From contig DASSSH010000026.1 of the NCBI GenBank assembly GCA_035708525.1, forward strand, positions 478 through 64,477: a stretch of 64,000 bases of DNA. Direction: 5' to 3'. A program made the position numbers and the translations under genes. The DNA is from Candidatus Methylomirabilota bacterium (GTDB taxonomy: Bacteria > Methylomirabilota > Methylomirabilia > Rokubacteriales > CSP1-6). The notes beneath the pieces were generated by a model that saw nothing but the letters and a program-made list of their open reading frames with translations, did no database searches and had not been told where the DNA came from. Positions 1-64,000 of this stretch are shown here, piece by piece (positions within the stretch are counted from its first letter, which is position 1; each line of letters opens with the position of its first letter).

Positions 1-252
1 CTTTACGAAAAAGGCCATACCTTGCTCTCGGTCTTCATGGTCCCGGCCTCGGCGGCCGGCACCGAGCTGACGGGCAAGCGCGTTCCGTATGGGGGTCGCG
101 AGTACATCACGGCGGAGCGCAAGGGCTACCGCACGGTGTCGTGGACCGATGGGCAGACGGTCTACGGACTGGTGTCTCTCCTCGACTACGATGCTCTGCT
201 CGAGTGTGCCGATCGGCTCCGCGCTGAACGCGCACGCGAAGCGCGGCTGTAG
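1..252 (+). CDS. anti-sigma factor, C-terminal fragment (5' end lies outside the window)
   Basis: Frame 1 is open from the window edge to TAG 250-252. The motif GYRTVSWTDGQTVYGLVSLLDYDALLECADRL resembles the C-terminal end of zf-HC2/ChrR-type anti-sigma factors. Confidence 0.5.
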   Translation, partial: LYEKGHTLLSVFMVPASAAGTELTGKRVPYGGREYITAERKGYRTVSWTDGQTVYGLVSLLDYDALLECADRLRAERAREARL

Positions 253-262
253 CAGTTGCCCG

Positions 263-1366
263 ATGGGGGCTCGGCTCGCGCGGCTCGGGCTCTTGGCGGT
301 GTTGGGCTGCCTGGCCGCCGTCGACAGCTCCCATGCCGGGGCCTTGCGGACCGACCTCAGCAAGGCCTTGGTCCCGTTGGACGAGATCGTCTCGGGCGGC
401 CCTCCCCCCGATGGCATTCCTGCGATCGATCGGCCGAGCTTCGTGACACTGGCCGCGGCCGATGCCTGGCTCAAGCCCAAGGAGCCGGTGGTGGCGCTTG
501 AGATCAGCGGCGACGCCCGGGCCTACCCCCTCCAGATTCTCATGTGGCACGAGATCGTCAACGACACGGTGGGCGGCAGGCCCGTCACCGTCACCTACTG
601 CCCGCTCTGCAACTCGGGGCTCGTCTTCGACCGCGTCGTGGGTGGCGTCACGCTCGACTTCGGCACCTCGGGCAAGCTCTACAAGAGCGATCTGGTCATG
701 TACGATCGGCAGAGTCATTCGCTCTGGGCCCAGATGGAGGGCCGGGCCATCGTCGGTGAGCGGGCGGGGACGCGTCTGGGCCTGATTCCCGCCAACACCG
801 TCGCCTACGAGGATTTCAAGGCGATCTATCCGGGTGGGAAGGTGTTGTCCCGGGAGACGGGCCACGCACGCTCCTACGGACGCAACCCCTATGAGGCCTA
901 CGACCGCCCCGATTCGTCCCCCTTCCTCCTGCAAGGCACGGCCGACCGGCGGCGCCCGCCCAAGGAGCGTGTGGTGGGGGTCCTCATGAGCGGGATGCCC
1001 CGGGCCTATCCGTGGTCGGTGCTCGAGAAGCAGGGCGTACTCCATGACACACTGGGCGGTGAGCCGCTGGTGATCTTCCATCGTCCAGGTGCGCTGTCCG
1101 CGCTGGATGATTCGCGCATGGAACAGTCCCGCGCGATCGGCGCTACGGCCGTGTTCAGCTCTGTGCTGGCTGGCAAGCTACTGACCTTCGAGCGGGTGGC
1201 CGATGGATTCCGCGACAAACAGACCAGCAGCCTCTGGAGCCTGCTGGGCTACGCGACCAAGGGTCCGCTGGCCGGCAAGCGGCTTAAACCGATCCAGCAC
1301 GTGGATGCGTTCTGGTTCGCCTGGGCCGCGTTCAACCCCGCGACCTCGGTCTACGTCACACCGTGA
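263..1366 (+). CDS. DUF3179 domain-containing secreted protein
   Basis: ATG 263 gives the signal peptide MGARLARLGLLAVLGCLAAVDSSHA. DUF3179 motifs are present: DGIPAIDRPSF, YPLQILMWHEIVNDTVGG, VTYCPLCNSG and SGKLYKSDLVMYDRQSHSLW. Confidence 0.85.
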   Translation: MGARLARLGLLAVLGCLAAVDSSHAGALRTDLSKALVPLDEIVSGGPPPDGIPAIDRPSFVTLAAADAWLKPKEPVVALEISGDARAYPLQILMWHEIVNDTVGGRPVTVTYCPLCNSGLVFDRVVGGVTLDFGTSGKLYKSDLVMYDRQSHSLWAQMEGRAIVGERAGTRLGLIPANTVAYEDFKAIYPGGKVLSRETGHARSYGRNPYEAYDRPDSSPFLLQGTADRRRPPKERVVGVLMSGMPRAYPWSVLEKQGVLHDTLGGEPLVIFHRPGALSALDDSRMEQSRAIGATAVFSSVLAGKLLTFERVADGFRDKQTSSLWSLLGYATKGPLAGKRLKPIQHVDAFWFAWAAFNPATSVYVTP

Positions 1367-1956
1367 CCGCCCTCGAGGAGCTCGCCGCCCTGCTCGCAGA
1401 GCTCGAGCGGGCGCGCACATCCATCATGGCCCTGGCGCGTGGCAACTGCGCGCAGGAGCCCTGGAGGCTCTATCCGGGCGAATACGGGATCTTCGACCGC
1501 AAGACGCATAGCCAGTTCTACTACCACTCGCACGAAGGTGCCCGGCACGAGGCCGGCCACTTTCACACTGTCCGCCTCTTCACCGATCGCTCGGTGCATC
1601 TGGTGGCCATCTCCATGGCCGAGACCGGCTGGCCGCAGGCGCTGTTCACCGTCAACGGTTGGGCCATCGGTGACGCCTGGGAACCACCGGAGACGCTCAA
1701 GCAATACATTCGCCGATTCCACATCGGGCCGGGCCGAGGGCCCGCGCCACTGGTCCGGTTCATCAACCTGATGTTTGAGGCCTTCACCCTCGAAATGGAG
1801 CAGCTTCAGGACGACAAGGAGCGTGTGCTGCGGGCTTACTGCGCCGCCCATCCGGGGAAGGATCCCCTCCAAGACTGGTCGCTGGAGATCCTGAGCCGGG
1901 TCGAGATCGACATGAAGGCCCGTCTCGCCGGGCCGGCAGAAGTGGTCAGGCCTTGA
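1363..1956 (+). CDS. hypothetical protein with a His-rich motif (YYHSHEGARHEAGHFH), possibly metal-binding
   Basis: The GTG start overlaps the upstream stop (GTGA at 1363-1366). Third-position GC is coding-like. The protein sits between the DUF3179 gene and the TlpA-like gene, with overlapping junctions on both sides. Confidence 0.65.
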   Translation: MTALEELAALLAELERARTSIMALARGNCAQEPWRLYPGEYGIFDRKTHSQFYYHSHEGARHEAGHFHTVRLFTDRSVHLVAISMAETGWPQALFTVNGWAIGDAWEPPETLKQYIRRFHIGPGRGPAPLVRFINLMFEAFTLEMEQLQDDKERVLRAYCAAHPGKDPLQDWSLEILSRVEIDMKARLAGPAEVVRP

Positions 1957-2516
1957 TCCGCGCACGGATCCTCGCCGTGCTCGTCGGGGTGGTCGCGCTC
2001 GGCGGGGTCTTGCAAGTGGCCGCCGTGGGCCCGGATCCGACGCTCGGGGCGGATCTCTGGCGGGTCGCAGGCATCGCGCGGGCCGGTCGCCAGGTCGCCG
2101 CGCCGTCGTTCCAGCTGCAGGATATCGCCGGGAACCGGGTCGAGCTGCGCCAGCTCCGCGGGCGAATCGTGCTGGTCTACTTCTGGGGCTCGTGGTGACC
2201 GCACTGCACGAGGGAGTTGCCCTCGGTGGATGGGCTGCACGAGAAGCTGGCGCGAGAAGGGCTCACCGTTCTCCTCGTGAACATCGGGGAGACCCGTGAG
2301 ACCGTGGTCCGGGCCCTGGCGTCGCGCCGCTACACAGCCCCCGTGTTCCTCGACTCGAACGGCAAGACCAGCGAGTCCTATCGCGTCGCAGGCACCCCCA
2401 CGGTGTTCATCATCGGTCGGGACGGGATGATCCTCGGGAGTGCCGTGGGCCCTGGCCCCTGGGCGGAACCGGCCGGGCGCGCGCTGCTCGAAGCGCTGCT
2501 CCGCGGTCGAACGTAA
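1953..2516 (+). CDS. TlpA/ResA-like thiol:disulfide oxidoreductase, selenocysteine-containing (UGA 2196-2198 read as Sec)
   Basis: ORFs 1953..2198 and 2217..2516 are in the same frame. The junction reads VLVYFWGSW-[TGA]-PHC-TRELPSV, the thioredoxin-fold WCxxC site. There is an N-terminal membrane anchor and a C-terminal AGTPTVFIIGRDG motif. The TTG start overlaps the upstream TGA (TTGA). Confidence 0.8.
2204..2229 (+). promoter_or_regulatory. putative bacterial SECIS hairpin for UGA 2196
   Basis: CGAGGG-AGUUG-CCCUCG at 2209-2225. It can be extended by 4 pairs with a bulged A at 2208. The loop A lies 19 nt from the U of UGA. Confidence 0.6.
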
Positions 2517-2560
2517 GCAGAGGTCATGCCGATTCCGCCGGTCTCCTTGCACCGCGCGGT

Positions 2561-3514
2561 TCAGTCGCCGGCCGCGCGGAATCCTCGCCAGGCGAGCCGG
2601 TGCTTCCGGAAAAAGAACGCGAGCATGGCGACGGCGGATAGTAGATTACCGATCAGAATGGTCCACCAGGCCAACGCTTCCAGCAGCCACTCGGCCAGCG
2701 CCGCGACCAACCCGATGAAGAAGACCTCGAAGCAGCAGAAGAGCATGACGAAGGCGTAGAGCAGGCGCGGCTCGCGGTCGGCCAGCGCCAGCAGTCCTGC
2801 GGCGGCCCAGCCGAAGGCAACGAAGGCTGCGCCGTGCACCACGGTGTACTTGGCGACGGCCGGCACCGTGACGGTCAGGGCATTGACGTCCCGTAGTCCG
2901 TCGAAAAGCGCGGCGCCGAGCAAGGCCGGAGTGCGCAATGGCCGGCCAGCCGCCAAGTCGTAGAGCAGAAACCACACCGCCACCGTCACCGCGCCCAGCA
3001 GCCCGGCCATGAAGCCTTCCCTAGTCGCGCCCGTCCATGGGCCCAGCAGCGCGCGTCCGAGCGCGCGATGCCCGACGAAAAAGTACGCGAGCATCCCGGC
3101 GGCGGCGAGCAGATTGGCCGCCAAGATTGCCCACCAAGCCACTTCGGTCAGGACCGGGTGAGCCAGCCAGACCACGAGAGCGAGAGACAAGACCTCGAAG
3201 CACATGAGACCGATGAAGAGCACGAGCAGCCGGCTCGGGTGAGTTTGGGCTGAGGCGATGAGATACGCGATCAGCACCCCGATCATCGCGAAGACGACGC
3301 CGTGCAGCACCGTGTATTGGAGGACCAGGCCGGGCGACGTGGACACCGCCCCAGGGTCGGTCGCGCCCTGGAGCGCGGCAGCGCCTAGCACAGCGGGCGT
3401 GCGAAAGGGATGCCCGCGCGCCGCATCAAGGATCAAAAACCATACGGCGACGACTGCGGCGCCGATCATGCCGCCGATGACGCCTTCACGAACGAAGCGG
3501 TGTGAGAGCGCCAT
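2561..3514 (-). CDS. integral membrane protein with an internal duplication (two ~150-aa halves)
   Basis: ATG 3514 is preceded by an AGGAGG ribosome-binding site (RBS). Both halves share REG..G..GA..VAVWFL..D.A.G.P.RTPA.LGAA ... CFEV ... WW.IL..NLL.A..MLA.FF..HR. Confidence 0.75.
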   Translation of the reverse strand: MALSHRFVREGVIGGMIGAAVVAVWFLILDAARGHPFRTPAVLGAAALQGATDPGAVSTSPGLVLQYTVLHGVVFAMIGVLIAYLIASAQTHPSRLLVLFIGLMCFEVLSLALVVWLAHPVLTEVAWWAILAANLLAAAGMLAYFFVGHRALGRALLGPWTGATREGFMAGLLGAVTVAVWFLLYDLAAGRPLRTPALLGAALFDGLRDVNALTVTVPAVAKYTVVHGAAFVAFGWAAAGLLALADREPRLLYAFVMLFCCFEVFFIGLVAALAEWLLEALAWWTILIGNLLSAVAMLAFFFRKHRLAWRGFRAAGD

Positions 3515-3668
3515 TGAGCCTCCTGTGTTGGTGCCCAGGGCGATGTCGGATGGGACCGCTAACAAAACAGGAAACCGGGTGATCTACCTACTTATTCCTC
3601 TGAAAACCGAGCGCCGGCTGGGAATACGAGCGCCGCCAGGGGAGTTGTCCGGATGAGGAGGACGAGCC

Positions 3669-3788
3669 ATGAAGATCCTACCGTTGGTTGCCCTGTTCCT
3701 GGCTGTCGCGGCTCCCGTTTATGCTTTTCACGACAAGCCCCCGGACATCCAGGCCCCCCTCAGCGCGGACGATATCCAGGCTCCGTGA
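3669..3788 (+). CDS. small secreted peptide (39 aa), hypothetical
   Basis: A GAGGAGGA RBS lies about 7 nt upstream. The product is MKILPLVALFLAVAAPVYA-FHDKPPDIQAPLSADDIQAP, a signal peptide followed by a DIQAP repeat. It is too short for the ORF track. Confidence 0.3.
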   Translation: MKILPLVALFLAVAAPVYAFHDKPPDIQAPLSADDIQAP

Positions 3789-3851
3789 GGTCGAGTTGCC
3801 TTCGCACCGGATCTCCCGGGTGGCGTTTGTTCGCGTGCCCACGCGAATGTT

Positions 3852-4190
3852 TCAAGACGCGGAGCGGGCCAGATACGAGGTAAGCCAGTAGAGCGAGATG
3901 TAGACGATGACCATCGCGACGGCCACGGTGAGGAGCAGATGCCATTGGGCTTGCGCGCCGCGCAGACTGCAGGCGTTCCGGCGGCGCAGGATGGCCATCA
4001 CGCCTAGCACGGCCAAGATAAGGGCCGCGCCGCGGAAATACCACCCGTAGCCGTAGTAGAGAGTGTTGCCCAGGCTGATCGCGAAGGACGCCGAGGCGAG
4101 CCCAAGCAGGACCAACACGACGGGGCTCACGCAGCAGGAGATCCCGAGCAGGCCAGCCAGCAGGCCGAGCTTGAGACCCGTCTTGTCCAT
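3852..4190 (-). CDS. small membrane protein with a vicinal Cys-Cys in TM1 (MerT/MerF-like)
   Basis: MDKTGLKLGLLAGLLGISCCVSPVVLVLLG followed by further TM helices. The ATG overlaps the DUF547 stop (TGATG at 4188-4192). Confidence 0.6.
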   Translation of the reverse strand: MDKTGLKLGLLAGLLGISCCVSPVVLVLLGLASASFAISLGNTLYYGYGWYFRGAALILAVLGVMAILRRRNACSLRGAQAQWHLLLTVAVAMVIVYISLYWLTSYLARSAS

Positions 4191-4870
4191 CAGCGCAATC
4201 CCGCGGAATGGCTCGCCGATCGCTCCGGCAGCTGCCAGTCGTACTCCCGCCAGGTGACGCGGTCGAGCCCGCCTGCGAGGACCGTCCGCCTGACCGGACC
4301 GTCCTCGAGGTGGTCGGCGAGGAAGCCCACGAGCCCGCCTGGCCACTGGGCGAAGTCGGCGGCGAACCATTGGAAGATGGGCGTGGCGACCAACCGCTCC
4401 TTGTCCAGCGTCACCTCCCGGGTCACGAAGCCCCGCGTCGCCGCGTCGAGCTGGTCGTGCACGTGGACGCTGTCGTAGTGCTGCAGGGGCGGGCACGATC
4501 GCGCGCCGCAGTCGATGGCGAAGTGGATCCGGGGATCAAGGTCCGATATCACGTGCGCCAGACGCGGGTCGTCAGGCGAGAACGGTGGCGCGCCCGAGAG
4601 CGGATTGGGCCGGTTGCCGCGGAGCACCCCATGCTCGATGTCGTTGGCCGAGAACTCCAGCCCGCCGATGCGAGCGCGAATACGGTCGAAGAAGTCCGGG
4701 ACCTCCCAGACCGTCTGCCGGATCCCGAGGGCTGCGAGGCCCCCGGTGACCAAATCATTGTAGGCGTTGATCCAGAACGCGAGCCGCTCCCCACGTGTCG
4801 CGAGGCCGGCGAGCGGCGGGGCGGAAAGGTCCCTCAGTACCACGGCAACCATTAAACCAAACCGCGACAT
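4190..4870 (-). CDS. DUF547 domain-containing protein
   Basis: Motifs ERLAFWINAYN, IEHGVLRGNRPNP and DPRIHFAIDCGARSCPPL are typical of DUF547. Confidence 0.8.
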   Translation of the reverse strand: MSRFGLMVAVVLRDLSAPPLAGLATRGERLAFWINAYNDLVTGGLAALGIRQTVWEVPDFFDRIRARIGGLEFSANDIEHGVLRGNRPNPLSGAPPFSPDDPRLAHVISDLDPRIHFAIDCGARSCPPLQHYDSVHVHDQLDAATRGFVTREVTLDKERLVATPIFQWFAADFAQWPGGLVGFLADHLEDGPVRRTVLAGGLDRVTWREYDWQLPERSASHSAGLR

Positions 4871-4949
4871 CGCCTATTCCCGGTGCTTGACGGGCAGGCC
4901 ACGGTTGATGCGGTGCCGGCACGGGCGTGCGAGACGGGCGATTTTCCTC

Positions 4950-4980
4950 TTGACCTTGCCCCAAGGGGCCGGGTTTAGGC
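4950..4980 (+). promoter_or_regulatory. MerR/CueR-type promoter-operator (TTGACC, 19-bp spacer with dyad, TTAGGC)
   Basis: CTTGACCTTGCCCCAAGGGGCCGGGTTTAGGCT closely resembles, from memory, the E. coli copA promoter CTTGACCTTCCCCTTGCTGGAAGGTTTAACCT. The dyad ACCTTGCCCC/GGGGCCGGGT matches at 8 of 10 positions. The -10 element ends 7 nt before ATG 4988, so the transcript may be leaderless. Confidence 0.55.
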
Positions 4981-4987
4981 TGCGGTC

Positions 4988-5410
4988 ATGGGACGAGATG
5001 GCCTGCTGATCGGTGAGGTGGCGAAGCAGAGCGGCGCAAGCCGGAAGGCGCTGCGGCTGTATGAGACCGCGGGTATCCTTCCCGCTCCCCGCCGCACCGG
5101 GGCGGGCTATCGCGTGTACGGAGCCGACACGCTGGCGCTCCTCTCGTTCGTCCGGCGGGCGCAGCGACTCGGCTTCTCCCTGGAGGAGATCAAGGAGATC
5201 GTCGCCATCCGGCGAGCGGGACGCGCTCCATGCCCTCACGTCCGTGAGCTTGTCCGACGGAAGACCGAGGAACTCGACCGGCGGCTCACGGACCTGATGG
5301 AGGTGCGTGCTGGCCTTCGAGCCCTGGTGAAGGGCTGGCGCTCTTCGGGGCAGGGCCGCGCGGCGGTCTGCCCGCACATCGAGCGCGGCACTGGTCAGAG
5401 GGGGAGGTGA
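4988..5410 (+). CDS. MerR family (heavy-metal/CueR-like) transcriptional regulator
   Basis: N-terminal HTH LIGEVAKQSGASRKALRLYETAGILP..R...GYR.Y, a coiled-coil dimerisation helix, and two CPH motifs (APCPHV, VCPHIE). Confidence 0.9.
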   Translation: MGRDGLLIGEVAKQSGASRKALRLYETAGILPAPRRTGAGYRVYGADTLALLSFVRRAQRLGFSLEEIKEIVAIRRAGRAPCPHVRELVRRKTEELDRRLTDLMEVRAGLRALVKGWRSSGQGRAAVCPHIERGTGQRGR

Positions 5411-5416
5411 GAAGTG

Positions 5417-5557
5417 ATGCCTTGGAAGAAGGGTGAGGTGTACAGGTGCCCTGACCCCAACTGCGGGTGTGAGGTCGCGGTGACGAGAGAGCCGAGGCCT
5501 GGGATGGGAGGCGATCGGGCACCGGCCTGCTGCTGCGGCAAGACCATGACGAAGTAG
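5417..5557 (+). CDS. small Cys-rich desulforedoxin-like metal-binding protein (46 aa)
   Basis: MPWKKGEVYRCPDPNCGCEVAVT...APACCCGKTMTK matches the Dx pattern VY.C..CG..V.V...CCG..M. A GGGGGAGG RBS is present. The gene is too short for the ORF track. Confidence 0.55.
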   Translation: MPWKKGEVYRCPDPNCGCEVAVTREPRPGMGGDRAPACCCGKTMTK

Positions 5558-5583
5558 AACGTCCAAACAAGGAGGGATAGAGG

Positions 5584-5754
5584 ATGGACAGCCTGAAGAT
5601 GTCGCTGTGCCCGGCGTGTACCGCGTGCCCTGAAGTCGAGATCGCCGGGGACGAGGTCAGGATCGGCGAAACCGGCAACCTTGCCGTGCTGAAGCGAGAC
5701 GAATGGAACGTGCTGGTAGACCTGATCCAGGCGGGCCAGCTGTCGAAGCTCTGA
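5584..5754 (+). CDS. small hypothetical protein with a CPACTACP motif (56 aa)
   Basis: An AAGGAGGG RBS lies 8 nt upstream. The product is MDSLKMSLCPACTACPEVEIAGDEVRIGETGNLAVLKRDEWNVLVDLIQAGQLSKL, with high third-position GC. Confidence 0.45.
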   Translation: MDSLKMSLCPACTACPEVEIAGDEVRIGETGNLAVLKRDEWNVLVDLIQAGQLSKL

Positions 5755-5985
5755 TCAGCACCGACCTCCAACGTCCCGCGCGGGTCACCGGTCGAAGAGG
5801 CCGGTGGCCCGCAGGTCGTTTCAGGCCTGGGGTTGGCCCATCGCGTAAAATGCCTTCACCGCGGCCGCGGCCCGGCGCAGAGGTGGCCAAGGCCAGGGCC
5901 TGTGGGAATAAGTCGCCGAGGAGCTGTGTTATGTGTGTTGGTGTACACGCCGGGCGGCCCCCGGAAGACGAGAAAGGAGCCGAGA

Positions 5986-6480
5986 ATGGCGAGAGCGGGA
6001 AATCGAATCCTCGACAGCGGCGAGGTGCTGCCGACAATCGCCATGGACACCGTTGCCCATGAGCGAATCAGCGCGCCAGAGTGCTTCGGAAGCGGCTGGG
6101 GGGTCTTCCTCATCTACCGCGCCCACTGGTGACCATACTGCAAGCAGCAGTTAGCTGCCTTCGAGCGTGCGCTGCCAAAACTCCAGGATGAAGGGATTAC
6201 CGTCGTAGGGGCGTCCACTGACGCGCTGGAAAAGGCCAAAGAGACAGTAAGAGAACACGCCCTCTCCTTCCCCATCGGCTATGGGCTCCCGCTCCGAGAG
6301 ACTGCGGCAACCCTAGGCACGTTCTACGAGGAGCGCCGAGGCATCTTGCAGTCTACCGGGTTCTTGATCAAGCCGGACAAGACGATCGCGGTCGCGCAGT
6401 ACAGCTCAGGACCCATCGGTCGCTTGGTCTGGCAGGACGTCCTCGGTCTGGTTCAGTTCTATAAGAAGCAGGCGAAATAG
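5986..6480 (+). CDS. peroxiredoxin-like (AhpC/TSA, PRX-like2-type) selenoprotein (UGA 6130-6132 read as Sec)
   Basis: A GAAAGGAG RBS precedes ATG 5986. The junction reads GVFLIYRAHW-[TGA]-PYC-KQQLAAFERALPKLQDEGITVVGASTD. The frame then stays open for 115 more codons to TAG 6478-6480 (…FPIGYGLP…SGPIGRL…). The downstream half is absent from the ORF track because it has no start codon. Confidence 0.8.
6142..6161 (+). promoter_or_regulatory. putative bacterial SECIS hairpin for UGA 6130
   Basis: AAGCAGC-AGUUA-GCUGC(C)UU, a stem with a bulged C. The loop A at 6149 lies 19 nt from the U of UGA. Confidence 0.55.
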
Positions 6481-6517
6481 CGATTCGGCCTACGAACCGG
6501 AGGCACGGGACCTGCTC

Positions 6518-6862
6518 ATGACCGCGATGGAGTGGGACTGCTGCCGGCACGGGGAAGAGACCCGTCTGACGTTTCAGTTCGCAGGTCGATCGGGGTCGGT
6601 TCGCAAATGCTGGTGGTGTGCGCTCGTGCACCCGCCCATGCTCTGGCGGTCCGTGAAGATTGGGCTTGTGGTAGGGAGCGTTCTGGCCGCCATCAACCAT
6701 GGCGGCGTCCTGGTGAGTGGCGAGCTGACCTCTGGCGTAGCCTGGAAGATCGGGTTGACCTATCTAGTGCCCTTTGTCGTGGCAACGTGGAGCGCCCTCG
6801 CGGCGAGTCGGATCTCCTCCGTCGCCGAGCCACGCGGTCGAGGCTCGGGTCCGGGCACATAA
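6518..6862 (+). CDS. NrtS-like (nitrate/nitrite transporter NrtS family) small membrane protein with a Cys-rich N-terminal extension
   Basis: The core LWRSVKIGLVVGSVLAAINHGGVLVSGELTSGVAWKIGLTYLVPFVVATWSAL matches NrtS-family sequences. The N-terminus carries CC..H and CWWC. Confidence 0.65.
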   Translation: MTAMEWDCCRHGEETRLTFQFAGRSGSVRKCWWCALVHPPMLWRSVKIGLVVGSVLAAINHGGVLVSGELTSGVAWKIGLTYLVPFVVATWSALAASRISSVAEPRGRGSGPGT

Positions 6863-6958
6863 GGTCATGACGGAGAAACCTCATCGAAGAGAGTTGACGC
6901 CGCCGTGACAAACCAGCGCAGTGTCCGTGGGAGGATGGAGCACAAAGGAGGTTTCGCG

Positions 6959-7441
6959 ATGCGACGCGGACTGATCGCGGCAGTCCTCTTGGGCCTGGGC
7001 GCGACCGTGAGCTGGGCCGCGACGCCGGCCCCGACCTTCATCTTGCCCCTCATCCAGGGCGGTAAGGTGTTCGATTCCAAAGCCGAGATCGGCAGGCGGG
7101 TCCTGGTTGTCCGCTTCCAGGCCTCCTGGTGACCCACCTGCGTGCAGGAGTCTCCTGCATTCGAGAAAGCCTACCGGAAGTACAAGACGCGTGGCGTCGA
7201 GTTCGTGGGCGTCCAGGTGCAGGACGAGGAGGCTGACGCCCGGCGGTTCCTCAAGGCTCACCAGGCGACCTATCCCGCAGGGCTCGATCCCGATCTGGCT
7301 ATCGCCAAGCGCTTCGGCTACACAGCGACGCCTCTGACCGTCATCATTGACCGTCAGGGCAACATCGCCGCGCGCCAGTTCGGGCCGGCGGACGACACCT
7401 GGATCGCCGCCCACCTCGCCCCGTTGCTCAAGCCCAAGTAG
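6959..7441 (+). CDS. TlpA-like periplasmic thiol:disulfide oxidoreductase, selenocysteine-containing (UGA 7130-7132 read as Sec)
   Basis: AAAGGAGG RBS, then the signal peptide MRRGLIAAVLLGLGATVSWA. The junction reads RVLVVRFQASW-[TGA]-PTC-VQESPAFEKAYRKYKTRGVEFVGVQVQD. ORFs 6905..7132 and 7142..7441 are in the same frame. Confidence 0.8.
7142..7160 (+). promoter_or_regulatory. putative bacterial SECIS hairpin for UGA 7130
   Basis: UGCAGG-AGUCU-CCUGCA at 7143-7159. The loop A at 7149 lies 19 nt from the U of UGA. Confidence 0.6.
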
Positions 7442-7513
7442 GGACTACGGCTTCAGCACGATCTTCATCGGGCGGTCGGTCGGTTCCAATTCGACCCCGC
7501 AACCAAGGCATCC

Positions 7514-7553
7514 AAGGGGTGAGCGAGGTGATCGCTAACCCCTTCGTGTTTTC
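7514..7553 (+). terminator. intrinsic terminator-like hairpin after the TlpA-like gene
   Basis: AAGGGGUGAGCGA-GGUGA-UCGCUAACCCCUU followed by CGUGUUUU. It lies in the gap between convergent genes. Confidence 0.5.
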
Positions 7554-7606
7554 TCCTGCCAGTTTGCCCCAAACCTTCCCGGATTGTCCGCCTGTCGAGC
7601 TGACCC

Positions 7607-8545
7607 TTATCCCGTGGAGTCTCGAATGGACGGCAGGACCTCGTGGGCGAAGCGCTCGATCTGCTCCAGCCGTTGTGGCCAGCGCGGCACCATGAATTGA
7701 AGCGCGATGTGCTCCACCCCGATCCTGCGATAGGCGGTGAGCGCCTTGACGAGCTGGGTCGAATCGCCGATCAATCGGTCCTCTTCCTGGGGCACGGGCT
7801 CCCGCGTGAGCTCGATGGGGAGACAACACGCCAGGCTGATCTGGCCGGGGTCTCTGCCTTGCTTGACCGCCCAGCTCCGCACGTTGTCGAACCGGGCGGC
7901 CAGCTCGCGCGGCGTGATCCGGACGAAGTAGGGAAACCACGCGTCTCCATACACGGCCGCCCGACGCTGGGCTCGCGCCCCTTCGCCGCCCACCCAGATC
8001 GGGATCCGGGGCCTCTGAAAGGGCTTCGGCGAAAAGCCGATCTCCTGAAAGCGGTAGTACCGGCCGTCGAACCGGGGCCGTTCTTCGGTCCAGACCCGGT
8101 TCACGACGTCGAGCTGTTCATCGGCGACGGCGCCACGGTCCGTGAACGGAGCCCCGAGCGCGCTGAACTCCTCGAGCATCCAGCCGACGCCCACCCCCAG
8201 GATCAAGCGCCCGAGTGAGAGGTGGTCGATCGTGGCGGCGATCTTGGCCCAGTAGAGAGGATGGCGATACGGCATGACCAGGACGCTCATCCCGAGCAGA
8301 ACCCGTCGCGTGCAGCCCGCCAGGAAGGCGAGACAGGTCAGCGCCTCCAGGAACGGAACATCAGGGGGAACGATGAAGCGCTGGTCCGCGCTGTACGGGT
8401 AGGGGGTCTTGATCTCCCACGGCGTGACGATCCGATCGGCGGCCCACACCGAGTCAAAGCCCAGGGCTTCGGCCCGATTCGCCGCCTCCGTGAGGACGCC
8501 GCTCGCGGCTCTGCCCGAGATCGGGAGAAAGACACCGACCTTCAT
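7607..8545 (-). CDS. LLM-class (luciferase-like) F420/flavin-dependent oxidoreductase
   Basis: MKVGVFLP..., LGFDSVWAADR, LGRLILGVGVGW, RPRIPIWVGG. Confidence 0.9.
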   Translation of the reverse strand: MKVGVFLPISGRAASGVLTEAANRAEALGFDSVWAADRIVTPWEIKTPYPYSADQRFIVPPDVPFLEALTCLAFLAGCTRRVLLGMSVLVMPYRHPLYWAKIAATIDHLSLGRLILGVGVGWMLEEFSALGAPFTDRGAVADEQLDVVNRVWTEERPRFDGRYYRFQEIGFSPKPFQRPRIPIWVGGEGARAQRRAAVYGDAWFPYFVRITPRELAARFDNVRSWAVKQGRDPGQISLACCLPIELTREPVPQEEDRLIGDSTQLVKALTAYRRIGVEHIALQFMVPRWPQRLEQIERFAHEVLPSIRDSTG

Positions 8546-8549
8546 TGGC

Positions 8550-9092
8550 CTAGACCGAGCTGACGCGGCGGGCGACGAACTCCACGTTGAGACGCCACGT
8601 GGCTCCACCATCGGCGGACACCTCACCCCGCCAGCGAAACGATTTCGGCGCCATCTCGGAGAAGCTCCATCGGATCAGACTCCCGTCGGGGCCGTTCCCT
8701 TCCTGGACGATGTCTTCACCCCGCTTGCGGCCGATCATCGTGAAGTACGTCTGCGATGCCGGATCCGTCCACTGGATGTGCCACGCGTCGATTCGTGGAT
8801 CGTAGACGCGCAACGTCGTGCCATAGTAGGCGCTGCTGGCCGCGGGATCCCCCTCGCGCTTTGCGCTGCGCGCCGGGACGATCCAGACATCCTGGATGGC
8901 GCGGCCTTCGAGCACCCATCCGAAGTGCCATTCGCCGGAGCTGCGACGCTTCGAGCCATCTTCCAGGTATCCGGTCACGTCGAGCTCCCAGGAGCCCACC
9001 AGCCAGCCGTAGAGGTCCATCTTGCCGGCGCGGTCTGCTGCCGGGCCGTTGGCGTGAAGAACGCCGAGAAATGGAGACGAGGGTGCGATCAT
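8550..9092 (-). CDS. hypothetical protein (DUF1579-like beta-barrel)
   Basis: AAGGAGG RBS. Motifs LVGSWELDVTGYLEDG...GEWHFGWVLEGRAIQDVW. The gene lies 4 nt upstream of the LLM gene. Confidence 0.7.
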   Translation of the reverse strand: MIAPSSPFLGVLHANGPAADRAGKMDLYGWLVGSWELDVTGYLEDGSKRRSSGEWHFGWVLEGRAIQDVWIVPARSAKREGDPAASSAYYGTTLRVYDPRIDAWHIQWTDPASQTYFTMIGRKRGEDIVQEGNGPDGSLIRWSFSEMAPKSFRWRGEVSADGGATWRLNVEFVARRVSSV

Positions 9093-9693
9093 GTGCCACC
9101 TCCTTCTGCTGGTCGCGCAGGCCCGGGTCCCAGCCCCGCTTCATGACGCCGTCATGACGCGGCGGCATCGTAGCACGTCGCGCGGCCGCCACTCTTGGTT
9201 CCGCTATCCCATGAAACACCGGATCCGGTGATTCGTGAAGACGGGGTCCGGCTGACCCCGGCGCCAGCGCTGAGGGTTGGGCCGCGGAGCTGCCGTCCGC
9301 GATAGAGACGGCGCCTGTGACCTGGGCGGCGCCGGCACGGAAGTGGAAGGTCGCCGGCGCCGCCCTTCGTTAACCGCAGCAGCCAGCCTTGGCGGGCTCA
9401 GGGGAGGGGCGGCGGCGCGGGCCGAGCATGCGGTCTGCCGCCTGAGGATCAGGCGCGCCGGGGTTTCCTTCACCTTCTCGGCGACCGTTAGGGCCGCGCG
9501 GAGCTGATCCTCCGTCGTCCCTTGTGTTCGAACGACCGTGACCGTCTCGGCGCCCTATGCCGCAGCAGCCGCGCCCGCCCGCGGCCAGCAGATAGAGGGC
9601 CATCATCCCCACGCAGACCAGCAGCAGTTGTCCACCGCTCATCAAGATCAAAACTGCGAGTGCAGATTACAAACAACCGCGTGATGGGTCTCC

Positions 9694-10020
9694 TTAGACG
9701 ACCGGCGCTCCATTCGGCACCGGGCGGTTGACCGTCAGGAGAGCGACCGCGTCGGCCTGTTCGCAGCCGACGCCCAGGAGCATGCCCTGGGATTCGATCC
9801 CCCGGATTCGAGCCGGGGCCAGATTCGCCACGACCACGACCTTCAACCCGTGGAGCTCGTCCGGTCGGTAGCTCTGCCCGAGCCCGCCGACGACGGTTCG
9901 CCGATCTCCTCCAAGGTCCACCGTGAGCCGAAGCAGCCGGTCGGACCCAGGGACGGATTCAGCAGCAAGCACCTCGCCGATCCGCAGTTCGATCCGCTTG
10001 AACTCGTCCAAAGAAATCAT
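9694..10020 (-). CDS. tRNA-binding domain protein (CsaA/EMAP-like)
   Basis: MISLDEFKRIELRIGEVLAAESVPGSDRLLRLTVDLGG..RTVVGGL...Y.PDEL.G.KVVVVANLAPARIRGIESQGMLL. Confidence 0.8.
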   Translation of the reverse strand: MISLDEFKRIELRIGEVLAAESVPGSDRLLRLTVDLGGDRRTVVGGLGQSYRPDELHGLKVVVVANLAPARIRGIESQGMLLGVGCEQADAVALLTVNRPVPNGAPVV

Positions 10021-10777
10021 CCGCCTGGCCTCCCGTCTCGCTCGGTCTGAACACCGGGATCCGTTTCGCGAGGAGCGCGTCGATCCCCTCTCGCCAGTCC
10101 GCCTTGCCCCAGACGCTCTCGAAGCATCCCACCTCATCCCTGCCCGCGAGCGCACACTTCGCGGCTCGAAGGGCCGCGGCTGACAGCGCGGCCGTTTCCC
10201 GGCCTCGCCCCATTACCTCTCCCAAGAGGCGCTCGGAGGACACAACCTGGGTCACGAGCCCCATGTCCAGGGCGCGGCTCGCATCGACCCTCCGGCCGGT
10301 CAGGAGCAACTCCGCCGCGTTGGCCCGACCGACGAGATCGACGAGGCGGCTGATGAGCCCCCAGCCGGGGATGAAGCCGTATCCGACCTCCGGGAGCCGA
10401 AAGGCCGCGTTTTCTGACGCGATCCGAAGGTCGCACGCGAGCGCGAGGGTGAGCCCGTCGCCGATGACGTGGCCATTGATGGCGGCGATGGTCGGCTTGG
10501 ATAGCCGCGCGATCCGGTCGAAGACCTCGCGGCCCGCCCGACTGACCGCTTCAGCGTCATGGATCCCGCGCCAGTAGCCGAGGTCGCCCCCCGAGCAAAA
10601 GATGCCGTCGATTCCGCTCATGAGAACAAGCGCGCGAGCGCCGGCGTCCGCCTCGACGTCTCGGGCGATCGCCGCCAACTGCAACAGGGCGTCGCGGTCG
10701 AGGGCGTTGATGGGGGGACGGGTGAGGGTGACGAGGGCGATCGGCCCCTCTTGCCGACGGACGAATGCCTGGCTCAT
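9959..10777 (-). CDS. enoyl-CoA hydratase/isomerase family protein
   Basis: ALVLMSGIDGIFCSGGDL, KPTIAAINGHVIGDGLTLALACDLRIA, FRLPEVGYGFIPGWG. The 3' end overlaps the CsaA-like gene by 62 nt. Confidence 0.85.
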   Translation of the reverse strand: MSQAFVRRQEGPIALVTLTRPPINALDRDALLQLAAIARDVEADAGARALVLMSGIDGIFCSGGDLGYWRGIHDAEAVSRAGREVFDRIARLSKPTIAAINGHVIGDGLTLALACDLRIASENAAFRLPEVGYGFIPGWGLISRLVDLVGRANAAELLLTGRRVDASRALDMGLVTQVVSSERLLGEVMGRGRETAALSAAALRAAKCALAGRDEVGCFESVWGKADWREGIDALLAKRIPVFRPSETGGQADDFFGRVQADRTADRRGACC

Positions 10778-10973
10778 GGCGGTGTCCTCCCGACTCCCGC
10801 GAGGGGGTCTCCGCGCGTCATGCCGCACTCCTCGGGTCCCTTCAGTAGTGGTAGAAGTGCCGCGGCTCGGCAGATTTCATATTTCCATAGATATCAAACT
10901 ATAGACAGGCTGTCAAGCGAATCGTTTCTGCCCGGCGGGCCCCGCCCTCGAAGGCGAGGGGAGACGACTGGGT

Positions 10974-12155
10974 CTACAGCGCCGCGTAGACTCGATCGAT
11001 GAGCTGGCGCACGTGCTTGTGCTGCCAGCCTTCCCGGCCCTGGTTCATGGCGTAGGCGAAGGCGACGCGCGCGTCGGGATCGGCGAACCCGAGCGAGCCG
11101 CCGGCGCCGAAGTGCCCGAACGAGCGCGGGTTCGGCCCGAGTGGCCGCTCCCGCATGGTGAGCTGGAATCCCAGCCCGAAGCGCGTCGGCCGCTGGAGGA
11201 CGAGGTCCTCTTCGTACACCTGCTCAGTGATCGCCAGCTCGAGGATCGCGGGGGAGAGAATGTGGATCCCGTCCAGCTCGCCGTCGGTCGCCAGCGCCGA
11301 ATAGAGCCGTGCGACCGCTCGCGCGTTGCCGTGGCCGTTGGTGGACGGCACCTCGGCCGCGCGCCACTCGCGCGTGTTGACGATGCCCTGTCCTGAGAGA
11401 TCTGGCGGGTTCCGATAGGCGCCCGCGCGCATGCGCGACAGGCCGGTGAATGCTGCCAGGTCGCCCTCGAGCAGCAGCCTCCGCTGCTCCCCCTCCGGCC
11501 CCGGCACGGCCGGGATCAGGTCAGCGCAACGCGGGTCGAGCTCCGGGCCAAACCCGATGAAGAAGTCGATGCCGGCCGGGCCGGCGATCTCCTCCCGCAG
11601 ATAGGCGCCGAGGCTCTTGCCGGTGACCCTTCGGACCACCTCGCCGATGAGGAACCCGTAGGTATTGACGTGGTAGCCGTGCCCCTCGCCCGGCTTCCAC
11701 CACGGCTCCTGGCTGGCGAGGGCCTCCGTCATGACTTCCCACTCGAGCACCGCGCCCTTCGGCAGCTCGCGGAAGACCGCGGGCAACCCCGCCTGGTGGG
11801 TCAAGAGATAGCGAACGGGGAGATGCTTCTTCCCGGCCTGAGCGAACTCGGGCCAGTACCATGAGACGGGCGCGTCGAGGTCGAGCAGGCCGCGCTCCAC
11901 GAGCTGGAGCGCGCAGACGGCGGTGATGGCCTTCCCCACGGAATAGAGGTTGACGAGGGTGTGCTCGTCCCACGGGCGCGTCCTGGCTCGATCCGTGTGG
12001 CCGGCCCACAGGTCGACGACCGATTGCTTGCCCACATAGACCGCGAGCGCAGCACCCACCTCGCGCCCGGTGTCGATGCTGTCGGCGAGGGCCGCTCGCA
12101 GCGACTCGAACGCGGGCTCGCAGCGTCCGTGAACCTCGGCCGCCTCGGCCTTCAT
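10974..12155 (-). CDS. serine hydrolase (class C beta-lactamase/esterase family)
   Basis: SxxK motif in LYSVGKAITAVCALQLVERG, with family-typical length and motifs. Confidence 0.9.
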   Translation of the reverse strand: MKAEAAEVHGRCEPAFESLRAALADSIDTGREVGAALAVYVGKQSVVDLWAGHTDRARTRPWDEHTLVNLYSVGKAITAVCALQLVERGLLDLDAPVSWYWPEFAQAGKKHLPVRYLLTHQAGLPAVFRELPKGAVLEWEVMTEALASQEPWWKPGEGHGYHVNTYGFLIGEVVRRVTGKSLGAYLREEIAGPAGIDFFIGFGPELDPRCADLIPAVPGPEGEQRRLLLEGDLAAFTGLSRMRAGAYRNPPDLSGQGIVNTREWRAAEVPSTNGHGNARAVARLYSALATDGELDGIHILSPAILELAITEQVYEEDLVLQRPTRFGLGFQLTMRERPLGPNPRSFGHFGAGGSLGFADPDARVAFAYAMNQGREGWQHKHVRQLIDRVYAAL

Positions 12156-12298
12156 GGGCGACGGCTTCTCATCGTTGCGTGCGTTCTCCGCCCGCTTCGC
12201 CCGGCCGCCTCCGGGTCGTCCCCATTGATAGGAGCAGCCTAGCAGACGTTGTCGCCAGCGGCTGACCTATCGTTCGCGCCCGGTCTGGGCGCGGCGGC

Positions 12299-12895
12299 TC
12301 AGGACAGCCGTGTTCTGATCTTCTTGATCAAGTCGCGGTACGAGGAGGTCTTGATCACGCCTTCGAACTGCGTGCGGTAGTTGGCCACCAGGCTGACGCT
12401 CTCGATCACCACGTCGTGGATCATCCAGCGGGCGCCCTGCCGGGCCATGCGATAGTCCACCATCACTTCCTGGCCGGGCCTGAGGGTGACGCGGGTGCGC
12501 ACCATGGCCGCGTCGTCGTCCGTGGCCTCACCGACGTAGGCGACGTTCTCGGCGCCGTACCGCTCGATCTTTCCGATGTACGCACGCTCCAGGAGATCGC
12601 GGAACAGGGCGACGAACTCCGCCTGCTCTGCGGCCGTGCGCTCTTCCCAGTGCCGCCCCAGGGCCTGCCGGGCCATCTCGGGCCAGTCGAAGATACCGTC
12701 CGTGATCGTCCGGATGGCCTGACGGCGCTCGGCGGTCCGGGACTCGGGCTGCAGGGACGGGTTCTCGATCGTCGCGATGACCCGGGCGATCTCGGACTTG
12801 AGCTGCTCCGTCGCGGGCCCGGCCGCTGCGCCGGCCGTCGTGCCCAGCACGAGCGACGCCACCAGCGCGCTCCCGATGACGAATCGATTCCGCAT
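12299..12895 (-). CDS. MlaC/Ttg2D-family phospholipid-binding periplasmic protein
   Basis: Signal peptide, then FD...MARQALGRHW...T..EQ.EF..LF..LLERAY and SLVANYRTQF. Confidence 0.8.
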   Translation of the reverse strand: MRNRFVIGSALVASLVLGTTAGAAAGPATEQLKSEIARVIATIENPSLQPESRTAERRQAIRTITDGIFDWPEMARQALGRHWEERTAAEQAEFVALFRDLLERAYIGKIERYGAENVAYVGEATDDDAAMVRTRVTLRPGQEVMVDYRMARQGARWMIHDVVIESVSLVANYRTQFEGVIKTSSYRDLIKKIRTRLS

Positions 12896-13140
12896 GCGTT
12901 CTCCTCGGTTTGGGTGGATTGAACGGGCCCCCTGAGGGCGCCGGGACCCGACATAAGAAGAGCCCCGCGAGTGCCGGGGCTCCGTGGTCTTCCTGAAGCC
13001 GCACTCGAGTATACATGCGATCTCCGCCGGGCGCCAGGGATCGCCGCGGGAGCCCTTGCGCGGATCGGCGTACCTGCTAGACTCGCGGCCACGGCGGGAG
13101 GGCGGGCCGAGCGGTCATCGCAGGAGCCGGGAGGACGATC

Positions 13141-14196
13141 ATGGGCGAGCGGCTGGGGGTGTCACACGTCTACGTCGGCGCCGCGAGGTTCACGGCTACG
13201 GCCGTCGGGGGGATCTTCCGGTGGGCCGTCGGTGACGAACGCTGGGAGCCGCTCGCGAAAGGCCTGCCCGAGCCGGCGAACGTCCAGGCGATCACCGTCC
13301 ACCCGGTAAATCCCGACCTCGTATACCTCGGCACTCAGGACGGCCCGTACCGCAGCGTGGACCGCGGCGAGCGCTGGGAGCGCCTCGACTTCCCCCGGGA
13401 GACCGAGGTCTGGTCGATTCTCGTCCATCCGAGCCGCCCGCGCACCCTCTATGCCGGCACGTCGCCCATCGGGGTCTACCGCAGCGAGGATGGCGGCGAC
13501 ACCTGGCGGCGCCTTCCGGCGCGGTCACCGGACCGCGTCCGGATGAGCTTCGCCTGCCGGGTGATGCGGCTCGCCGCCGATCCGGCGCGCCCGGACGAGC
13601 TCTACGCGACGCTCGAGGTCGGCGGCGTGATCCGCAGCCTGGACGGCGGCGAATCGTGGGAGGACATGAGCGCCGACCTCGTCGCGCTGGCCGAGCGGCC
13701 GCATCTCAAGAGCCGGATCCAGAGCGACACCGAGACGGAGGGCATGCTGGACGGCCACGCCCTCTGCGTCAGCGCTGCGGCGCCGGGCGTGGTGTTCCTC
13801 GCCGTGCGGATGGGGCTGTTCCGCAGCGCCGACCGCGGCGCCAGCTGGCAGGACATGGAGATCGGCCGGTTCTCCCCGCTGACCTACGCGCGGGACCTCC
13901 GGGTCTCGCCTCAGGATCCCCGCGTGCTGTACGGGTGCCTCAGCCCTGCGGCGCGCAGCGAGGACGGTTCGCTCTACCGCAGCCTGGACCTCGGCGAGAC
14001 GTGGACGCGCTTCGACCACGGCATCAAGGCCGAGAGCACCATGATGGCCGTCGCCTTGAATCATCGGGATGCGCGCCAGGTCCACTGCGTCAGCCGGACC
14101 GGCCAGGTGTTCAGCACCGAGGACGGCGGCGAGGCGTGGCGTAAGCGCCGGCTGCCCGCGGGCGTCCAGGACGTGTACGCCGTCGCGTGCGGATGA
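13141..14196 (+). CDS. BNR/Ycf48-like beta-propeller repeat protein
   Basis: Repeated S.D.G..W motifs (YRSVDRGERW, YRSEDGGDTW, IRSLDGGESW, FRSADRGASW, YRSLDLGETW, FSTEDGGEAW). Confidence 0.8.
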   Translation: MGERLGVSHVYVGAARFTATAVGGIFRWAVGDERWEPLAKGLPEPANVQAITVHPVNPDLVYLGTQDGPYRSVDRGERWERLDFPRETEVWSILVHPSRPRTLYAGTSPIGVYRSEDGGDTWRRLPARSPDRVRMSFACRVMRLAADPARPDELYATLEVGGVIRSLDGGESWEDMSADLVALAERPHLKSRIQSDTETEGMLDGHALCVSAAAPGVVFLAVRMGLFRSADRGASWQDMEIGRFSPLTYARDLRVSPQDPRVLYGCLSPAARSEDGSLYRSLDLGETWTRFDHGIKAESTMMAVALNHRDARQVHCVSRTGQVFSTEDGGEAWRKRRLPAGVQDVYAVACG

Positions 14197-14248
14197 CGGG
14201 ACGGTCGGGCTCGCGGGACGCTCGCCTCACCCGAAGGGAGGACTGTCC

Positions 14249-14866
14249 ATGATCTACGAGATCCGGACCTACACGCTGAAGCCCCGCAGCCTCGCCGAGG
14301 TGGAGAAGCGGTACGGTGAGGCCTACGAGTACCGGCGGAAGTACTCGCCGCTCGCCGCCTTCTGGCACACGGAGGTCGGCCCGCTCAACGAGATCATCCA
14401 CGTCTGGCCCTACACCGACCTCGCCGAGCGCGCCCGCATTCGCGCGGAGGCGGCCAAGGATCCGAACTGGCCGCCGAAGACCCGCGAGTTCATCGTCCAC
14501 CAGGAGGTGGAGATCGTGACGCCGTTCCCGTTCATCCCGGAGATCACGCCCGGCACGATGGGCCCGATCTTCGAGATCCGGTGCTACAGTCTCCGGCCCG
14601 GCTCGCTGCCGGAGGTGATGAAGCGGTGGGAGGGAAAGATCGCCGAGCGAACGAAGCTGTCGCCGGTCGTGCTGGCCGGCGGCGTGGAGTTCGGCCAGGC
14701 CAACCGGTTCATCCACATCTGGGCGTACAAGAGCATGGACGAGCGGCTGGCCATCCGGAACCAGGCGCGGGCGGCCGGCGTGTGGCCGCCGCCGGGCGGC
14801 GGCGACGAGCTGCTGGCGCAGACGAACAAGATCGTGATGCCCGCCGCCTTCTCGCCGCTGCAGTAG
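14249..14866 (+). CDS. NIPSNAP family protein (two NIPSNAP repeats)
   Basis: GAAGGGAGGA RBS. MIYEIRTYTLKP and a second repeat IFEIRCYSLRPG. IHVWPY / IHIWAY. Confidence 0.85.
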   Translation: MIYEIRTYTLKPRSLAEVEKRYGEAYEYRRKYSPLAAFWHTEVGPLNEIIHVWPYTDLAERARIRAEAAKDPNWPPKTREFIVHQEVEIVTPFPFIPEITPGTMGPIFEIRCYSLRPGSLPEVMKRWEGKIAERTKLSPVVLAGGVEFGQANRFIHIWAYKSMDERLAIRNQARAAGVWPPPGGGDELLAQTNKIVMPAAFSPLQ

Positions 14867-14911
14867 CGCCTCGCGCGCCCCCGTGTGGGGTGGCGGGCTC
14901 GAGGGGCGGGA

Positions 14912-15742
14912 TCAGCCGATGAAGAGGCCGCCGTTCGGCGAGAGCCACTGGCCGGTGTAGAAGGCGCCGTCGTCCGAGGCGAGGAACAGCGCTGTGGCCG
15001 CCACGTCGCGGGGCTCGCCCCAGCGGCCGAGGGGCGTGCGCGCCAGGACGGCGGCGCGCATGAGGGGTGACACCGCCTCGGTCATGGGCGTGTCGATGAA
15101 GCCCGGGCAGATCGCGTTCACGCGGATGCCGCGCGAGCCCACCTCGCGCGCGACCGAGCGGGTGAAGGCGAGAATGCCCCCCTTGGCGGCGCTGTAGTGC
15201 GGGACGCTGTCGAGCCCGGCGAGAGCGGCCACGCTCGACATGTTGATGATGACGCCGCGCTGCGCCCGGCGCATGAGTCGCAGGGCCTCGCGGGTGCAGA
15301 AGAACGTGCCGTTCAAGTGTACCCCGATCATCCGATGCCACGCCTCGTCGGTCATGTTCTCGGTGATGTCCCAGTGGGTCTGGATCCCCTGGCCCGACAT
15401 CAGCTCGCCCAGCCGCGCCTCAGCCTTCCGGCTGATCTCCTCGTGCTCCCCGGCGGCGGTCACCGCGATCCCCGCGTTGTTGACCAGGATGTCGAGCCTG
15501 CCGAACTCGCGCTCGACCTCGGCGAACATCGCCCGGACCTGCCGGCTGTCGGACACATCCGCCCGGATCGCGCGGGCCTGGCACGCGCGCGGGCCCATCG
15601 CCTCCAGCGTCTCCTGCGCGGCCTCGAGCCGGAGATCGTTCACGACGACGCGCGCGCCCTCCGCGGCGAAGAGCAGGGCGATGGCCCGGCCGATTCCCGA
15701 TCCTGCGCCCGTGACGAGGGCCACCCGGTCCAGCAGCTTCAT
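14912..15742 (-). CDS. SDR family oxidoreductase (FabG-like)
   Basis: VALVTGAGSGIGRA, NNAG, and YSAAK catalytic motifs. Confidence 0.9.
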   Translation of the reverse strand: MKLLDRVALVTGAGSGIGRAIALLFAAEGARVVVNDLRLEAAQETLEAMGPRACQARAIRADVSDSRQVRAMFAEVEREFGRLDILVNNAGIAVTAAGEHEEISRKAEARLGELMSGQGIQTHWDITENMTDEAWHRMIGVHLNGTFFCTREALRLMRRAQRGVIINMSSVAALAGLDSVPHYSAAKGGILAFTRSVAREVGSRGIRVNAICPGFIDTPMTEAVSPLMRAAVLARTPLGRWGEPRDVAATALFLASDDGAFYTGQWLSPNGGLFIG

Positions 15743-15745
15743 CGT

Positions 15746-16891
15746 CTATCGCCCGATTCCGGCGGTCTCGTCCACGTGGGCATCCTCCCGGAAATGCGGC
15801 ATGACCTCCCGCGAGAAGAGCTCCATCATCTCCAGCGTCTTCTCGTGACTGCCGCCGTTGAGGCCCGAGCACACGATCCCGGCCTGAAGCTCATCGGAGA
15901 AGACCGTGAGCTTGTCGCGCACCGTGGCGGGGCTGCCCACGATGATGTACCCCCCGGCCTCGAGATCGTCGAAGGTCAGCTCGGTGGGTGGCTTCGGCCG
16001 GTTGGCGAGCACGCGCCTCAGCGACGTCTCCGTCACGTAGCCCGGAGGCAGGTAAAACGGCGTTCGCATGCGGAGCCCCACGTTGTAGACCCAGAGGACG
16101 TTCTGCCGCGCGATCTCATAAGCCTTGGCGTCGTTCTCGGCCACCACGATGGGCAGGTTCACGGTGAGCTGGTAGCGGCTGGCCGTGTAGCCGGAACGCT
16201 CGCAGGCTTCCCGGTACTCGCCGTAGATCTGGGCGATGCGCTTGATGGGCGTGAAGACCATCAGATAGGGAAAGCGGCGCTGGGCCGCCCACTCGACCGT
16301 CTCGGTGCTGCCCTGGGACGGGCACCAGACGGGCGGATGCGGCTTCTGGAGCGGCCGGGGCCAGGGATTGACGTAGGGGTAGCGGAAGAAGCGGCCGTCA
16401 AAGGGGAACGGGCCTTCCTCGGTCCAGGCGCGGATGATCAGCTCGGCGGCCTCGTAGAAGCGCTCGCGCGAGTGAGTCGGGTTGACGGCCAGCGAGAAGT
16501 ACTCGGGGCCGATGCCGCGCACGAAGCCCGAGATCACGCGCCCCCCGGAGACCACATCCAGCATGGCGATCTCCTCGGCGACGCGGAGGGGATTCTCCCG
16601 GAGCGGGAGGCCATTGCCGAGGATGGCGATCTTCGCGCGGCTCGTCCTTCGCACCAGCATGGCCGCCATTACGTTGGGGCTCGGCATGGTGCCGTAGCAG
16701 TTCTGATGGTGCTCGTTGACGCACAGGCCATCCCAGCCGAGCCGCTCGGCGTATTCCAGCTGATCGAGGTACTGGTGGTACAGCCCGTGGCCGATCGCGG
16801 GGTCGTAATGGCGATTGGACAGCGTCACCCAGGACGACGGCTCCTCATGGTCCATCAGGTAGGGCATCAGATGGAAGTAGTAGAACTTCAC
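15746..16891 (-). CDS. LLM-class flavin-dependent oxidoreductase
   Basis: Luciferase-like motifs (GWDGLCVNEHH, PPVWCPSQGS). The ATG overlaps the upstream stop (ATGA). Confidence 0.9.
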   Translation of the reverse strand: MKFYYFHLMPYLMDHEEPSSWVTLSNRHYDPAIGHGLYHQYLDQLEYAERLGWDGLCVNEHHQNCYGTMPSPNVMAAMLVRRTSRAKIAILGNGLPLRENPLRVAEEIAMLDVVSGGRVISGFVRGIGPEYFSLAVNPTHSRERFYEAAELIIRAWTEEGPFPFDGRFFRYPYVNPWPRPLQKPHPPVWCPSQGSTETVEWAAQRRFPYLMVFTPIKRIAQIYGEYREACERSGYTASRYQLTVNLPIVVAENDAKAYEIARQNVLWVYNVGLRMRTPFYLPPGYVTETSLRRVLANRPKPPTELTFDDLEAGGYIIVGSPATVRDKLTVFSDELQAGIVCSGLNGGSHEKTLEMMELFSREVMPHFREDAHVDETAGIGR

Positions 16892-17679
16892 CGCGTGCCT
16901 TCCTGGCGGCAGCAGAAGTCGACCACGGCCGCGGCGACCGCCTCGGGCTCCTCCAGGTGTGGCACGTGGCCCGATTCACGGAAGGTCACGAGTCGGGCCC
17001 CGGGAATCTCCTTCATCCAGGCGTCCGCGCAGAGGAGCGGGCTCAGCTGGTCGTGCTCGCCCCAGCAGAGCAAGGTCGGCGCGGTGATCCGCGGCAGGCG
17101 CCGCCTGAGCAGCGGGTTGTAGAGGTAAGGATTCCAGGCCACGCGGGCCAGCGCCGCGTTCTGCCGGTAGAGCTCGGCGAGGGTGTCGATGGACTGATCC
17201 TTGGGCGCGAGGGCGAGCGCCGCTTCGGGGCGATGAAACACCGTCGCCACCAGCTCCGGGAGCTCCATCCCGAAGAGGAACGGATAGATCCAGCCGGTGA
17301 CCTTGATGCCGACCGGGTCGATGAGGACGAGCGAGCGGAGGCGATGCGAGGCCATGACCGCGATCTCGGCGGCGATCCACCCGCCGAACGACGCGCCGAC
17401 CAAGTGCACGCGGTCGAGCCCGAGCTCATCCAGGAGATCGAGGTAGTGGAAGGCCAGGTCCGAGACGTGCTCGATCCACTCGGCGGCCGGGGAGCCGCTA
17501 TGGCCGGGATGGCTCGGAGCGTAGACCGTGAAGTGGCGGGCCACGTGTTCCTGGAAGGTGAGCCAGCGTCCGCCCGCGCCGGCGCCGTGAAGGAAGAGGA
17601 GCGCCGGCCCGCTGCCGTCTGAAAGCAGGTGAACCGGGGTACCGCGCACCGAAAGCCGGCGCTCCGCTGGCGGGCTCAA
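16888..17679 (-). CDS. alpha/beta hydrolase
   Basis: LLFLHGAGAGG and the nucleophile elbow GASFGG. I chose TTG 17679 as the start because it overlaps the P450 stop (TTGA). The ATG at 17730 is an alternative. Confidence 0.8.
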   Translation of the reverse strand: MSPPAERRLSVRGTPVHLLSDGSGPALLFLHGAGAGGRWLTFQEHVARHFTVYAPSHPGHSGSPAAEWIEHVSDLAFHYLDLLDELGLDRVHLVGASFGGWIAAEIAVMASHRLRSLVLIDPVGIKVTGWIYPFLFGMELPELVATVFHRPEAALALAPKDQSIDTLAELYRQNAALARVAWNPYLYNPLLRRRLPRITAPTLLCWGEHDQLSPLLCADAWMKEIPGARLVTFRESGHVPHLEEPEAVAAAVVDFCCRQEGTR

Positions 17680-18878
17680 CAGCTGACCGGCAGGCTCTTG
17701 AGACCGCGGAGCACTTGGGACTCCCGCCACTCCAGCCGGTCCGTGGCGAGCGTAAGCCGCGGCAATCGGCGGACCAGGGTCCCAAGCGCGATCTGTCCCT
17801 CGAGGCGCGCCAGCGGTGCGCCCAGACAGAAGTGGATCCCGAAGCCGAAGGCGATGTGACGGTTGTCGGGCCGCGAGATGTCGAGCCGATCGGGATCGGG
17901 GAAGTGAGCGGGATCCCGGTTCGCGGCGCCGATCACGGTGACGACCATGGAGCGGTGAGCGATCTTGTGCCCGCCGATCTCCACGTCGGCGTTGGTGATC
18001 CGCGCGGTCCGTTGGACCGGTCCGTCATAGCGGAGCAGCTCCTCGACGGCGCTCTGGGTCAGCGCCGGATCGTCGCGGAGCCGCTTGAGCTCCGCGGGAT
18101 GACGGAGCAGGGCCAGCAGGCCATTGCCGATCAGGTTGACGGTCGTCTCATGACCGGCGATGTAAAGGAGCACGCACGTGGCCAGGAGCTCGCCTTCGGA
18201 GAGCTTGTCGCCCTGCTCCTCGGCCTCGATCAGCAGGCTCAGCAGATCGCCGCGAGGGCGCTTCTTGCGGTCGGGGATAAGACTGCGGAAGTAGTCGCCG
18301 ATCGCGCGCCGCCCCGTCCTGCCGCGCTCCACGATCTCCTGGTCCGTCGGGAGGCCGATGGCGTCCAGGCTCCGCGCGATGTCCGCGGACCATTGCTTGA
18401 TCCGCTCGCGATCGTCCTCGGGAACGCCGAGCATCTCCGAGATCACCGTGACGGGCAAGGGGTAGGCGAGGTCGGCGATCACCTCCATCCGCCCCGCCTC
18501 CTGGATCCGATCCAGCAACCCGTCCACGATCTGCTGGATGCGGGGCCGCAGCCCCTCGATCACCCGGGGAGTGAAGGCGCGGCTCACCAGCCCGCGCAGC
18601 CGCGTGTGATCGGGTGGGTCCCGGAAGAGCATGGAGGTCGGGAGCCGCCCCGGCTCGGCCGCGCCGCCGTAGACCGACTCGAGCATGGCTTCAAACCCTG
18701 CGCGGCCGAAGCGTGGATCGCGCAGGACCATCACGCAGTCGTCGTAGCGCGTGAGGACCCAGAAGCCGAGCGGGCTCTGATGGACCGGATCGACCTCGCG
18801 CAGGCGCTGGTAGAAGGGATACGGGTCAGCGTTGAAGTCGGGCAGGAACGGGTCGAACAGCGCCTCGGCGGATGCCAT
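17676..18878 (-). CDS. cytochrome P450
   Basis: Heme loop FGFGIHFCLGAPLARLE, EELLR (ExxR), and AGHETT in the I-helix. Confidence 0.92.
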   Translation of the reverse strand: MASAEALFDPFLPDFNADPYPFYQRLREVDPVHQSPLGFWVLTRYDDCVMVLRDPRFGRAGFEAMLESVYGGAAEPGRLPTSMLFRDPPDHTRLRGLVSRAFTPRVIEGLRPRIQQIVDGLLDRIQEAGRMEVIADLAYPLPVTVISEMLGVPEDDRERIKQWSADIARSLDAIGLPTDQEIVERGRTGRRAIGDYFRSLIPDRKKRPRGDLLSLLIEAEEQGDKLSEGELLATCVLLYIAGHETTVNLIGNGLLALLRHPAELKRLRDDPALTQSAVEELLRYDGPVQRTARITNADVEIGGHKIAHRSMVVTVIGAANRDPAHFPDPDRLDISRPDNRHIAFGFGIHFCLGAPLARLEGQIALGTLVRRLPRLTLATDRLEWRESQVLRGLKSLPVSC

Positions 18879-19027
18879 GGCTGGCGATGGTAAACGAAGC
18901 CCCGGCAGCCCGCAAGGGATCCCGGCGAGGGTCCGCGCGGCGCGGCGGAATTCAGGGACAGGACGCCCGGGGTGGGTGTATAAAGGACCCTCGTGTCGGC
19001 CTGAAACCTTCCACCAAGGAGCCGCTC

Positions 19028-20011
19028 GTGGCCACCAAGGTCGTGCTTTCGCCGAAGCTGCCCGTCCCGCTGGTCGAGATCGCGCGCTCCGTCATGCCCG
19101 CCGGCTACGAGCTCCATGTCGCCGACCAGGGCACCGCGGAGTTTTTCGACACCCTGGAGGACGCCGAGTACTTCGTGGGCTTCGCCCGGTCGAGCCTCGG
19201 CTCGGACTTCTACCGCGCCGCTCCGCGGCTCAAGCTCGTCCAGCTCATCAGCGCCGGCTACGACCGACTCGACCTCGAGGCGGCCCGCAAGGCGCGCGTG
19301 CCCGTCGCCAACAACGGGGGCGCCAACGCCATCGCGGTCGCCGAGCACACCCTGGCGCTCATGCTGGCGGTGATGAAGAAGATCGTGTGGCAGCACAACA
19401 ACGTCGTCGCCGGCAAGTGGCGGGTCGGCGACTTCTCGGCCACGCGGCTCTACGAGCTCTCCGGCAAGACCCTCGGCATCGTCGGGCTCGGCAACATCGG
19501 CAAGAAGGTGGCCCGGCGGGCGCTGGGATTCGACATGCAGGTGCGGTATTACGACATCGTCCGGCTCGCGGAGGACCGAGAGGACGCCCTCGGCGTCCGC
19601 TTCGCGCTCTTCGAGGAGCTCCTCCGGGTCTCCGATGTCGTGAGTCTGCACGTGCCGCTGACGGATCGGACGCGCGGGATGATGGGCGAGCGCGAGTTCG
19701 CTCTGATGAAGCCCAGCGCGATCCTCATCAACACCTGTCGCGGCCCGGTGGTGGACGAGGTCGCCCTCCACGCGGCGCTCACGAGCGGGCGGATCGCCGG
19801 CGCCGGGCTCGACGTCATGCTCGAGGAGCCGCCGCCGGCGGACCATCCGCTCTTCGCGCTCGACACCGTGACGATCACGCCGCACATGGCGGGCCCCACG
19901 TGGGACAACTGGTCGCGGTGCTTCCGGAACGCCTTCGACAACATCCAGCGTGTCGCCTGCGGCGACCGGCCGCTCTGGATCATCCCCGAGCTGGAGCAGC
20001 CGCCGCGCTGA
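19028..20011 (+). CDS. D-isomer-specific 2-hydroxyacid dehydrogenase family protein
   Basis: GTG 19028 with an AAGGAG RBS. NAD-binding site GIVGLGNIGKKVA, and TPHMAG at the catalytic His region. Confidence 0.88.
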   Translation: MATKVVLSPKLPVPLVEIARSVMPAGYELHVADQGTAEFFDTLEDAEYFVGFARSSLGSDFYRAAPRLKLVQLISAGYDRLDLEAARKARVPVANNGGANAIAVAEHTLALMLAVMKKIVWQHNNVVAGKWRVGDFSATRLYELSGKTLGIVGLGNIGKKVARRALGFDMQVRYYDIVRLAEDREDALGVRFALFEELLRVSDVVSLHVPLTDRTRGMMGEREFALMKPSAILINTCRGPVVDEVALHAALTSGRIAGAGLDVMLEEPPPADHPLFALDTVTITPHMAGPTWDNWSRCFRNAFDNIQRVACGDRPLWIIPELEQPPR

Positions 20012-20107
20012 GCGCCTGGGTCGAAGCCGGGCGACCTGGCTCGCGCCGGCGGGCGATCGCTTGACGGGACCGCGGGCTGGTGGGACGCTCTGCTCGCGAG
20101 CACGGCG

Positions 20108-20698
20108 ATGAGACGGGTGGGCCTTCTTCATCTCGTGAGTGCGCTCGGCGCCTTGGCGCTGTTGACCGGCGCGGCCGCGGCTCAGGAGCGTCCGAGGTCA
20201 CACGACCGCCTCCCGACGACCGCGCCCAACCAGGTCGTCGCCCATCCCCGGTTCTCACAGCGGATTCACCCAGCCTTTCTCCCGCGGCATCGGGCCCCGC
20301 ATATCCCATATCCGTATTCGAGCTATTTCTACGGGCCGCCGATGGTGTACGAGCAGCCCTCGTCGTACCTGATCGCGCCCCCCGCCCCGATCCCGTCGGT
20401 GATCGAGTACCCGAACGGCCGTTATGAGCTGCGGGGGGACGGCGTCACCACGCCGTTTCGCTGGGTGTGGATTCCCAAGCCGCCCCCTGGGCCGCCCGAA
20501 GCCCCCCCGGCCGCGCCACCCGCTCCGCCTGAGCCGCCGGTAGCGGCCAAGCCCAGCGCCGAGCGGCGGCCGGCGTCTCCCACGGCCGTCTATCGCTGGA
20601 CCGACGAGGAGGGCGTGACGCACTGGACCGATCAGCTGGAAAATATTCCCGAGCGCTACCGCGCCAAGGTCCAACGGCCGACTCTCGCCGGACGGTAG
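20108..20698 (+). CDS. secreted Pro-rich protein with a C-terminal DUF4124 domain
   Basis: Signal peptide, the motif YPNGRYELRGDGVTTPFRWVWIPKPPP, and the DUF4124-like VYRWTDEEGVTHWTDQLENIP. Confidence 0.75.
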   Translation: MRRVGLLHLVSALGALALLTGAAAAQERPRSHDRLPTTAPNQVVAHPRFSQRIHPAFLPRHRAPHIPYPYSSYFYGPPMVYEQPSSYLIAPPAPIPSVIEYPNGRYELRGDGVTTPFRWVWIPKPPPGPPEAPPAAPPAPPEPPVAAKPSAERRPASPTAVYRWTDEEGVTHWTDQLENIPERYRAKVQRPTLAGR

Positions 20699-20951
20699 GG
20701 GCGGTCCTCAAGGGGCCGTGGAACGAAGACTGAGCCCGCCGAGTTTGGGGCGGTAAGAAGGATGGATGAGGCCGGCCGCGGCGGAGCGGCGGGTTATGGC
20801 GCCCTGCGTTGGATAGCTGCGAGCGATCCACGGGGGGTGGCGGGGGGATACTAGTCGGGCCGCCCTGTCGGTTTTCTTCTTCTGCGTTGAATGGCCGAGA
20901 GGGTAGCCGGGTCCAAGGTAATAGCGAGTCGGCAGGGCCAGGAGGCGGGCA

Positions 20952-21401
20952 ATGAAGCGGTTGGTGATCGTGGCTCTTGCGGTGCTGGCGTCAGTCTTCT
21001 GGAGTACAGCCCCGAGTCAGGCCTGGGACGGCCGTCACGGTGGGTCCAGGGGCCATCACCACGGCTTCCGGGGCCATCATCACGGCTTCCGGGGTCACCA
21101 TGGCTTCGTCGGCGCCCGGGTCTTCATCGGGCCTGGGATCTTCTTCGGCGCCCCGTTCGTGTATCCCTATACCTACCCGTACGCGTATCGTTATACCTAC
21201 CCGTACGCGTATCCTTATCCGGTCTACTCGCCGCCCGCCGTCGTCGAGGCCCCGCCTCCGGTCTATGCTCAGCCTCAGCCGCAGTACTGGTACTACTGCC
21301 AGGACGCGCAGGGGTACTACCCGTATGTCTCGCAGTGTCCGGGGGGCTGGCTCCAGGTCGCACCCTCCCCGCAGCCCGGGGGTCCTTCCCAGGGATACTA
21401 G
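20952..21401 (+). CDS. secreted His/Tyr/Pro-rich repeat protein with a C-terminal YWYYC...CPGGW motif
   Basis: AGGAGG RBS, signal peptide MKRLVIVALAVLASVFWSTAPSQA, GHHHGFR repeats, YTYPYAYR repeats, and QYWYYCQDAQGYYPYVSQCPGGWLQV. Confidence 0.7.
   Translation: MKRLVIVALAVLASVFWSTAPSQAWDGRHGGSRGHHHGFRGHHHGFRGHHGFVGARVFIGPGIFFGAPFVYPYTYPYAYRYTYPYAYPYPVYSPPAVVEAPPPVYAQPQPQYWYYCQDAQGYYPYVSQCPGGWLQVAPSPQPGGPSQGY
21051..21107 (+). repeat. intragenic 21-nt tandem repeat (about 2.7 units) encoding GHHHGFR
   Basis: ggccatcaccacggcttccgg / ggccatcatcacggcttccgg / ggtcaccatggcttc. Confidence 0.85.
21168..21215 (+). repeat. intragenic 24-nt tandem repeat (2 units) encoding YTYPYAY(R/P)
   Basis: tatacctacccgtacgcgtatcgt / tatacctacccgtacgcgtatcct. 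Confidence 0.85.
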
Positions 21402-21427
21402 AGGAGGGCAGCACCACCTGAGCGCGG

Positions 21428-23284
21428 TCAGGAGGCGACGAGCTTCCGCACCGTCTCGACGATGTGCCGGGCGCTGATCCCGTAGCGGTCGAGCAAGGCC
21501 TCGGACGGACCGCTCCGCGGCAGCTCGCTGACGGCGAGCTTGTGGACCTGGACTCCCTCGCCGGCGACAGCCTCCAGCACCGCATCGCCAAGCCCGCCCT
21601 GCAGGTAGTGGTCCTCCACCGTGACCAGTCGGCCGCCGGTCGCGCGGGCCGCGGCCAGCAGGCTCTCCCGGTCGAGGGGCTTGACAGAGTACAGGTCGAT
21701 CACCCGGATCGAAATGCCGTGTCGACCGAGTTCCTCGCGGGCCTTGAGCGCCTCGTGAAGGGTGATGCCCGCGGCCACGACGGTCACGCGGTCGGCCTCG
21801 CTCTGGGCGACCACCTTCAGACCGCCGATGGCGAAGGTCTCATCGGGGCCGTAGAGGACCGGCGTCTTGGGGCGGGTGGTGCGGATATAGACGATCCCTC
21901 GCCGACCCGCGGCCAGCTCCACGCATCGCTCCGTCGACACCGAATCGGCCGGGTACAGGATGACCGAATCCGGGATGACGCGGAACATGGCCAGATCCTC
22001 CAGCCCCATCTGAGACGGCCCGTCCTCACCGATGCTCACGCCGCAGTGCGAGCCGCTGAACTTCACGTTGGCCCGCGAGATGGCAGCCATGCGGATCTGG
22101 TCGAACGCGCGGGTCAGGAAGCACGCGAAGGTCGAGACGAAGGGGATCTTCCCATAGGCGGCTAGGCCGACCGCGACCCCGACCATGTTCTGCTCGGCGA
22201 TGAAGCCCTCGACGTACTGCTCCGGGCACGCCTTCTTGAAGAGCTCCGCGTAGGTCGAGTTCTTGACGTCGCCGTCCAGCGCCACGATGCCCGGACTGAG
22301 CCTCCCGAGCTTGGCCAGCGCCTCGCCATAGGCCTGGCGCGTCGCCACGGCGGTCCCCTTGTCATGCGCGGAGACGCGGAAGGCTTCCGGGTTGGCCGCC
22401 TTCGGAGCGGCCGGCGGCGGCCCCTGGGGCGGATGAACCGGCGGGAGCTTGGCCCCGTGCAGCCGCGCTTCCAGCGCCGCGATCGCCTTGCTGGCGGCGG
22501 TCTCGTCGAGCGCCCGTCCGTGCCAGCCCTCCTGATCCTCGATGCCCTCGATGCCTTTGCCCTTGAAGGTTCGGGCGATCACGGCGACCGGAACACCTGA
22601 TGGACGGCGCGCCCGGCGCAAGGCTCGGACGACCTGCTCCATCTCGTGGCCTTCGACGAGAAGGGCCCGCCAGCCGAAGGCCTCGAAGCGTCCCTGGTAG
22701 ACCCGGATGTCGTGCTCGAGCATGGTGGGCTGCGACTGGCCGAGGCGGTTGACGTCCACGACCGCGATCAGGTTTTCCAGCCGGTAGTAGCCGGCGAAGG
22801 CCGCCGCTTCCCACACGCTGCCCTCGGCGCATTCTCCGTCGCCGAGGAGCACGAAGATCGCCCCGGGAGCATTGTCGAGCTTGCGCGCGAGGGCCATGCC
22901 GACCCCGACGCTGAGACCCTGGCCGAGCGAGCCCGTGGCGACCTCCACGAACTTCAGGCGCGGGGTCGGGTGACCTTCGAGATCGCTGTCCAGGTGTCGG
23001 AGCGTCACGAGGTCTTCGGGCGAGAGGACTCCAGCTTCGGCCCAGGCCGCGTACAGCAGCGGCGCCGCGTGCCCTTTGCTGAGGATCAGCCGATCATTGT
23101 CGGGCGCGAGCGGCTCGGTCGGCCTGAAGCGCATGACGTCGAAGAAGAGGGCGGCCATCAGGTCGGCCGCCGAGCAGCAGCTCGTCGGATGCCCGCTGCC
23201 GGCCGCGGTGGTGGCGCGAATCGAATGGATGCGGAGTCGCGTGGCTCGATCTTCGAGGCCGGGCAGATCCGGCTGAGTTGGCAT
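21428..23284 (-). CDS. transketolase (single polypeptide carrying both N- and C-terminal halves)
   Basis: ATG 23284 with a GGAGGA RBS. GSGHPTSCCSAADL, the TPP-binding motif GDGECAEGSVWEA, and the pyrimidine-binding and C-terminal domains. Confidence 0.9.
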   Translation of the reverse strand: MPTQPDLPGLEDRATRLRIHSIRATTAAGSGHPTSCCSAADLMAALFFDVMRFRPTEPLAPDNDRLILSKGHAAPLLYAAWAEAGVLSPEDLVTLRHLDSDLEGHPTPRLKFVEVATGSLGQGLSVGVGMALARKLDNAPGAIFVLLGDGECAEGSVWEAAAFAGYYRLENLIAVVDVNRLGQSQPTMLEHDIRVYQGRFEAFGWRALLVEGHEMEQVVRALRRARRPSGVPVAVIARTFKGKGIEGIEDQEGWHGRALDETAASKAIAALEARLHGAKLPPVHPPQGPPPAAPKAANPEAFRVSAHDKGTAVATRQAYGEALAKLGRLSPGIVALDGDVKNSTYAELFKKACPEQYVEGFIAEQNMVGVAVGLAAYGKIPFVSTFACFLTRAFDQIRMAAISRANVKFSGSHCGVSIGEDGPSQMGLEDLAMFRVIPDSVILYPADSVSTERCVELAAGRRGIVYIRTTRPKTPVLYGPDETFAIGGLKVVAQSEADRVTVVAAGITLHEALKAREELGRHGISIRVIDLYSVKPLDRESLLAAARATGGRLVTVEDHYLQGGLGDAVLEAVAGEGVQVHKLAVSELPRSGPSEALLDRYGISARHIVETVRKLVAS

Positions 23285-23542
23285 GACATCCTCCGTATCG
23301 TCCGAGGCGAAGCGCGCTGGCCCGTGAATGCGGCCGATCGCCTCCGTCTCAATGGCATCAAGCAAAGGCTCACGCCGGATGCGCATGTTGTCAAGGCACC
23401 GCAAGCCCACTTGGCACCGGCGCGCCCCGCGAATCCTGGAGCGCTTCGGGCCTTGGCACGGAGAATGCTCCGGAGAATCTCCGAAGTCGCAAAGGGATCG
23501 AGATCCACGGACGATTCGGGCGCTCGGGGGAGGAGCCAGCCG

Positions 23543-23923
23543 ATGATGACCATCGTGACTCACACCGAGGTGAAAGATGGGGCGGAACGCCGGTGGGACG
23601 CGGTGATGCGCGAGCGTATGATCGCCGCGAAGGCGCAGCCGGGGTGGATTGGCGGACAGCTGCTTCGGTCAGCCGATGAGCCGAACAAGCGCGTAATCGT
23701 CGGCACATGGAGGGCTCGCGCCGACTGGGAGAAGTGGCACAAGGATCCCCGGTTCGCCGAGACCCGCCAGGAGCTCGACGAGCTGGTGACCGGACCCGCC
23801 GAGCACTGGTGGCACGAGGTGGTGCTCGATGTCAGAAAGGCGGGAGTGAAAGCGGCTCCGCCTGCGGCCAAATCGAAAGGCAAGCGCTCCGCGAAGCGCA
23901 AGGCGAGATATACGGGCCGGTAA
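23543..23923 (+). CDS. antibiotic-biosynthesis-monooxygenase (ABM) domain protein with a Lys-rich tail
   Basis: GGGGGAGGAG RBS. MMTIVTHTEVKDG...VIVGTWRARADWEKWH. The upstream part of ORF 22646..23923 is antisense to the transketolase gene. Confidence 0.75.
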   Translation: MMTIVTHTEVKDGAERRWDAVMRERMIAAKAQPGWIGGQLLRSADEPNKRVIVGTWRARADWEKWHKDPRFAETRQELDELVTGPAEHWWHEVVLDVRKAGVKAAPPAAKSKGKRSAKRKARYTGR

Positions 23924-23973
23924 ATCTTACCCGCCATGCCGGTACTTCTTTCCGGCGCCGGAGGACTGTCTCC

Positions 23974-24345
23974 ATGAGGATCACCACTGAATCACGGATC
24001 AGCGACATCCTCCAGCGGTACCCGAGCACGGGGCCCGTGTTCATCCAGAGCGGACGCTTGTACGTGAACCGGCCGGGCGAGCTCTACGCGCGGTTCCCTG
24101 AGCTCTCGGTGGAGGAGTTCGCCAGGCAGAACGGGATCGACCTGTCCTCGCTGCTCAGAGAACTCGACGCCCTCGCGGGATCCGAGGAGGCGGCATGGAG
24201 CGGTCGCGCTCCGCGGGCCGTCGAGGAAGCCCGCGGCGACTTCTCGTTGACCCTGGGCTATACCGGCAGCTATCGGCCTGGCGAGGACTCGGCTCCCCAG
24301 AGAGTCTCGGTGGTCGCGACGCAGTCCGCCCGCGGTCCCGAGTAG
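23974..24345 (+). CDS. DUF1858-like domain protein
   Basis: MRITTESRISDILQRYPSTGPVFIQSG...SVEEFARQNGIDLSSLLRELD resembles DUF1858 N-terminal domains. Confidence 0.6.
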   Translation: MRITTESRISDILQRYPSTGPVFIQSGRLYVNRPGELYARFPELSVEEFARQNGIDLSSLLRELDALAGSEEAAWSGRAPRAVEEARGDFSLTLGYTGSYRPGEDSAPQRVSVVATQSARGPE

Positions 24346-24380
24346 CCGACGAAGCGAGCGGGCGAGAGGAGGGCGACGAC

Positions 24381-24698
24381 ATGGTGATGGTGACGATGCG
24401 AGCGAAGGAGGCGCTGGTACGCATTCGGGCATCGGCGAACGTGAACGACCCGGACATCGGGCTGCGATTGGAGGCCGCGAACGCCGGCTTCGGGCTGTTT
24501 CCGGACCGCGGGAAGCCGGGCGATCAGATCGTCGAGCACGACGGCGAGAAGATCTTGCTCATCGACGATAAACTGTCCGAAGCCCTTACAGGAGCCCGGA
24601 TCGACTGCAAGCGGGCCGGGGACGAGATCCAGCTCGTGATCGGCCGAGCCGAGGACTCCCCGTCACCGGCCAGCAACGGCGGGCCGGGGGCCGCATAA
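24381..24698 (+). CDS. HesB/IscA-fold-like small protein lacking the Cys triad
   Basis: The pattern MVTMRAKEALVRIRA...GLRLEAA..GFGLFPD..KPGDQIVEHDGEKILLIDDKLSEALTGARIDC resembles HesB-like proteins. A GAGGAGGG RBS is present. Confidence 0.55.
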   Translation: MVMVTMRAKEALVRIRASANVNDPDIGLRLEAANAGFGLFPDRGKPGDQIVEHDGEKILLIDDKLSEALTGARIDCKRAGDEIQLVIGRAEDSPSPASNGGPGAA

Positions 24699-24786
24699 TC
24701 GGGTCGACCCTCACGCCCTGAGTGCTTCGCTCCTCGCCCCAGAATCCCGGGTGGCGCGCCGGCGCGTCCAGACGGTATGATCAGAT

Positions 24787-25104
24787 ATGGGCGCGTCCGG
24801 TCCGGCAGCGGCCTCTGATCCCCTCGCGAAGGCTATCGAGCTCTTGGCCGAGGGAGCATGGCAGCCGGCCCACGACCTCGTCCAGCGCGAGAAGTCCCCG
24901 CTGGCCGCGTGGCTCCACGGCATCGCGCATACCGTCGAGGGCGATCTCGAGAATGCGCGGTACTGGTACCGCAGAGCGGACCGCGCCTTTCCTGGGCGAG
25001 ATGCCCTGGAACGCGAGATCGCGGCGGCCCGAGACGCGCTGCGGGACCGGAGCCATCCGGAACGGTGTGAGGGCTTTCCCGGGCCCGACGCAAGACGGCC
25101 ATGA
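24787..25104 (+). CDS. conserved hypothetical protein
   Basis: AHDLVQ...AAWLHGIAHTVEGDLENARYWYRRADR is a recurrent small-protein motif. Codon bias looks coding. Confidence 0.55.
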   Translation: MGASGPAAASDPLAKAIELLAEGAWQPAHDLVQREKSPLAAWLHGIAHTVEGDLENARYWYRRADRAFPGRDALEREIAAARDALRDRSHPERCEGFPGPDARRP

Positions 25105-25152
25105 CGTCGTCTGGGCCGCCCGCTCGTGACTCCAACACAGGAGGGTTCAGAC

Positions 25153-26034
25153 GTGGCGCTTTCACGGCGTAGCCTTTTCCTGCTCCTGCCCGCGCTCGCC
25201 CAGCTCCCCGCGTCCCTGCTCGCGGCCGCCGCGGCCCATGCCACCGGCGGCCCGGGCGATCCACCCGCGCCGCTCCCCGAGGCGAAGGGCCATGACGTCG
25301 CCCAGCGCACCGTGATCGTCAACGCGGACGACTTCGGTGAGAGCGTGGGCGTCAACCGCGGCATCATCGAGGCCCACGAGCGCGGGGTCGTCACGAGCGC
25401 GAGCCTCATGGTCGGCCGGCCGGGCACCGTCGCGGCCGTGGCCCTGGCGCGTCAGCGTCCGGATCTGAGCCTGGGGCTCCACGTCAATCTCGACGGCATC
25501 GGTCTCGCCCTGATCGGACAGGAGCGTCTGGACGTCCTCGGCCGGGAGATCGAGCGGCAGTTCAAGATGTTCACTGACCTGACCGGCAGCTTGCCGACCC
25601 ATCTCGACTCCCATCATCACGTGCACCGGCAGCTGAACGTCGCGCGCCTCTTCCTCACCCTCAGCCAGCGTCACGGGATCCCGCTCCGCGGGTTCTCCGA
25701 TGTGGTCTATCTCGGTGGGTTCTACGCGCAGTGGGATTTCGGCAAGTTCGACCGGAGGCACATCAGCGTCGAGTATCTGATCACCCTGTTCGGAAAGGCG
25801 GCGCCGGGCTTCACCGAGATCGGTTGCCATCCGGGCTACACAGACTTCGTTGCTGACGCGGCCTACAGCTGGCAGCGCGAGGTCGAGCTGAATACGCTCA
25901 CGGATCCCCGCGCCAAGGCGAGCCTCTTGGCCCTGGGGATTCGGCTCGTGAACTACCGTGACTACGGGTCCACGGTGGGCGTGACGGCTGCCCAGGCCTC
26001 CGTGCCGGGCTGCCAGTCGACCATGACCCGCTGA
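25153..26034 (+). CDS. ChbG/YdjC/HpnK-family carbohydrate deacetylase with a Tat-type signal
   Basis: GTG 25153 after an AGGAGGG RBS. SRRSLFLLLPALA (twin-Arg), VIVNADDFGESVGVNRGIIEAHERGVVTSASLMV, LGLHVNL. Confidence 0.82.
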   Translation: MALSRRSLFLLLPALAQLPASLLAAAAAHATGGPGDPPAPLPEAKGHDVAQRTVIVNADDFGESVGVNRGIIEAHERGVVTSASLMVGRPGTVAAVALARQRPDLSLGLHVNLDGIGLALIGQERLDVLGREIERQFKMFTDLTGSLPTHLDSHHHVHRQLNVARLFLTLSQRHGIPLRGFSDVVYLGGFYAQWDFGKFDRRHISVEYLITLFGKAAPGFTEIGCHPGYTDFVADAAYSWQREVELNTLTDPRAKASLLALGIRLVNYRDYGSTVGVTAAQASVPGCQSTMTR

Positions 26035-26105
26035 GCCGGCTCGTGGAAGGGAATATGGCCCGCGCCGGTTCGTGTGTCGAGTCCTGGATCACCAGGTTCC
26101 CGCGG

Positions 26106-27260
26106 TTACATCACTTGATCTAGTAAGCGGGTGAGCACCTTCTTCGAGTCCAGATACTCCTCGGCGATCCGCCGGGCAGAGCGGGAGTGGCGGTCGTAAT
26201 TGGCGGCAATCCGATCTAGCGCTTCCGCCGCCTCGTCGACGGACCGGAAACCGAACAGGCCCTCGCCGACCGGCAACCACCGCTCGAACCCGCTGGGCTG
26301 CGTCACCACCGGGCGGCCGCTGGCCAGATAGCACGAGCTTCGGTCGCTGAACCATCCGCTGGGCAGGCTGCGATAGATCTCCTTGACCACGGTGAACTCC
26401 CCCGCCGACGCCCGGATGAACTGGGCAAATGCATGACAGGACATGGTTACCGGCTCAGGGTCGATGCACCTCCAGCCGCGGGATTCGAAGCGCGACCGCA
26501 CGTCGCCGGGCATGGTCTGCATGCCGATCGTCATCGTCCAGCGGGAGGCGCGACGGGGCAGGTCGATGACCTTCATCCATTCGACCCCTTTACTGGACAG
26601 ATATCGCCTGCCTTCGAACTCCACGTGGCGGTCGGTCGCGTGCTCCCACTTGCCGACGGTCGTAAAGTCGCGCGAGATCGCCGGCACCACGGGCCAATGC
26701 GGGAGGCAGACCGGCTGACAGGTTGGAACCCAGTCGATCCCGTGAGTGGGGATCGAACACTCGCTCGTTCCGATCAATCTCCCAAAGGTCGCGGCCCGAT
26801 CGAACTGCCGGTAGTAGTCGAGAAACTCCGTGTCATCCTGCATCCGAAGTTGCGTGAACGCTGGATCCGTGTCGATCACCGCTGCCCGCCGGGGCCGGGG
26901 TCGGTCCGGTCGCACCGCCGTCACACCGCTGACGCAGAGGAGCAGGTCGGCTCGACGGAGCAGATCGTGAAGCTCCGCCCGGGTCAGCCCATAATATTCA
27001 CCCCGGGATTGCGCGTAATAGCAGTAGCGCAGCGCCAGGCCGTGCTCCCGGAGGGTCGTCTCCAGGTACTCGATTCCGTAGGTCGGATCGGCGTCGCATG
27101 TCCGCGTGGCAGGGTTATAGGGGACGGCGTCGTCTCCGGAATCCTCCAGGAACCAGACCTCGTGCCCCAGTTCGTGCAGGCCGAGCAGGTAGTTCAGATG
27201 ATGCCAAGTCATTCCGCCGAGCGGGAAGGCGACGATGTATCCGCCGACGACAATGGTCAT
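26106..27260 (-). CDS. CgeB-like GT-B glycosyltransferase-like protein, paralogue A
   Basis: N-terminus IVVGGYIVAFPLGGMTWHHLNYLLGLHELGHEVWFLEDSG. C-terminus GWFSDRSSCYLASGRPVVTQPSGF...EAAEALDRIAANYDRHSRSARRIA (Glyco_trans_1_2-like). Confidence 0.78.
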   Translation of the reverse strand: MTIVVGGYIVAFPLGGMTWHHLNYLLGLHELGHEVWFLEDSGDDAVPYNPATRTCDADPTYGIEYLETTLREHGLALRYCYYAQSRGEYYGLTRAELHDLLRRADLLLCVSGVTAVRPDRPRPRRAAVIDTDPAFTQLRMQDDTEFLDYYRQFDRAATFGRLIGTSECSIPTHGIDWVPTCQPVCLPHWPVVPAISRDFTTVGKWEHATDRHVEFEGRRYLSSKGVEWMKVIDLPRRASRWTMTIGMQTMPGDVRSRFESRGWRCIDPEPVTMSCHAFAQFIRASAGEFTVVKEIYRSLPSGWFSDRSSCYLASGRPVVTQPSGFERWLPVGEGLFGFRSVDEAAEALDRIAANYDRHSRSARRIAEEYLDSKKVLTRLLDQVM

Positions 27261-27291
27261 GAGACGCCGGACCCTCCGCCGTGTTCTCCAC

Positions 27292-28446
27292 TCAACCTGC
27301 GAGCGCGGCCTCGACGAGGCGTTCGAGCACCTTGCGCGCGTCGAAATACTGGTGCGCGATCTCACGCGCCGCGCGGGCGTGGGCGTCATAATTCGCCTCG
27401 ACCTCGCGGATGTCGGCGACCGCCTCGTCCGGATTGGAGAAAGAGAGTACCCCGCGCCCGGTCGGGATCACCGCGTCGAAACCCGTGTCCTCGACCACGA
27501 CCGGCCTACCGGCTGCCAGGTAGCACGCGGATCGGCAGGAAAACCAGCCCGACTTACCTACGACATAGCCGTTCTTCGCGACGCTCCATTCGGCCTTCGA
27601 GGCTGAAAGATAGTGTCGGTAGGAGTCGAGGTCGGGGCACACCGTGTCCGGGTCGGCGAGGCGCCAGCCCTTGTGACGCAGGAGATCGTACGGCGTCTTG
27701 CGCGTCTTTCCGAGGTTCACGGCGATCTCGAGCTCGGTCGGCTTCACCCGTGCCGGCAGGTCGATGAAGCGCTCGAACTCGATGTCCTTCTGGCCATAAC
27801 GCACGCCCTCGTGGACGATCGGCCGCGCCGTGGTCCAGTTCATGACGGTGGTGAACACCTCGCGGCGCTCGTCGATGGCTGGCCATTCGTCGAGCAGGAT
27901 CGGCTGGCGCGTCGGGATCCACGCATACTGCGTCGGTGGCGTGTTACCAGGCAGCGCCTCGCCAAAGCTGAAATGCACATCGTGCGCGACCATCAGCGAG
28001 GCGAGGCTCGTCTCGCCGCGCGCGAGCTTCACCTGGGTGAACACGGGATCGCTGTCGATATAGGCGAGCCGACGCACCGAGCGGTACTTCGCCGGGGCGG
28101 CCAGCGTTCCCGAAATGTTGAGCAGGAGGTCGGCGGTCTCGATGACCTCCTTGCGGCTCGCGTCCGACAGCCCGAACCACTGCGACCCGTGCGGGAAGCA
28201 ATAGGCCCAGCGGCTCCCCAGCCCAAAGCGATCCATCAACTGCTGCAGATAGCGAACGTTGTAGTCGCATATCTTGCTGATGCCGCCTTCCTCCGGGTTG
28301 TAGGGCCAGATGCCCGTGTCCTCGACGTAGTAGGCGTCGTAGCCGAGCCGCGCGAGCCCTGCGACATATTGCACGTAGTCCCAGGCGACGCCACCCAGGG
28401 GATACTGCGCGATCAGCCCGGAGACGATGATCCGCGGGCGGGGCAT
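27292..28446 (-). CDS. CgeB-like GT-B glycosyltransferase-like protein, paralogue B
   Basis: IIVSGLIAQYPLGGVAWDYVQYVAGLARLGYDAYYVEDTG ... GWFSCRSACYLAAGRPVVVEDTGF. Same length as paralogue A. Confidence 0.82.
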   Translation of the reverse strand: MPRPRIIVSGLIAQYPLGGVAWDYVQYVAGLARLGYDAYYVEDTGIWPYNPEEGGISKICDYNVRYLQQLMDRFGLGSRWAYCFPHGSQWFGLSDASRKEVIETADLLLNISGTLAAPAKYRSVRRLAYIDSDPVFTQVKLARGETSLASLMVAHDVHFSFGEALPGNTPPTQYAWIPTRQPILLDEWPAIDERREVFTTVMNWTTARPIVHEGVRYGQKDIEFERFIDLPARVKPTELEIAVNLGKTRKTPYDLLRHKGWRLADPDTVCPDLDSYRHYLSASKAEWSVAKNGYVVGKSGWFSCRSACYLAAGRPVVVEDTGFDAVIPTGRGVLSFSNPDEAVADIREVEANYDAHARAAREIAHQYFDARKVLERLVEAALAG

Positions 28447-29090
28447 CAGGATTGGGGCGAGTCCATCGTGGCGTGACAGCGCGCAACTGGGGGAAGACTG
28501 CGTCGGGTTACCGAGGGGTCCCCTTTCTCACTTCCCCGTGACGGATCGCGGGTCGGCGCCGGCTGCTCGTGGAAGCCGTAGAGGCGCCAGACGGAGCCTT
28601 CGCGCCGGGCCACTTCCGGCTCGCGCTCCCACCAGAGAAACGTCACCCATCTCTTCACGATTGGCAGACGGCCGGAGACCTCTCCGGTCGTGTAGACCCG
28701 CGCGGCGCCGTCCACCATGTCCACCGCGTCGATGGTGACCCGGGCGCGCACGGCCTCGTACAACCCGAAGATTCCCAGGAGCTGCTCGCGGATCAGCGCC
28801 TTGGTCAGCAGCCCGCTCCGGTATTGATCCGAGACGTAGGCGAGGACGCCGGCCGCATCGCGAGCCTCGAAGCGCTCTCGGGCCCGGGCCAGGGTGGCTT
28901 GGAGCTCCTGAACCGTCTGCGCGGAAGCGGCCGTGAAGCCCGGGGCGGCGGCGGCCGGCGGAGGTGGCTGCGCCGCACGCGCCACGGCCGTCCAGGACGC
29001 CTCCGCGAGAGCGAGCGTCAGGATGAGCGCGAGGGCAATCTGGGCGCGGCGGTCAGAGGCCGGCCTCGCGGCACAGCTCCGCGAGCACAT
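28446..29090 (-). CDS. secreted NTF2/SnoaL-like (DUF4440-like) protein
   Basis: Signal-like IALALILTLALAEA, then FEARDAAGVLAYVSDQY...ARVYTTGEVSG...WRLYGF. The junctions overlap both flanking GT-like genes. The exact start is uncertain. Confidence 0.55.
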   Translation of the reverse strand: MCSRSCAARPASDRRAQIALALILTLALAEASWTAVARAAQPPPPAAAAPGFTAASAQTVQELQATLARARERFEARDAAGVLAYVSDQYRSGLLTKALIREQLLGIFGLYEAVRARVTIDAVDMVDGAARVYTTGEVSGRLPIVKRWVTFLWWEREPEVARREGSVWRLYGFHEQPAPTRDPSRGSEKGDPSVTRRSLPPVARCHATMDSPQS

Positions 29091-30213
29091 GGTCCGAGCC
29101 GAAGTACTCCGCCGCGACCTCGCGTGCCGCGCGGCACTGGTCGGCGTAGTCGAGATTGATCTCGTCGATGGCCGCAGCCGCCTCCTCGCACGTCGAGAAC
29201 GCGAAGAGCCCGCGACCCGTCGGGATGAACTTGCTGAAACCGGTCTCCTGGGTGACCACCGGCTTGCCGGCGGCCAGGTAGCAGACGCTGCGATCGCTGA
29301 ACCAGCCGCAGTGCGTACGCGCTACCAGATCCTTCGCGACCGTAAACTCGCCCCGGGAGCCGTAGATGTGCGCCTGGTACGTGGCGGTGTCGCGGGATTT
29401 CTCGAAAGGATCCGCGAGTCGCCAGCCGCGACCGCGCAGGAGCCGATCCGTGTCAGCATCCGTCTCGATGGCCAGCTCCAGCGGCTGTGGGGTCAGGCTC
29501 GGGAGGTTCATGAATCGCAGGAAGTTGACATGCTTGGACCAGGAGTATGTCTCTCCCGCGAAATGGATGTCCTTTCCGACGTTCTTCCAAGTGCCGACCG
29601 TGGTGAACGCGGCGGCCGAGGGATCGAAGCGCGGCTCCCAGAGGTCGAGCACGACGGGCGGCCGGGTCGCTCTCCAGTGGAGCTCGCCCAGGGGAATCGG
29701 GCAGTCGGGCCCACCCAGGTTCTCGCCGTACGTGAAGTGGTGGGTGTGAGCCGAGAGCGCGGCCCGGGCCCGCTGGTTGTTCTGGGCCAGGAGGATCTGG
29801 TCGTGCACGGGGTCGGTCTGCACGTAGATGCGGATGGGGCAGCGCAGGTGCTCCTCGCCCAGGCGGCTGGCGCCGCACACGTTGACCAGCGCGTCGGCCT
29901 CGCGGTAAAGCCGCTCGAGCTGCTCGCGGGGCAGGCCGTAACAGCGGCCACTGGCCCCATCCCGGTACACCCAGCGATCGGCGAGCCCGAACCGCTCCAT
30001 GGTCCGACGGAGGAATTCGACGCTGTAGGCACAGTCCTCGACCACGCTCTGGAGCCTCGGATCGTAGGGCGGCGCGGCCGAGTCCTCGACGTAGTACACG
30101 TCGTGACCCAGGCGGCTCAAGCCGACCAGATGGTGGACCGCCTGCCAGCCGATTCCCCCCATCGGGTACTGCCCCGCGAGATGGAGGACCAGGATCCGCT
30201 TACGGGACGGCAA
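29053..30213 (-). CDS. CgeB-like GT-B glycosyltransferase-like protein, paralogue C
   Basis: ILVLHLAGQYPMGGIGWQAVHHLVGLSRLGHDVYYVEDSA ... GWFSDRSVCYLAAGKPVVTQETGF...EEAAAAIDEINLDYADQCRAAREVA. Confidence 0.82.
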   Translation of the reverse strand: MPSRKRILVLHLAGQYPMGGIGWQAVHHLVGLSRLGHDVYYVEDSAAPPYDPRLQSVVEDCAYSVEFLRRTMERFGLADRWVYRDGASGRCYGLPREQLERLYREADALVNVCGASRLGEEHLRCPIRIYVQTDPVHDQILLAQNNQRARAALSAHTHHFTYGENLGGPDCPIPLGELHWRATRPPVVLDLWEPRFDPSAAAFTTVGTWKNVGKDIHFAGETYSWSKHVNFLRFMNLPSLTPQPLELAIETDADTDRLLRGRGWRLADPFEKSRDTATYQAHIYGSRGEFTVAKDLVARTHCGWFSDRSVCYLAAGKPVVTQETGFSKFIPTGRGLFAFSTCEEAAAAIDEINLDYADQCRAAREVAAEYFGSDHVLAELCREAGL

Positions 30214-31984
30214 GGGGGCTCTCCTCCGGGACGCCGCCCTGCAGCCGGTAGAGGGCCGCGAAGGTGCCCCGGCCCTCCATGAGGGCTTCGAAGCCGCCTT
30301 GCTCCACGATCCGGCCGTCCCGCAGGACCACGATGAGGTCGGCCCGCCGCGCCGTGGAGAGCCGGTGAGCGATGATGAAGGTCGTGCGCCCCGCCGTCAG
30401 CCGCTCGAGCCCCTGCATGACGAGCGCCTCGGTCTCGGCGTCGAGGGCTGAGGTGGGCTCGTCCAGGATCAGGATCGGCGAGTCGCGGAGGAGGGCGCGC
30501 GCGATGGTGATCCGCTGCTTCTCGCCCTCCGACAGCGTGACGCCTTGCTCCCCGACCACGGTGTGGTATCCCCGGGGCAACCGGCTGATCATCCCATCGA
30601 TGCGGGCCAGCCGGGCGGCGGCCACGATCTCGTCGGGCCGCGCGCCCGGGCGCCCGAACGCGATGTTGTCGCCCAGCGTGGCCGGGAAGACGAGCGGCGG
30701 CTGGAGCACCATGGCGATCTGGCGACGCAGCGAGGCAAGCTGGTATTCCCGCACGTCGACGCCGTCCACGAGGAGCCGGCCCGCCGTGCAGTCGTAGAAG
30801 CGCGGGAGGAGACTCAGCAGGGTGGACTTGCCGGCGCCCGTCGGGCCGACGATGGCCACCTTTTGCCCCGCCCGGACACGAAGGGTCACGCCGTTCAGCA
30901 CGGGCTGGCCCCGCGTGTACTCGAAGGCGACGTCCTCCCACGCGACCTCGCCCCGGACGCCCTTCGGAACGGTGCGCGGACCATCCGCGATGTCCCGCTC
31001 CACGTCCAGCAGGTCGAAGACGCGCCGCACGCCCACCTTGGACCCCTGGGCGAGCCCGTAGGTCTGGAACATGCTGTTGATGGGACCGTAGAGCGAAGCC
31101 AGATAGGAGACGAAGATCACCAGCGATCCGACGCTCAGCGAGCCGTCCAGGACGTGGCGCGCCCCCACCCAGACGACGGCAGCGGTGCCGAGCGCGATCA
31201 CCACGTTGATCACGCACGAGTAGGAGGTCTGCAGCGTGTAGAGCCGCAGGCCTGCCGCCAGGCTGTGGCGGTTGGCGGTCATGAACCGGCTGTGCTCGTC
31301 GTCCTCGCGCGTGAAGGCCTGGATCACCCGCATCGTGGACATGGCCTGCTGGACGACGGCGTACATCTCGCTCTCGCGCTCGCGCGCGTGCCCCGCCACT
31401 CGCGTGATCCGGCCGTTGAGCCGCGCGATCGCCGCGAACAGCGCCGGGCACACGGCGAGCGCGAGGAGCGTGAGCTTCCAGTCGAGGTGGAGCATGATCG
31501 CGCCCATTCCCGCCAGGAGGACCAGCGCCGTCGCGGCCGGGAAGAGGCAGTTCATGGTGAGGCTCTGCAGCGCGAAGGTGTCGGCGGTGACCCGATAGAG
31601 CAGGTCGCCCACCTGTGCGCGGCTGTGGAAGGCGAGGGAGAGCCGGTGGAGGTGGCCGTACAGATCGCTCCGCAGGTCGCTCACCATTCGCTGCCCGACG
31701 CGGATCGTGGTGTAGTTGTTCAGCACGGTCAGCGCGCCCAGCGTGGCGTAGATGAGCACCAGCGCCACGCACGCCGCGAGCAGCAAGGCCTCGCGGGACC
31801 ATCTGGCCGGCCACCCCCACGGAGCCGGCTGTCCGCCCAGCACCGAGTCGATGATGACCTTGAGCGGCCAGGGCTTGAGCAGCTCACAGCCGGCGATGAG
31901 CAGGACCTGGCCGAGGGCCCAGAGCAAGGTGAGGCGATGCGGCCGGAGATAGCCGAGGACGCGGCCCGCGACCCCGCCGCTCAC
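30200..31984 (-). CDS. ABC exporter, fused permease/ATPase (MsbA-type)
   Basis: The GTG start overlaps the upstream stop (GTGA at 31981-31984). Six-TM domain, Walker A GPTGAGKST, signature LSEGEKQR, Walker B ILILDEPTS. The upstream part of ORF 30200..33817 is out-of-frame overlap with the synthase gene (GC artefact). Confidence 0.9.
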   Translation of the reverse strand: MSGGVAGRVLGYLRPHRLTLLWALGQVLLIAGCELLKPWPLKVIIDSVLGGQPAPWGWPARWSREALLLAACVALVLIYATLGALTVLNNYTTIRVGQRMVSDLRSDLYGHLHRLSLAFHSRAQVGDLLYRVTADTFALQSLTMNCLFPAATALVLLAGMGAIMLHLDWKLTLLALAVCPALFAAIARLNGRITRVAGHARERESEMYAVVQQAMSTMRVIQAFTREDDEHSRFMTANRHSLAAGLRLYTLQTSYSCVINVVIALGTAAVVWVGARHVLDGSLSVGSLVIFVSYLASLYGPINSMFQTYGLAQGSKVGVRRVFDLLDVERDIADGPRTVPKGVRGEVAWEDVAFEYTRGQPVLNGVTLRVRAGQKVAIVGPTGAGKSTLLSLLPRFYDCTAGRLLVDGVDVREYQLASLRRQIAMVLQPPLVFPATLGDNIAFGRPGARPDEIVAAARLARIDGMISRLPRGYHTVVGEQGVTLSEGEKQRITIARALLRDSPILILDEPTSALDAETEALVMQGLERLTAGRTTFIIAHRLSTARRADLIVVLRDGRIVEQGGFEALMEGRGTFAALYRLQGGVPEESPLAVP

Positions 31985-34560
31985 TTCGTCTCCGGCGCCC
32001 GCGCCTGAAGCGGCGGCGCGTAATGGAGCCGGGCCCGGCGCGCCACCGCCTGAAGCGAGCGGTGCAGCGTCCGGCCGAGATTGAGCCCTTCGCGCGCGAA
32101 AGCCAGCCCCCCGACCGCGGCCACGCCGAGGGCGGCCGCGGCCGCGAGCGGCGAGCCGAGCGTCACGGCCAGAGTGCCCAGCAGCAATGCTCCGGCGCCG
32201 ACCAGCCGGGTGAGCAGGGAGGTCCGTAGCGCGCACTTGACGCGCATGACCCGGCGGCCCGCGCAGTGATACTCGGTAGCCACCTTGACACGAGCACGCG
32301 ACCAGAACCCTCCGTACACCTGGAGATCCCACTCGCTCCATCCCTGATCGACGAGGACGAAGTACTGCCGGGCCGTGACGGCCTCTCGCAGGCCGTGCAG
32401 GAGGGTTTCCTTCTCGAGGCCGTTTTCGGTCCAGTAGGAGACGGCGAACGCCCGCTCGCGCCAGGATACCGGCAGGCTGCGGGCCGGGCGATCCTCCTCC
32501 ACGGGCTTCGCCGCCGAGATGCCACGCGCCAGCCAGCGATAGCGCTCGAAGCAGCGCAGCAGTGGTCCCACATAGGTGAGCAGCGCGATCAGCAGGCGGC
32601 CCCGAAGATTGTCCGCCCGCGGGTCCACGCGGGCGCGGAGCGCAGCACCCAGGCAGCAGCCCCACGTCAGCAGCAGCGGGACGGCGCCGAACCAGGCCCA
32701 GCCGCCCCGGACGAACGCGTAGGCGAGGAGGGCGGCAGCCGCCACGCTCCACTCGAGCGTGAAGGGCAGGTACGAGTAGAAGCTCGACGGGGGGTGGTAG
32801 AGCGTCTGGAACAGGCCGCGTCCGAACACGCCGCCGTAGATCACCGGGCGCCGCAGCGAGAACAGCGAGGTGAACAGGGAGTAGATCCCGCCGTAGATCC
32901 GGCCGCGCCAGCGTGAGTAGCCGAGGGCGTTGAAGCGCTGCGGGTGCCGGAAGTAGAGCAGGCCCTCGGCCTTGCCGTAGCCTCGCTGCTGCCCGATATA
33001 GGCCTTGACGGTGTTGCGCCGGAAGTGCCAGACCATGGCGGCAGGGCTGAAGGCGATGCGGTAGCCGCGCTCCTGGAGCCGCCAGCAGAGGTCCACGTCG
33101 TCGCCGGCCGCGCGGTAGATCGGATCGAACCCGCCGAGCTCCTCGAGCACCTCCCGGCGGAAGGCCATGTTGCAGCCGGGAATGTGCTCGGCCTCTTCGT
33201 CGTTCAGCAGCACGTGCAGCGGCCCGCCCGGAGAGGCGGCGACGCAGGTGGCGACCAGGGAGTCCTCCGGCGGCGGCAGATTGGGCCCGCCGACCGCCAC
33301 CCCGCCCGAGGAGAGGAAGGTGGCCACCAGATAGTGCAGCCAGTCGGGATCCACGATGCAGTCGGAGTCGGTGAAGGCGACGATCTCGCCGGTGGACGCG
33401 GCGATGCCGACGTTCCGGGCGGCGCTCAGGCCCTTGTTCTCCTGGTGGATCACGTGGATGCCTTCGTACTGGTCGGCGATCTCTCCCGTGCGGTCGGTGG
33501 AGCCGTCGTCGACCACCACGACCTCGTAGGCGGGGTAGCGGAGCTCCCGGAGCGAATCGAGGCAGGCGGCCATGGTGCTCTCGGCGTTGTAGGCGCAGAC
33601 CACGACGGAGACCTTCGGGTACTCCACGAGGGCGGGCAGCGCGTCGGTCGCGTACCAGCGCCGGACCGCCCGGTAGGCGGCCTTCGTCCGTCGCTCGCGG
33701 TCGACCAGCCCGAAGCCCCAGTCGCGCACCTCCTCGCCGCCCGTGAACCACTCGTCGGTGAGCGCGAAGACATAGGTGCCCGCCGCGCCCATCTCGAGCG
33801 CCGTGCGCACCTGCCACGACAGCGTCTCGGCCTGCTCCTGCTCGCCGTGACGGAACGAGTCCATGCCGAACTCCGTGAGGACGAGGGGCCGGTCCCCCGC
33901 CAGCGTGTGCAAACGGTAGAGGTACCGGCGCAGGTCGGCCTCGCGGTGGAGGTACACGTTGAAAGCCAGGAAGTCCGTGAAGTCGGTCTCCAGATACTCG
34001 GTGGAGGGGAAGTTGGCGTAGCCGACGAGCGACTCGGGATCGATGCCTCGCACGACGTCCACCAGCTCGCGGAGGAAGCCGGCGACCCGCGGCGCGCCAT
34101 ACCAGCGGACGATGTCAGGGGGGATCTCATTGCCCACGAGATACGCGGCCAGCGCGGGATGGTCCGCGCAGCTGGTCACCGCCTCCGCGACCGTGCGACG
34201 GATGGACCGGGTCAGCGGCTTCGAATCGAGAAAGCAGACGTGCTCGGCCCACGGAAGCCCGGCCAGCACCCGCAAGTCCCGCTCCGCCGCCAGGTCGAGC
34301 AGCCAGCGGGGGGGAACGGTGAAGGTCCGGAAGGTGTTCGCCCCGAGTCCGACCATGAGGGAGAGGTCCCGCTTGACGGTCTCGCGGTCGGGAAACTGGG
34401 TGCCGAAGCCATCGGGCGCGAAAGGCCCGTAGGTGACGCCTTTGAGGAAGACCTTCTCGACTCCGGAGAAGAAGAACTTGCCGCGCGCCTCGAGCTTCCT
34501 ACCGTCTTGCAGAAGCCCACGGGGGCTCGGGGGCGGGACGGCGATCGACCGAGACTGCAC
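31981..34560 (-). CDS. fusion protein: clan GH-A TIM-barrel glycoside hydrolase domain, family 2 glycosyltransferase and a C-terminal multi-TM domain (synthase-like)
   Basis: The N-terminus has GNEIP and LTEFG (candidate acid/base and nucleophile Glu). The GT2 part has VSVVVCAYNAE, VVVVDDGSTD, FTDSD and GDDVDLCWR. The motif QQRGYG is followed by several TM helices. Confidence 0.85.
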   Translation of the reverse strand: MQSRSIAVPPPSPRGLLQDGRKLEARGKFFFSGVEKVFLKGVTYGPFAPDGFGTQFPDRETVKRDLSLMVGLGANTFRTFTVPPRWLLDLAAERDLRVLAGLPWAEHVCFLDSKPLTRSIRRTVAEAVTSCADHPALAAYLVGNEIPPDIVRWYGAPRVAGFLRELVDVVRGIDPESLVGYANFPSTEYLETDFTDFLAFNVYLHREADLRRYLYRLHTLAGDRPLVLTEFGMDSFRHGEQEQAETLSWQVRTALEMGAAGTYVFALTDEWFTGGEEVRDWGFGLVDRERRTKAAYRAVRRWYATDALPALVEYPKVSVVVCAYNAESTMAACLDSLRELRYPAYEVVVVDDGSTDRTGEIADQYEGIHVIHQENKGLSAARNVGIAASTGEIVAFTDSDCIVDPDWLHYLVATFLSSGGVAVGGPNLPPPEDSLVATCVAASPGGPLHVLLNDEEAEHIPGCNMAFRREVLEELGGFDPIYRAAGDDVDLCWRLQERGYRIAFSPAAMVWHFRRNTVKAYIGQQRGYGKAEGLLYFRHPQRFNALGYSRWRGRIYGGIYSLFTSLFSLRRPVIYGGVFGRGLFQTLYHPPSSFYSYLPFTLEWSVAAAALLAYAFVRGGWAWFGAVPLLLTWGCCLGAALRARVDPRADNLRGRLLIALLTYVGPLLRCFERYRWLARGISAAKPVEEDRPARSLPVSWRERAFAVSYWTENGLEKETLLHGLREAVTARQYFVLVDQGWSEWDLQVYGGFWSRARVKVATEYHCAGRRVMRVKCALRTSLLTRLVGAGALLLGTLAVTLGSPLAAAAALGVAAVGGLAFAREGLNLGRTLHRSLQAVARRARLHYAPPLQARAPETK

Positions 34561-34918
34561 TAACCGAGACCTCCTTGGGACGGTTGCGCTTCAGACGGGG
34601 GAGGGGTGGCCCCCCGCGGTGACTTCGCTCTCCCCGCCGACCCCCGACGGGTCAGCCCGGCCGACAGGCTCGTGGCCAAGCAGAGGCAACCGCTGTGCCA
34701 GTCCCGGCCGAAGCCTGGCGCCCGTCGAAACCCCTGACTTACAGACACTAATGAGGCCATCACGACCCGAGGGCCGCCCGTCGGCGTCAATCGGCGATAT
34801 GGTGCGTACCTTTTTTACACGTTCGCAGGCAAAAGTTACCGTCGACGCTGCGTGCTGCCGTCGGTGGCGCGATCGGGTCCGGGCTACGTGGCCGGGGTCC
34901 GAGGCCGGGAGCCTTATC

Positions 34919-35107
34919 TTGACAGCTCACCGTCCCTACGGTGCGGGGTATTACCCGTCGGCGTACGCCTATCCGACGCGGGAGGTCCAGTACCCGCACG
35001 GGCGCTACGAGCTGTACGGCGACGGCTAGCGAACGCCCTATCAGTGGGTGTGGATCCCGAACCCGCCGCCTCCGTCCGCGGCTCCGCCGCCTCCGCCGGA
35101 CCGCTAG
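34919..35107 (+). pseudogene. relic or short paralogue of the YPxGRYELxGDG-TPxxWVWIP Pro-rich protein, interrupted by an in-frame TAG (35027-35029)
   Basis: …VQYPHGRYELYGDG-[TAG]-RTPYQWVWIPNPPPPSAAPPPPPDR* aligns with YPNGRYELRGDGVTTPFRWVWIPKPPPGPP of gene 20108..20698. No convincing signal peptide lies upstream. Confidence 0.3.
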
Positions 35108-35406
35108 CGGCGGGGTTTGCGCCTCCGCGCGAGCATCGTCTGCATCAGCCGCTTGGCCTTGGCGAGCTCGGCGCGGCGGGCGGGTGTGAGCTGACGGCCG
35201 GCGCGGTTGATGAAGAACGTCAGCATGCGCAGCCCCGAGGAGACCCCTCGAGGGCTCACGCGCTTGGAGGCGAGCGTTCTCGCGATCGTGCGGGCATCCC
35301 GGGTGAACAGCCCCTTGGGCGGGTACGTCGAGACCGTGGTGACCGTGTGGCTCCAGTAGCGAGTCTTCCTCCGAGCTGATTTCCGGCGGTGTCGCCGTGT
35401 CGTCAT
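35104..35406 (-). CDS. DUF3175 domain-containing protein
   Basis: WSHTVTTVSTYPPKGLFTRDARTIARTLAS...SGLRMLTFFINRAGRQL...LAKAKRLM. Confidence 0.8.
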   Translation of the reverse strand: MTTRRHRRKSARRKTRYWSHTVTTVSTYPPKGLFTRDARTIARTLASKRVSPRGVSSGLRMLTFFINRAGRQLTPARRAELAKAKRLMQTMLARRRKPRR

Positions 35407-35504
35407 CGCGGGTCGCCTCCTCGCCCTCTTTCTGCAAGCCGGGCGGCGTGGGGCAGCTCGACGAGGCGATCAGGCGGCGAGCGACGGAGGCCCCACCCCG
35501 GTCG

Positions 35505-36344
35505 TCAGGTCTTGATGAGCTTGGCCCACTGGTCCAGGAGCGGCAGCACCGTGTCGCGCCCCTCCGGCGGCAGCCGCAGGATGGCCCGCGTGATCCCGGC
35601 CGTCGCGTAGGATTCGAGCGTCGCTTCGTCGGGCTTGGCGCCGAACACCGACACCGAGATGGTCTTCATGTCCCGTCCGGCTCTTGCCGCGCGGGCCCTG
35701 AGGTCCTGGAGCCCCGGCAGAATGGCCTCGTGCGCGCGCCCGCGCGGAAACCATCCGTCGCAGCAGTCGACCACGCGCTGGAGCGTGTGGGCGCTTTCGC
35801 CGCCCAGCAGGATCGGGGGATGGGGCTTCTGCTGGGGCTTGGGCCACGCCCAGATCTTGTCGAAGTTCACGAACCGGCCGTGAAACTCGGCCTCGTCCTT
35901 GGTCCAGATCTCCTTCATCGCGAGGATCTGCTCGCACAGCCGCTTGAAGCGCGTGGGGAAGTCCGTGCCATGGTGCTCCATCTCCTCGCGATTCCACCCA
36001 CCGCCCACGCCGAAAAGAAAGCGGCCGTTGGACAGGACGTCCAGGCTCGCGACCTCCTTGGCCGTGGTGATGGTGTCGCGCTCGATGAGCAGGCAGATGC
36101 CGGTGCCGATCTTGAGCCGCCGGGTAGCCGCGGCCGCCGCCATCAGCGAGACGAAGGGGTCGAAGGTATGGGAGTACTCCGTCGGGATCGGGCCGCCGCT
36201 GGGGAACGGGGTCCGCCGGCTGACCGGGATGTGGGTGTGCTCCGGGACGAAGAGCGACTCGAAGCCGCGCTCCTCGGCGGCCCGCGCCAGCTCGTCGGGG
36301 CGGATCGCGTAGTCCGTGGCGAAGATGCAGACGCCGATATCCAT
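35505..36344 (-). CDS. LLM-class F420-dependent oxidoreductase
   Basis: MDIGVCIFATDYAIRPDELARAAEERGFESLFVPEHTHIP, FLFGVGGGWNREE. Confidence 0.9.
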   Translation of the reverse strand: MDIGVCIFATDYAIRPDELARAAEERGFESLFVPEHTHIPVSRRTPFPSGGPIPTEYSHTFDPFVSLMAAAAATRRLKIGTGICLLIERDTITTAKEVASLDVLSNGRFLFGVGGGWNREEMEHHGTDFPTRFKRLCEQILAMKEIWTKDEAEFHGRFVNFDKIWAWPKPQQKPHPPILLGGESAHTLQRVVDCCDGWFPRGRAHEAILPGLQDLRARAARAGRDMKTISVSVFGAKPDEATLESYATAGITRAILRLPPEGRDTVLPLLDQWAKLIKT

Positions 36345-36441
36345 GGTGACCTCCTGATGGATTCCGGGGAGCGCTCCGTTCGTCGAGCGGAGTCTAGCAC
36401 AGGCACGTTTGGCGGTCCGGACTGCGCTATAGTACGGGGCC

Positions 36442-37650
36442 GTGGAAGCGATGAGGCCTTGGGATCACCCCGGCTCGCCGTCCGAGCGCCCCGGCGTGGA
36501 CTACGTGGAGCGGGCCAAGAAGCTCGCGCCTCAGATCGAGTCCTGGGCGGACCAGGGGGAGCAGGAGCGCCGGCTGCCCGAGCCCATGGTGGCCGCCCTG
36601 TTCGACGCGGGGCTCTTCCGCTTGCTCCTGCCGCGCACGCTCAACGGCGCCGAAGTCGATCCGGTGACCTTCGTGCATGTCGTCGAGGAGATCGCCAAGG
36701 CCGATGGCAGCGCCGCCTGGTGCCTGGGCCAGGCCGCCGGATGCTCGATGGTCTCGGCGTACCTGAAGCCGGACGTCGCTGCGGAGATCTTCGCGGACCC
36801 CCGGGCGCTGCTGGCCTGGGGGCCAGGGCCCGATGCGCGGGCCGTCGCCGTGGAGGGCGGCTATCGGGTGACGGGCACGTGGAGTTTCGCCAGCGGCTGC
36901 CGCCACGCTACCTGGCTGGGCGGCTACTGTTCGGTCTACGAGCCGGACGGCCGGCCCCGTCGACGCCCGGACGGCGCCCCCGTCGGGCGCACGATGTTGT
37001 TCCCCGTCGAGAGCGCCCGCCTCATCGACATCTGGAGCGTCGGCGGCCTGCGAGCGACGGGCAGCGACGCCTTCGCCGTCTCCGATCTCTTCGTCCCGAG
37101 CGAGCGCTCCGCCGCCCGCGATGACCCAGCCGAGCGGCTCCACCCGGGCCCACTCTACTGCTTCCCGATCGGATGCCTCTACGCCTCCGGCTTCGCCGCG
37201 GTCGCCCTCGGAATCGCCCGCAGCATGCTGGACGCCCTGGTCGACCTCGCCAAGGACAAGACTCCGCGCGGGTCGAAGCGCGTGCTGCGCGACAACGCGG
37301 TGATCCAATCCCAGGTCGCCCAGGCGGAGGCGCAGCTCCGCTCCGCGCGGCTGTTCCTCGTCTCCTCGCTCGAGGAGATCTGGCGCGCGGTCGAGCCGAC
37401 CGGCCTGCTCACCCTCGAGCAGCGAGTGCTGATCCGGCTGGCGTCGACCTACGCGATCCATCAGGCGAAGGAGGTCGCCGACGTCGCCCATCACGTGGCT
37501 GGCGCGACGGCGATCTTCACGGCGAGCCCATTCGATCGCCGGTTCCGGGACATCCACGCGGTGACCCAGCAGGTGCAGGGCCGTCAGGCCCACTTCGAGA
37601 CGGTCGGACAGTTCCTGCTCGGCCTCGAGCCCGACACCACCTGGCTCTAA
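36442..37650 (+). CDS. acyl-CoA dehydrogenase family protein (type-2/flavin monooxygenase-like)
   Basis: LFDAGLFRLLLPRTLNGAEVDP, IAKADGSAAWC, and SGCRHATW in the middle domain. The start could be GTG 36442 or ATG 36451. Confidence 0.85.
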   Translation: MEAMRPWDHPGSPSERPGVDYVERAKKLAPQIESWADQGEQERRLPEPMVAALFDAGLFRLLLPRTLNGAEVDPVTFVHVVEEIAKADGSAAWCLGQAAGCSMVSAYLKPDVAAEIFADPRALLAWGPGPDARAVAVEGGYRVTGTWSFASGCRHATWLGGYCSVYEPDGRPRRRPDGAPVGRTMLFPVESARLIDIWSVGGLRATGSDAFAVSDLFVPSERSAARDDPAERLHPGPLYCFPIGCLYASGFAAVALGIARSMLDALVDLAKDKTPRGSKRVLRDNAVIQSQVAQAEAQLRSARLFLVSSLEEIWRAVEPTGLLTLEQRVLIRLASTYAIHQAKEVADVAHHVAGATAIFTASPFDRRFRDIHAVTQQVQGRQAHFETVGQFLLGLEPDTTWL

Positions 37651-38166
37651 GCTGAGAGCCGCGAGGCGAAGTCGCTCCTCAACGCGTCGAGCCTCGACAC
37701 CCCTCGCCACTCCACGCGATCGCGCTCGAACGCGAGAAATAATTTCATCCTGCGTGTAATTCCTACACGGGGAACGCGGGCTGAGAGGGTCTGCCGACGG
37801 CGCGATCGCGGCTCCTCGTCGTGGGATTCATGGCGACCTGTTCGGCGCGCGATCGCGCGTCTTCTGCACTCTCTCCTTGGTGGCAACGCGGGATCTGCCC
37901 CAATGAATTCCAGGGGTCGACGCGGGAGCCAGCCCTGACGGCGGCATCACAGGCGGTGCGCTTCCTTCGCGATTCTTGAGCCTCCTGTCCGTCGTGAGCC
38001 TCCCACAGCGGCGAGAAGAACGGGCTCGAGGCCGATGGCACGCGGATTGAATGCATCGCCGACGACCTCCAGCCGAGCCGCTGGAGGCTTTGTGCGTCCT
38101 GGGACCGACGCCACTGGGCTTGGCTCGCGGTCCCGGGCATCGAACACGAGGGGCTGGGGAGGGCGG

Positions 38167-38421
38167 ATGTCTCAGGGACCACCATCAGGCGGAGCGAGCT
38201 CCGAGGCTGAGGGTGATCGCGCGACGGATGTGCTCCTGACGGAGCTTCGAATGTCTCGAAGCGACCTTGCCCATCTGGTCGAGGTGGTGAGCCGGGAGCG
38301 GCGACAGTACGTCGCCGTGTCGGCGCAGGCGGTGCAGGCCTGGGAGGCCCGGGAGCCACAGGCGTGGGCGACGGTCCGGGCCTGGCTGACGAACCGTGGC
38401 GTCCGCGTCGTGACGATTTAG
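38167..38421 (+). CDS. small hypothetical protein, possibly HTH-like
   Basis: GGGGAGGG RBS. DVLLTELRMSRSDLAHLVEV...VSAQAVQAWEAREP is reminiscent of XRE-type HTH proteins. Support is weak. Confidence 0.3.
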   Translation: MSQGPPSGGASSEAEGDRATDVLLTELRMSRSDLAHLVEVVSRERRQYVAVSAQAVQAWEAREPQAWATVRAWLTNRGVRVVTI

Positions 38422-38442
38422 GGAACGACCGCGAGGCGCCGA

Positions 38443-41400
38443 CTACTTCGCCGGGACGGGCTGGCTCGGCCGGGCCGGGTGCCGGCGTGCCCGCCACTGG
38501 CTCATGCGCTCCCGCAGCCCTTCGAAGTAGAGGTAGATGACCGGGGTGATGTAGAGCGTCAGCAGCTGCGAGAGCACCAGCCCGCCCACCACCGACAGCC
38601 CCAGCGAGCGGCGCGAGTCCGCGCCGGCACCGATGCCGATGGCGATGGGGAGGGTCCCCATCAGCGCCGCCATGGTGGTCATCATGATCGGGCGGAACCG
38701 CAGCCGGCAGCCCTCGTAGATCGCCTCCGCGGCGGGCTTGCCCGCGCGCTGCGCGTCCAGAGCGAAGTCGATCATCATGATGGCGTTCTTCTTCACGATG
38801 CCCACCAGCATCATGACGCCCACGAAGCCGTAGAGGTTCAGCTCCTGGTGGAAGAGCAGCAGGGTCAGCAGCGCGCCCACCCCCGCCGACGGCAGTCCCG
38901 AGAGGATCGTCAGCGGGTGAATGAAGCTCTCGTACAGGATCCCCAGGATCAGGTAGATCACCAGGACCGCGGCCAGGAGCAGCAGGCCGAGGCCCTGCAG
39001 CGACCGCTGGAAGGCCTGCACCGTGCCCTGAAAGCTCGTGCTCAGCGTGGCGGGCAGACGCAGCTCGCGCTCCATCTTCCGGACCTCGTCCACCGCGTCG
39101 CCCAACGAGACTCCTGGGCGCAGGTTGAACGAGATGGTGACCGCCGGCAGCTGCCCGAGGTGGTTGACCGTCAGCGGGCCGACCGTGCGCGTGAGCTTCG
39201 CCACCGAGCCCAGCGGCACCAGCTTGCCGCTCGACGCGCGGATGTAGAGCATGGAGAGCGCCGCCGGATCACGCTGGTACTCGGGGAGGAGCTCCATCAT
39301 GACCCAGTACTGGTTGGTCGGCGTATAGATCGTCGAGACCTGCGGCGCCCCGTAGGCGTTGTTCAACGCGCTCTCGATCTGGTCGGCGGTCACGCCCATC
39401 GCCGACGCCTTGTCCCGGTCGATCTCCACGAGGACCTGCGGGCTTGTGATCTGCAGGTCGGAGTTGACGTCCAGGAAGCCCGGGAGGCTGCGGATCTTCT
39501 CGTAGAGGACGGGCGCCCAGCGGTAGAGCACCTGCGTATCGGCGTCCTGCAGGGTGTACTGGAACAACCCCTTAGTCAGCTGGCCACCGATGCGGATGGT
39601 CGGCAGGATCTGCGGGTAGACATTGATGCCGGGGACGCCGTTGAGCTTGCCCCGCAGGTCCTGAACGATCTCCTCCGCGGACGGGCGCTCGGAGCGCGGC
39701 CGGAGCCGCATGAAGATCCGCCCGACGTTGGGTACGACGTTGATGCCGCTGGCGCCGATCCCTGAGAAGAACGACTCCACGTACGGCTGCTGGCGGACGA
39801 TCGCCGCGACCGCCTGCTGGTTGCGGGCCATGGCATCGAAGGAGACATCCTGGGAGGCCTCGGTGAAGGCGAAGACCTGGCCCGTATCCTCATTGGGGAT
39901 GAAGCCCTTGGGGATGATCATGAAGAGCCCGGCGGTGAGCAAGAGGGTGAGGACGAAGGCGATCATGGTGTAGCGCGGATGACGCAGCACCACTTTCAGC
40001 GTGCGGTCGTAGACGCGCAGCATGCCGTCGAAGACGCGCTCGGAGGTCGCGTAGAGCCGGCCGTGCGAGTGCTGGGGCGGCTTCAGGAAGCGGCTGCAGG
40101 CCATCGGGGTGAGGGTCAGCGAGACGAGGCCGGACACGAGGACAGCGGCGCCGATGACGACGGCGAACTCGTGAAGCAGCCGCCCCACCACACCGCCCAT
40201 GAAGAGCACGGGGAGGAACACGGCGGCCAGTGAGAGGGTCATGGAGACGATGGTGAAGCCGATCTCGTTGGCGCCCTTGATGGCCGCTTCCATGCGGGGC
40301 ATGCCCGCTTCCATGTGCCGGACGATGTTCTCGAGGACGACGATGGCGTCGTCCACGACGAAGCCCACCGCCAGCGTCAGCGCCATCAGAGAGAGGTTAT
40401 CGATGGTGTAGCCCAGCACGTACATCACCATGAAGGTGCCGATGATGGACATGGGCAGCGCCAGGCTCGGGATGATGGTCGCCGACACGTTGCGGAGAAA
40501 GAGGAAGATCACCAGGATCACGAGGGCCATGGCGAGGAACAGCGTGAACTGCACGTCGTGGACCGAGGCGCGGACCGACTGCGACCGGTCGTAGAGGGTG
40601 TTCAGACTCACCGAGGCGGGCAGCTGCGCCCGGAAGGCTGGGAGGATCTTCTTGATCGAGTCGACGACCTCGATGGTGTTGGTCCCCGGCTGGCGCTGGA
40701 TCGCCAGGACGACGGCCCGCTCGTCGTTGTACCAGCTCGCCACCTTGTCCGTCTGCACGCTATCGATCACGCGGCCCAGCTGCTCGAGCCGGACGGGGGA
40801 GCCGTTCCGATAGGCGACGATGAGCGGGCGGTACGCCGCGGCGGTCATGAGCTGTCCCGTGGCCTGCACGCTGAAGGCCTGATACGGCCCCCAGAGCGTT
40901 CCCGTCGGCAGGTTCACGTTGGCCTGGGCGAGCGCCTTCTGCACCTCGTCGATGCCGATGCCCAGGGTGGCCATGGCGCTCGGATCGAGCTGGGCGCGCA
41001 CCGCGTACTTCTGCGGCCCGAAGATCTGCACCTGCGCGACGCCGCTGATCGTGGAGATGCGCTGGGCCAGCATCGTGTCGGCGTACTCGTGCACGGTGTA
41101 CAGCGGCAGCGTCTTGGAGCTGAGCGCCATGTAGAGGACCGGCTGGTCGGCCGGATTGACCTTCCGATAGGACGGCGGGGTCGGCATGCCGGGCGGCAGC
41201 AGGGGCGCGGCGGCGGTGATCGCGGCCTGCACGTCCTGGCCCGCGGCGTCGATGTTCCGGTCGAGCGTGAACTGGATCGTGATCTGGGTCTGGCCCACGG
41301 CGGAGGTCGACGTCATGGAGTCGATCCCGGCGATCGTCGAGAACTGCCGCTCGAGGGGCGTGGCGACCGCGGAGGCCATCGTGTCGGGATTGGCGCCGGG

Positions 41401-41550
41401 CAGGCTGGCGGTGACCTGGATGGTGGGGAAATCCACGTTCGGCAGATCGCTCACCGGCAGGCGCTGGTAGGCCATGACGCCGAAGACCAGGATGCCCGCC
41501 ATGACCAGGCAGGTCATGACGGGACGCCGGATGAAGAGGGCGGGACTCAT
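38443..41550 (-). CDS. RND efflux transporter permease (AcrB/MdtC family)
   Basis: 1035 aa. FIRRPVMT N-terminus, 12-TM/two-loop architecture, and conserved VVDDAIVVLENI and GIVKKNAIMMIDFA. Confidence 0.95.
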   Translation of the reverse strand: MSPALFIRRPVMTCLVMAGILVFGVMAYQRLPVSDLPNVDFPTIQVTASLPGANPDTMASAVATPLERQFSTIAGIDSMTSTSAVGQTQITIQFTLDRNIDAAGQDVQAAITAAAPLLPPGMPTPPSYRKVNPADQPVLYMALSSKTLPLYTVHEYADTMLAQRISTISGVAQVQIFGPQKYAVRAQLDPSAMATLGIGIDEVQKALAQANVNLPTGTLWGPYQAFSVQATGQLMTAAAYRPLIVAYRNGSPVRLEQLGRVIDSVQTDKVASWYNDERAVVLAIQRQPGTNTIEVVDSIKKILPAFRAQLPASVSLNTLYDRSQSVRASVHDVQFTLFLAMALVILVIFLFLRNVSATIIPSLALPMSIIGTFMVMYVLGYTIDNLSLMALTLAVGFVVDDAIVVLENIVRHMEAGMPRMEAAIKGANEIGFTIVSMTLSLAAVFLPVLFMGGVVGRLLHEFAVVIGAAVLVSGLVSLTLTPMACSRFLKPPQHSHGRLYATSERVFDGMLRVYDRTLKVVLRHPRYTMIAFVLTLLLTAGLFMIIPKGFIPNEDTGQVFAFTEASQDVSFDAMARNQQAVAAIVRQQPYVESFFSGIGASGINVVPNVGRIFMRLRPRSERPSAEEIVQDLRGKLNGVPGINVYPQILPTIRIGGQLTKGLFQYTLQDADTQVLYRWAPVLYEKIRSLPGFLDVNSDLQITSPQVLVEIDRDKASAMGVTADQIESALNNAYGAPQVSTIYTPTNQYWVMMELLPEYQRDPAALSMLYIRASSGKLVPLGSVAKLTRTVGPLTVNHLGQLPAVTISFNLRPGVSLGDAVDEVRKMERELRLPATLSTSFQGTVQAFQRSLQGLGLLLLAAVLVIYLILGILYESFIHPLTILSGLPSAGVGALLTLLLFHQELNLYGFVGVMMLVGIVKKNAIMMIDFALDAQRAGKPAAEAIYEGCRLRFRPIMMTTMAALMGTLPIAIGIGAGADSRRSLGLSVVGGLVLSQLLTLYITPVIYLYFEGLRERMSQWRARRHPARPSQPVPAK

Positions 41551-42806
41551 CCGCCGGCGCCCTGACGCGGGGCGGCCGTGGGCGCGGTCTTGACGTCCAC
41601 GCGTGCGCCGGGCACCAGGCGTAGCTGCCCTTCCGTCACGACCTGCTCACCCGCCGCGACGCCTTTGGCGATGACGATGTTCCTGCCGTCCGTGATCCCG
41701 AGGACGACCGGGCGGACTTCCACCGTGCTGTCCGGCTTCACGACGAAGACGTACGAGCCCTGCTGGCTGCTCTGGATGGCCTGGGACGGCACCAGCACCG
41801 CGCGCGCCTGGGTCGTGAGGGTCAGCGTCACGTTGACGAACTGGCCCGGCCAGAGCGCGTTCTCGGCATTCTGGAAGGTCGCCTTCAGCTGGATGGTGCC
41901 GGTGGTCTGGTCCACCGTGTTGTTCACGAAGGTGAGGTCACCGCGGACCGTCGTCGGCGCCGGTCCGGGCGGCGTGGCCTCGACCTTGAGCTCGCCCGTG
42001 GCGCGGTAGCGCTTGATGCGCTCGAGCTCCTGCTCGGGAACGGAGAAGACGACGTAGATCGGGTGGACCTGGGTGATCACCACCAGCGGATTGCCGACGT
42101 CGTTGGCCTTGACGACGTTCCCCCGGTTGATGAGGACGTTACCGGTGCGGCCCTCGACGGGCGAGCGGATCACCGTGTAGCTCAGCAGGAGCTTCGCGTT
42201 CTCCACCATCGCGTCGTCCGCCCGGACCTGCGCCCGTGCATTGGCGATCGCGGCCCGGTCGGCCTCGATCGTGGCGGCCATCGTCCGCTCGGTCGTGACC
42301 AGTCGATCGTACTGCTCCCGGGCGACGTACCCCCGCTCCACCAGCTTGCGGTAGCGCTCCTCCTCGACCCGAGCGTTCTCGAGCTGGGCCATGTCGCGCA
42401 CCAGGTTGGCCTCCGCCTGGGTGACCTGGGCCTGGTGCTGGGCGCGCGTGGCCTGCGCCTGCTCGAGGGCGGCCTGGAACGGGCGCTGATCGATCGTGAA
42501 GAGCAGGTCGCCCTTGCGGACCTCCTGGCCCTCCTTGAAGTGGATCTGAAAGATCTCGCCCCCGACCAGGGAGAGCACGGACACGGTCGTGTAGGCCTGT
42601 ACGTTGCCGATGGCGCGCACCTGCACCGGGACGTCCTGCTCCATGGCCGTAGCCGCGGTCACCGGCAGACCCGGCTTCTGCCCGGCGGCCTTGGCGTCTC
42701 CCGGCCCGTCGCCGCGACAGCCGGCGAGCCCCCCGACGAGAAGCGCGAGGGCGAGGACGCCGGCGAAGCGCCGACCGCCGATACGGACGATCGGTCGGGC
42801 TGTCAC
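41547..42806 (-). CDS. RND efflux periplasmic adaptor (MFP) lipoprotein
   Basis: GTG 42806 after a GGAGG RBS, overlapping the TetR stop (GTGA). Lipobox LAGC, coiled-coil hairpin and beta-barrel motifs. The ATGA junction at 41547-41550 overlaps the RND gene. Confidence 0.88.
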   Translation of the reverse strand: MTARPIVRIGGRRFAGVLALALLVGGLAGCRGDGPGDAKAAGQKPGLPVTAATAMEQDVPVQVRAIGNVQAYTTVSVLSLVGGEIFQIHFKEGQEVRKGDLLFTIDQRPFQAALEQAQATRAQHQAQVTQAEANLVRDMAQLENARVEEERYRKLVERGYVAREQYDRLVTTERTMAATIEADRAAIANARAQVRADDAMVENAKLLLSYTVIRSPVEGRTGNVLINRGNVVKANDVGNPLVVITQVHPIYVVFSVPEQELERIKRYRATGELKVEATPPGPAPTTVRGDLTFVNNTVDQTTGTIQLKATFQNAENALWPGQFVNVTLTLTTQARAVLVPSQAIQSSQQGSYVFVVKPDSTVEVRPVVLGITDGRNIVIAKGVAAGEQVVTEGQLRLVPGARVDVKTAPTAAPRQGAGG

Positions 42807-43474
42807 GAGCGGCCTCCGTGTGGTGCGCCTTTCCGCCTTTGCCGGCGCCAGCGCTTCGGTCGGAGGGCCTCGGCGAACTGGCGCAGGAACTCGACACGCT
42901 GTCGGCGGAAGGCCGGCTCCATGGGCCGCAGCCCGGTGACCAGCCGGGTGAGCTGGGGAAAGGCCAGCGGGAGCATGGTGAGTCCCATCATGGCGAGAAG
43001 CAGATGACGGGGGTCGACATCGGACCGGAGGTGACCGCGCGCCTGACGGTCGCGCAGCAGCTCGACCGCCTGCTGGAGCCTGTGGCGTCGCTCCGTCTCC
43101 CGACTCACGGCTCCCGAGCCCATCTCGAGCGCCTCCCATTCCAGCAGCCGGATCCATTCGGGCTCGCTGTAGACCAGCCCGAACCAGTACGGGAGCGTCT
43201 CAGCCGGATCATCCGGTGTGGCGGTGATCCAGGCCGCGCGCTCCCCGAGCTTACGGCCCAGAACCGCGCGAAAGAGGCCATCCTTGCTCCCGAAGTAGTG
43301 ATAGAGCATCCGCTTGTTGACGCGGGCCCGTCGCGCAATGCGATCCACACGCGTCCCGGCGTAGCCGTGGGCCGCGAACTCGGCAAGCGAGGCAGCGAGG
43401 ATGCGCGCTCGCGTCCGCTCGGGGTGGCGGACGAGGTGCCGAACTTGAGTGGGTAGAGCGGCAACGGCTGCCAT
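42803..43474 (-). CDS. TetR/AcrR family transcriptional regulator
   Basis: N-terminal HTH RILAASLAEFAAHGYAGTRVDRIARRARVNKRMLYHYFGSKDGLF. Confidence 0.9.
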   Translation of the reverse strand: MAAVAALPTQVRHLVRHPERTRARILAASLAEFAAHGYAGTRVDRIARRARVNKRMLYHYFGSKDGLFRAVLGRKLGERAAWITATPDDPAETLPYWFGLVYSEPEWIRLLEWEALEMGSGAVSRETERRHRLQQAVELLRDRQARGHLRSDVDPRHLLLAMMGLTMLPLAFPQLTRLVTGLRPMEPAFRRQRVEFLRQFAEALRPKRWRRQRRKGAPHGGRS

Positions 43475-43475
43475 G

Positions 43476-43503
43476 CGGTTAGTAACCGTTTAGATACTAA
43501 CCG
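43476..43503. promoter_or_regulatory. perfect 9-bp inverted repeat (candidate TetR operator) abutting the tetR start codon
   Basis: CGGTTAGTA-N10-TACTAACCG in an AT-rich patch, beginning 2 nt upstream of ATG 43474. Confidence 0.5.
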
Positions 43504-43567
43504 CTTTGCTCCTGCGGTGCAACACGGAGCGGGCGCCCCGCAGGAGCACCACGGAAGGGTGGGCAGG

Positions 43568-43927
43568 CTACGCGGCCCGGCGCAGCGTGTCCGGCTTGGC
43601 CCCGTGCTCGCGGTCGGGCCTGGAGGAGGGCTGGATCACCAGCTCGTAGCCGCGCGGCACGCGGGCCAGCACGGCTGGCCAGACCTCGGCCAGGAGCGGC
43701 TCCCAGCCCGCCGGCACGGACACCTCCACCCGGCCGACGCGGCCGAGCGAGCCCGCGGTGACCCAGACCGAGATCATGGACTGCCCGTGGAGAGTATGGT
43801 CGACGGCGGACTGGATGTCGGCGCGCACGGCCAGCGCGCGCTCTTCGCGACGGTCCTTCCACAGACCCCAGCCCAGCGGGGCGAGCACCACCAGCGCGAG
43901 CACGATCAACGCGATCCAGTCGCCCAT
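43568..43927 (-). CDS. small membrane-anchored hypothetical protein
   Basis: MGDWIALIVLALVVLAPLGWGLW TM helix followed by a soluble domain, with coding-like GC3. Confidence 0.45.
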   Translation of the reverse strand: MGDWIALIVLALVVLAPLGWGLWKDRREERALAVRADIQSAVDHTLHGQSMISVWVTAGSLGRVGRVEVSVPAGWEPLLAEVWPAVLARVPRGYELVIQPSSRPDREHGAKPDTLRRAA

Positions 43928-44026
43928 GACCCTGTCCTCCCGCACGTTAAGACAGCGCCGGGAGCTCCGGGGATTCCGGTGCCGCTCTGGAATCCCTCGC
44001 GATGTCGGCAGCATCGCAAGGGTGTT

Positions 44027-44473
44027 ATGGCCAAGCGCATTCTGGTCCCCGTCGGGCCCAGCGAATCAGCCGACGCGGGCATTCCGCTCGTGGCCGAGCT
44101 GGCGCGCAGCACTGGCGCCACGGTCAGGCTGCTCACGGTCTACCCAGTGCCGCGTCTCGAGGCAGGCCGTGGCGGCGTTCCCTATGCGGATCGCGAGATC
44201 GAGCGGCTGCAGCGCGCGGGACTCCGGCGACTGGCGCCGCTCGCCGCCCGGCTCGACGGCGTGCCGGTGGAGATGATCGTCCGCTTCGGCAAGCCGGTCG
44301 AGGAGATCCTCATCGAATGCGAAGCCTTCGGCGCGGATCTGATCGCGCTCGGCTCGGTCGAGGAGGACTGGCGTCCCAGGTTCCTCGGTCTCGGGGTGGC
44401 CGATCGCGTGTTCCGCCGCGCCGCTGTGCCCGTCCTCCTGCTGCGCGCCCCATCCCTCGCCGTCGCCGCCTGA
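44027..44473 (+). CDS. universal stress protein (UspA family)
   Basis: KRILVPVGPSESA, GADLIALGS, GVADRVFRRAAVPVLLL. Confidence 0.85.
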   Translation: MAKRILVPVGPSESADAGIPLVAELARSTGATVRLLTVYPVPRLEAGRGGVPYADREIERLQRAGLRRLAPLAARLDGVPVEMIVRFGKPVEEILIECEAFGADLIALGSVEEDWRPRFLGLGVADRVFRRAAVPVLLLRAPSLAVAA

Positions 44474-44552
44474 CGGCTCGCGACCGGTTGCCGTCGCGCC
44501 GCGCTCCGCTGTACACTCCTCGCGGGCCCAGACTTCACGAGGAGACCCCACG

Positions 44553-46073
44553 ATGCGCATCGGAGCGTTGCTCGCCCTGCTCCTCATCGCCGCCTCGACG
44601 GCCGAAGCCCAGCTGGTGCAGATCACCATCGCCCAGCCGGCGGAAGCCACCACCATGGACCCCGGACGCAGCACCCAGGTCCTCACGGTCAACTACTTCT
44701 ACAACCTCTACGACAGCCTGACCCGCTGGGACACGGCGCTGCACCTCCAGCCGGGCCTGGCGACCGCGTGGCGGGCCCTCAACGAGACGACCTGGGAGTT
44801 CACGCTCCGGCCCGGGGTGAAGTTCCACGACGGCTCCACGCTCTCGGCCGAGGACGTCAAGGCCACGCTCGAGCGCAACCTGCAGCCGGGCAAGACCGTG
44901 GTCACGGCTGGGTTCACGACGATCGAGGTGGTGCAGGTCGTGAGCCCGACGGTCGTCCGCATCGTGACCAAGAAGCCCGATCCGCTCCTGCCGGTGCGCA
45001 TGGCGCAGATGGGCTCTCAGATCCTGCCGGCCCGGCTCACCACCGACGATGGCGTCAAGGAGCTGGCGCGCCGTCCGGTCGGCACCGGGGCCTACCGCTT
45101 CGTCGAGTGGATCAAAGACGAGCGGCTCGTGATGGAGGCCAACCGGGACTGGTGGGGCTGGGACGGCCGTCCTCCGGCCATCGACCGCGTGATCTGGAAG
45201 GCGATTCCCGACGACTTCCCGCGGCTAGTGGCGCTCGACAAGGGTGAGGCGGACATCGTGACCAACGTGCCGCCCGACCGGATCAAGGCCATCGCCGAGG
45301 GCCGCGCGACACGTATCGTGAGCACGCCATCCACGCGGACGGTGACCTTCTGGATCAACACGACCCAGCCGCCGCTGTCGGATGCGCGCGTGCGCCAGGC
45401 CATGCACTACGCCATGGATGTGCCCGCGATCGTGCGGAGCCTCTATGCGGGATTGGGCAGGCCGTTCAGCGGTGGGCTCGCCGACACCGACTTCGGCTAC
45501 AATCCCGCGCTCAAGCCGTATCCCCACGATCCGGCGCGGGCCCGTCGCCTGCTGGGCGAGGCCGGCTACCCCCGCGGCATCGACGTCACGCTCTTCGCGG
45601 GCAGCGGCACCATGGTCAACGACAAGCACCTGCTCGAGGTGATCGGGGACATGTGGTCGAGGGTGGGCATCCGCGCCCGCATCGAGATGATGGAGATGGC
45701 CGCCCGCCAGCGCATGAACAACGACCGGACCGTGCCGCCGTCGGGACTGCTGCTGATCAACCCGCAGTCTACCCTGCTGGACGCGGACGGCAGCCTCTGG
45801 CGTCTCTTCCATCCCAGCGGCTTCGGCGGCAAGTACTGGGTGGGCAGCCAGCCGGGCCAGCGCTTCCACGAGCTGATGGAGACGGCGCGCTATTCACTCG
45901 ATCCCGGGAAGCGCAAGCAGCTCTACGCGGAGGCGACGCGGATCATCCACGAGGAGAAGCCGTGGCTCGAGCTGTTCCAGGAAGTGGTGGTCTACGGGAC
46001 GAGCCAGCGGGTCGTCTTCAAGCCGCGGGCCGACTACCGGCTGATCGTCGCGGAGATGACCGCCACCCGGTAG
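44553..46073 (+). CDS. ABC transporter substrate-binding protein, family 5 (peptide/nickel type)
   Basis: Signal peptide, then NLYDSLTRWD, KFHDGSTLSAEDV, and family-typical length. Confidence 0.9.
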   Translation: MRIGALLALLLIAASTAEAQLVQITIAQPAEATTMDPGRSTQVLTVNYFYNLYDSLTRWDTALHLQPGLATAWRALNETTWEFTLRPGVKFHDGSTLSAEDVKATLERNLQPGKTVVTAGFTTIEVVQVVSPTVVRIVTKKPDPLLPVRMAQMGSQILPARLTTDDGVKELARRPVGTGAYRFVEWIKDERLVMEANRDWWGWDGRPPAIDRVIWKAIPDDFPRLVALDKGEADIVTNVPPDRIKAIAEGRATRIVSTPSTRTVTFWINTTQPPLSDARVRQAMHYAMDVPAIVRSLYAGLGRPFSGGLADTDFGYNPALKPYPHDPARARRLLGEAGYPRGIDVTLFAGSGTMVNDKHLLEVIGDMWSRVGIRARIEMMEMAARQRMNNDRTVPPSGLLLINPQSTLLDADGSLWRLFHPSGFGGKYWVGSQPGQRFHELMETARYSLDPGKRKQLYAEATRIIHEEKPWLELFQEVVVYGTSQRVVFKPRADYRLIVAEMTATR

Positions 46074-46120
46074 ATCGCGGAACCGGGGCTCCGGCCCGGA
46101 GCGGGCGGAGCGGGCGCGTC

Positions 46121-46693
46121 CTACTGGTCGCGGCCCATCGTGTAGAACTCGCGGTTCGGCCGCATGGCCGCCAGATTCGCCATGCGGTTGGACAGGTTGA
46201 AGAAGGCCGCGACCGCGCCGATGTCCCAGATGTCCGACTCGCTGAACCCGTGCCGCCGGAGCGGCTCGAAATCAGCCTCCTCGATGCCGGCCGAGTCGAG
46301 CGTGACCTTCACCGCGAAATCCAGCATGGCCCGCTGGCGCGGCGTGAGGTCCGCGTGGCGGTAGTTTGCGGTGATCTGGTCGGCGATCAGGGGGTGCTTC
46401 GACAGGACACGGAGCGCCGCTCCGTGAGCGACCGTTCAGTAGGCGCAGGAATTGGCGGCGCTGACAGCGACCACGATCATCTCGCGCTCGGCACGCGACA
46501 GCCCCGACTCCCCCCGCATGAGGACCTCATAGTAGTGGAAGAAGGCGCGGAAATGATCGGGCTTCCACGCGTACGCGAGAAAGACATTGGGGGTGAAGCC
46601 GGATTTCTTGGCGATCGCCTCGATGGCCTGCTTGAGGTCGGCGGGCAGGTCGGCGGGGTCGGCCACGGGGAAGCGGCTGATCGGCTCGGTCAT
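46121..46693 (-). CDS. AhpD-like peroxidase-related enzyme, selenocysteine-containing (UGA at 46438-46436 read as Sec)
   Basis: ORFs 46436..46786 and 46121..46327 are in the same frame. The junction reads EREMIVVAVSAANSCAY-[TGA]-TVAHGAAL, the CxxCxxxH AhpD core motif with TGA at the second Cys. ATG 46693 overlaps the upstream stop (ATGA). Confidence 0.82.
46408..46426 (-). promoter_or_regulatory. putative bacterial SECIS hairpin for UGA 46438
   Basis: CACGGAGC-GGC-GCUCCGUG, an 8-bp stem (or 7 bp with pentaloop CGGCG), starting 9 nt after the UGA. Confidence 0.6.
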
Positions 46694-47778
46694 GGCTCGG
46701 GCATCCTTTCGTATCGCCCGTACTCGCGGGCGGCCTCCATGAACCACCGCACGCAGTCGGGATTGGCGCGGGGGGGCAGTTCGCACGAGGTGGAGAGCAC
46801 GTAGCGAGAGCGACGTCCGACCGTGCCGAGGCAGCGCCGGACCTCGGCCTCGATCTCGGCCTTGGTGGCGCGCTCGAAGATGGTCACGTCCACGTTGCCG
46901 ATGGCCACGACCCCGCGCTGGTTGCCCAGCGTGACGAGTCGATCCAGCTGGTCCACCTGGAGCGCCGGGTCAGCCTGCTGGTCCAGGTCGATGGTGATGG
47001 CCACGAAGCCGGCGTCCATGAGGTCCTCGTGGATCTGGTGCGTCGTGCCGCAGATGTGCACCGTGGTGCCGACCTTCTTCGCCTTGAAGTAGTTGACCAG
47101 CTCCGTGTGGTACGGCTTGATGAACTCGCGGTATGTGTCGGGCCCGACCAGCGAGCAGGAGGCGGTCGGGTCCGAGTAGCTGAGGCCGATGCGGGTCTCG
47201 AGGACGGCGTCGCCGACGCGCTTGGCGTACTCCGTGGCGAAGCGCATCAGGTCGTGGACGAACGCGGGATCGTCGATCGTGTCGAGGCACATCAGCTCCG
47301 GGTTCCGCATCAGCATGGCGATGGTCCAGGGACCGACGTTGACGGAGCCGAGGGCGCTCGGGAGCCCGGCCGCGGAGAGGGCGGCGCACTGCTCGAGGAA
47401 CGCCGGCAGCCGACCGTCGCGCTTGGGGTCGGGGATCTCGAGGGTCGCCAGCTTGCTTTTGTCCTCCTGCAGGATGTGCCGGTCGATGGACGGCACCACG
47501 TAGTCGGAGTACTTGACGCGGCAGCCGGTGGCTTCGGCCTCCTTGGCCAGGTCGTTGAAGGCGATCATGATGTCGGGCTGGTACCGGTCGTAGTAGTTGA
47601 GCATCGCCTTCGCGGCCTTGGTGGGATTGGTGCAGTACTCTTCGATCGACAGGCCGTCGAGGCAGCCGGCGAACACGCCGGCGATCGGGTAGGCGGGCAC
47701 GCGATCGGCGAAGCTGCCCTTGTAGGCGGCGACGACGCGCTCGCGCGGCGTGTAGTGGGTCTTCTGCTCCTGCGGCAT
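46690..47778 (-). CDS. uroporphyrinogen decarboxylase (URO-D) family protein, MtaA/CmuA-like methyltransferase type
   Basis: URO-D fold motifs (RVPAYPI, FNDLAKEAEATGC, HICGTT). Confidence 0.85.
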   Translation of the reverse strand: MPQEQKTHYTPRERVVAAYKGSFADRVPAYPIAGVFAGCLDGLSIEEYCTNPTKAAKAMLNYYDRYQPDIMIAFNDLAKEAEATGCRVKYSDYVVPSIDRHILQEDKSKLATLEIPDPKRDGRLPAFLEQCAALSAAGLPSALGSVNVGPWTIAMLMRNPELMCLDTIDDPAFVHDLMRFATEYAKRVGDAVLETRIGLSYSDPTASCSLVGPDTYREFIKPYHTELVNYFKAKKVGTTVHICGTTHQIHEDLMDAGFVAITIDLDQQADPALQVDQLDRLVTLGNQRGVVAIGNVDVTIFERATKAEIEAEVRRCLGTVGRRSRYVLSTSCELPPRANPDCVRWFMEAAREYGRYERMPEP

Positions 47779-47973
47779 GTCGCGTCCTTCCCTGTGGGCG
47801 AGTGGCCGGTCTTGCAGAGACGCTGCGACACAGCATTATGGCCCGACGCCGCGCTGGCCGGGAAGGTGCAAATGCACTAGTGCCGGGCCAACTCACGTCG
47901 CCAGGCGCGAAGAGGCGGCGGGAGGAAGACGCTTCTGGGCCGGGCCGCTCAGCGAGCGACCCGGCCCGTGACG

Positions 47974-49860
47974 TTACCGGACGGGCGTTGCGGCTGCCTC
48001 CTCGACGCCCAGCTCGGCCAGCTTGGTCGCCGTGGGCCGCCCGGTCTCGGGGTCCCAGCCGGCCATCTCGTAGTAGGTCCGGCGCGCCGCGAGGAACTCC
48101 GCGGGGTCGATCCGCTGCCCCTGGAGCGCGCCGTTGCCGATTCCCTCGTGCAGCCGCTGGGGCAGGAGATCGTCGGCGGGCGTGAAGCCCTCACGGCAGT
48201 TGAACAGCCGCGCGAGCGTGTTGTTCCGCTCACCCACCTTCATGAGCTCGTACAGGCTCATGTTCCAGCCCGTGACCGCGTTGATGTAGGCGACCATCGG
48301 CTCGAGCTCGAGCCCGTTGAGCGGAGTGCCGACGAAGTCGCACATGCCGACCGAGTTGTAGGCGCTCCAGACCTTCTGGGTTTCGAAGAAGGCCCGGACC
48401 TTCTTGGCGTCGAGCACCAGCGGGTCGAGGGGCTCGATAAGGCCCAGCGCCCCCAGCGGGTGCCCCTGCGGGTGGAAGCCCGCGTAGAGCGGGTCGTGAG
48501 GCGCCTCCATGTGATCGGCGCCCGTGGGCGACAGCGCGTAGGCCAGGGAGAGGCCCTTCTTGCCCCGCGGGTCGTGCATGGGCAGCTCCTGCCCCTTGAC
48601 GTGCAGCGCGAAGCGCTCGGCGCCCTTGCCGAGCTTGGCGGCGGCGCGCTTGACACCCTCGCCCAGCAGCTCGCCGATGCCCTCGCGCGTGCCGATGCGA
48701 TGGACCATCTGCACGACCGCCTCGGCGTTGCCCCATGTGAGGTCGATGCCACCGGTCATCTCCTTGGTGATGATGCCGTGCTCGTAGCACTCCATGGCGA
48801 AGGCGATGACGGCACCGGTCGAGATCGAGTCCAGCACGTACTGGGCGTAGAGCTGGTTGATCAGCGCAAGGGCGTTCAGGTCGCTGACGCCGCAGAGCGA
48901 GCCCGATGCCGCCAGCGTCTCGTACTCGGGCCCGCCGTACTTCGGGGTCACGCCCAGCTCCTTGACCTCCACCTCGCGCTTGCACGCCACGGCGCAGGCG
49001 TAGCACGTGCCGCGGTTGACGAGGATGGTGTCGCGCATCGTCTGGCCGCTGATCGCGCGGGCGCCCTCGAAGGAGCCGTCCCGGAAGTTGCGCGTCGGCA
49101 GGATCCCGCTAGCGTCGAGCGCCAGCACGGCGCTGGAGGAGCCGAGCTGGTGGAAGCGGTCCTTGGCCCGGTCGTAGTGCTCGCGGAACCAGACCAGCTG
49201 GCCCTTGGCCCGCTCCTTGTCCATGGCCACGGGCGGCTTCGTGCCGCGCACGACGACGGCCTTGAGGCGCTTCGCGCCCATCACGGCGCCGAGCCCGCCC
49301 CGTCCGTGGAAATGCTTGAGCTGGTTCACGATGGCCGCGAACCGCACGCCGCGCTCCCCGGCGACGCCCGTCTGCAGCACGCGGACGCGCTTGTCGCCTA
49401 GCTCCTGCTCGATCCCGTCCTGCACCTCACCGGAGAGCTGGCCCCAGTAGGCGGTGGCGTCGCGGAACTCGACCTTGTCGTCCTTGATCCAGAGGTAGAC
49501 GGGGGTCTTCGACGCCCCGCGGATGACGAGCCCGTCCCAGCCGGCCGCCCGCAACTCCGGGCCCCACCAGCCGCCCGCTTCCGACTCGCCGTAGCCGCCG
49601 GTGAGCGGGGACTTCGCGGCCGCCGTGTACCGGTTGGTGCCCGACAGCGACAACCCGTTGATGATGCTGGTCGTGAAGACCAGCACGTTGTCCGGACCCA
49701 GAGGATCCACGCCGGCCGGCATGTCGCGCAGCAGGATCCACGCGGCCAGCGCCCCGCCGCCCAGATACTTCCGCGTCACCGTCTCGGGGACTTCCTCCGT
49801 GCGGGTCTGACGCGTGGTCAGGTCGACGTGCAGGAGCTTCGCCGTGATGCCGGATGCCAT
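47974..49860 (-). CDS. aldehyde:ferredoxin oxidoreductase family (tungstopterin enzyme)
   Basis: The N-terminus LLHVDLTTRQTRTEEVPE...YLGGGALAAWIL, TGGYGESEAGGWWG and 628-aa length are typical of AOR. Confidence 0.9.
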   Translation of the reverse strand: MASGITAKLLHVDLTTRQTRTEEVPETVTRKYLGGGALAAWILLRDMPAGVDPLGPDNVLVFTTSIINGLSLSGTNRYTAAAKSPLTGGYGESEAGGWWGPELRAAGWDGLVIRGASKTPVYLWIKDDKVEFRDATAYWGQLSGEVQDGIEQELGDKRVRVLQTGVAGERGVRFAAIVNQLKHFHGRGGLGAVMGAKRLKAVVVRGTKPPVAMDKERAKGQLVWFREHYDRAKDRFHQLGSSSAVLALDASGILPTRNFRDGSFEGARAISGQTMRDTILVNRGTCYACAVACKREVEVKELGVTPKYGGPEYETLAASGSLCGVSDLNALALINQLYAQYVLDSISTGAVIAFAMECYEHGIITKEMTGGIDLTWGNAEAVVQMVHRIGTREGIGELLGEGVKRAAAKLGKGAERFALHVKGQELPMHDPRGKKGLSLAYALSPTGADHMEAPHDPLYAGFHPQGHPLGALGLIEPLDPLVLDAKKVRAFFETQKVWSAYNSVGMCDFVGTPLNGLELEPMVAYINAVTGWNMSLYELMKVGERNNTLARLFNCREGFTPADDLLPQRLHEGIGNGALQGQRIDPAEFLAARRTYYEMAGWDPETGRPTATKLAELGVEEAAATPVR

Positions 49861-49878
49861 CGTGATGATCTCCTTTCG

Positions 49879-51306
49879 CTACGTCCGTGGCGTGCGAGGC
49901 GTCCGCCGCGCGACCCCGGTCCGCACCGCCGCCTCGGCGACGGCGCCGGAAACCGCGGGCACGACCCGGGAGTCGAACATCGACGGCGTGATGTACTCCT
50001 CGCTCAACTCGCTGTCCGATACGATGCTGGCCAGGGCGTGGGCCGCCGCCAGCTTCATGTCGTCGTTGACCCGGCGCGCGCGGACGTCGAGCAGGCCGCG
50101 GAAGAACCCCGGGAAGCAGCAAGAGTTGTTGATCTGGTTCGGGTAGTCCGAGCGGCCGGTGGCCATGACCCGCACGTAAGGCCCCGCCTCCTCGGGCATG
50201 ATCTCCGGCGTCGGGTTGGCCATGGCGAACACGATCGGGTCGCGGTTCATGGCCTGGATGTCCTTCAGCGACACGACGCCGGGGCCACTCAGGCCGACAA
50301 AGACATCGGCGCCCTTGAGCGCGTCGCCGGCCGAGCCCCGCAGCCGCTCGGGGTTGGTGTGCTCCGCGAACCACTGCTTCATGGAGTTCATGTTGTCGGT
50401 CCGGCCCGCGTAGATGGCGCCGGCCCGGTCGCACCCGATGATGTGGCGGGCCACTTCCAGCATCAGCAGCTTGGCGGTCGCGATGCCCGAGGCACCAGCC
50501 CCCGTGAACACGATCTTCGCGTCGCCCAGCTTCTTGCCCACGACCTTGAGCGCGTTGAGCAGCGCGGCGAGGACCACCACGGCCGTGCCGTGCTGGTCGT
50601 CGTGGAAGACGGGAATGTCGAGGTCCTTCTGGAGACGCTCCTCGATCTCGAAGCAGCGAGGCGCGGAGATGTCCTCGAGGTTGATGCCGCCGAACACCGG
50701 GGCGATGGCTTTGACCGTGGCGACGATCTCGTCGACGTTCTTCGTGTTGAGGCAGATCGGGAACGCGTCCACCCCCGCGAAGTCCTTGAAGATGAGGGCC
50801 TTGCCTTCCATGACCGGCTGGGCACCGTTGGGCCCGATGTCGCCCAGGCCCAGCACGGCGGTGCCGTCCGAGACGACGGCGACCGTGTTCTGCTTGATGG
50901 TCAGCGTGTAGGCCTTTTCGGGATCGTGGTGGATGGCCATGCAGACGCGCGCCACGCCGGGCGTGTAGGCCATGCTGAGATCGTCGCGAGTCTTGACCGG
51001 CACCCGGCCCCGAACCTCGATCTTGCCGCCCAGGTGCATGAGGAAGGTGCGATCCGAGACGTTGACGACCGTGACACCCTCCAGCGTCCGCAGGTGGGCA
51101 GTGATCCGCTCACCGTGCTTCTCATCGCTCGACTTGAAGGTGATGTCACGAATGACGACGTCGCGGCCGGCCTCGACGATGTCGATGGCGCCGATGTCCC
51201 CGCCCTCGTCCCCGATCGCGGAGGTGACTTTTCCCAGCATTCCGGGCTTGTTGGCGATGCGGACCCTGACGGTGAGGCTGTAGCTGGCGACTGGGGCATT
51301 GGTCAT
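49879..51306 (-). CDS. NAD(P)-dependent malic enzyme with an N-terminal ACT domain
   Basis: LSMAYTPGVARVC, VVSDGTAVLGLGDIG, FTGAGASGIA, FAMANPTPEI. Confidence 0.9.
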   Translation of the reverse strand: MTNAPVASYSLTVRVRIANKPGMLGKVTSAIGDEGGDIGAIDIVEAGRDVVIRDITFKSSDEKHGERITAHLRTLEGVTVVNVSDRTFLMHLGGKIEVRGRVPVKTRDDLSMAYTPGVARVCMAIHHDPEKAYTLTIKQNTVAVVSDGTAVLGLGDIGPNGAQPVMEGKALIFKDFAGVDAFPICLNTKNVDEIVATVKAIAPVFGGINLEDISAPRCFEIEERLQKDLDIPVFHDDQHGTAVVVLAALLNALKVVGKKLGDAKIVFTGAGASGIATAKLLMLEVARHIIGCDRAGAIYAGRTDNMNSMKQWFAEHTNPERLRGSAGDALKGADVFVGLSGPGVVSLKDIQAMNRDPIVFAMANPTPEIMPEEAGPYVRVMATGRSDYPNQINNSCCFPGFFRGLLDVRARRVNDDMKLAAAHALASIVSDSELSEEYITPSMFDSRVVPAVSGAVAEAAVRTGVARRTPRTPRT

Positions 51307-51470
51307 TGGGGACCTCCTGTGCTCGGGCTGAATGGCCGGGCGCGCGTTAGGGCTTGAGGATAGAGAGTTGGCACCGCAAACGCAAGAGCCGGATGCCTTA
51401 CTTCCCTAGGCCCCCTTTTCCCCCGTCCGCCGTCCCGGTTGCGCGGCGCATCACGAGGGGACGGCGCCCC

Positions 51471-51635
51471 TCAGGCCGACCGCCGCCGGCGCGAGCCCTT
51501 TCCCTGCTTCACGTGCTTGAAGAACTCGATCTGCCGGAGCCGGCGCTCGGCCTCGGCGCGCGTGTCGTAGGACCCGAAGCTGCGCCCGGTCTTCTCCGAG
51601 AGAACCACGTACTTCCCGCCGCGCTTTCTGATCAT
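51471..51635 (-). CDS. small basic hypothetical protein (54 aa)
   Basis: [40 protein letters not shown]. The ATG overlaps the msrA stop (ATGA at 51632-51635). Confidence 0.45.
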
Positions 51636-52279
51636 GTCGTCACACCCGTCGGGCAGCGGAGGCCGGTGCCGCCGATGCCGCAATAGCCCCAGGGGTTCTT
51701 GGCCAGGTACTGCTGGTGGTAATCCTCGGCGTAGTGGAACTCCGGCGCCTCCCTGATCTCGGTGGTAATGGCGCCGAAGCCGCCATCGCTCAGCACGCGC
51801 TGGAAGGCGCGCCGCGAAGCCTCGGCGGCCTGGCGCTGGGCGTCGCCGTAGCAATAGATGGCCGAGCGGTATTGGGTGCCGGTGTCGTTGCCCTGGCGCA
51901 TGCCCTGGGTCGGGTCGTGGCTTTCCCAGAACACGCGCAGCAGGTCCTCGTAGGCGACCTTGTCCGGATCGAAGACGACCCGGACGCCCTCGGCGTGGCC
52001 CGTGAGGCCGCTGCACACTTCCTCGTAGGTGGGATTGGGCGTGAGTCCGCCCGCATATCCCACCGCGGTCGAGTAGACGCCGGGCAGCTCCCAGAATTTC
52101 CGCTCCGCTCCCCAGAAACAGCCCATCCCGAACAAGGCCAGCGCCGTTCCCTCAGGGAAGGGTGGCTCGAGGCGGGCGCCGCTCACGAAATGAGCGGCCG
52201 GGACCCGAACGCGCTCGGCCCGTCCGGGGAGCGCGTCGGCCGGCGAGGGGAGCGCGGCCTTCTTCGAGCGGAGCCACAT
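51632..52279 (-). CDS. msrA: peptide-methionine (S)-S-oxide reductase
   Basis: SPADALPGR...GMGCFWGAE...[23 protein letters not shown] chose the start [20 protein letters not shown] by analogy with E. coli [19 protein letters not shown]. Confidence 0.9.
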
Positions 52280-52328
52280 GGGGGGCACCTCCACCGGCGA
52301 GTATACCAGGCCCATCGAGCCGCGTGGG

Positions 52329-52769
52329 CTAAGTGCCCTGGCTCAGCCCCGCGACGACGGTCGCATTGGGGAGGCGGGTGAAGACGGCCGGGGCGATCTT
52401 GATCTTCGCCGAGCGGCTGCCGCCGCCCAGGATGACCCACTCGAGCCCCATGAGCGTGTCATCGACGTAGATCGGCAGCCCGTCGGGCAGCGCGAACACC
52501 GTCACGCCGCCGATCATCATCCCGGTCAAGGCCCGCGTGTCCTCGGCGTCAGCGAACGACAGGCGGGAGACGCCCATCAAGCGTCGCACGGTGTGGTTCA
52601 CATCCAGGCGCCGGTCGGCCCGGACCACGCAGGCCGCGAACTGCCGCGGCTCCTTCTTGGAGGCCACGATGATCGTGTTGGCGCTCTGCTGGAGCGTGAA
52701 GCCGTAGCGCTCGCAGAAGGCGGCCGTGTCTGCATACTGGGGATCGATCCGAACCAGCTCGTAGGGCAC
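52329..52769 (-). CDS. YbaK/EbsC-type aminoacyl-tRNA editing domain protein (N-terminus uncertain)
   Basis: [38 protein letters not shown]. The in-frame upstream codons (TVARALDALG) look like genuine N-terminus, but there is no ATG, GTG or TTG. Confidence 0.7.
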
Positions 52770-52869
52770 GCCGAGCGCGTCGAGGGCGCGCGCGACGGTC
52801 TGCTCGATGGCGTCGGTGGTGATGGCCGGATTCCTCCCGGTGCCAGTATAGCCGGTGGCGTCCGGCGCT

Positions 52870-52898
52870 TGACAAGCCGGGCGCAGGCACCGAGACTA
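52870..52898 (+). promoter_or_regulatory. candidate sigma70-type promoter for mscL
   Basis: A perfect TTGACA, a 17-nt spacer, then GAGACT (a weak -10), 37 nt upstream of ATG 52936. Confidence 0.3.
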
Positions 52899-52935
52899 CG
52901 GTCCGCCCGCCGGGACGCGAGCGAGGAGGGACGCC

Positions 52936-53331
52936 ATGCTGGCCGACTTCAAGGAATTCCTGACGAAGACGAACGCGCTGGCCCTGGCCGTAGCCGTGAT
53001 CATCGGCGGCGCGGTCGGCAAGGTCGTCTCCTCGATCGTCGCCGACCTGCTGATGCCCGTGATCGGGCTCGTGCTGGGCGGCGGTGACTGGCGCGCCTGG
53101 CAGATCGCGCTCCGGACCGCCCCGGACGGCAAGATCCTCTCAGCCGTCAACGTCGGCACCTTCCTGGGCGCGCTGGTGGATTTCGTCCTCATCGCCTTCT
53201 GCGTGTTCCTGATCACCCGAGCCCTGCTGCCCCGCGCGCCCGCCCCGCCGCCGATGAAGACCTGCGGCGCGTGCGGTGAGAGCGTCCTCGCCCGGGCGAC
53301 TCGCTGCCGTTACTGCGCGACCGCCGTCTAG
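52936..53331 (+). CDS. mscL: large-conductance mechanosensitive channel with a C-terminal CxxC...CxxC extension
   Basis: MLADFKEFLTKTNALALAVAVIIGGAVGKVVSSIVADLLMPVIG, FLGALVDFVLIAFCVFLI. The tail is KTCGACGESVLARATRCRYCATAV. Confidence 0.9.
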   Translation: MLADFKEFLTKTNALALAVAVIIGGAVGKVVSSIVADLLMPVIGLVLGGGDWRAWQIALRTAPDGKILSAVNVGTFLGALVDFVLIAFCVFLITRALLPRAPAPPPMKTCGACGESVLARATRCRYCATAV

Positions 53332-53365
53332 CCCGATCCGATCCGACGGAGGTTTGGGGGACCCC

Positions 53366-54304
53366 ATGGCGCGTACCCACCAGCTCGAGGCGGATCAGGT
53401 GCACTACGAGTGGAACAATGCGCTGGCGCCGCGTCTGGAGATCGATCCGGGCGATACGGTGGTCTTTGCCACGCGGGATGCGGCCGACCGCTACTACTCG
53501 CGCGACTCGACTCATGCCGATGTCCTGGCCCGTGGGCCGTTCCGCGGCCATCCGCTGACGGGCCCCGTCTACGTCCGAGGCGCCGAGCCCGGAGATGTCC
53601 TGGTGGTGGAGATTCTCGACGTCAAGCCCGACGCCGACTTCGGCTGGACAGCGATCCGCCCCGGGCGCGGGCTCTTACCCGAGGCCGAGTTCCCGAAACC
53701 GTTTCTCCAGATCTGGGATCTGTCCGATGGGAAGTCCGCGCGAATGGGACGGGAGATCACCGTGCCCATCGAGGCCTTTCCGGGAGTGATGGGCACCGCG
53801 CTCGACGAGCCGGGCGGCCACAGCACGATGCCGCCGCGGAAGAACGGCGGCAACATGGACATCAAGCAACTCACGGCGGGCACGACGCTCTATCTGCCGG
53901 TCTGGGTGGACGGGGCGCTCTTCAGCGTGGGCGACGGTCACGCGGCCCAGGGCGACGGCGAGGTGTGCGTCACCGCCGTCGAGATGAACGCGCGGGTGAG
54001 CTTGCGATTCGGGCTCCAGCCGGGCGGCCGGCTGGCTGAGCCCCAGCTTCGAACCAGCGGCGCGCTTGACGCCGGGACCAACCGCGGGCCCCATTTCGCC
54101 ACCACGGCTCACGGCCCGGATCTCTTCGCGGCCGCGCAGCAGGCGACGCGCTACATGATCGAGCATCTGGCCGCCGAGCGCGGGCTCTCGCGCGAGGAGG
54201 CCTATATCCTCTGCAGCGTCGCGGCGGACCTCAAGATCAGCGAGATCGTGGACACGCCCAACTGGATCGTCTCCGCTTTCCTGCCGGAGAGCATCTTCGT
54301 CTGA
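53366..54304 (+). CDS. acetamidase/formamidase family protein
   Basis: GPVYVRGAEPGDVL, GGNMDIKQL, GDGHAAQGDGEV. Confidence 0.9.
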   Translation: MARTHQLEADQVHYEWNNALAPRLEIDPGDTVVFATRDAADRYYSRDSTHADVLARGPFRGHPLTGPVYVRGAEPGDVLVVEILDVKPDADFGWTAIRPGRGLLPEAEFPKPFLQIWDLSDGKSARMGREITVPIEAFPGVMGTALDEPGGHSTMPPRKNGGNMDIKQLTAGTTLYLPVWVDGALFSVGDGHAAQGDGEVCVTAVEMNARVSLRFGLQPGGRLAEPQLRTSGALDAGTNRGPHFATTAHGPDLFAAAQQATRYMIEHLAAERGLSREEAYILCSVAADLKISEIVDTPNWIVSAFLPESIFV

Positions 54305-54345
54305 GGCCGCTTCCTTGCTCTTCCAGCGCCAGTTCGTTCAGAGCT

Positions 54346-55458
54346 TCATGCGCGCCGGAATCCGCTGAGGACCGGCAGCATGTCCCGCACGCGGTCCCGC
54401 CATCGCTCCCGGTACACGCGCTTGATCTCCTGCCAGGCCCGGCCCATCCACACCAGCAGGACGAGCAGGAGCAGGTTGGCGATGACAAAGCGGGGCCAGT
54501 GGTTGAGGCGGATCCCGAGCCACTCGTTGATCAGGGTCAGCACGATCAGGTGGTGGGTGAAGTAGAGGAACAGCGCCGTCTGGCCGAGGATGACCAGCCA
54601 GCGGACGGGGAGGCGGAGGATCTCGACGAGCCAGTAGAACAGGGCCATCTGGCAGAAGACCATCCCCATGACCCAGGCCAGCGTGGCGCCTCGCGGGGTC
54701 CAGTGGTTGTTGAGCGAGAAGTCGCGCGTGAACATCCATTGCTTCGAGGTCTGGGCCCACCAGTCCCAGCCAAAGAACCAGAGGAGGCACAGCACGCCCG
54801 CCGCCGCCATCACCCACATGTACCGCGCACGCGCCGGCTTGTCGGGCTGCTGCACCCACCAGCCGCCCAGCACGAGGCCCACCAGGACCAGGCACAGCCA
54901 GGGCCAGGGCGGAAACTCGAAGAAGAAGATCTTCGAGAACGCCGGGTGTATCTGGACCCACTGGGTGAGCTGCGGGAACGTCCACCAGAAGACGAGATAG
55001 CCGAGGGCCGCGAGGGCGAGCAGCCCCCACTGGGCGGCACGCGAGCGCAGCAGCAGCGCGCCCGGCGTCGCGATGAGGATGCTGAAGCCGATCGTCTGCA
55101 GCACGCCGTTGTTCCAGACGGTTTTCCAGAGCGGCGGATCGGGGAAGACCAGGAGGTTGAGCAGCAGCCCCGCCACGATGAGCCGGACCCCGCGCGTGAG
55201 GCCCTTCGAGAGCGCGGCGACGGCTGATTCGCTCTTCGAGGTGGACAGCGGCACGCAGAAGCCGACGAGGAAGAGGAACATCGGCGCCGCCAGGGTCAGC
55301 GTGACGTAGATGAGGTAGTAGCGCGGCCACCGCATGGAGCCGTCCTGCCACCACCGTGGGGTGTGGTTCAGCACCATCAGGATCAGGGCCAGCCCGCGAA
55401 GAGCGTCGAGAAAGAGCAGCCGTTCCCGCTTGGGCCGGGGCTCCGCACTCGAATCCAC
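54346..55458 (-). CDS. DUF1624 (heparan-alpha-glucosaminide N-acetyltransferase-like) membrane acyltransferase
   Basis: RLLFLDALRGLALILMVLNHT followed by about 10 TM helices. Confidence 0.8.
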   Translation of the reverse strand: MDSSAEPRPKRERLLFLDALRGLALILMVLNHTPRWWQDGSMRWPRYYLIYVTLTLAAPMFLFLVGFCVPLSTSKSESAVAALSKGLTRGVRLIVAGLLLNLLVFPDPPLWKTVWNNGVLQTIGFSILIATPGALLLRSRAAQWGLLALAALGYLVFWWTFPQLTQWVQIHPAFSKIFFFEFPPWPWLCLVLVGLVLGGWWVQQPDKPARARYMWVMAAAGVLCLLWFFGWDWWAQTSKQWMFTRDFSLNNHWTPRGATLAWVMGMVFCQMALFYWLVEILRLPVRWLVILGQTALFLYFTHHLIVLTLINEWLGIRLNHWPRFVIANLLLLVLLVWMGRAWQEIKRVYRERWRDRVRDMLPVLSGFRRA

Positions 55459-55719
55459 CTGGGCTCTCCTTGTCGGTGAGCGGAACGGTGCATCCGCCGG
55501 CGTCAGTCTAGCGTGCCGGCCCTCACTCTGCCACCGCAGCGGTTGAGCCCTGGACGCCCGCGGTCACTGCGGGGCGAGAAGCGGCACCCGGGTGGGGCGC
55601 CGCTGCCCCGCGAGGGCGAGCCTCAGGCTCCTGCGCCCTTTGTTTTCGGGGCGTTGAGAAGGTACCAGTCCCTGGCACGCTTCCTGCTCCGTTCGTTATC
55701 ACGTGACCGGAGACCGAGC

Positions 55720-57648
55720 GTGATCTCAGAGCTCAATAAGGGCATCCTTGTCCCGGAATCCATCGGTCAAGAGCTCCGCCTGCAAGCCGCCGCGCTGGAG
55801 TCAGCCGCCAACGCCATCGTGATCGTGGATCTCTCGGGCGCCGTCGTCTGGGCGAACCCGGCCTTCTCCCGGCTCACGGGGTTCGCCCTCGAGGAGGTGC
55901 TGGGAGAAGATCTGCGCCTGCTCAAGTCCGGCCAGCAGCCGCCCGAGTTCTACAAGGAGCTGTGGGAGACGATCCTCTCGGGCCAGGTCTGGCAGGGGCA
56001 GCTCATCAACCGCCGGAGGGACGGCCGCTTCTACAACGAAGAGATGACCATCACGCCCGTGCGCGACGAGCAGGGCATCGTCACCCATTTCGTCGCGGTG
56101 AAGCAGGACGTCACCGAGCGGCGTCGTGCCGAAGAGAACCTTCAAGACTTGTATCGGCTGTTCCGATCCCTGATGCAGAACGCCCTCGACATCGTCACGA
56201 TCGTGGACGGAGACGGGATGATCCGCTACGGGAGCCCGTCCATCGAGCGGGTCCTGGGCTATACGCCGAGCGAGTTGGTGGGCCGGAGCGCGTTCGATTT
56301 CATGCCCGAGGAAGATGCCCGGAAGGTCGCCGAGCTCATCGCGCGGTCCGACGAGAAGCCCGGCTACGCGGCCTCGCTCGAGTTCCGCTTCCGTCACAAG
56401 GACGGTTCCTGGCACGTGCTCGAAGGTGTCGCCAAGGACATGCGCAAGGACTCGATCGTGGCCGGCATCGTCGTCAACTCGCGCGACGTCACCCAGCGCA
56501 AGCAGGTCGAGGATGAGCTCCAGCAGCAGCGCGAGGCCCGCTACCAGAGCGAGAAGCTGGCCGACATGGGAACCCTGCTGGCCGGCGTGGCACACGAGCT
56601 GAACAACCCGCTGGCCGTTGTCATGGGCTACTCCGCCATGCTCCAGGAGGCGCTCGCGGACGGCCCCCAGGCGCGCCGGGCGGGAAAGATCGTCAAGGCC
56701 GCCGACCGCTGCGTGCGGATCGTGCGCAACTTCCTCGCCCTGGCCCGCCACCATCGGCCCGAGCGCAAGGAAGTCCGACTCAACCAGGTCGTCGAGGAGG
56801 CCGTGGAGCTGCTCGCCTATCCGCTCCGCGTGGACGATGTGAACGTGACGCTCCGGCTGGCTCCCGAGCTGCCGGTGCTCTGGGCCGATCCGCACCAGCT
56901 GCATCAGGTCGTCGTCAACCTCATCACCAACGCCCATCAGGCCATGCGCGCGGCCGCGCCGCCCCGTCGGCTCGTCCTCACGACGACCGTCGATGCGGAC
57001 GGCGGGACAGTCGCGCTCGAGGTCGCGGACACTGGGCCGGGGATCCCGACCGAGATCCGGGCGCGGATCTTCGAGCCGTTCTTCACCACCAAGCCCGAGG
57101 GGCAGGGGACAGGGCTCGGGCTCCCGCTCTGCCAGGGCATCGTCGAGAGCCACGGCGGGACCATCCGGGTCGAGAGCGAGCCGGGGCACGGCGCTGCCTT
57201 CACCATCGAGATTCCGATCGTGGCGCCTCCCGCCGCCGAGGCGGCGGCACCCGATTCGGACGCGATCGTGGTCAAGCGGGGCGCGAAGATCCTGGTCGTG
57301 GACGACGAGCCCGAGGTGGGCAGGCTCCTGGCCGATGTCCTCGCCGTGGACGGCTACGAGGTGGACTCGGCAAGCGACGGCGCCGCGGCGCTGGAAAAGC
57401 TCGAGGAGTGCGACTACGATCTCATCCTGAGCGATCTGCGGATGCCGCGGCTCGACGGCCGGGGCCTCTACCGCGAGGTGGAGCAGCGCTGCCCCGCGCT
57501 GCTCTCGCGCTTCGTCTTTCTCACCGGGGACACGCTGAGCCAGGAGACGCGCACGTTCCTCGAGCAGGTCATGGCGCCCGCCCTGAACAAGCCGTTCGAC
57601 TTCAGTCAGGTCCGTGCCGTCGTGGCACGCGCGCTCCAGGGGCGCTGA
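55720..57648 (+). CDS. hybrid sensor histidine kinase/response regulator with two PAS domains
   Basis: PAS motifs ([12 protein letters not shown]; [14 protein letters not shown]), H-box [14 protein letters not shown] boxes, and a receiver domain ILVVDDEP...[10 protein letters not shown]. The GTG 55720 start is tentative; the ORF is open from 55513. Confidence 0.85.
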
Positions 57649-57664
57649 CGCCGCGGCCCGCGGC

Positions 57665-59296
57665 TCAGCGCTGATACTTGGTCGGAGTCCGGCGGGGCAG
57701 GAAGAAGACGGGGCGCGACATCCGGCCCACCGGCACCTCGATCAGCACCGGCCGGTCCATCTGGACGGCCTCCGAAACGAGACGGCCCACCTCAGTGGGT
57801 TCTTTTGCGCGCAGGCCACGCACCCCGAAGGCCTCGGCCAGCTTCATGAAGTCGGGGTTGGAGAGCTCGGCGCCGTAGGCGCCGCCCCACGATTCGTCCA
57901 GGTCCCGCGCGACGTTGCCGTAGGCGTTGTCGTTGAAGACCACGCTGACCACGTTGATCTTGTACCGGACGGCGGTGGCCAGCTCCTGGGCGTTGTACAT
58001 GAAGCCGCCGTCTCCCGAGACGGCGACGACCGGCCGATCCGGCTGGGCGACCTTGGCTCCCAGCGCCACCGGGAAGGCGTAGCCGAGGTTGCCGGAGTAG
58101 GACGAGCTCAGATAGGTCCGCGGCGCGTACACGGGCCAGAACGGGCGCGAGTAGTAGCCGATCTGGTTCATCCCGGCGACCAGGATGGCGTCCTCCGGCG
58201 TCCCGGCGCGCAGGCTCTTGAGGATCGAGGCCTGAGGCTCCTGGGTGGCGAGGGCGGCCACCTGACCCCGCAGCGCCTGGAACTCCGCCTTGCGCGAGGG
58301 CTTCGGCGGCCCGGCGGCGCGCAGTCGCTCCAGCAGCGCTTCGAGCGTTGCCCGCCCATCGCCGACCAGTCCCACCGCCACCGGATGATTGCGGCCGATC
58401 TCTTCCGGGTCCACGTCGAGCTGGATGATGCGCTGGTCGCGCTGGAAGGAGACGAGCGCCAGTCGTGAGCCCACGGCGAGCACCACGTCGGCCGCGTGCA
58501 CGTGGGCGCGCAGCGGTGATTCGCGCCAGAAGGCCGCGCCCAGGGCGAGATCGCTGTGGTCGCTCACGGCGCCCTTGCCCTCCGCGGAGGTGACGACGCC
58601 CGCCTGGAGGTGCTCGGCGACCGCGGCCAGGGCATCGTGGCAGCCCGAGAGGTGGACGCCGCCGCCGGCGTAGATGACGGGCGCCGCGGCGGCGAGCAGC
58701 AGCTCGGCGGCGCGGTCGAGGTCGGCGGCCGGCGCGGGGGACCGGGTGACGGTCGGGGGCTCGATGAGCTCGACCTCGCCTTCGTCCTCCATGGTCTCCG
58801 GCGGCATCTCGATCTCGACGGGGCGGGGCCGGCCGGTCCGGAGCTGCGTGACGGCCTCGCTCACGGCCGCGGGGATCTCGCCGATCTCGAGGACGCGCCG
58901 GCGCCACTTGGTCACGGGAGCGATGGCGTCGAGCTGGTCGTTGACCTCGTGGAGGAGCCCGATGTTCTTGCCGATGCTGGCCCGCGGGATCTGGCCCGCA
59001 ATCATCAGGACCGGGGAGGAGGCGGCGTAGGCCGTGCTCAGCCCGGACATGGCGTTGAGGAGCCCGGGGCCCGGGACCACGAGCGCGGTGCCGAAGTCTC
59101 CGCCGGCGCGCGCATAGCCGTCGGCCATGAAGCTCGTGGCCTGCTCGTGGCGTGTCGCGATGAAGCGGATCCGCGGCTCGTCGCGCAGCGCCGCCATCAC
59201 GCCGTAGAGCTGGACGCCGGGCAACCCGAAGATCACCCGCACGCCGGCGGCGAACAGGGAGCGGACGAGCGCCTCCCCGCCGGTCATCACCGCCAT
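57665..59296 (-). CDS. thiamine pyrophosphate-dependent enzyme (acetolactate synthase large-subunit-like)
   Basis: [53 protein letters not shown]. Confidence 0.9.
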
Positions 59297-59452
59297 CGTG
59301 TAAGCTCCCCTCGCAGGGCCTCGTGCGTGCCAGGCATCACGACGGGGCAGTATACCAGACGGGCGCTCGCTTGACGCCCCGCCGCCTCGCTGCAACAATC
59401 CGGGCGACGCCGAGGCGACGCGAACGACCCATTCGAGCCGCGGAGGGGAGCC

Positions 59453-60016
59453 ATGCCCATCACACGGATGCTGGAGCTCGACGAGCTGGAGCCGGCCCTG
59501 CGCGAGGCGGCGGAGAAGTGGGGCGCCCAGGGCGGCAACGTGAACATGCACCGGGTATTCGGCCAGATGCCCGACTTCTTCAAGAAGTTCGTCGAGTTCT
59601 ACGGGCCGCTGGTCAACCACGGGCGCGTCCCCGTGCGCGTCAAGGAGCTGGCGCGCATCCGTGTGGCCAACCTCAACGAGTGCCACTACTGACAGAAGAC
59701 CCGCTACGCCTTGGCAAGGCGGGTGACGAGGGAAGCCGAGCTCGAGCGGGTGGACGACTTCGAGGCCGCTGAGTTCAGCCCGGCGGAGAAGGCCGTGCTG
59801 CGCTTCACCGAGGCTTTCTACCGCGACCACAAGACGGTTCCCGATTCGGTGTGGAGCGACTTGCGCCGGCACTACAGCGAGCCCGAGATCATCGAGCTCG
59901 CCTGGACGATCGCGGCCTACATCATGCTGGGCAAGCTGATCTACGCCTTCCGCATTCCGTACGGTGACGAGGGCAGCGGGCCCCGAGGCGGAGCCATCCC
60001 GGAGGAACGCCCATGA
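59453..60016 (+). CDS. carboxymuconolactone decarboxylase/AhpD-like family selenoprotein (UGA 59690-59692 read as Sec)
   Basis: ORFs 59453..59692 and 59711..60016 are in the same frame. The junction reads VKELARIRVANLNECHY-[TGA]-QKTRYAL, i.e. CxxC with TGA at the second Cys. The downstream FSPAEKAVLRFTEAF...EIIELAWTIA is CMD-like. The stop overlaps the next gene's start (ATGA). Confidence 0.78.
59707..59721 (+). promoter_or_regulatory. putative bacterial SECIS hairpin for UGA 59690
   Basis: CGCCUU-GGC-AAGGCG, starting 14 nt after the UGA. An alternative outer pairing is CCCGC/GCGGG (59700-59723). Confidence 0.5.
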
Positions 60017-60807
60017 CCAACGATCTCCTGGAAACGGTCAAGGACGGCGTGGCCGTCCTCACTCTCAACCGGCCCGAGCGGCTGAACGCCATGTCGCGGG
60101 CGATGCTCGACGCGCTGCTCGAGGCGCTGCCCCGCCTCGCGGAGGATCCGGCCGTCGGCGCGGTGGTGCTCACCGGCGCCGGGCGCGGCTTCTGCGCAGG
60201 GGGCGACGTCAAGGCCATGGCCGAAGGGCAGGAGCTGGGCGGCGACACGCTCGAGGACAAGGCCCAGGCCCTGCGCGGCCGCATGGAGGTCTCGCGCTGG
60301 CTGCACGAGCTGCCCAAGCCCACGATCGCCATGGTGCGAGGCGCCGCCGCCGGCGCCGGGCTCTCCCTGGCGATGGCCTGCGACATGCGCATCGCCGGCG
60401 ACAGCGCGCGCTTCGGCACGGCCTTCGCCCGCGTCGGGTACTCGGGCGACTTCGGCGGCAGCTTCTTCCTCACCCAACTGGTGGGGACGGCCAAGGCGCG
60501 GGAGCTCTACTTCACCGCCGATCTGCTGGACGCCCAGCAAGCCCTGGCCCTCGGCCTCGTCAACCGCGTCGTATCCGACGCGCGGCTCGAGGAGGAGACG
60601 ATGGAGCTGGCCGGGCGCCTGGCGCGCGGCCCGCGCATCGCCTATCGCTACATGAAGCGCAATCTGAACGCCGCCGAGAGCGGCACGCTCAAGGAGCTGC
60701 TGGATCTGGAGGCCCTGCATCACACCCGCTGCGGGATGACCGAGGACCACCGGGAGGCCGCGCGGGCCTTCGTGGAGAAGCGGGAGCCGGTCTTCCGCGG
60801 CCGCTAA
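60013..60807 (+). CDS. enoyl-CoA hydratase/isomerase family protein
   Basis: VVLTGAGRGFCAGGD, KPTIAMVRGAAAGAGLSLAMACDMRIA, EDHREAARAFVEKREPVF. Confidence 0.9.
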   Translation: MTNDLLETVKDGVAVLTLNRPERLNAMSRAMLDALLEALPRLAEDPAVGAVVLTGAGRGFCAGGDVKAMAEGQELGGDTLEDKAQALRGRMEVSRWLHELPKPTIAMVRGAAAGAGLSLAMACDMRIAGDSARFGTAFARVGYSGDFGGSFFLTQLVGTAKARELYFTADLLDAQQALALGLVNRVVSDARLEEETMELAGRLARGPRIAYRYMKRNLNAAESGTLKELLDLEALHHTRCGMTEDHREAARAFVEKREPVFRGR

Positions 60808-60903
60808 CCCGGCAGCCTGGTCACTCGTTAACGGCGGGCCAGTTCCCAAGCTGGCTAACGCCGGGGTGAGCGGCGCGCGAAGCGCGTCCGTTCGACTGCG
60901 AAG

Positions 60904-61203
60904 TTATCTGTCCCGTCTGCGCTTCCACGTGCGAGGATCACGAGCGCCGTGGAAAATCGCATACACGAGGATCTCAGAGGTCTCGACCTCGTAGAAGATC
61001 GCGTATGGGAATCGACGAACGAGTGCTCTCCGCATATTGGGGTCGACCAAGGCATACGCCTCGGGATGCCGCTGGATCGACGCGAGCGATGCGTTGACGG
61101 TGGCAAGGAAGTCGGCAGCCAACCGAGGTGCCTGCCGATGGTACCAGAGGTGGGCCTCGTCAAGATCGAGCTCTGCCTCCGGGGTGAGGCGAAGTCGCTT
61201 CAC
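60904..61203 (-). CDS. type II toxin, ParE/RelE superfamily
   Basis: EAELDLDEAHLWY, RRFPYAIFYEVETSEILVYAIFHGARDP. The junction overlaps the antitoxin gene. Confidence 0.8.
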   Translation of the reverse strand: MKRLRLTPEAELDLDEAHLWYHRQAPRLAADFLATVNASLASIQRHPEAYALVDPNMRRALVRRFPYAIFYEVETSEILVYAIFHGARDPRTWKRRRDR

Positions 61204-61424
61204 TTCCGGCGTTGGAGCCTAGCACGTACCTCTGCCCAGGGCTTCGCGGCGGATGGATTCCGAGCGTGGGCACGCCGCCGCCGCGCGAGTTCCTTGCGCT
61301 GCCCATCGGTCACAGGAACGGCTTCGGGCGTCTCGACGAGGCTGTCCCAGATCTCCTCGAGTAGCTGCAGCCGATCAGAGACGCTGAGCGATTGGATCTC
61401 TTTGCGTACGATGCTCATGGGCAA
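61200..61424 (-). CDS. putative addiction-module antitoxin component
   Basis: LSVSDRLQLLEEIWDSL.....VPVTDGQRKELARR matches the addiction-module-component family pattern. Confidence 0.72.
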   Translation of the reverse strand: MPMSIVRKEIQSLSVSDRLQLLEEIWDSLVETPEAVPVTDGQRKELARRRRAHARNPSAAKPWAEVRARLQRRK

Positions 61425-61561
61425 ATTCTCCGCTTCTTGTTCAGTGACCGCAAGTCCCGGTCAGTGTGGATAACGTGCAGGCTCAGCGGCCGCGGGCGAG
61501 CAACGCGAGCCCGCGGCCCGCTGAAGCCTGATGTTCGACGCCCCCTTGTCCGGCCACCCGA

Positions 61562-62587
61562 TCATTCGATCACCTGGTCGGCGCGGAGGAGCACCGAGGG
61601 CGGGATCGTCAAGCCAAGCGCCTTGGCTGTCTTGAGGTTGATGACCATCTCGAACTTGGTGGGCTGTTCCACTGGAAGATCACTGGGCTTCGCTCCCTTG
61701 AGGATGCTGTCGATGTAGACTCCCGCGCGATGGTACTGTTCGGCTTGATTCGGCCCGTAGCACATCAGGATCCCTTCTCGGACATGCTGGGGGAGAAACG
61801 CTATCGTCGGGAGCCGGTTCTTGATCGCCCAATTGGCGATCCTCTGAACGTTAGGGACCGGAAATACGAGCAAAGCGTCCTGACGTTGCCTCAGGGCAGC
61901 CGCGAAGGCGGCGTCGAGATTCGCTGCCGTTCGCACGTCAAACCGCTGTAGTGTGACGCCCAAGATCTTGGCTGCGGCGTCCATGTGCCTATCGGCTAAC
62001 GTCTGGCCTGGATTCGTTGGATCCATCAACAACGCCACCCGAGAAACCGATGGAGCAGCCTCCTTCAGGGTCTCGAGGGCCTTGGGGGCTAGGTCGGCGG
62101 TCAGGACAGACAAGCCCGTGACGTTCCCTCCGGGTCGGGCCAGGCTGGTCACGAGCCCACTCTCGACGGGATCGCCGGCGTAGACCATGACAATCGGAAT
62201 CGTCTTCGTCGCCTGCTTGGCCGCCCGGGCGGATGGCGTACCCAAAGCGAGGATTACGTCAACCTTTAGTCTAACGAGTTCGGCCGCGAGGGCAGGCAGG
62301 CGGTTAGTCGCCTCTGGTGCAGATCGGCATTCAATGATGATGTTCTGGCTCTCGACGTAACCGCGTTCGTGCAGCCCTCGACGGAATGGATCCATAATGT
62401 CGGCACGAATCGGACACCCTGTGTATAAGGACAGAAACCCTATCCGGTACACCTTCCCCGCCTGCGCGTGGGCAGCGCCAGGTAGGGCAAAGGCGAACAG
62501 GAGCCACACCAGTATGAGGGCGGGGGCTCTTTTCGAAATCACTGATTTTGGGACCCGACACCAACGGTGGCCGCGAGTCAGTCGCAT
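61562..62587 (-). CDS. ABC transporter substrate-binding protein (ABC_sub_bind/PF04392-like)
   Basis: Signal peptide ...LLFAFALPGAAHA, then KVYRIGFLS and PIVMVYAGDPV. The start is uncertain; the ORF is open to 62647. Confidence 0.78.
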   Translation of the reverse strand: MRLTRGHRWCRVPKSVISKRAPALILVWLLFAFALPGAAHAQAGKVYRIGFLSLYTGCPIRADIMDPFRRGLHERGYVESQNIIIECRSAPEATNRLPALAAELVRLKVDVILALGTPSARAAKQATKTIPIVMVYAGDPVESGLVTSLARPGGNVTGLSVLTADLAPKALETLKEAAPSVSRVALLMDPTNPGQTLADRHMDAAAKILGVTLQRFDVRTAANLDAAFAAALRQRQDALLVFPVPNVQRIANWAIKNRLPTIAFLPQHVREGILMCYGPNQAEQYHRAGVYIDSILKGAKPSDLPVEQPTKFEMVINLKTAKALGLTIPPSVLLRADQVIE

Positions 62588-62665
62588 CGTCGTCCGCGGG
62601 TGCGGCGAACTAGAATTCGGCTGCAGGATAGGCCGGTCAGCGTTCACGGTAAACCCTGCGAGAAC

Positions 62666-62775
62666 CTGCAGCCTATCCCGATCGAGTTTTGGTAGCGGGC
62701 TTCGCGCAGAAATCCCCGGCCGCGACGCACTTCTAGTCGGGCCCCGAAGCTCTTATCCGCCAAGATAGGCTGCAG
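62666..62775. repeat. 12-bp perfect inverted repeat pair (CTGCAGCCTATC ... GATAGGCTGCAG) flanking about 86 bp of lower-GC non-coding DNA
   Basis: The arms are at 62666-62677 and 62764-62775. A related half-swapped copy, CTGCAGGATAGG, is at 62621-62632. Confidence 0.6.
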
Positions 62776-62838
62776 ACCCGCGCCGCGTATCTTGGCAGAT
62801 TTTCCCGAAAACGCAGCGAGGTATATCAAGCCAAGTGA

Positions 62839-63543
62839 CTAGCGGCGCGCGGCGGCGCGGCCGACCTGCCAGCCGAGATACAGGACGGCCGCCGCGGCGC
62901 CGGCCAGCACCGCGGTCGCGGCCAGGGTGGACAATTCCGACATCCACTTGATCGTCCCGCTCGACAGCCCGGCGAAGGCCAGCCCGAGCACCGGGAGGAC
63001 GGGGGCGCCGCAGCCGGTCACCGTGCAGGGCCCGGTGGACAGCCCAAGCGTGGTCACGAACGCCCCCACGACGCCGCCCTGCTTGGAGCGCCGCAGTCCC
63101 CAGCCGTGAGCCGCCACGGTATCGCGGCGGTAGACCCAGAGCGCGAAGTAGGCTCCGAAGAGCAGAGCCATCACGATGAACCGGAAGAGATCGGTCACCG
63201 TCACCGCGAAGCCCCACTCGGGCTCGATGGAGCCGGCCGAGACGAACCAGAAGAGGGCCAGCTGCGGCAGGAACTCGATCTTGCGCGAGAGCGGCACCTT
63301 GGCCGAGGCGACGAAGTCGGGCAAGTTCTTGAGCCAGGGGTTCAGGGTGAAGGACGTCATCGGCTTTCGGGCGACCGAGAGGACCAGGGGAGGCAGGAAG
63401 ACGTCCAGAAGAAAGATGGCGAGGGCGACGGCGGCGAAGATCTTCCAGCGGCTCTTCACCGCGAGCCCGATCCCTCTCAGAGCCTGGGCGGCGCCGGTCA
63501 TGGCCTGTGCAGCGATTATAGGGTTAGAGTCAGCCGGGCGCAC
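62839..63543 (-). CDS. integral membrane protein, hypothetical
   Basis: Several TM helices, a CTVTGCGAPVLPVLG motif and high GC3. The start could be 63543 or 63501. Confidence 0.6.
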   Translation of the reverse strand: MRPADSNPIIAAQAMTGAAQALRGIGLAVKSRWKIFAAVALAIFLLDVFLPPLVLSVARKPMTSFTLNPWLKNLPDFVASAKVPLSRKIEFLPQLALFWFVSAGSIEPEWGFAVTVTDLFRFIVMALLFGAYFALWVYRRDTVAAHGWGLRRSKQGGVVGAFVTTLGLSTGPCTVTGCGAPVLPVLGLAFAGLSSGTIKWMSELSTLAATAVLAGAAAAVLYLGWQVGRAAARR

Positions 63544-63778
63544 GGCAAGAGCGTCTGTGACGCACCGCGTTCAAGCGACTGCGCCGCCCTGCCTTTTCCA
63601 ACATTCGCGGAACTTTCCTCGGGGGATGGCGGTTTCCGGAACGACTGTCGTGAGTCCAGCCGGCGATGCGCGCTGTCCTGCCTCAGCATTCCCCTTGACA
63701 GGGCAGGGCCCTTGGCGTGATAAACGGGGCGCCTGACCGTGCCGGCTCTTCAACGTTTCCTCACCTAGGAGGGACACC

Positions 63779-64000
63779 ATGGCCGCAGAGGTTTCTCGTC
63801 GTGACTTCCTGAGCCAGCTGGGGGTGACCGTGGGCGCCGCCGCGGCCACCGCGTCGACCGCGCTGCCGCTGGTTGGCAAGGCCGAAGCCCAGCCAAAGGG
63901 CAGCATTCCGGATACACCCTACAAGATCGGCCACATGACCTTCTTCACGGGCCCTGCTGCCGTCCTCGGTGAGCCCTCGTACAAAGGGCATATCCTGGCG
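63779..64000 (+). CDS. Tat-signal periplasmic solute-binding protein (Leu/Ile/Val-type), 5' part only
   Basis: AGGAGGGA RBS. MAAEVSRRDFLSQLGVTVGAAAATA twin-Arg signal. The frame is open to the window end. Confidence 0.7.
   Translation, partial: MAAEVSRRDFLSQLGVTVGAAAATASTALPLVGKAEAQPKGSIPDTPYKIGHMTFFTGPAAVLGEPSYKGHILA

Follow-up and report, generated by a model that had tools for sequence, protein, structure and literature searches.

Background

Selenoproteins of the AhpD-like type, in which selenocysteine (Sec) occupies the second position of a CxxC motif (CxxU), were described as a new family in the Sargasso Sea metagenome, with 27 sequences and a predicted SECIS element (PMC1088965, Fig. 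3). In the subsequent GOS survey, AhpD-like 1 was among the most abundant selenoprotein families (299 sequences), and AhpD-like 2 (pfam02627, 70 sequences) was commoner in non-marine samples (PMC2398784). A 2026 review lists the "AhpD-like protein, TIGR01926, CxxU" (PMC13188914), and the AhpD-like family also serves as a browsing example in BSepDB (PMC13326102).

The catalytic residues of related Cys proteins have been described for M. tuberculosis AhpD, where the proton relay consists of Glu118, Cys130, His132, Cys133 and His137, and for P. aeruginosa PA0269, a protein with the tetrapeptide C-A-Y-C and weak H2O2 reduction, where the residues are Glu36, Cys48, Tyr50, Cys51 and His55 (PMC3141380). 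The established bacterial Sec pathway has been summarised elsewhere (PMC13188914), and the consensus derived for bacterial SECIS elements has an apical loop of 3–9 nt on an upper stem of 4–16 bp, with G at loop positions 1 and 2 and often a G or U after them, a distance of 16–37 nt from UGA to loop, and a minimum free energy (MFE) of ≤ -7.5 kcal/mol (PMC13188914, Fig. 2A). Here we describe a locus that very probably belongs to the AhpD-like CxxU family, in a 64-kb stretch of DNA (the window).

A single in-frame UGA in a 190-codon reading frame

The minus strand from 46693 to 46121 translates into 190 codons with a single internal stop, in the context ...VVAVSAANSCAY*TVAHGAALRVL.... This stop is a UGA at codon 86 (46436..46438, minus strand), which we propose to be read as Sec; it takes the place of the second Cys in the CxxC motif (C-A-Y-U). 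The coding sequence of the predicted AhpD-like (TIGR01926, peroxidase-related) selenoprotein thus spans 46121..46693 on the minus strand, its 190 codons including Sec86, and ends with a TAG stop at 46123..46121; from end to end, the frame reads MTEPISRF...VVAVSAANSCAY*TVAHGAALRVLSKHPLIADQITANYRHADLTPRQRAMLDFAVK...MGRDQ*, with 104 codons following the UGA. The start codon (ATG at 46693..46691) and the TGA stop of the upstream gene (46692..46690) overlap as ATGA. The active-site helix-hairpin motif E71-x11-C83-A-Y85-U86-x3-H90 (46424..46483, minus strand) contains the AhpD proton-relay set, with Sec for the second Cys.

An earlier note on this DNA had assigned the minus-strand ORFs 46436..46786 and 46121..46327 to a common frame, had assigned the TGA between them to the second Cys of the AhpD-core CxxCxxxH motif, and had described the 36 codons that separate the ORFs as open and family-typical. 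The mechanical ORF list agrees with the first statement and the translation, with TGA at 46438..46436, with the second; the 36 codons of the gap are indeed open and are spanned by the TIGR01926 match described below, so that the note's description is borne out in all details. The locus is of practical value for annotation. Standard gene callers cut the selenoprotein gene into fragments of 85 and 68 residues, and at least two other genes in the window are similarly split, which means that redox genes of Sec-rich Rokubacteria/Methylomirabilota genomes are annotated wrongly in a systematic way.

Protein family and active site

Profile searches were performed with the protein made with Cys in place of the internal stop. 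The earlier note had proposed an HMM search across the junction, and this gave a TIGR01926 match of 213.7 bits (cutoff 81.8), in which residues 6–181 correspond to profile positions 1–177 of 178. The fused protein also matched the Pfam CMD domain (PF02627, 60.5 bits versus a cutoff of 23), and this domain, combined with the Glu-x11-Cys-x-x-Cys-x3-His spacing (Sec for the second Cys), places it in the CMD superfamily. The profile for AhpD sensu stricto (TIGR00777) scored 23.3 bits, below its cutoff of 191.95, and no AhpC/peroxiredoxin gene is present among the annotated genes of the window.

The closest solved structure in the PDB was 2PRR from Ralstonia eutropha (247 bits, residues 3–188), followed by 2PFX, 3C1L, 2OYO and 6K40. 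The last of these was deposited as "Alkyl hydroperoxide reductase AhpD", and the other closest structures are uncharacterised structural-genomics "peroxidase-related" entries; no substrate has been established for 2PRR (PMC3141380). When 5.8 billion proteins were searched, thousands of homologues were recovered, and the best 120 of them are full length and 65–81% identical. Nineteen of these best 120 were aligned, and all 19 have Cys at the UGA column, with E71, C83, Y85 and H90 being invariant in the same alignment.

A candidate SECIS hairpin follows the UGA

The candidate SECIS hairpin (46408..46426, minus strand) lies within the codons for H90-G-A-A-L-R-V96, and is composed of the 5′ arm CACGGAGC (46426..46419), the loop GGC (46418..46416) and the 3′ arm GCUCCGUG (46415..46408). 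It was recognised in the earlier note as an 8-bp hairpin, CACGGAGC-GGC-GCUCCGUG, beginning 9 nt past the UGA, and the sequence at 46426..46408 is as described there. The note had also suggested a SECIS prediction; the hairpin agrees with the bacterial consensus in four respects, with its GGC loop, its 8-bp stem, the 17-nt spacing between UGA and loop, and a folding energy of -13.7 kcal/mol. This energy was obtained for a 36-nt segment (z = -1.13) and was equalled by 32/200 shuffles, and a 66-nt segment had a z-score of +0.28 against shuffles. In this DNA, with a G+C content of 68%, hairpin energy alone is not distinctive, and comparative data were used instead. Searching the entire window with Rfam at gathering thresholds gave no match.

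The UGA codon recurs in orthologous genes

One genome per GTDB species was searched with a degenerate DNA pattern for N-x-C-x-Y-TGA-x-V-x-H-G-A-x-L-R, for which about 0.07 chance matches were expected by our own information-content estimate. The pattern matched 81 genome contigs, and in 81/81 the frame was open past the TGA and encoded a CMD/AhpD-like protein, continuing for about 100 codons except at two loci that are truncated at their ends. Thirteen of the matches were close orthologues (group A), with the sequence ISRFPVPD...C-x-Y-U-TVAHGAALR, and came mostly from Candidatus Rokubacteria/Methylomirabilota metagenome-assembled genomes (MAGs). The other 68 loci were more distant (group B, C-H-Y-U-IVHHGAGLR...ADGLGVELE) and originated from Gemmatimonadota, SAR324, Chloroflexota, Planctomycetota and others; among them, a representative from SAR324 scored 146 bits on TIGR01926.

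A second scan covered metagenome contigs and allowed TGA, TGC or TGT at the codon, giving at least 120 loci. TGA was present in 63 of the 120 metagenome matches listed, with an open frame in all 63. Pooling of the group-A type loci from both scans gave at least 77 with TGA and at least 60 with TGC, which represent at least 49 and at least 44 distinct 78-nt segments, respectively, so that both the Sec and the Cys orthologues that the earlier note had suggested looking for were found. The distinct TGA orthologues derive mostly from Rokubacteria/Methylomirabilota MAGs and from soil and groundwater metagenomes, and the TGA forms share 75–92% amino-acid identity with the window protein and are thus not one clonal sequence. 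Among the matches listed, the closest relative (L173) is located on a 150-kb soil or groundwater metagenome contig (WNGF01000091.1); it shares 172/190 residues with the window protein, and its neighbouring genes are 90–95% identical to those of the window.

Comparison with 12 Sec orthologues gave dN/dS values of 0.12–0.40 over the 102 codons after the UGA and 0.10–0.43 over the 80 codons before it. By this measure, purifying selection acts alike on both sides of the UGA.

Conservation of the hairpin is tied to UGA

Among the matches listed, the H-G-A-A-L-R codons CAC GGA GCG GCG CTC CGT were unchanged in 49/49 distinct TGA forms, as was the 18-nt hairpin core CACGGAGCGGCGCTCCGT. Synonymous sites flanking the hairpin do vary in these TGA forms (GTG/GTC/GTA, GCT/GCC/GCG, GTC/ATC and CTG/CTC). 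The full 7-pair core stem was found in none of the 44 distinct Cys (TGC) forms among the matches listed, most of which retain 4 or 5 pairs, and the contrast of 49/0 versus 0/44 corresponds to a Fisher p-value of 1.4e-27 in a test that ignores relatedness. At the hairpin codons of the TGC forms, GGA was used in 2/44 and CGT in 1/44, with mostly GGC/GGG for Gly and CGC/CGG/AGR for Arg, and the mean local MFE was -12.4 kcal/mol for the TGA forms versus -5.4 kcal/mol for the TGC forms. Synonymous entropy was 0 at codons +4 to +9 in 53 Sec forms, which makes this the lowest six-codon window of the gene in the Sec forms (gene-wide mean 0.59 bits), whereas the same codons had 0.19–1.5 bits in the Cys forms.

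In a neighbour-joining tree built from 101 distinct sequences, the Sec forms made up one large and one small clade, and parsimony indicated about 7 switches between Sec and Cys. Several Cys forms (L082, L083/84, L116, L195 and L191) were nested among the Sec forms. The two of these that were inspected had the hairpin codons CAC GGC GCG GCG CTC CGC (L082) and CAC GGG GCG GCT CTC CGC (L083), with the hairpin wobble positions changed from GGA to GGC/GGG and from CGT to CGC; the association of hairpin and UGA therefore recurs across independent transitions. With the at least 49 distinct Sec and at least 44 distinct Cys orthologues collected here and about 7 switches, the family offers a clean natural experiment, in which the synonymous codons that form the predicted SECIS stay fixed as long as UGA is present and vary after a switch to UGC.

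In the more distant group B, the same codons form a homologous stem (ACGGRG / CUCCGU, with a CGGGN loop). When the 79 distinct Sec-form sequences of groups A and B were combined, the 6-bp core was paired in 97.7% of cells, and this fell to 27–46% when the 3′ partners were slid by 1–3 columns. Changes in the stem were one-sided and only wobble-compatible, with A-U replaced by G-U in 23 sequences and G-C by G-U in 10. No double compensatory changes were detected over these 79 sequences, so that classical covariation support is nil, and a shuffle control for covariation gave no information, as the partner columns hardly vary. The lack of covariation is to be expected of a stem whose nucleotides also specify an invariant peptide, and the conserved H-G-A-x-L-R sequence dictates part of the stem.

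Selenocysteine machinery and other UGA-containing genes in the window

Annotation of about 47 ORFs of the 64-kb window with Pfam and NCBIfam revealed no selA, selB or selD, and a tRNA/tmRNA scan for tRNA-Sec detected no tRNA in the window and none in 28 related loci. Selenocysteine use has been reported for Methylomirabilota, the phylum of the closest relatives (Rokubacteria/Methylomirabilota MAGs), with 63 predicted selenoprotein genes in one MAG (PMC13188914) and Sec-type group 4 hydrogenases (PMC13582414); for the source of the window, this is support at the level of the lineage only.

TGA is the commonest stop codon in the window and the normal stop of 23/37 well-supported genes, including the one directly upstream of the selenoprotein. 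A six-frame scan for TGA codons with coding signal on both sides (GC3 > 0.8 and at least 35 open codons each way) gave three sites only, at 46438 (minus strand), 2196 (plus strand) and 59690 (plus strand), each aligned to an active-site Cys. The candidate Sec UGA at 2196 is located in a TlpA/ResA-like thioredoxin-fold gene, where FWGSW-U-PHC aligns to FWGTWCPHC of B. subtilis ResA, and the candidate at 59690 in a second CMD-family gene, where NECHY-U-QKT aligns to NGCAYC of PDB chain 2IJC. The latter, a hypothetical protein of 145 residues, is matched over the same stretch as PA0269. Stable hairpins follow both UGAs (-14.0 kcal/mol at 2196 and -14.2 kcal/mol at 59690), with G-containing loops 17 to 21 nt past the UGA when read by eye from the sequence; for the second CMD gene, the minimum-energy structure from RNAfold is a different, longer stem.

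Gene neighbourhood

Four genes on the minus strand are arranged head to tail: a malic-enzyme homologue (49879..51306), an aldehyde:ferredoxin oxidoreductase (47974..49860), a gene for a URO-D-fold, MtaA/CmuA-like methyltransferase (46690..47778), and the selenoprotein gene, which is followed by the end of a convergent gene for a peptide/nickel-type substrate-binding protein at 46073. The URO-D-fold protein (Pfam URO-D, 197 bits) is closest to the MtaA/CmuA methyltransferases, though under their cutoffs (TIGR01463, 115.8 bits versus 235.4), and its gene is probably in the same operon as the selenoprotein gene. It is part of the context of the selenoprotein gene and has no part in the recoding device. 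A promoter scan of 45900..52900 found no promoter-like site, and a terminator scan of the same region found one terminator-like site, inside the malic-enzyme gene, which is fewer than expected by chance.

A URO-D-like gene was located upstream on the same strand in 16/36 Sec-form loci with enough upstream DNA, versus 0/42 Cys-form loci, and directly abuts the selenoprotein gene in three Sec-form loci, including L135 and L148. Other Sec-form loci (L113, L190 and L043) have unrelated neighbours, and the URO-D linkage therefore marks a subclade and is by itself no sign of function. The Sec form of the window's subclade might be imagined as a dedicated selenol redox partner, or a thiol/selenol acceptor, of the MtaA/CmuA-like methyltransferase with which its gene would be translationally coupled through the ATGA overlap, and as such no general peroxide-defence enzyme. 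We regard this as unlikely, because with different neighbours at other Sec-form loci, shared ancestry explains the linkage equally well as function does.

Alternative explanations for the in-frame UGA

The change from TGC to TGA requires a single base, and Cys occupies the UGA column in all of the closest full-length proteins from the databases, so that a Cys codon (TGC or TGT) could have been mutated or misread to TGA in a gene that is dead or truncated at residue 85. Such a pseudogene or sequencing error is very improbable, as independent assemblies share the TGA in at least 49 distinct orthologues, all TGA orthologues have an open frame past it, with the low dN/dS values reported above, and the hairpin codons are frozen in the TGA forms only. 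The mechanical ORF caller instead presents the locus as two separate small proteins, one of 85 residues that stops at the TGA and another of 68 residues that begins with the ATG at 46327. This division is hardly credible, since it would leave outside both products 36 codons that are conserved, under purifying selection and inside the family profile match, and since neither fragment holds a complete AhpD fold, with the catalytic H90 falling in the gap.

A changed genetic code in which UGA is a sense codon throughout the genome (as in codes 4 or 25) has nothing in its favour beyond the in-frame TGA itself, and is next to impossible to reconcile with TGA ending 23 of the 37 well-supported genes, among them the immediate upstream gene, and with only three in-frame TGAs having coding signal on both sides, each at an active-site Cys. 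Another possibility is that the UGA is read through without selenium, either as Cys (via Cys-tRNA(Sec) or mis-acylation) or by a near-cognate tRNA, with the hairpin acting as a generic stimulator of read-through in an organism that has no working Sec pathway, or at times when selenium is scarce. The Sec machinery was not seen in the 64-kb window, and a Cys product would work, as the Cys orthologues show; however, with its GG loop 17 nt from the UGA the hairpin conforms to the consensus for SECIS elements of the SelB type, the same device is found in Sec forms of the family across many phyla, the window holds two other redox genes with UGA aligned to Cys, and Methylomirabilota are reported to be Sec-rich, which together make read-through of this kind improbable.

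Proposed mechanism

The comparative data support Sec recoding via a bacterial SECIS, and the explanation that we favour, and consider highly probable, is that 46693..46121 (minus strand) encodes a 190-residue AhpD-fold thiol/selenol oxidoreductase of the TIGR01926 family, in which UGA codon 86 is decoded as Sec with the downstream hairpin as SECIS element. According to this model, the hairpin, with its 8-bp stem and GGC loop 17 nt 3′ of the UGA, would act as a bacterial SECIS, and SelB-GTP carrying Sec-tRNA(Sec) would bind the GGC apical loop and deliver Sec once the UGA is in the A site. The ribosome would then melt the hairpin and continue as far as the TAG at 46121. As suggested by homology with AhpD and PA0269, Sec86 and Cys83 may cycle between selenol/thiol and selenenylsulfide, and thereby reduce a peroxide or an oxidised peroxiredoxin-type partner. 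The attacking nucleophile of M. tuberculosis AhpD is its second Cys (Cys133), and substitution of Sec at this position would be mechanistically sensible for that reason. The sequence data show the reading frame, its family, the alignment of Cys with the UGA, hairpin conservation specific to the Sec forms and purifying selection past the UGA; Sec insertion, the substrate and the redox partner are aspects that we infer only.

Comparison with known systems

The window gene is a further, apparently unannotated member of a selenoprotein family known since 2005, in a Sec-rich lineage. As descriptions of the family, the CxxU motif and the SECIS date from 2005–2008, the finding will not surprise a specialist and opens no new question.

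With respect to Cys proteins, 2PRR is the best structural template, as it shares the C-x-Y-C-x-V-A-H-G motif and is alignable over residues 3–188; like 2PFX, 3C1L, 2OYO and 6K40 it is a Cys protein, whereas the window protein is predicted to be the Sec form. The five-residue relay Glu/Cys/His-or-Tyr/Cys/His of M. tuberculosis AhpD (Rv2429) and PA0269 corresponds to E71/C83/Y85/U86/H90 of the window protein, and C-A-Y-C of PA0269 to C-A-Y-U. The window protein is however no AhpD orthologue, given the TIGR00777 score below cutoff, and topology and length differ as well.

The recoding device resembles the E. coli fdhF-type SECIS and the consensus of Zhang and Gladyshev in being a stem-loop in the coding region just 3′ of the UGA, with GG opening a small loop. 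The fdhF SECIS has a bulged U, which is absent from the stem in the window. Compared with bacterial SECIS elements, the device in the window has a very short triloop and a perfect stem, and binding of SelB is a prediction only.

The closest relative among described systems is the catalogued AhpD-like CxxU family (COG2128 / TIGR01926), which belongs to the same HMM family, has Sec at the second Cys position and carries a homologous SECIS stem at the same codons; marine-type AhpD-like members also score on TIGR01926, as the 146 bits of the SAR324 representative illustrate. The window gene differs from the catalogued family in belonging to a distinct soil and groundwater clade (group A, C-x-Y-U-T-V-A-H-G-A-A-L-R), which is found mainly in Rokubacteria/Methylomirabilota and is closer to the TIGR01926 consensus. 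The putative SECIS of group A has a stem of 7–8 bp and a GGC triloop, versus 6 bp and a CGGGN loop in group B.

Recurrent Sec/Cys switching at the UGA codon

Among the matches listed, about seven switches between the Sec form (TGA at the predicted Sec codon) and the Cys form (TGC) are needed on the neighbour-joining tree of the orthologous loci pooled from genome and metagenome scans (L-numbers), and the Cys-form loci L082, L083, L084, L116, L195 and L191 are located within a clade of Sec forms. The differences that separate L082 and L083/84 from the Sec forms fall exactly at the synonymous positions that build the SECIS stem, and these loci offer a natural illustration of a constraint that is released upon replacement of Sec by Cys. 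Codon usage directly after the UGA was also skewed in the close orthologues of the window gene (group A): among the matches listed, the Thr codon at +1 (46435..46433) was ACG in 47/49 distinct Sec forms, and the distinct Cys forms used ACG (20/44) or ACC (24/44). This bias could mean that the neighbouring codon influences how the UGA is decoded, or that it makes a contact in the lower stem.

A far more divergent protein, which shares only 60 identical residues with the window protein, is encoded at L092 on the 131-kb metagenome contig FWWM01000482.1 (match 1251..1294, minus strand; C-E-Y-U-T-V-A-H-G-A-A-L-R-Q-V), and the 18-nt hairpin core CACGGAGCGGCGCTCCGT is identical in this locus, 3′ of its TGA. 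This locus may represent another Sec-containing subfamily, or may have arisen by transfer of the motif.

Genes upstream of the selenoprotein gene

The URO-D-fold, MtaA/CmuA-like gene (46690..47778, minus strand) shares an ATGA overlap with the selenoprotein gene, an arrangement of translational coupling. A URO-D-like gene was located upstream on the same strand in 16 of the 36 Sec-form loci versus none of the 42 Cys-form loci, among the matches listed; the linkage was noted for L135, L148, L173, L048, L075, L133, L152, L196, L144, L103, L157 and L007, and an aldehyde:ferredoxin oxidoreductase (AOR) gene is likewise upstream in L135, L148, L173 and L043. The window's URO-D-like protein contains an H-x-C...C pattern, which we take to resemble the zinc site of MtaA.

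Sec forms are also known in the MsrA (peptide-methionine (S)-S-oxide reductase) family, and the window's copy (51632..52315, minus strand; TIGR00401, 223 bits) lacks an in-frame TGA. It lies ~5 kb upstream of the selenoprotein gene on the same strand, adjoining a YbaK-like deacylase gene.

Further candidate selenoproteins

Judged from sequence, a TlpA/ResA-like thioredoxin-fold gene (1953..2516, plus strand, start codon uncertain; TGA 2196..2198) is a candidate second selenoprotein of the window. Its UxxC motif, FWGSW-U-PHC, is the counterpart of FWGTWCPHC in B. subtilis ResA, in an alignment spanning the TGA, and a 6-bp hairpin (CGAGGG-AGUUG-CCCUCG, -14.0 kcal/mol) places its loop 16 nt past the UGA. 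Immediately upstream is a DUF3179 protein gene (89..1366, plus strand, 364 bits), a family for which Sec forms are listed (PMC13188914), although no TGA interrupts the reading frame of this copy.

The candidate third selenoprotein is a second, distant CMD/AhpD-family gene (59453..60016, plus strand; TGA 59690..59692), with NF053654 'YciW-related (seleno)protein' as top NCBIfam match, under cutoff. The hairpin 3′ of its UGA (-14.2 kcal/mol, z = -2.2) possibly has a GGC apical loop, as in the TIGR01926 selenoprotein gene, and its CxxU motif, NECHY-U-QKT, aligns with NGCAYC of PDB 2IJC as its counterpart.

Follow-up and report, generated by a model that had tools for sequence, protein, structure and literature searches.

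The region between positions 59453 and 60016 of the forward strand is divided by a TGA into two short open reading frames, and this raises the question of whether that codon ends a protein or lies inside a longer one. The window referred to below is the whole 64-kb stretch of DNA that was analyzed. The earlier note had placed both frames in register, and this is indeed what is read from the sequence: ORF 59453-59692 ends in ...NLNECHY-TGA, and the frame is then open from 59693 to a TGA stop at 60014-60016. Position 59711, given as the start of the second ORF, is simply where an ORF finder meets its first TTG. We consider it very likely that 59453..60016 (+) is a single gene for a selenoprotein of the AhpD/CMD fold, composed of 79 amino acids, Sec80, a further 107 amino acids and a stop codon, with a predicted product of 187 residues in which the UGA is read as selenocysteine (Sec). 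A Shine-Dalgarno-like GGAGGGGA (59442..59449, +) is read a few nucleotides 5' of the ATG, and homologues begin with the same MPITRMLEL as the window gene. A consensus scan also gave a promoter-like TTGACG-17 nt-AACAAT (59371..59399, +; 9/12 matches) in the intergenic region from which the TPP-enzyme gene (-) and the selenoprotein gene diverge; one such site was found versus 0.1 expected in shuffles, and it is a consensus match.

It is clear that the two halves belong to one gene. The assignment to the CMD/AhpD family made in the earlier note was borne out by the fused 187-residue product, which the Pfam CMD profile matches with 36.2 bits (cut-off 23) over residues 40-120, crossing the TGA at codon 80; taken separately, the N-half reaches 20.7 bits, below the cut-off, and the C-half gives no match. 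Comparison with six relatives gave dN/dS values of 0.09-0.26 for the N-half and 0.18-0.45 for the C-half, indicating that the C-half is under purifying selection in the homologues (dN/dS below 0.5). The homologous loci have the same two-part layout around an in-frame TGA as the window gene, and among them neither a start codon nor a ribosome-binding site is conserved from which a C-terminal ORF could be translated on its own; the second codon past the TGA, which is AAG in the window, is GTG, ATG, TTG, CGC, CAG or TCC in relatives. These observations bear on the alternative of a genuine stop at the TGA, with the locus either a pseudogene or the source of a 79-residue protein and a separately initiated C-terminal one. 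Such a reading agrees with the gene callers of every public source, which split the homologues into short ORFs (15/15 C-terminal halves and about 51 of the 70 N-half cluster representatives), with TGA being the commonest stop in the genome, and with the fact that gene decay does happen, as in two homologous copies (L046 and L047) with a frameshifting deletion right past the TGA. Nonetheless, a single Pfam domain bridges the TGA, the C-half is under selection yet has neither a start nor a ribosome-binding site that is conserved, and the earliest start it could use in the window, the TTG at 59711, sits inside the hairpin described below. Sequencing error as the source of the in-frame TGA was also considered and rejected.

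Homologues were collected by an exhaustive protein search with the exact 79-residue N-half as query and by a search for related loci with an alignment of the close family, and C-half fragments were left out of the alignment, given that MAFFT misaligned them. The closest genomes of the relatives are MAGs of Methylomirabilota/Rokubacteria. The TGA (59690..59692, +), predicted here as the Sec80 codon, is kept in 44 of 44 homologous loci with DNA across the codon, seven distant lineages included. The earlier note had placed it at the second Cys of the family's CxxC, and the homologues neither end naturally at this point nor lack Cys at the aligned column. The frame runs on into a conserved C-half in all 13 individually examined loci with sufficient 3' sequence (seven close and six distant), and among all loci with sufficient 3' sequence the exceptions are the two decayed copies, where the deletion lies directly past the TGA, the TGA is kept and the hairpin is gone. 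Cys is found at the TGA column in 9/9 full-length or longer homologues examined by alignment or inspection; CxxC occurs in 12 cluster representatives, nine of which were examined at this column, and the distant relatives L051-L060 read NECHY-C-Q, with a His further on (NECHY-C-Q..H). Sec lineages carry the TGA at the same codon down to 32-50% identity, each with the in-frame conserved C-half. This is unlike pseudogenes and, together with the longer homologues that have Cys at the exact column, makes a genuine stop extremely improbable. No Cys variant of the close family was found, though one search pattern aimed at the Cys form. About 51 of 70 cluster representatives (50% identity) stop exactly at C-x-x, and about 80% of the subfamily clusters have Sec and not Cys, which is the opposite of most selenoprotein families.

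The 6-bp hairpin that the earlier note had described 14 nt downstream of the TGA is present as well. This SECIS-like hairpin (59706..59722, +) has the stem CGCCUU/AAGGCG (59707-59712 with 59716-59721) and the apical loop GGC (59713-59715); its core, CGCCTT-GGC-AAGGCG at 59707-59721, begins 14 nt past the A of the TGA, and a seventh pair (59706/59722) closes the stem as A-U in most relatives, with A.G in the window. Of the 35 close-family loci, 33 have exactly the same core, and the decayed copies are the remaining two. Given that the encoded peptide Y-A-L-A-R-R is itself conserved across the close family, the hairpin could be a by-product of that peptide, with no function as RNA. Single-sequence folding agrees with this alternative, being near shuffles: in 77 nt the hairpin is not recovered (z = -0.59) and the 21-nt core reaches z = -1.66. 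The suppression of synonymous sites over the hairpin is also marginal when taken alone (5/6 vs 29/71, p = 0.056). The codon usage is a stronger argument for the hairpin than this test, as it is written with the rare codons TTG, GCA and AGG (3.9, 3.0 and 3.8% usage), three in a row, expected jointly at about 4e-5 under the codon usage of this window and without variation in the 33 loci. In distant members the peptide becomes VALARQ, TASGRR, IAWARR or AVPAVQ, yet the helix is kept by double compensatory changes and the GG of the loop stays fixed, which makes a mere by-product of the peptide highly improbable.

The support for a conserved RNA structure is thus comparative, because folding of the window RNA alone does not single the hairpin out. 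In the hairpin alignment 91.8% of the cells pair, versus 33-66% in slid controls, the observed score is matched by 0 of 500 shuffles, and RNAalifold gives the same helix. Five of the seven stem pairs covary across distant members, the structure having been derived from the sequences also used for this count. All 14 sequences compared have GG at +24/+25, and the apical loops of the members are GGC, GGG, GGCG or CGGGY. Folding of a 41-nt window prefers a competitor with the outer stem ACCCGCU/GGCGGGU, formed by 59699-59705 with 59718-59724 (-14.2 vs -8.4 kcal/mol), part of which close relatives keep (75% paired); it was rejected as the conserved structure, its alignment support being clearly below that of the GGC-loop hairpin. 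The SECIS proposal of the earlier note, therefore, held for the conserved helix with its compensatory changes, recovered by RNAalifold and covariation, and did not hold for single-sequence folding, which does not favor the hairpin. No Rfam match at gathering thresholds was obtained in the 64-kb window. The hairpin is a stem-loop directly 3' of the UGA with a conserved G in a small loop, and a small apical loop containing G is given as a hallmark of bacterial SECIS elements in the Sargasso Sea study (PMC1088965). Judged from these sequence features, it is predicted to be a bacterial SECIS that would recruit SelB.

When the 64 kb were scanned for in-frame TGAs flanked on either side by coding-type GC3/GC2, three were found, all of them in CxxU/UxxC redox motifs. 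The in-frame TGA with its hairpin is more than chance, given that the scan yielded just these three and that TGA and hairpin recur in every examined homologous locus except the two decayed copies. Two further Sec candidates of the CxxU/UxxC type lie in the same window. One of these two is the other AhpD-like selenoprotein gene (46693..46121, -; TGA at 46438), a true TIGR01926 member with 213.7 bits. Its hairpin, CACGGAGC-GGC-GCUCCGUG, likewise has a GGC loop, so that the common GGC apex pointed out earlier is confirmed. A tblastn search of the fused protein against the 64-kb window found no paralogue, this other gene being too divergent; it came to light through the scan for GC3 continuity.

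The TGA could also be recoded by means other than Sec, either through near-cognate insertion of Trp or Cys helped by the hairpin or through a reassigned code. Downstream RNA structures can stimulate read-through generally, which counts in favor of this alternative, as does the outcome of the search for Sec machinery: selA, selB, selD and tRNA-Sec were not found in the 64-kb window or the fetched loci, ARAGORN, run on the window and on 25 loci, gave neither a tRNA nor a tRNA-Sec, and Pfam gave no selA, selB or selD among 30 further ORFs of the window. Because of this result for the window and the fetched loci, the Sec trait of the genome is one that we infer, with indirect support from the two further Sec candidates of the window and from the Sec-rich phylum. 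The genetic code is not reassigned, given that TGA is the commonest stop in the window and terminates 21 of 34 ordinary ORFs, this gene itself among them. Furthermore, the TGA pairs with the catalytic Cys of a redox CxxC, the classic signature of Sec, and the position, size and G-containing loop of the hairpin fit a bacterial SECIS as described before (PMC1088965). The phylum itself is on record as rich in Sec and was recently predicted to have the largest bacterial selenoproteome, with one MAG of Methylomirabilota/Rokubacteria predicted to carry 63 selenoprotein genes, according to a 2026 review (PMC13188914). Recoding by non-Sec means is, for these reasons, very unlikely, and the proposed route is one in which the UGA at 59690 would be decoded as Sec, with the hairpin at 59706-59722 presenting the two invariant G's of its loop to SelB/Sec-tRNA(Sec).

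The active site of the predicted protein reads E65-x11-C77-H-Y-U80-x3-R84, with the motif C77-H78-Y79-U80 encoded by TGC CAC TAC TGA (59681..59692, +). Cys77 is invariant in 61 sequences. Glu65 (59645..59647, +), 12 residues before Cys77, is conserved to at least 90% in the 61-sequence alignment and is aligned to the 'IEL...C' segment of PA0269; in the proton relay, as defined in PMC3141380, it corresponds to Glu118 of Mycobacterium tuberculosis AhpD and to Glu36 of PA0269. Arg84 (59702..59704, +) occupies the i+4 site of the 'invariant' His of AhpD (His137 / His55). The earlier note had read Arg where CxxCxxxH has its His and had suggested a divergent subfamily, which is correct, as the Arg is found again among Sec members of the subfamily (7 of 8 lineages) and also among its Cys members (6 of 11 forms); the residue is His in more distant CxxC relatives. 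Profile matches in the PDB were PA0269 (1.8e-15), 2oyo, 2prr, 6k40 and Bmp8 (6e-10). A single-sequence AlphaFold model was of no use (pLDDT 37.5). For P0029, the full-length Cys homologue nearest to the target (37% identity), the AF2 model has a pLDDT of 91.8 and superimposes on 2prr, 6k40, 2oyo and 3c1l with TM values of 0.76-0.83; the fold is all-helical and AhpD-like, as modeled for this Cys homologue and not for the target itself.

By analogy with AhpD, Sec80, at the second position of the CxxC, would be the nucleophile. It would attack an oxidized or electrophilic substrate, for example a hydroperoxide, the sulfenate or disulfide form of a peroxiredoxin, or some other small electrophile, and Cys77 would then resolve the adduct to give an intramolecular selenenylsulfide that a cellular thiol reductant would re-reduce. 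The AhpD mechanism is not simply transferable, given that the 'invariant' His is Arg in the target. Arg84, one helical turn past Sec80, would replace the His general base; since Sec needs no base for its ionization, this residue probably stabilizes the selenolate or thiolate electrostatically.

Selenoproteins of this general kind have been described before. The CMD domain-containing/AhpD-like 2 CxxU family was reported from the Sargasso Sea by Zhang and Gladyshev in 2005 (PMC1088965), again in the GOS study of 2008, as more abundant in non-marine samples (PMC2398784), and it is listed in the 2026 review (PMC13188914). The target shares with it the PF02627 domain with the TGA in a CxxU, the Cys homologues at the TGA and the SECIS-like hairpin with G in a small loop; it is likened to exemplars such as MBW1767730.1 by family description and not by sequence. 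The available portions of the published accounts of the CMD family make no mention of a linkage to enoyl-CoA hydratase or of the Arg substitution. With AhpD (Rv2429) and PA0269 (2ijc/2o4d/7xw1) the target shares the helix-turn-helix active site and the Glu-x11-Cys-x-(His/Tyr)-Cys arrangement, its Tyr79 being at the position of Tyr50 in PA0269. It differs in having Sec for the second Cys and Arg for the i+4 His, which is called invariant there (PMC3141380), and its about 185 residues in the 'peroxidase-related' topology stand against the 145 residues of PA0269 or the topology of M. tuberculosis AhpD (the Foldseek match to 1knc is poor). In the AhpD-like sense of PMC3141380, therefore, the Glu-x11 spacing and the CxxC, as CxxU, are found in the target, and the invariant His and the partnership with an AhpC gene are not.

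Fold, length and CxxC/U site are also those of TIGR01926, the 'peroxidase-related enzyme' family (2prr, 2oyo, 2pfx and Deinococcus radiodurans AhpD, 6k40), the structures of which match the Cys homologue model with TM 0.78-0.83 and which is itself listed as an 'AhpD-like protein' CxxU selenoprotein family. Its members keep CxxC/UxxxH, however, and the target scores 42.1 bits versus a cut-off of 81.8. The best curated model for the target and every subfamily member tested is NF053654 ('GroundWater_YciW', YciW-related (seleno)protein), which also belongs to the AhpD superfamily and has Sec-containing members; with 53.7 bits for the target and 45-63 for the subfamily versus a cut-off of 310, it is clearly another family. 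NF041238 (AhpD_rel_CFYUT) gives 23.5 bits versus a cut-off of 175. Indeed, the target is below every cut-off of the curated NCBIfam models, and none of them covers the subfamily. The debrominase Bmp8 (6ohi/6ohj), a thiol-dependent reductive dehalogenase of the CMD fold, shows that the cysteines of this scaffold can serve small-molecule substrates and not peroxiredoxins alone; it has the same fold (TM 0.75 to the Cys homologue model) but about 20% identity, and there is no sign of genes for halogenated substrates near the target. A gamma-carboxymuconolactone decarboxylase (PcaC), a type with decarboxylase motifs, without CxxC (PMC3141380) and in a beta-ketoadipate gene context, does not fit the CxxU redox motif of the target and the absence of pca genes nearby.

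The neighbors of the selenoprotein gene are the TPP enzyme, an enoyl-CoA hydratase (ECH) and a ParE/antitoxin pair, and no AhpC/Prx gene is found among them. The enoyl-CoA hydratase/isomerase (crotonase) gene (60013..60807, +; Pfam ECH_1 218 bits), whose protein is below every NCBIfam equivalog cut-off, has a Shine-Dalgarno-like GGAGGA (60001..60006, +), which lies in the 3'-terminal part of the selenoprotein gene. Its ATG (60013-60015) overlaps the selenoprotein stop (60014-60016) as ATGA, as the earlier note had stated; many relatives have the same overlap, which is not universal. As for the co-occurrence of CMD and ECH genes that had been put forward as a check, 21 of about 30 close-family loci (~70%) have an ECH orthologue (85-95% identity) downstream, and the linkage is missing in the remaining ~30% and in distant members. 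With this layout the two genes would form a two-gene operon coupled by the ATGA, and because of this coupling their products would be made together. Acyl-CoA ligase, SDR and thiolase genes adjoin independent lineages of the clade. The E-x11-CxxU-x3-R clade might then comprise distinct, mostly Sec-dependent enzymes that use the selenol on a small-molecule or CoA-linked substrate alongside acyl-CoA enzymes, in place of an AhpC-recycling adaptor, an idea that we regard as rather unlikely. If it were true, the clade might reduce a CoA-linked disulfide, persulfide or peroxide, or perform a reductive step like that of Bmp8, and the replacement of the relay His by Arg would be an adaptation to CoA-linked or small-molecule chemistry.

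No concept is changed by this gene, given that CxxU selenoproteins of the AhpD/CMD type with a bacterial SECIS have been known for two decades, since 2005. The subfamily is nonetheless somewhat unusual, being dominated by Sec, carrying Arg for the invariant His of AhpD and having no curated NCBIfam model, and it would be reasonable to build a new family model for it. Recognizing the Sec codon restores a full protein of the AhpD fold from two short hypothetical ORFs and adds a gene to the selenoproteome of Methylomirabilota/Rokubacteria, and the subfamily lets one ask what the AhpD scaffold does away from AhpC.

The gene at 59453-60016 on the forward strand begins with an ATG at 59453, preceded by GGAGGGGA, and its first ORF ends in RIRVANLNECHY at the TGA at 59690-59692 (codon 80). 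Reading of the sequence bore out the claim of an earlier note that two ORFs share one frame around this TGA, given that the frame after it is open from 59693 to a TGA at 60014-60016, which by read-through gives a product of 187 residues (79, residue 80 and 107). The start of the second ORF at 59711 is merely the first TTG chosen by the ORF finder and lies within the downstream hairpin. With U written as C, residues 40-120 of the fused protein, a stretch that includes residue 80, match Pfam CMD (36.2 bits; cut-off 23), in agreement with the CMD/AhpD-family assignment proposed earlier; when the halves are searched separately with this profile, the N-terminal half falls below the cut-off and the C-terminal half has no match.

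A word-indexed search covering 5.8 billion proteins gave 15 relatives, every one of them a C-terminal half (102-125 aa) whose start lies no more than a few codons from the TGA position. With the 79-aa N-terminal half as query, phmmer was run exhaustively against 1.84 billion cluster representatives and gave 70 matches, about 51 of which stop exactly two residues past the first Cys (CHY, CRY, CEY, CDY, CAT and others); 12 carry C-x-x-C there, and the remainder are frameshifted fragments or noise. Nine of these 12 were examined by alignment or inspection, and all nine have Cys at the TGA column, which places the TGA at the second Cys of the CxxC, as had been proposed, and speaks against homologues lacking Cys at this column. 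DNA was fetched for close relatives (loci L001-L007, L014-L016 and L021-L047) and for seven distant Sec lineages (L008, L010, L012 and L017-L020; N-terminal half approximately 32-51% identical). The TGA is kept in all 44 loci whose DNA covers the codon, and the frame runs on into a conserved C-terminal half at every locus with sufficient downstream DNA, save L046 and L047, so the alternative that homologues are naturally short proteins does not hold. The dN/dS values computed with six close relatives are 0.09-0.26 in the N-terminal half and 0.18-0.45 in the C-terminal half, and the region past the TGA is therefore translated. A C-terminal protein made separately would have no conserved start codon: the second codon past the TGA varies among relatives (AAG, GTG, CGC, CAG, TCC). 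Of the two patterns used to search metagenomes for the close family, one specified the Cys form, yet none of the 27 loci is a Cys variant. This is a single gene with its UGA paired with a catalytic Cys; it very probably encodes Sec, and its earlier interpretation as a selenoprotein gene is correct. The soil contigs L046 and L047 (Ga0209375_1000482 and Ga0066676_10001576) appear to hold decayed copies: about 9 nt past the TGA, some 45 codons are deleted with a shift of frame, which takes out the hairpin together with the first part of the C-terminal half and indicates that the gene can be lost.

Given that long open frames are common at the 68% GC of this genome, in-frame TGAs were scanned for by composition (six frames, 40 or more open codons before and after the TGA, GC3 above 0.8 and GC2 below 0.6 on both sides). 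Just three sites in the 64 kb pass, the present one, 2196 (+) and 46438 (-), and each of the three coincides with a redox Cys. Of the window's 34 confident ORFs, 21, this gene among them, have TGA as their normal stop, and therefore the genetic code is not reassigned. The reverse-strand candidate (46693..46121; TGA 46438..46436) is AhpD-like, reads NSCAY-U-TVAH (motif C-A-Y-U-T-V-A-H), and, fused into 190 aa, clearly belongs to TIGR01926 'peroxidase-related enzyme' (213.7 bits, cut-off 81.8). Its 8-bp hairpin, CACGGAGC-GGC-GCUCCGUG (46426..46408), begins 10 nt past the UGA and does share the GGC apex that had been remarked on. The ATG of this gene and the stop codon of the URO-D-family gene upstream (46690..47778, -) overlap in an ATGA, and therefore this candidate is likewise translationally coupled to its neighbour. 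The forward-strand candidate (1779..2516 stop-to-stop; TGA 2196-2198; hairpin 2209-2225) is TlpA/ResA-like with a thioredoxin fold, reads FWGSW-U-PHC (motif W-U-P-H-C), has a hydrophobic segment at the N-terminus and an uncertain start codon (TTG 1953 or GTG 1977), and matches Pfam AhpC-TSA (85.9 bits) and Redoxin (74.6 bits); it lies under every NCBIfam cut-off, the top model being ResA (90.6 bits against 170).

The 6-bp hairpin CGCCUU-GGC-AAGGCG described in the earlier note was found at 59707-59721, 14 nt past the UGA, at SECIS distance. Its 15-nt core, CGCCTTGGCAAGGCG, is identical in 33 of 35 close-family loci, both exceptions being the decayed copies, while the flanking codons vary synonymously. 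The core codons are TAC-GCC-TTG-GCA-AGG-CGN; in the genes of the window TTG makes up 3.9% of Leu, GCA 3.0% of Ala and AGG 3.8% of Arg codons, so that about 4e-5 is expected for the three together. A test of synonymous invariance over the hairpin is merely marginal (5/6 versus 29/71, p = 0.056). In distant members the peptide differs and the helix is kept in the same register, with the arms UUGCCUU/AAGGCAA (loop GGC) in L010, CCGCCU/AGGCGG (loop CGGGU) in L012, UCGCCUG/CAGGCGA (loop GGC) in L018 and CUGUGCC/GGUGCAG (loop GGC) in L020. Across a 14-sequence alignment 91.8% of the cells of the 7-bp helix are paired, versus 33-66% when the pairing partners are slid by 1-3 columns, a measure inflated by the helix having been read from the sequences that were scored. 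The two-sided changes at five of its seven pairs are, as compensatory changes in independent lineages, the stronger evidence for the helix; the covariation score is 0.359 versus 0.130 in shuffles, none of 500 shuffles reaching it, and RNAalifold independently predicts the same helix. All aligned members have GG at +24/+25, counted from the U of UGA, which agrees with the small apical loop with a guanosine given as a bacterial SECIS hallmark (PMC1088965). Folding of the window RNA alone does not favour this hairpin, since a rival fold with an outer stem ACCCGCU/GGCGGGU (59699-59705 with 59718-59724), partly conserved in close relatives, is more stable (-14.2 versus -8.4 kcal/mol). Nonetheless, the rival is far less supported across the family (75% paired, covariation 0.145), where the SECIS-like hairpin is conserved and covaries.

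In a PDB profile search the AhpD-like protein matches PA0269 (2ijc/7xw1/2o4d, E 1.8e-15), 2oyo, 2prr, 6k40, 3c1l and the Bmp8 debrominase. For P0029 (37% identical), the full-length Cys homologue closest to this protein, an AlphaFold model was made from a 61-sequence alignment (pLDDT 91.8), and it superposes on 'peroxidase-related' structures of about 185 aa with TM 0.76-0.83 and on Bmp8 with TM 0.75. As modelled on this homologue, the predicted protein has the AhpD fold and active-site motif. The active site of AhpD is a proton relay, formed by Glu118, Cys130, His132, Cys133 and His137 in M. tuberculosis and by Glu36, Cys48, Tyr50, Cys51 and His55 in PA0269, and both Cys and the last His have been termed invariant (PMC3141380). 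The corresponding residues here are Glu65, Cys77, Tyr79, predicted Sec80 and Arg84, so that four relay positions are retained, with predicted Sec as the second Cys and Arg in place of the 'invariant' His. Glu65, 12 residues ahead of Cys77, is at least 90% conserved in the 61-sequence alignment. The suggestion that Arg at this position marks a divergent subfamily held, given that, of 8 Sec lineages and 11 Cys forms, 7 and 6 respectively have Arg; judged from these sequences it is a character of the clade, and His is retained in remoter relatives that share the local motif (NECHYCQTIH). This protein and every tested clade member lie below all curated NCBIfam cut-offs, with 45-63 bits against 310 for the best model, NF053654 'YciW-related (seleno)protein', and 27-59 bits against 81.8 for TIGR01926.

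The proposed overlap with the next gene is read directly from the sequence as ATGA, and the pair makes up a two-gene operon. The downstream gene (60013..60807, +), with its ATG at 60013 and a GGAGGA of its own six nt upstream, encodes a crotonase-family enoyl-CoA hydratase/isomerase (ECH; Pfam ECH_1, 218 bits) that lies below all NCBIfam equivalog cut-offs. Co-occurrence of the two genes holds in part: of the roughly 30 close-family loci whose downstream DNA reaches 300 nt or more, 21 have an ECH orthologue (85-95% identity) after the gene, most of them with the ATGA overlap, and ECH is not present in L001, L005, L027, L028, L038-L040, L043 and L044. In L015, L021 and L026 the two genes are separated by about 1.36 kb of additional DNA with a single extra ORF, which breaks the coupling; in L015 (6356-7693) this is a phosphoesterase-family gene (PF04185, 247.6 bits), and the inserts of the other two are of equal length. 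Among independent distant Sec lineages, the selenoprotein gene adjoins an AMP-binding (acyl-CoA) ligase and an SDR in L008 (2-2480), and TetR, an AMP-binding (acyl-CoA) ligase, thiolase, hydrolase and second ligase in L012 (1671-8240). These recurrent neighbours, from a handful of loci, hint at a link to acyl-CoA metabolism; other clade neighbours (P450, molybdenum hydroxylase, binding proteins) are unrelated to it, and a functional, not merely positional, link with ECH is considered rather doubtful. The L012 protein has 275 aa past the Sec codon, the extra C-terminal region having no Pfam match. Directly downstream of ECH, on the opposite strand, lie a ParE-family toxin gene (60904-61203, -; 47.4 bits) and an overlapping 'Unstab_antitox' antitoxin gene (61200-61424, -; 59.1 bits), and L001 has a PemK toxin gene at the corresponding place. 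Divergent from the selenoprotein gene is that of a TPP enzyme (57665-59301, -; acetolactate-synthase-like, three TPP Pfam domains), which the ORF finder stretches by about 190 spurious codons over it; a gene 65-68% identical is in the matching position in L014 and L022-L025.

Among 185,579 species genomes, only three MAGs (Methylomirabilia, Methylomirabilota and Rokuibacteriota) match, at 85-88% identity, all with the TGA and an identical hairpin. The 150-kb metagenomic contig WNGF01000091.1 (L022) is syntenic with the window, in the order PAS-histidine kinase, TPP enzyme (opposite strand), selenoprotein, ECH. For one Methylomirabilota MAG, 63 selenoprotein genes have been predicted, according to a 2026 review (PMC13188914). 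Since selA, selB, selD and tRNA-Sec are found neither in the 64-kb window nor in any fetched locus, we infer from the three window candidates and this literature that the genome decodes Sec.

Arg84 comes one helical turn past Sec80 and is on the helix face where the replaced His would be. In peroxiredoxins a conserved Arg stabilises the anionic thiolate, and by analogy Arg84 probably stabilises an anionic selenolate/thiolate and does not act as a base. Bacteria insert Sec at UGA by means of SelB, which together with Sec-tRNA(Sec) recognises a hairpin; the present hairpin would be bound in this established manner, giving Sec at codon 80. By analogy with AhpD (PMC3141380 and mutagenesis cited there), Sec80, at the second CxxC position, would be the attacking nucleophile, and Cys77 would resolve it to a selenenylsulfide recycled by a thiol reductant. 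No AhpC gene adjoins this one. A role as a thiol/selenol oxidoreductase is somewhat favoured.

Judged by their definitions, the gene fits the published CxxU families, and therefore its kind is already known: 'AhpD-like protein' (COG2128/TIGR01926) and 'CMD domain-containing protein' (Pfam02627) among the 2005 Sargasso Sea families (PMC1088965), 'AhpD-like 2' (pfam02627) in the GOS study, commoner in non-marine samples (PMC2398784), and both AhpD-like and CMD families, plus further AhpD-related models, in the 2026 review (PMC13188914). In the portions of these accounts available, the Arg-for-His signature, the Sec dominance, the ECH coupling and the lack of a curated model for the clade are not described. 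The dominance of Sec (about 51 Sec versus 12 Cys representatives, approximately 4:1) is opposite to the ratio in most selenoprotein families and in 'AhpD-like 2' (70 Sec, 207 Cys; PMC2398784). In public databases (P0001-P0085, from the collection of 5.8 billion proteins) clade homologues are annotated as halves, all 15 C-terminal ones as such and about 51 of 70 N-terminal representatives ending at C-x-x, which amounts to systematic mis-annotation of a family whose members mostly use Sec. To a specialist the gene is no surprise, but it is of use for annotation and is a reasonable biochemical target.
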